From Candidatus Iainarchaeum sp. (GTDB lineage Archaea; Iainarchaeota; Iainarchaeia; Iainarchaeales; CSSED10-239), in contig JAQVTI010000019.1 of NCBI GenBank assembly GCA_028700115.1, positions 1 through 10,627 on the forward strand: a stretch of 10,627 nt of DNA, written 5' to 3'. Below are positions 1-10,627 of the stretch, piece after piece. The notes under the pieces are model-generated. The model had not been told where the DNA came from, did not search any database, and saw nothing but the letters and a program-made list of their open reading frames with translations. Within the stretch, counting starts at the first letter, position 1, and each line of letters starts with the position of its first letter. The translations under genes and the position numbers were made by a program.

Positions 1-1054
1 CATTAATATATTCATTTAAAAAACAAACTAGCTTTGGATGTAAACTTGATTCAATTTCATCAATTACTAAAATTCCCCCTGCATTTATATGATGAACTAT
101 AGCTGCAGCTTTTTCAATAAATTCAATGGTGCCTTCTGATTCGTCTTCAAACAAATTAAATCTTTTGAATTTTAATTCATTATTCTTATCAAGATATTCA
201 TGAATTGAATAAAACTCATAATTTTCTTCTGATAATGCTTTTTCTCTTATGCTATTAGCTTTATCTATTCCTTCTTTTTCTTCTACATATTTTATAAAAT
301 AATCAAAGAAATCATTTTTGGTTATTGGATTTCCATTGTCTTTTTTATCAATTACAATATCTTTTATCTTAATTCCCACATTTTGTAACTTCGAAACTAT
401 ATCGGTCTTAAATTCCGGATTATTAATCATTATTTTTGGTAATAATATCTCATTTTCTCTCAAATTACTAATAAAACTCAATTTTTCAGCAATAAAAAAA
501 TATAGTGCCTTACATGCTTCGAAACCCCAATCTGCAGCAACTGACAAATACAATTTATTTTCATTTGTTCTTTTAGATAAAGTATCTTGTTCTTTTAGAT
601 TTATTCCGAATTTAAATTCTTGTTGATTTCTAAAAAATATTTCTTTTTGTAGACAGTTATCAGTAAGATATAAATATTCTTTATATATTTTATTTTCATC
701 TAATGAAAAGCCGTATTTGTATATTTTATTATCTATAAGAAGACTAATTTCAAATTCTGAAGGTTCATTAATTGTATTTTCATCTAATTTAAATGGTTTA
801 TATTTTAATTTTTTATTTAATTCAAATTTATTACTTGATACAATTAGATAATTTATATAATATAATGCTTCAATTAGATTAGATTTCCCTGAAGAATTAG
901 GACCACTAATTAAAATGGATTTAAGAATTTTAGGGTGTTTTTTATTTTTAGTAAAAATTATATTTTTATTTCCTTTATTAATTAATCTACACATAGATAA
1001 ATTTATTTCATTTTTTATAGATTTAAAGTTTTTTATTTTCAATTCTAATAACAT
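1..1054 (-). CDS. P-loop ATPase of the ABC/SMC-like AAA_21/AAA_15 type; the 3' end is cut by the window edge (351 codons visible)
   Basis: This gene is not in the supplied ORF track. I translated the minus strand by hand from ATG at 1054..1052, and it stays open for 351 codons down to position 2 (MLLELKIKNFKSIKNEINL...ILVIDEIESSLHPKLVCFLNEYIN). Motifs: Walker A GPNSSGKSN (878..904), ABC-signature-like SEGT (128..139), and Walker B plus H-loop ILVIDEIESSLHP (35..73). A Shine-Dalgarno GGTGA (1061..1065) sits 6 nt upstream of the ATG. The family call rests on motif recognition only. Confidence 0.8.
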   Translation of the reverse strand, partial: MLLELKIKNFKSIKNEINLSMCRLINKGNKNIIFTKNKKHPKILKSILISGPNSSGKSNLIEALYYINYLIVSSNKFELNKKLKYKPFKLDENTINEPSEFEISLLIDNKIYKYGFSLDENKIYKEYLYLTDNCLQKEIFFRNQQEFKFGINLKEQDTLSKRTNENKLYLSVAADWGFEACKALYFFIAEKLSFISNLRENEILLPKIMINNPEFKTDIVSKLQNVGIKIKDIVIDKKDNGNPITKNDFFDYFIKYVEEKEGIDKANSIREKALSEENYEFYSIHEYLDKNNELKFKRFNLFEDESEGTIEFIEKAAAIVHHINAGGILVIDEIESSLHPKLVCFLNEYIN

Positions 1055-1270
1055 TATCACTCACCTTTTACATATATATTATTGAGGAGTAATGTTTATA
1101 AATAGTTTATTTTAACTGTTTTTTAGATTTTGTGTGAAAATAAACAAAAAATAACCATTAAACGCTGTAAAATACACGAAAAAAACAAAATTTGCGTTTT
1201 TGTGAGTCATTTTAGTTATGTATAAAAGAGCGAAGGATTTTATAAAAAACAGAAAAATGTAATCTAATCA

Positions 1271-1286
1271 TGTTCTAATTAGAACA
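1271..1286. repeat. 16-bp perfect palindrome TGTTCTAATTAGAACA in the intergenic region between the operon end and the ATPase gene start
   Basis: Read directly: the reverse complement of 1271..1286 is identical to the forward sequence. It lies 120 nt downstream of the operon stop (1406) and about 215 nt upstream of the ATPase start (1054). Function is unknown; it could be an operator, or chance in AT-rich DNA. Confidence 0.5.
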
Positions 1287-1405
1287 CCATATTTTGAAAT
1301 ATTTTTTGTACATCTTCAACTTTTTTTCTCAAAAATCTCAATTTCACAAAATTTAAAGGATTAAAAATTCGTTAAAGTAACACACTATAAAATTTAATAT
1401 ATATC

Positions 1406-2047
1406 TTACTTACTATTTAACCAATCACCAATTAATTTATCATATTTTGCGATTATTGGCTTTGATTCAGCAATTGGAATATTATAAGTTTCTCTTAACC
1501 AATAAACTAGTGGTTGTGGAATATAATTTACTTCTTCGTTATTATTTTCATCATCTTCAGAAAAAATAATCTGTAAATTAGTATTAATCATTTCTTCAGC
1601 AACTTCTAAATCCTCATATAATTCTTTAAATTTATCGGGATTTATTTTTGATTTATCTACAACTAATAATAAAACTGCACAAGGATAATTATCAAAAAAA
1701 GCATTTATCTGTTTATCTTTTACCCCTGTATTATCTTCAAAAATACCCGTTCTTCTATATTTAACTTCTAACAATTCGGGTTCAAAATTATTTTTAACTA
1801 TTAAAAAATCAGGCATTCTTCTTACAAAATCGAAAGAATTTTCAAACTTTGGATCTGAATATTTTAATTTAAAGTTTCCCCCGCACCGTTTTATAAAATT
1901 TTGTAATTGAGTAATTGGCTCTACCTGATGTTCTTGCCCATATTTCATTACAAAAAAACCTAGTTCTTTAAATAACTCATCAGCAATACATTCTGCAATT
2001 CTGCCTTTGATTGTTGCATTTATATCTCTTTCGACTGATTCAATCAT
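1406..2047 (-). CDS. Small (213 aa) predicted PD-(D/E)xK restriction-endonuclease-fold protein; last gene of the operon
   Basis: ORF track, 213 aa. The N-terminal half follows the Hjc/YraN-like pattern: helix KGRIAECIADELFKELGFFV (E19), then RRMPDFLIV (P79-D80, nt 1808..1813), then ELLEVKYRR (E94-x-K96, nt 1760..1768). The C-terminal half is acidic (SEDDENNNEE). The start ATG overlaps the methyltransferase stop (ATGA, 2044..2047). An SD GAGGG (2054..2058) lies 6 nt upstream. The fold call rests on the motif pattern only. Confidence 0.6.
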   Translation of the reverse strand: MIESVERDINATIKGRIAECIADELFKELGFFVMKYGQEHQVEPITQLQNFIKRCGGNFKLKYSDPKFENSFDFVRRMPDFLIVKNNFEPELLEVKYRRTGIFEDNTGVKDKQINAFFDNYPCAVLLLVVDKSKINPDKFKELYEDLEVAEEMINTNLQIIFSEDDENNNEEVNYIPQPLVYWLRETYNIPIAESKPIIAKYDKLIGDWLNSK

Positions 2048-5000
2048 TTTATGCCCTCTTCAACAATCTTAATCTCTTCAGGAGTTAATTCATATAACTT
2101 ATAAACCAATTGATCAATCTCTTTTTCTAACCTCTTAACTTTAGCTTGTTTATCTAGATTTTTCAGATAATCTTCATCTTTAGTAATTAACAAAATTTGA
2201 TCAACTAATTGAATGAACGGTTTTTGCTTTTCAGGAGATATTTGTTTGATTGGAATTTCTTTGACACTAGGAATATCAAAACCTAAATAACCTCCTGAAA
2301 GATGTTTACTCTCGAATTTAGTATAATACCAATAACTCATTAAAGATGAATTCAAAATGCTAATTAAAAACTTAGAATTTATTAAAAAATCAGTTAAAAT
2401 ATTTACTTTACCACCATAGTATTCTTGAGGAACTAATGTGCACCTTATTTTTTTAGTCATTCTAGCAAAGAATATTTTTTCCTTTTTGAAATTATTCTGC
2501 ACATTAATCGGAAAAATTTCTTTTGGAATGTAACTATTTAAATCCTTTAAAACATATTTTAAAATATTAGATGATTGTATTACTAAATTATATTCTTCTT
2601 TTTTTGTTTCAGAGAGACTAAAAAATTCTTTTTCTTTTATTATTTTTTTTCCAAAACCTCCTGCTGAAGTGCCACAAAAGATATTACAAAAATCAATTAA
2701 TTTAGTACTAATTGCAGAAACTTTACTAATTATTTTATTTTCTTCAGTTACTGGAATTCTATAATTATCTTCTTTTACCGATTTTTGTTCAATCAAGAAA
2801 CCGCTCTTTGTTAATTTATTTAAATTATCACATCTTACTATTTCAATATTATTATCAATATTATTTTTTATAAATAAATTTATACAAGTATATGTTGAAG
2901 CTTCTGCAAAGACTTTAATATGTGATACATCAACAATTCTTTTTATAATATAATTTTCAACCAATAATTTTCTTATTCCCAACCCTGAATCTGCAGATAA
3001 GTATTGATACGGATTAATATAAGCTAAGATAGAGTTTTTACGAAGAACAGACATACCCAATTCTATAAAATATACATAAATACTACCTGTTTTTGTAGTG
3101 TTATATATCTCAAAATTATTTAATCCTGTTCTTGTAGTTTCATCAATTTTTCTATAATCTATATAAGGTGGATTTCCAATCACAACATCAAATCCAGGAT
3201 TTTCTCTTTGAAAGACTTCTGCAAAATATAATTTCCATAAAAAGAATGGTTTGCTTTTGCTTTTCATAATTGAATCAAGTTTTTTTATAGCTTCGTCATT
3301 TCCTTGCTGTTTAAGTGTTGCTTCAATTAATTCCCATTCTAATTCTTCAATTTCTTTTTTTAATTGTTTTTTAGTATCTCTATCAAATGAATTAAAAAAT
3401 TCTTTTTGTTTGGCTTTCAGTTTATTTAATTTTATTTTTGCTTCGTCTCTTGTTACTTTATCAAAATTAGTTAAAGTCAAGTTTGTATTTTTAATCTCTG
3501 GTTTTGCGGTTAATTTATTCTTTTCTCGTTCTAATTTCTTAATGGATTTCTTTAATTCTTCTTTATTGGCTTTTGATTTTCCAGTCTCTATTTGCCCAAT
3601 TTGTAAGTATAACGAATTGATCTCCTTATCAATTCTATCAAGTTCTGGTTTAATATCTTTAATTTCTTCTCCAAGAAGTAAATCATCAAATAATTTCATC
3701 CCTTCAAATTCTTCTAACAAACTATTTCCACACATAATTTTATTGTCTAAATTAGGAAGTGGTTTTATTTTCTTTCTATCAACTTCATCAACCACCAAAG
3801 AAAGCCAAAATCTTAATTGACAAATATCTACTGCAGATGGCATAATATCTACACCATAAAGAGAATTTTCTATACATTCTCTTTTTATTTCAGAAATATC
3901 TCTATCTGTTTCAAAATAAACGGATAATATAGAACGAGCCTTCACAATCTCATTCATCATTCCAACAGGAAATGCACCTGAACCAACAGCGGGATCAACC
4001 ACCTTAATTGTTCTCAACAATTCATCAACAAGTTGATAATTTTCTTCAATTGATTTAGGAATTACATATTCTGAATCAACACCATAGACTTTCCCATGAT
4101 ATTTTTTCTTATGTTCTTGTGCTTTAATTGTTTGGTCTAAGTATTTATCTCCTTCTTGAATAAACTTTTCAATATCTGTTCTAGGAATTGAAGAATTTGT
4201 CTCTAAATAATTTATCAAAGATTGCTGACACATGTAATGAACTATCTCTCTAGGAGTATAAAATGCACCAATTGATCTTCTATCGGTCACTTCTAATAAA
4301 TTCTCAAATACTTTACCAAGCATTTCAGGGTCTACTGCAACTTCTTTTTCTAAAGGTTCATCTTCTTTTACTGTGAAATTAAATTCATCAAAAGTTCTAA
4401 AAATATCTTCAAATATAGAATTTTCAATGTAAATATTAGTATTCATCCAATCATAACCATCAAGCGGCTCAAATAATCCACCATTTAAGAACGGAATTTT
4501 GCAATCAAACTTATCTGAAAAATCATCATTTCTTTTTATTGCAAGAGTATTATAAAATAATGGTTCTAAAACATCATTAAAAAAATTATTATAAGAACAA
4601 TATTCTCTATTAAATAATCTTTTCATAAAATCTTTTGGGCCGGTTCCCCAATCTCTAAATTTTCCTAAATCATCTTTTTTTACACCAAGCCAACCTTTTT
4701 TTTGTAAGAAATATAAGAAAACTATCTGCCCTAGTAGCTTCTTTGAAAATTCCACAACATACTTTTCAAGATTTTCTTCTCCTGCAACATTAACAAACTC
4801 TGTTTTAACCACTGCATTATTTTTAATGACTTTCTCCAAAGATTCTTTTAAATCCAAAAATCTCTTTTTATACTCTTCAAAAAATTCTTTAGTGACTTTT
4901 TCAATTCCAAAAGATTTTTCAATTTCTTCAAATAAAGGATCGTGGTCGCTAGATAATAAATCTACGAATTGTTTTTTACAAGTGTGATTTGGTTCGTTCG

Positions 5001-5466
5001 GACCTACAAGATAAGAATATCTTTTTGCAGGAGTCAGCTCTTTTTTTGCTTTAAGATTGCCTTTATCATCCTTAATTAGATTATATTCTAATTTTACAAA
5101 TGAAAATCGCCAGTCTTTTTCATCATCATAAAATGCGACAATTGCCCCCTCTGGTTCATCGGAATTTTTTACAAGCCATTTAGCAATGAAATTTCTTTGC
5201 ATAGTTCTTGCTCTTTCAAGAGAAGAATGTTTTGCAAGCTTTATAGCAAGAAATTCCATAGATTTTCCTGCTTTATCTTTATATTGTCCTAATTTTTCAA
5301 CCTTTAATATATAATCTCTAAATTCTCCCTCTACAAATTTGGTTTTATCTTGAATATTAAGATCTGAATTCTTTACTAACTCTTTTAAAAAGTTTAAAAA
5401 CTTTAAAATATCAAATTCAGAATTAAATGTTTCATCTAATAACCATTTTGCTTGTTGTTCGTTCAT
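2044..5466 (-). CDS. Large Eco57I/PglX-like gamma-class N6-adenine DNA methyltransferase with a C-terminal TaqI_C-like target-recognition domain
   Basis: ORF track, 1140 aa. Motifs: helical N-terminal region with LLGQIVFLYFLQKKGWLG and IPFLNGGLFEP; motif X GAFYTPREIV; SAM-binding motif I VVDPAVGSGAFP (3967..4002); YGVDIMPSAVDICQLRFWLSL; catalytic motif IV GNPPY (NPPY at 3163..3174). The C-terminal specificity region includes HLSGGYLGFDIPSVKEIPI and ends with IDQLVYKLYELTPEEIKIVEE, a tail typical of this family. I see no convincing PD-ExK or HNH motif in this protein. Confidence 0.85.
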   Translation of the reverse strand: MNEQQAKWLLDETFNSEFDILKFLNFLKELVKNSDLNIQDKTKFVEGEFRDYILKVEKLGQYKDKAGKSMEFLAIKLAKHSSLERARTMQRNFIAKWLVKNSDEPEGAIVAFYDDEKDWRFSFVKLEYNLIKDDKGNLKAKKELTPAKRYSYLVGPNEPNHTCKKQFVDLLSSDHDPLFEEIEKSFGIEKVTKEFFEEYKKRFLDLKESLEKVIKNNAVVKTEFVNVAGEENLEKYVVEFSKKLLGQIVFLYFLQKKGWLGVKKDDLGKFRDWGTGPKDFMKRLFNREYCSYNNFFNDVLEPLFYNTLAIKRNDDFSDKFDCKIPFLNGGLFEPLDGYDWMNTNIYIENSIFEDIFRTFDEFNFTVKEDEPLEKEVAVDPEMLGKVFENLLEVTDRRSIGAFYTPREIVHYMCQQSLINYLETNSSIPRTDIEKFIQEGDKYLDQTIKAQEHKKKYHGKVYGVDSEYVIPKSIEENYQLVDELLRTIKVVDPAVGSGAFPVGMMNEIVKARSILSVYFETDRDISEIKRECIENSLYGVDIMPSAVDICQLRFWLSLVVDEVDRKKIKPLPNLDNKIMCGNSLLEEFEGMKLFDDLLLGEEIKDIKPELDRIDKEINSLYLQIGQIETGKSKANKEELKKSIKKLEREKNKLTAKPEIKNTNLTLTNFDKVTRDEAKIKLNKLKAKQKEFFNSFDRDTKKQLKKEIEELEWELIEATLKQQGNDEAIKKLDSIMKSKSKPFFLWKLYFAEVFQRENPGFDVVIGNPPYIDYRKIDETTRTGLNNFEIYNTTKTGSIYVYFIELGMSVLRKNSILAYINPYQYLSADSGLGIRKLLVENYIIKRIVDVSHIKVFAEASTYTCINLFIKNNIDNNIEIVRCDNLNKLTKSGFLIEQKSVKEDNYRIPVTEENKIISKVSAISTKLIDFCNIFCGTSAGGFGKKIIKEKEFFSLSETKKEEYNLVIQSSNILKYVLKDLNSYIPKEIFPINVQNNFKKEKIFFARMTKKIRCTLVPQEYYGGKVNILTDFLINSKFLISILNSSLMSYWYYTKFESKHLSGGYLGFDIPSVKEIPIKQISPEKQKPFIQLVDQILLITKDEDYLKNLDKQAKVKRLEKEIDQLVYKLYELTPEEIKIVEEGIK

Positions 5467-6797
5467 TTTAACTCATACCACACATTATTTCCAGCACCTT
5501 TTTTAACTATCCTATTATTTTCAATTAAATAATTTAAGTCTCTTGATGCTATTTCTCTACTAATATTAAATTTAGATTGTATTAATTTACTCTTTATTTT
5601 TTTATTTTCTTCTAAATAAGAAATTATCCAATTTTGTCTTATTAACGGATTTGTGTCAACATTTGTGTCAACATTTGTGTCAACATTAACATTTGATTTA
5701 CTTCTATAGAAAATAACGCTAAAACCATATTCTAAAACTTCAAACTCAACTTTGACACCTTGAGAAGCACACTCTTCATATATCCTACGAAGCCCCGAAC
5801 CCCATTTCTCAACATCTTCACTTAAAAAAAGAATATTTGCAATTAAAGGATTACGCAAAATAGAAGGCAAGTCTTTTTTTACAAAATCAATGGGTTTATA
5901 TCCTTCGGGAAAATTACCAGGATTCCAAATTTCAACCCTGTCTTTATAAATTGCAATCTTATTACTTTCAGGAGCAGTATAATCTCTATGACAAAAAGAA
6001 TTAACCAATGCTTCTTTTAATGCACGAATAGGAATTTCTGGAATTTCTATTCTTTTACTTCCAGATAGATCTGCTCTCCAATTTATACGCTCTTTAATAT
6101 ATGATTCACAACTTTCAAGCAATTCTACAATATTTCCTTCATATTGTTTTATATCTAAAAAAGTCATTTTTGTGGTTCCTGCAAAAACGGCTAATTGAAC
6201 TTCAACAGGTTTATTTTTTGAAAATAATACAACAGACGCATTAGTTAAAGAATTATTTTTAATTAAATTTAACTTTTCTAAAATTTCTTTTACTGATGTA
6301 AATTTATAATTTATTCTTTTAGATGTATTTGCTTTATCCAAATAATTCTTCAATGTTCTTTCAGAAATAGACTTAATTTTTTCAATAGCTTCAAAAGAAT
6401 CCCATTTTAATTGACTTTTTTGCTGTATTCGTTTTTCAATTTCTTTAGCAGACATAATTTTATCTTCATCTGCAATCCTAATATATGCTCTTCCAAAAGC
6501 ATAATATATCGGTTCATTACCTATAAATTTTACAACAATACAATCTTTATTATTTATTTTTGCTTTTTTAATTTCAGGATAAATTTTTGGTTCAATTGAA
6601 TTAGCTATTTTTTGAGAAATATCTCGTAATGTTTTTTCAGACACATCTTGACCTAAAACCTCGCCTTTAGGACTAATCCCAAAAATTAATTCTCCAGAAC
6701 TATGTTTGTTCAAAATTGAAACTATTGAATTAATTGCTTCATTCAATTCAGATGTTGATCTCTTCAATTCTAAAATTTCTGATTCAACATATTTCAT
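5463..6797 (-). CDS. COG2865-type protein: N-terminal AlbA_2 (Schlafen-like, divergent AAA) domain, RecG-C-like HATPase_c_4 domain, C-terminal winged HTH
   Basis: ORF track, 444 aa. The N-terminus YVESEILELKRSTSELNE...GELIFGISPKGEVLG is the hallmark opening of AlbA_2 domains. IRALKEALVNSFCHRDY...IEIWNPG...LRNPLIANILF...VEKWGSGLRRIY matches the HATPase_c_4 pattern. The C-terminus IISYLEENKKIKSKLIQSKFNISREIASRDLNYLIENNRIVKKGAGNNVWYELK looks like a wHTH. SD GGAGA (6808..6812) lies 10 nt upstream. There are ATGA overlaps at both ends. Confidence 0.8.
   Translation of the reverse strand: MKYVESEILELKRSTSELNEAINSIVSILNKHSSGELIFGISPKGEVLGQDVSEKTLRDISQKIANSIEPKIYPEIKKAKINNKDCIVVKFIGNEPIYYAFGRAYIRIADEDKIMSAKEIEKRIQQKSQLKWDSFEAIEKIKSISERTLKNYLDKANTSKRINYKFTSVKEILEKLNLIKNNSLTNASVVLFSKNKPVEVQLAVFAGTTKMTFLDIKQYEGNIVELLESCESYIKERINWRADLSGSKRIEIPEIPIRALKEALVNSFCHRDYTAPESNKIAIYKDRVEIWNPGNFPEGYKPIDFVKKDLPSILRNPLIANILFLSEDVEKWGSGLRRIYEECASQGVKVEFEVLEYGFSVIFYRSKSNVNVDTNVDTNVDTNPLIRQNWIISYLEENKKIKSKLIQSKFNISREIASRDLNYLIENNRIVKKGAGNNVWYELK
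5651..5686. repeat. Perfect 12-bp tandem repeat (TTGTGTCAACAT)x3 inside the COG2865-type gene, encoding (NVDT)3
   Basis: Read directly: the units are 5651..5662, 5663..5674 and 5675..5686. Partial repeat-like flanks extend it to about 5649..5692. It is in frame and encodes SNVNVDTNVDTNVDTNP, the linker between the HATPase_c_4-like domain and the wHTH. Confidence 0.9.
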
Positions 6798-9700
6798 TTT
6801 ATAAACATCTCCGACAAAATTACTTCTTTAGGCCCTTCAATATTTCCTGAAAAACTTGCATAAGTCTCTTTAAAAAATTCAGAATGTTCTGGAATAATCA
6901 CTCTAATTTTTGCAAGTATTTTTATAGGATTAATGTCTTCCTTTTTAATTGCATCATTTAATTTTTGAAGTGTTTTTTTTGTTATCGAACCATTTTGAAT
7001 TAAATTTAATATACTTCTTAAATATTCTTCATCATCATCAGTTAATCCTATGGGTTTTTTTATCATCGCCTTTATTACAGCTTTAATTTTTCCTTCATGA
7101 CCTCTATTTCCTAAATTTTGAGCATCAACCTCTTTAACAAAGAAATCTGAAAATTCTTTTTTGTTTTGCTCTAATAATTTATAAAAATCATCATTTAATT
7201 TCATTTTTTTATCTAATTTTGTTGCACAAAGTAAATTAACTGCTTCAGAAAAATCAATCTCATTAATAATACCCTCATTATTATAATATAATTTTCGCAA
7301 TTTCCCTTTTTTAAAAAAAGTAAACAATCCAAACATACCTTCTTTTTTCCTACCAGTTCTTGATTTTTTTGGAAGTCTCTTTATTTTTTCAAATAATTCT
7401 GAATCAGTATCTCTAATATCTCGTAATTTTAAAAGCCATTCTAATTCAGAATCTTCCGTTGCATCTTCTCCAGTTACAATTTCTTTAGAATTTAATCTTC
7501 TAAATAATTCATGAGATTTAATCTCTTCATCTGTCAATAATTTTGCATCAGCACCAAGCATTTCTATAAATGATTGAATTTTTACCTCTGCAGCTTCAGT
7601 CAATCCCATTTGATCATTTATCGGGCCTGCGGGAAAAAGATTATAAGTATAAATTTCATCAAAAGGAAGATTTTTTCCAACTCTATTAATACGACCAACT
7701 CTTTGCATCATTCTTATAGGATTCCAGGGTATATCGTAATTTATTACAACATTTGACCTATTTAAATTCACCCCTTCTGACAATATTTCAGTAGTTACTA
7801 AAATTCTGACATCGTTTTTCTTTATTCTTGAAGCAGGATCAAAATTTTCTATAATTCTCTCTCTTATTGATTCTCCTGATGTACTTGAATAAGCTAAAAC
7901 TTGATTACTAAAAATGGGATTTAGCTTTGATTCAAGATATTCAGCAGTTTCTTTTGATTCAGTAAAAACAATCAATTTATTTTTTTTAAGATGTTTATTC
8001 TTCTTTAGAACCTTAATAAATTCTTCAAGTTTTGGATCCGTCTCAACATTCCGCCACATTGCTTCAATTTCATTTAAAATTTTTACGTCTGATTTTAAAT
8101 CTTCAATAAAATCTTTATTAAATTTATCTGCAGGTTCTTTTTTTGCTTTTTCTGCATCTATTAATTTGTCAACAGCATCAATATCATCATCTTCTAATAA
8201 TTCAAAAACTTTAGATGTATATTTTTCGCTGATAAAAACATAACCCTTTTCGTATTCTTCTAAAAATCTTTTATATGAATAAATAAATCGTGAAATTGAT
8301 TTTTTAAAAGCATAAAAACTACTTTCTAATCTTTTTAATAGCAAAATTTTCATCCATCGCCCCATGTTTCTTTGTGGGGTCTGTTGATTTTCAGGAAGCT
8401 CTTCCTTTAAATAAAGTAATGGTGTATAACGAGAATATTTAAAATCCTTTACAACTAATTTTAACGTCTTATTAAAAATATCGTCAACATCATCTGAAAA
8501 ATTATATATTACTGCTTCAGGTTCTTTTACTTTTGGGAAAACCAATTTTTGTTTTTTTAGATCTTTACTATAATATTTATCAATAATTGTTCTTGTTCTT
8601 CTAACCATTAAATATTGTAAAACATTATCTCTAATATCTTGAGCATTTTCTTTTACAACTTTTAAATATTCTTCTTTATTATTTTGTCTATGAAGAGTTT
8701 TTAATTTAGCCTGTAATCCTTTAAAATATTTCTCCAAATCTCTTACTTTAGGATTTGGAAGCGTAGATTTATGTGAATTTTGAAATAATTTAATTAAAGC
8801 TAAAATATCCTGAGGAGTATTGTTTAAAGGGGTCGCAGTTACTAATATTACTCTTTTCCCTCTGCAGATTTTATATAATTGTTCGTACATTTGTGTTGAT
8901 TCTGTTCTAAATCTATGGGCTTCATCAATAATTACATTTCGATATTTATCTGTGCCTCTTTTTAAAACTTGATCTAATTTACCAATAGATTCAAATTCTG
9001 CTTTATTAACCCCAAATTCAAAAAAAGCATTTTTCCAAGAACCGGGATTATTTTTATCTAAAAGAATTGGTGGCGCTAAAACTAATGTCCCACCGTCCAA
9101 TTGTTGAGCAAGCATAGTAGTCATAAATGTTTTTCCAAGACCCACAACATCAGAAATAAAAACACCACCATACTCTTCAAGTTTCATTTTAGCATCTCTA
9201 ACAGCATCCTTTTGATATTCTAACTCCATAAAATTTTCTGGTTTATATTCATTTCTTATTTCTTCTTGATCTAATTGGATTTTATCTTTAAGAAATTCAT
9301 ATAAAAATTTCAAAAATAATTCATAAGGAGGTATTTCATCATTAAGCCATGTATTAGTTTTTATAATTTCAACATACTCTTTAGACACATCTATGGAATT
9401 ATCCCATAACTCATTAAACTTATTTAATGCATAATCATAATCTCTACTGTCTTTAAGTTCTACATTAAACTCTAAATTGTCTTTTAGTCCTGCTTGCGTA
9501 AAATTACTAGAACCTGTAATTACTCTCCCTTTATCTCCAAAGCCCCCGCCATTTGAAGTCATAATATATAATTTTGCATGAATTCGTCCAGTAGGATAAA
9601 CACGAATTTCTAATTTCTTTGATTTAAGCCACTCTATAAATTTTAAAATACCTTCTTCAATATTTTTTGAATCTTTAGAATTATTCATTTCTTCAACAAC

Positions 9701-9994
9701 TTTTTCTGAAAATTGAATTTTTGCTTCTTTACTTGAAAGCCCTAATTGTTGTTGGAGATTAGAATGTTCAGCTTCTTGAATTAAATCAAAAGTCTTATTA
9801 TCTGTGCTAATTCCAATTAAAATCCGTATTTTTTCTGTTGTTTCAAAAGATTTATACATTTCATAAAATCCACTAGTATAAAAATATCCAACTAAACAAT
9901 CAAAAAACTTAGTTCCTTTTGTAAGAACATTAAAACGATCTATAAGCTTGTGCCCATCTTCATTTGTTATGAATTTTGTGTCTGTAGAATTCAT
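6794..9994 (-). CDS. Fusion protein: N-terminal PLD-family (single HKD) nuclease domain plus SNF2-like SF2 helicase/translocase; first gene of the operon
   Basis: ORF track, 1066 aa. The HKD-type motif is RIHAKLYIMTSNGGGFGDKGRVITGSSNFT (H139, K141, GSSN 161-164; nt 9503..9580). Helicase motifs: I GLGKT (9128..9142), Ia LVLAPP, II DEAH (8915..8926), III LVTATPLNN, SNF2-typical YLMVRRTR, V TTEILSEGVNL, VI QRVGRINRVG (7676..7705). The last ~275 aa contain no motif I recognise. Confidence 0.85.
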   Translation of the reverse strand: MNSTDTKFITNEDGHKLIDRFNVLTKGTKFFDCLVGYFYTSGFYEMYKSFETTEKIRILIGISTDNKTFDLIQEAEHSNLQQQLGLSSKEAKIQFSEKVVEEMNNSKDSKNIEEGILKFIEWLKSKKLEIRVYPTGRIHAKLYIMTSNGGGFGDKGRVITGSSNFTQAGLKDNLEFNVELKDSRDYDYALNKFNELWDNSIDVSKEYVEIIKTNTWLNDEIPPYELFLKFLYEFLKDKIQLDQEEIRNEYKPENFMELEYQKDAVRDAKMKLEEYGGVFISDVVGLGKTFMTTMLAQQLDGGTLVLAPPILLDKNNPGSWKNAFFEFGVNKAEFESIGKLDQVLKRGTDKYRNVIIDEAHRFRTESTQMYEQLYKICRGKRVILVTATPLNNTPQDILALIKLFQNSHKSTLPNPKVRDLEKYFKGLQAKLKTLHRQNNKEEYLKVVKENAQDIRDNVLQYLMVRRTRTIIDKYYSKDLKKQKLVFPKVKEPEAVIYNFSDDVDDIFNKTLKLVVKDFKYSRYTPLLYLKEELPENQQTPQRNMGRWMKILLLKRLESSFYAFKKSISRFIYSYKRFLEEYEKGYVFISEKYTSKVFELLEDDDIDAVDKLIDAEKAKKEPADKFNKDFIEDLKSDVKILNEIEAMWRNVETDPKLEEFIKVLKKNKHLKKNKLIVFTESKETAEYLESKLNPIFSNQVLAYSSTSGESIRERIIENFDPASRIKKNDVRILVTTEILSEGVNLNRSNVVINYDIPWNPIRMMQRVGRINRVGKNLPFDEIYTYNLFPAGPINDQMGLTEAAEVKIQSFIEMLGADAKLLTDEEIKSHELFRRLNSKEIVTGEDATEDSELEWLLKLRDIRDTDSELFEKIKRLPKKSRTGRKKEGMFGLFTFFKKGKLRKLYYNNEGIINEIDFSEAVNLLCATKLDKKMKLNDDFYKLLEQNKKEFSDFFVKEVDAQNLGNRGHEGKIKAVIKAMIKKPIGLTDDDEEYLRSILNLIQNGSITKKTLQKLNDAIKKEDINPIKILAKIRVIIPEHSEFFKETYASFSGNIEGPKEVILSEMFIK

Positions 9995-10028
9995 ATTTAA
10001 TCCAATTTAATAAAATATATTTTAGTAT

Positions 10029-10057
10029 ATTATATTAGAACATAATACTTTAAAAAA
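10029..10057 (-). promoter_or_regulatory. Candidate sigma70-type promoter for the four-gene operon
   Basis: The minus strand reads a perfect -10 TATAAT at 10034..10029, 35 nt upstream of the ATG at 9994. The -35 region (about 10052..10057) is only a T-run and matches TTGACA poorly. Such hexamers arise easily in AT-rich DNA. Read-through from the upstream phosphoesterase gene (69-bp gap) is equally possible. Confidence 0.3.
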
Positions 10058-10063
10058 GGATAA

Positions 10064-10627
10064 TTATAGTTGATCTAGTTTATTTAATATTTCTCTATCT
10101 TCATAATAGTGTTCAGATTGATCTTGTGTGTAGTGGGCCGAGATTGTAGGATATTCAATATCTGGATTGTTTTTTGATTTTTCATTATATAACCCGTTAT
10201 AATTCTTTACATGACCATGAACATGTAGTTTAAAATTAAATCTCTCTTTAAACATAGTTATATCATAACTACCTAAATATGTAAATTTATTTGTACTAGG
10301 ATGATGTGATATAAAAATGGTATTTCTTGCTAATTTAGATAAATTAGATAGGCTAGGTTTATGCTCCGGTTTTAAAAACAAATTATAATAACATTTACAT
10401 TCAGAATCGCTTTTTTGAGATATTCTATTTACCCCAGTAACATAAATTTTAGATCCTAATTGTATTAATTCTAAATCGTTTGGAAAATAAATATATTCAT
10501 TAATTTTTTTCCCATTAGGGAAAATAAATTCTTTGCTTATTTCAGAATCATGATTCCCTTTATAACAGATTATAGGAATACCTAATTTATTACAATTTAC
10601 CATAAATTCATAAAAATCAGCTATTCT
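10064..10627 (-). CDS. Calcineurin-like metallophosphoesterase; the 5' end (N-terminus) lies outside the window
   Basis: ORF track, 179 aa from an internal Met. The frame stays open to the window edge (RIADFYEF precedes MVNCNK), so the true start is upstream. Motifs: GNHD (10547..10558), FISHHP, and LHVHGHV (GH-type metal motif). The first two family motifs (DxH, GD) would lie beyond position 10627. Confidence 0.6.
   Translation of the reverse strand, partial: RIADFYEFMVNCNKLGIPIICYKGNHDSEISKEFIFPNGKKINEYIYFPNDLELIQLGSKIYVTGVNRISQKSDSECKCYYNLFLKPEHKPSLSNLSKLARNTIFISHHPSTNKFTYLGSYDITMFKERFNFKLHVHGHVKNYNGLYNEKSKNNPDIEYPTISAHYTQDQSEHYYEDREILNKLDQL

Follow-up and report, generated by a model that had tools for sequence, protein, structure and literature searches.

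The window, the whole 10,627-nt contig analysed here, carries on its minus strand four co-directional ORFs of 1066, 444, 1140 and 213 aa (p1 to p4), joined by three ATGA overlaps as the first-pass annotation had described them. On its two sides, the contig continues past this operon for 1.4 kb and 0.6 kb. To judge from the identical NCBI proteins (100% identity for each of p1, p3 and p4) and the thousands of homologues of both p1 and p3, these are real genes and not chance ORFs. All the Pfam families that had been expected are found above their gathering cut-offs: PLDc_2, SNF2-rel_dom, Helicase_C and ResIII in p1, SLFN_AlbA_2 and HATPase_c_4 in p2, and Eco57I and TaqI_C in p3. The winged HTH also claimed for p2 is represented by two Pfam matches, both under the cut-off.

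6794..9994 (-): p1, 1066 aa, PLD (HKD) nuclease and SNF2-type SF2 ATPase; core gene 1 (predicted effector)
5463..6797 (-): p2, 444 aa, COG2865-type, with AlbA_2/Schlafen-like N-terminal domain, HATPase_c_4 and putative C-terminal HTH
2044..5466 (-): p3, 1140 aa, gamma-class N6-adenine methyltransferase with its own specificity domain; core gene 2 (predicted modification and target recognition)
1406..2047 (-): p4, 213 aa, small PD-(D/E)xK-superfamily protein; lineage-specific add-on
6794..6797 (-): ATGA overlap of p1 stop and p2 start, 4 nt
5463-5466 (-): ATGA overlap of p2 and p3, 4 nt
2044-2047 (-): ATGA overlap of p3 and p4, 4 nt

The PLD-SNF2 protein and the methyltransferase

The motifs claimed for p1, p3 and p4 were all recovered at their positions. 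In p1, which has more than 7800 homologues, these are HAK (residues 139-141), GSSNF (161-165), GLGKT (285-289), DEAH (357-360) and QRVGRINRVG (764-773).

9404..9841 (-): PLD domain of p1, aa 52-197, with HKD residues H139-A-K141 at nt 9572-9580 and GSSNF at nt 9500-9514
7676..9223 (-): SF2/SNF2 ATPase core of p1, N-lobe aa 258-505, C-lobe aa 655-773
9128-9142, 8915-8926 and 8819-8839 (-): N-lobe motifs GLGKT, DEAH and TATPLNN of p1
7676-7705 (-): C-lobe motif QRVGRINRVG of p1

Among 21 homologues that are 60-78% identical to p1, residues H139, K141, G161-N164, GLGKT, DE.H and Q764-R771 are invariant. As had been noticed before, there is a single HKD motif per chain, the sole other H.K (residue 668) falling within the Helicase_C region. 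This implies that two chains would have to dimerise to build the active site, as they do in BfiI, SauUSI and MtsD, the last of which is a dimer (bioRxiv 10.64898/2026.09.23.753747). The PLD domain matches Pfam RE_NgoFVII with 29 bits (cut-off 23.8) and p1 matches ResIII with 37 bits (cut-off 22.5), and the Pfam search revealed no recognisable DNA-recognition domain in p1.

4027..5466 (-): N-terminal region of p3 (aa 1-480), specific to the family, on which p1 may dock
4471-4485 (-): NGGLF of p3, in the helical part of the N-terminal region
4252-4263 (-): FYTP of p3, in the helical part of the N-terminal region
3232..3699 (-): methyltransferase fold of p3, interrupted at aa ~590-745 by a K/E-rich insertion (~150 aa)
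2227..3126 (-): hypervariable specificity block of p3, aa 781-1080, with TaqI_C inside and conserved sequence on either side

The catalytic and specificity part of p3 has relatives of known structure. When the p3 profile was compared with the PDB, it matched CamA (2e-44), M.BseCI, PglX (2e-21), BrxX, M.TaqI and BpuSI, all within profile positions 753-1143, and did not reach the LlaBIII and LlaGI chains. The K/E-rich insertion, which on a reading of the sequence is probably helical or coiled-coil, sits between motif I (VDPAVGSGAF, nt 3970-3999) and NPPY (aa 765-768, nt 3163-3174), and the 171 positions of the Pfam Eco57I model are spread over aa 534-853 of p3. The N-terminal region consists of an alpha/beta domain (aa 1-160) followed by a helical region with NGGLF and FYTP; it is 40-50% identical across phyla and its identity rises and falls with that of p1.

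The specificity block stands out when p3 is aligned with its counterparts in two related loci, L091 and L104. Identity over aa 1-780 is 65-100% in 60-aa bins (at least 78% in 12 of 13 bins), but no more than 13-38% over aa 781-1080; over aa 1081-1140 it is back at ~80%. Judged from this alignment, the block has been swapped, which is the expected signature of recognition-domain exchange in restriction-modification (R-M) systems.

A conserved pair and two facultative genes

The survey of genomic context took in 60 genome loci, spread over many phyla of bacteria and archaea, in which p1 has a PLD+helicase relative. A p3-type methyltransferase was detected by tblastn in 49 of them (47 on the same strand, 27 within 300 nt) and by transitive clustering in 4 more. 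Among the seven remaining loci, five (L005, L013, L024, L032, L051) hit a contig end within ~700 nt, a partial methyltransferase ORF lies at the contig edge of L047, and in L042 no p3-type methyltransferase was found within roughly 2 kb of flank. In IMG/VR, p3 lies immediately downstream of all 15 close p1 relatives, and when the search is anchored on p3 instead, p1 is upstream in 11 of 13 informative loci. Identities to the window copies of p1 and of the p3 N-terminus are correlated (Spearman 0.82, n=40 loci). All-against-all clustering, which took in ~60 loci and flanks of up to 10 kb, gave no other conserved neighbour family. The conserved unit consists of two genes, p1 and p3, in near-obligate linkage. 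This pair is widespread in bacterial and archaeal phyla, on plasmids and on IMG/VR contigs, with a patchy distribution and 50-60% identity across domains of life. There are also p3-like genes without p1, in L195 (p1 remnant only) and in L202, and these count against a two-gene module.

The first-pass annotation had regarded all four genes as one system and had called for a check of the set across genomes. The comparison did not bear this out: only the partnership of p1 and p3 is conserved, and both p2 and p4 are facultative. In the closest relative, L085 (p1 89%, p3 90% identical), p3 directly follows p1 at the same ATGA, and nothing lies between the two genes in L086 and L087/L088 either; p2 is missing from L085-L088 altogether. 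Because of the arrangement in L085, p2 is recognised as a cassette of 1331 bp, with AAAATGAA flanking both sides, that was inserted at the ATGA junction of p1 and p3, and it is a facultative passenger or accessory. Its recurrence in other copies is sporadic and its position varies: L091 has it in the same place as the window, L104 upstream of p1, while L042 and L053 contain unrelated COG2865 genes. Counted by contig, the 7 closest copies include 3 that have p2. This share exceeds the expectation for a random passenger, and p2 may matter in this clade.

1991-2005, 1805-1813 and 1760-1768 (-): motifs GRIAE, PDF and EVK of p4

The small protein p4 has no match in Pfam, NCBIfam or PADLOC. Its family comprises 263 representatives, and the PD-(D/E)xK assignment made for it (P79-D80, E94-V95-K96) holds well: E19, P79, D80, E94 and V95 are invariant in 52 diverse members, and K96 is at least 90% conserved. 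Family members give weak Pfam matches to TnsA_N, DpnII, VRR_NUC, NERD and Hjc, and the AF2 model (pLDDT 76.5) retrieves Hjc resolvases and restriction enzymes as best Foldseek matches, all with E>0.02. In a single other contig, the short L002, a p4 gene comes after the methyltransferase, whereas its surroundings in L001 and L087 are unrelated. p4 is a facultative, lineage-specific add-on.

One obligate system of four genes, with p2 as DNA-binding adaptor or sensor and p4 as second nuclease, would nevertheless explain the three ATGA overlaps, the repeated p1-p2-p3 order in L091, the methyltransferase C-terminus followed by p4 in L002 and the COG2865 genes in L042, L053 and L104. We consider it improbable, given the direct succession of p1 and p3 in the relatives named above, the three different genes that take the place of p4 in L091, the absence of both p2 and p4 from ~75 other p1+p3 loci, and the p4 relatives that lie away from any p1 or p3 (in L001, and 3.4 kb upstream in L087).

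A predicted ATP-dependent restriction-modification module

With a probability of roughly two in three, the functional unit is a two-gene, ATP-dependent R-M module, a variant of ATP-dependent R-M, in which p2 and p4 are optional cargo. The catalytic motifs of the PLD nuclease, the SF2 motor and the methyltransferase are all invariant or present, in support of this reading. p3 would correspond to the Mod subunit of Type III systems or, in a Type ISP enzyme, to the half that holds methyltransferase and TRD. The specificity block in its C-terminal part would recognise a short, probably asymmetric, sequence, and methylation of adenine at this site would mark self DNA. p1, without a recognition domain of its own, would play the part of Res: p3 on an unmethylated site probably recruits or licenses it, and the first 480 aa of p3, which are specific to the family, plausibly mediate this. 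The SNF2-type motor would then work on double-stranded DNA, and the PLD active site, built from two p1 chains, would cut it. As the N-terminal domain of p3 shows no conserved PD-(D/E)xK signature, p3 would need a nuclease in trans. The cassette with p2 (AlbA_2, HATPase_c_4 and HTH) has entered the operon family more than once; its product could act in modulation or sensing, or p2 could be a defence gene in its own right that travels with the operon, and p4 is predicted to be a lineage-specific PD-(D/E)xK nuclease alongside the core. The earlier proposal of an R-M-like locus, in which the methyltransferase marks self and the PLD-SNF2 protein is the ATP-driven nuclease effector, fits these findings.

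The module shares features with several known systems. Type ISP enzymes (LlaGI, LlaBIII) likewise combine a nuclease, an SF2 ATPase motor, a gamma-type adenine methyltransferase and a single TRD, and in this family an asymmetric site and hemimethylation are expected; there, however, one polypeptide carries an Mrr-type PD-(D/E)xK nuclease, whereas here two proteins are involved and the nuclease is of the PLD type. Type III systems have two subunits as well, Mod with methyltransferase and TRD and Res with SF2 ATPase and nuclease, and p1 exceeds the cut-off for Pfam ResIII. In Type III, the PD-(D/E)xK nuclease of Res is C-terminal and Mod is a beta-class methyltransferase, in contrast to the N-terminal PLD and SNF2-like motor of p1 and the gamma class of p3. 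SauUSI and the R+H proteins of CglI and NgoAVII also couple a PLD nuclease to an SF2 motor, as in p1. SauUSI, a Type IV enzyme, differs in carrying its own TRD for methylated cytosine (bioRxiv 10.64898/2026.09.23.753747), and p1 gave no sequence match to it at the thresholds used. In CglI, the PLD nuclease and the helicase-like ATPase are separate proteins (PMC5737866).

The closest characterised analogue of the p1+p3 module is MANTIS (Gao_RL), a Type-2 DUF499-centred BREX-related system (MtsA-D). Its effector, like p1, joins a PLD/HKD nuclease at the N-terminus to an SF2 helicase-like ATPase in one chain; restriction depends on all four Mts proteins, among them the dimeric PLD-SF2 protein MtsD, and specificity is switched by exchanging the methyltransferase TRD (bioRxiv 10.64898/2026.09.23.753747). 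Unlike here, methylation in MANTIS depends on two more proteins, the DUF499 AAA+ ATPase MtsA and the small DUF3780 protein MtsB (its domain is named DUF3870 in bioRxiv 10.64898/2026.09.23.753747 and DUF3780 in PMC12839542), and neither family is present in the window or conserved near p1 relatives. The methyltransferase p3 is an Eco57I/TaqI_C-type enzyme with a 480-aa family-specific N-terminus. The requirement of MANTIS for an AAA+ loader and a co-regulator counts against the module; a two-protein system may differ or need host factors.

Type IIG enzymes (Eco57I, BpuSI, MmeI; Cj0031 family) raise the question of whether p3 is self-sufficient, with a nuclease of its own at the N-terminus, and p1 a separate defence protein that shares the operon, such as an ATP-dependent nuclease that is modification-dependent like SauUSI or independent in some other way. 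The PADLOC profile REase_MTase_IIG (PDLC03596) matches p3 over its full length, from residue 1 (E 2.4e-178), BpuSI and TaqI match its catalytic/TRD part, and the alpha/beta domain in the first 160 aa is confidently modelled by AF2 (pLDDT ~90 at aa 1-80, mostly 77-88 on to aa 130). Against this, aa 1-160 contain no conserved D...(D/E)xK, or acidic/lysine catalytic set, among 36 diverse members, and a PDB fold search with the N-terminal region gave no significant match and none to any nuclease. Moreover, the two genes p1 and p3 sit side by side on one strand almost without exception, frequently overlap and co-vary in identity; p1 as the near-constant partner brings nuclease and motor, and it has no recognisable recognition domain of the SauUSI kind. 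We therefore regard a self-sufficient p3 as unlikely. The argument against an N-terminal nuclease has just two parts, the lack of a conserved motif and a fold search that was not informative. The Type IIG label of the full-length profile, on account of which some curators view relatives as self-sufficient R-M enzymes, counts against the two-gene module.

The operon had been put forward as an undescribed system. This is partly right. No experimental test of the p1+p3 pair was found in the literature; the claim is weakened by the Type IIG profile match, by the experimental demonstration in MANTIS, with two further proteins needed there, of an effector that combines PLD-SF2 and a methyltransferase, and by a table in Milman et al. 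2023 (PMC9881135) that lists a Type II R-M CDS (Cj0031-like) next to a PLD+SNF helicase CDS.

Class 1 DISARM has the PLD (DrmC), SNF2 (DrmD) and Eco57I-like adenine methyltransferase (DrmMI) families in common with the locus, and BREX PglX/BrxX are homologous to p3 in the catalytic and TRD region (PDB 8C45, 2e-21; 9EWZ, 2e-17), CamA and M.BseCI being nearer. The window could then hold just part of a larger system that already has a name (class 1 DISARM, BREX, MANTIS/Hma), with the other core genes past the nearby contig ends, and indeed PADLOC/NCBIfam models of DrmD (PADLOC E 1.6e-33), HmaA, BrxH and 'HKD+Snf2' C3a139 match p1, as those of DrmMI (5.3e-30) and PglX match p3. This is extremely unlikely. 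As already proposed, the DISARM and BREX cores are absent: DrmA helicase and DrmB (DUF1998), which define DISARM, and PglZ, BrxC, BrxA/B and BrxL are missing here, and neither DrmA/DrmB, PglZ/BrxC nor DUF499/DUF3780 is a conserved partner near p1 relatives. PLD and SNF2 are fused in p1, unlike in DISARM, and scores are far under the curated cut-offs (DrmD 132 vs 610, PglX 65 vs 500, DrmC 22 vs 133; NCBIfam PglX models on p3 34-65 bits vs 400-900). The large neighbours tested in L048 and L050 belong to no Pfam family, DUF499 included. L091, on a 76-kb contig with the same p1-p2-p3 order, was fetched with 8 kb either side of the p2 match, which covers 4.8 kb upstream of p1 and 4.5 kb downstream of p3; besides a Type II methyltransferase and HNH upstream, these flanks contain only small or unknown genes, with a PDC-S39 candidate downstream.

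Finally, the pair could be an epigenetic or DNA-maintenance module, the methyltransferase acting as regulator and the SNF2-PLD protein in repair or remodelling. Among relatives with a solved structure, the nearest to the catalytic/TRD part of p3 is the orphan methyltransferase CamA, and SNF2 proteins often work without cutting DNA. A role outside defence is very unlikely in view of the patchy distribution over plasmids, IMG/VR contigs and domains of life, the hypervariable specificity block and the defence genes in the neighbourhood, which in L091 are the Type II methyltransferase with HNH and the PDC-S39 candidate; this defence-island setting also speaks for the R-M module. An AbiLi-like ATPase is encoded in the window itself, and defence or toxin cargo (RhuM, AbiEii, GmrSD) is embedded in the p1+p3 module elsewhere.

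The conserved module and its two proteins

The locus contains a widespread two-gene module, restriction-modification-like (R-M-like) and with optional cargo, formed by p1, a PLD (HKD) and SNF2 protein, and p3, an Eco57I/TaqI_C-type N6-adenine methyltransferase. In the window, these two genes are arranged with those of p2, a COG2865-type protein, and p4, a small PD-(D/E)xK protein, on a contig that coincides with the window and beyond the ends of which no sequence is readable. The following features are present:

10064-10627, minus strand: metallophosphoesterase gene cut at the right end, to which its ORF is open
6794-9994, minus strand: p1, 1066 aa
5463-6797, minus strand: p2, 444 aa
2044-5466, minus strand: p3, 1140 aa
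1406-2047, minus strand: p4, 213 aa
1055-1405: AT-rich intergenic gap of about 350 nt between p4 and the AAA ATPase gene
1-1054, minus strand: AAA ATPase gene cut at the left end

All three internal junctions (p1/p2, p2/p3 and p3/p4) are 4-nt ATGA overlaps. G+C content is about 26% throughout the window, and GC3 is 13-16% in p1-p4. For each of p1, p3 and p4, NCBI has a protein with 100% identity from a MAG that bears the label 'Candidatus ainarchaeum sp.', which probably stands for Iainarchaeum, a DPANN archaeon; an exact-sequence look-up of p2 returned no record. The first-pass annotation had described four ORFs with ATGA joins and a set of motifs and domains, all of which are present and lie where it had placed them, as far as it gave positions. 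Its interpretation as an R-M-like locus agrees with the findings, but that of the four genes as one system is not supported, since the conserved unit is p1 with p3.

Three regions of p1 score above Pfam cut-offs: PLDc_2 (aa 52-197; 46.6 bits against a cut-off of 27), ResIII/SNF2-rel_dom (aa 258-505) and Helicase_C (aa 655-773). With an HxK...GSxN motif inside PLDc_2, the N-terminus belongs to the PLD (HKD) superfamily, and Walker A, DExH, motif III and motif VI, together with SNF2-rel_dom and Helicase_C, identify an SNF2/SF2 ATPase. The motifs are a single HAK (139-141), GSSNF, GLGKT, DEAH and QRVGRINRVG, at the positions of the first-pass annotation; H139, K141, G161-S-S-N164, GLGKT, DE.H and Q764-R771 are invariant among 21 homologues that are 60-78% identical. 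The PADLOC 'HKD+Snf2' model (C3a139) matches aa 16-800 (E 1.9e-47). No recognition domain is recognisable in p1. A single-sequence PDB search returned generic helicase lobes only, and a profile search of the PDB did not reach SauUSI.

In p3, Eco57I and TaqI_C domains are found, with motif I at aa 490-499 and NPPY at aa 765-768. When p3 is compared in 60-aa bins with its counterparts in two related loci, L091 and L104, identity is 65-100% over aa 1-780 (at least 78% in 12 of 13 bins), falls to 13-38% over aa 781-1080 and is about 80% over the last 60 residues. Judged from these alignments, aa 781-1080 represent a replaced specificity block between conserved sequence, and a variable block with conserved borders is what is expected where the recognition domains of R-M enzymes are swapped. 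A search of the window for silent or invertible, shufflon-like TRD copies found chance AT-rich repeats only.

A profile of the p3 family matches CamA (2e-44), M.BseCI, PglX (2e-21), BrxX, M.TaqI and BpuSI in the PDB, and all these matches are confined to profile positions 753-1143; the same search found no solved relative by sequence for the first ~750 residues. Like a Type IIG enzyme, which combines methyltransferase and nuclease (PD-(D/E)xK or other) in one chain, p3 may have its own nuclease, as the PADLOC profile 'Type IIG restriction enzyme-methyltransferase' matches the full-length protein (E 2.4e-178). The N-terminal 160 residues are predicted to form an alpha/beta domain, which is modelled with confidence, yet no D...(D/E)xK-like set is conserved in aa 1-160 among 36 diverse members, and a Foldseek search of the PDB with this model gave no nuclease fold (best E 0.055, to unrelated folds and uninformative). 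Because of the missing catalytic set and fold match, the Type IIG match probably reflects the labelling of relatives rather than a demonstrated nuclease.

Between motif I and NPPY, the methyltransferase fold is interrupted by a K/E-rich stretch of about 150 aa (aa ~590-745; window 3232-3699). In Pfam, the match to Eco57I, a model of 171 positions, extends over 320 residues, and the insertion is also present in the family consensus.

Conservation of the pair and its optional cargo

With an alignment of p1 homologues, 80 loci were fetched from one-genome-per-species contigs, and 60 of these encode both the PLD and the helicase parts. A p3-type methyltransferase is found by tblastn in 49 of the 60 (on the same strand in 47, within 300 nt in 27) and by transitive clustering in 4 more. 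Among the remaining seven, five (L005, L013, L024, L032 and L051) reach a contig edge within ~700 nt, in L047 a methyltransferase ORF is cut short by the contig edge, and L042 has no p3-type methyltransferase within a flank of roughly 2 kb. All-against-all clustering of the ORFs of about 60 related loci yielded no other neighbour family common to more than a handful of them. In the closer clade, p1 precedes p3; in the distant one, p3 often comes first. In IMG/VR, an independent collection with the same outcome, p3 lies immediately downstream of a close p1 relative in 15/15 contigs, none of which contains p2 or p4. With the p3 N-terminus as anchor, p1 is upstream in 11 of 13 informative loci, and one more, L195, retains a remnant of the p1 C-terminus. 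Across 40 loci, p1 and the p3 N-terminus vary together in their identity to the window copies (Spearman 0.82, to which shared phylogeny contributes), as expected if both are inherited as a unit.

Both families are very large and extend, at up to 60% identity, over DPANN archaea, CPR bacteria and relatives of methanogens; more distant copies reside on Thermus and Thermococcus plasmids. Complete genomes that contain the pair include those of Algoriphagus lutimaris KCTC 22630 (L020), Clostridium guangxiense (L037), Paraclostridium bifermentans (L027) and Fervidobacterium thailandense (L056). Mobile-element genes adjoin close relatives, namely an ArdC-N/Peptidase_M78 gene in L087/L088 (L087 8687-9502) and a DDE transposase in L085 (5361-6200), which is consistent with horizontal spread. 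Members of the p3 family also occur alone. In L195 (6815-10486), only the last ~60 codons of p1 are kept upstream, and this looks like a decayed module that left an orphan methyltransferase; L202 (3217-6780) has a full p3-like gene without p1, plus a second N-terminal fragment.

The COG2865-type assignment of p2 is borne out by SLFN_AlbA_2 (58.5 bits) and HATPase_c_4 (62.2 bits), both above cut-offs; the C-terminal HTH is sub-threshold, and the single-sequence PDB search gave 3LMM (2.4e-5). In the closest relative, L085 (p1 89% identical), p3 (90% identical) begins at the ATGA that ends p1. The junction there reads caaaATGAa, and p1/p2 and p2/p3 in the window both read taaaATGAa, so that the octamer AAAATGAA is found at both ends of p2 and at the uninterrupted junction of L085 (position 10139). 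From this match, p2 is a 1331-bp insert located exactly at the p1/p3 ATGA junction. These junction sequences suggest an exchange of cassettes through microhomology at translationally coupled junctions.

L086 (78%) and L087/L088 (77%) likewise have p3 straight after p1. A metagenome scan with p2 revealed L091, a 76-kb contig on which p1 (90%), p2 (89%) and p3 (70%) are arranged as in the window, and L104, in which p1 (89%) is preceded at a distance of ~900 nt by a p2 fragment and followed directly by p3 (84%). COG2865 genes unrelated to p2 (22-23% identical) adjoin distant p1 relatives in L042 and L053. Most relatives of p2 have neither p1 nor p3 nearby. Its presence or absence and its shifting position indicate that p2 is facultative and mobile in position, and its recurrence exceeds what is expected of a random neighbour.

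Four tandem p2-like genes of the COG2865 type, 25-63% identical to p2, are present on one metagenome contig (L096 281-7287; L097 3703-10709), with neither p1 nor p3 near the tandem.

Elsewhere, the module has other cargo inside or beside the pair: RhuM in L007 (11692-12297) and L033 (17018-18067), DUF4268 in L048 (9039-9974), GmrSD (GmrSD_N) in L049 (16830-18680), an AbiEii/AbiGii toxin gene and the partner gene upstream of it on a plasmid of Thermococcus profundus (L090 6319-7948), a HATPase_c_3 protein in L087 and a PDC-S39/DUF4209 candidate in L091. Cargo of the RhuM, DUF4268, GmrSD and AbiEii types is frequent in Type I R-M operons.

The fourth protein, p4, is without a Pfam, NCBIfam or PADLOC family and carries GRIAE...PDF...EVK. 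A word-indexed search gave five homologues and a full HMM search 263 cluster representatives, of which about 30 are close relatives of full length. The PD...ExK motif reported earlier holds across the family, as the E...PD...(D/E)xK set is kept in 52 diverse members (E19, P79, D80, E94 and V95 invariant, K96 at least 90% conserved). Family members weakly match TnsA_N, DpnII, VRR_NUC, NERD, Hjc and PDDEXK_11, and in the AF2 model (pLDDT 76.5) the elements follow the order of an alpha-beta-beta-beta-alpha-beta core. On the basis of the conserved motif, the weak Pfam matches and this element order, we accept p4 as a PD-(D/E)xK-superfamily protein. The best Foldseek matches in the PDB, Hjc resolvases (top, E 0.02) and restriction enzymes, are weak and not significant; in theme they agree with this assignment and are suggestive. 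A single-sequence PDB search gave no match.

The link of p4 to the module is weak. A methyltransferase end followed by p4 is repeated only in L002, a 2-kb contig; in L001 the neighbours of the p4 homologue are housekeeping genes, in L087 (5971-6579) the homologue lies 3.4 kb upstream of p1, and in L091 three other genes take its place. The 199-aa gene that follows the methyltransferase in L087 was rejected as a p4 homologue (BLASTP E 2.5). P0002, the p4 homologue of L002 (183-713), shares 81% identity with p4 over aa 1-155, and its C-terminal half aligns instead with the L087 homologue (5971-6579); by this alignment pattern, it appears to be recombinant.

Relation to named systems and a possible mechanism

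The locus lacks the defining features of DISARM, BREX, MANTIS, Hma, Type ISP and Type III, and was assigned to none of them. For class 1 DISARM, DrmA (a YprA-like helicase) and DrmB (DUF1998) are absent from the window and from the fetched stretch of L091, and are not among the conserved neighbours of the ~60 related loci. The NCBIfam equivalogs score far below their cut-offs (DrmD 132 bits against 610, DrmC_I 22 against 133), and the PADLOC DrmD and DrmMI matches are partial. The PglZ phosphatase and BrxC/PglY ATPase of BREX are absent from the window and the conserved neighbourhoods, and p3 is rejected as a PglX equivalog (NF033452 65 bits against 500, NF033455 47 against 900, NF033451 34 against 400).

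Hma is defined by HmaA, an Snf2 helicase with a C-terminal PD-(D/E)xK nuclease, and HmaC, a DUF499 ATPase. Here, the PADLOC HmaA match is limited to aa 551-774 of p1, the nuclease is an N-terminal PLD and DUF499 is missing; Hma (Type-1 BR) is rejected. Type ISP enzymes unite an Mrr-type nuclease, SF2 ATPase, methyltransferase and TRD in a single chain, whereas here p1 and p3 divide these functions between them, with a nuclease of the PLD type. Type III systems require Res with a C-terminal PD-(D/E)xK and a beta-class Mod; the PLD of p1 is N-terminal, and in p3, unlike such a Mod, motif I precedes NPPY and the architecture is of the Eco57I/TaqI_C type.

As for MANTIS (Gao_RL, Type-2 BR), the window encodes neither its DUF499 ATPase (MtsA) nor its DUF3780 protein (MtsB), and neither is a conserved neighbour of p1 relatives; for large neighbours in L048 and L050, Pfam gives no match. 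The order of its effector, an N-terminal HKD nuclease and a Swi2/Snf2-type helicase, is the same in p1, a likeness of architecture and remote homology only. MANTIS is the best experimental precedent for a mechanism. Restriction in MANTIS needs the dimeric PLD-SF2 protein, a swap of the methyltransferase TRD switches specificity, and methylation needs the DUF499 AAA+ ATPase and the small DUF3780 protein (bioRxiv 10.64898/2026.09.23.753747).

In the mechanism that we propose, the variable block of p3 would recognise a short site, at which p3 would methylate adenine. At an unmethylated site, p3 would recruit or license p1, which would hydrolyse ATP on double-stranded DNA and cleave with a PLD site built from two chains. 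In its way of working, the module would come closest to a Type ISP or Type III enzyme that is split in two and has an effector of the MANTIS type. Cleavage by Type III, Type ISP and MANTIS systems depends on how the sites are oriented.

Wider meaning and the flanking genes

The pairing of p1- and p3-type genes is recorded once, as a table entry in Milman et al. (PMC9881135), and no other mention was found; a literature search of incomplete coverage, with REBASE outside it, yielded no paper that names or tests the pair. Specialists in restriction enzymes would not find the module surprising, but it occurs in large numbers, has apparently not been characterised, is probably annotated wrongly and lends itself to direct tests. 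We give a probability of roughly 0.4 to the reading that p1 and p3 constitute a separate and very widespread class of ATP-dependent R-M systems that experiments have not touched, in effect a split Type ISP with PLD in place of Mrr, in which the methyltransferases are mislabelled as self-sufficient Type IIG enzymes and the ATGA junction is a docking point for swapped modulating cassettes such as COG2865.

If the two-gene reading is true, thousands of genes annotated as 'helicase-related protein' and 'Eco57I/Type IIG methylase' would make up one minimal motor-driven R-M system, spread over bacteria and archaea, with DPANN and CPR among the lineages, and over plasmids and viral contigs. For PLD-SF2 effectors like that of MANTIS, a methyltransferase alone would then be a sufficient partner, without an AAA+ loader, and censuses of defence systems that count p3-type methyltransferases as Type IIG would need correction. 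For work on mechanism, the pair would also be a compact ATP-dependent nuclease that can be programmed through its TRD. The exact insertion of p2 at an ATGA junction is a small example of how defence operons take up cargo.

Rfam and tRNA scans of the window were empty, and the spacer at 1055-1405 contains no significant repeat either. The Calcineurin-like metallophosphoesterase gene ends 69 nt upstream of p1; it reaches 27 bits with Pfam Metallophos (cut-off 21.5) and has no match among the PADLOC models. Downstream of the operon, the AAA ATPase gene has a PADLOC match to AbiLi (E 1.2e-46) and weaker ones to AriA, HEC-01A and PtuA. With this second, separate defence-type gene, the contig looks like a defence island.
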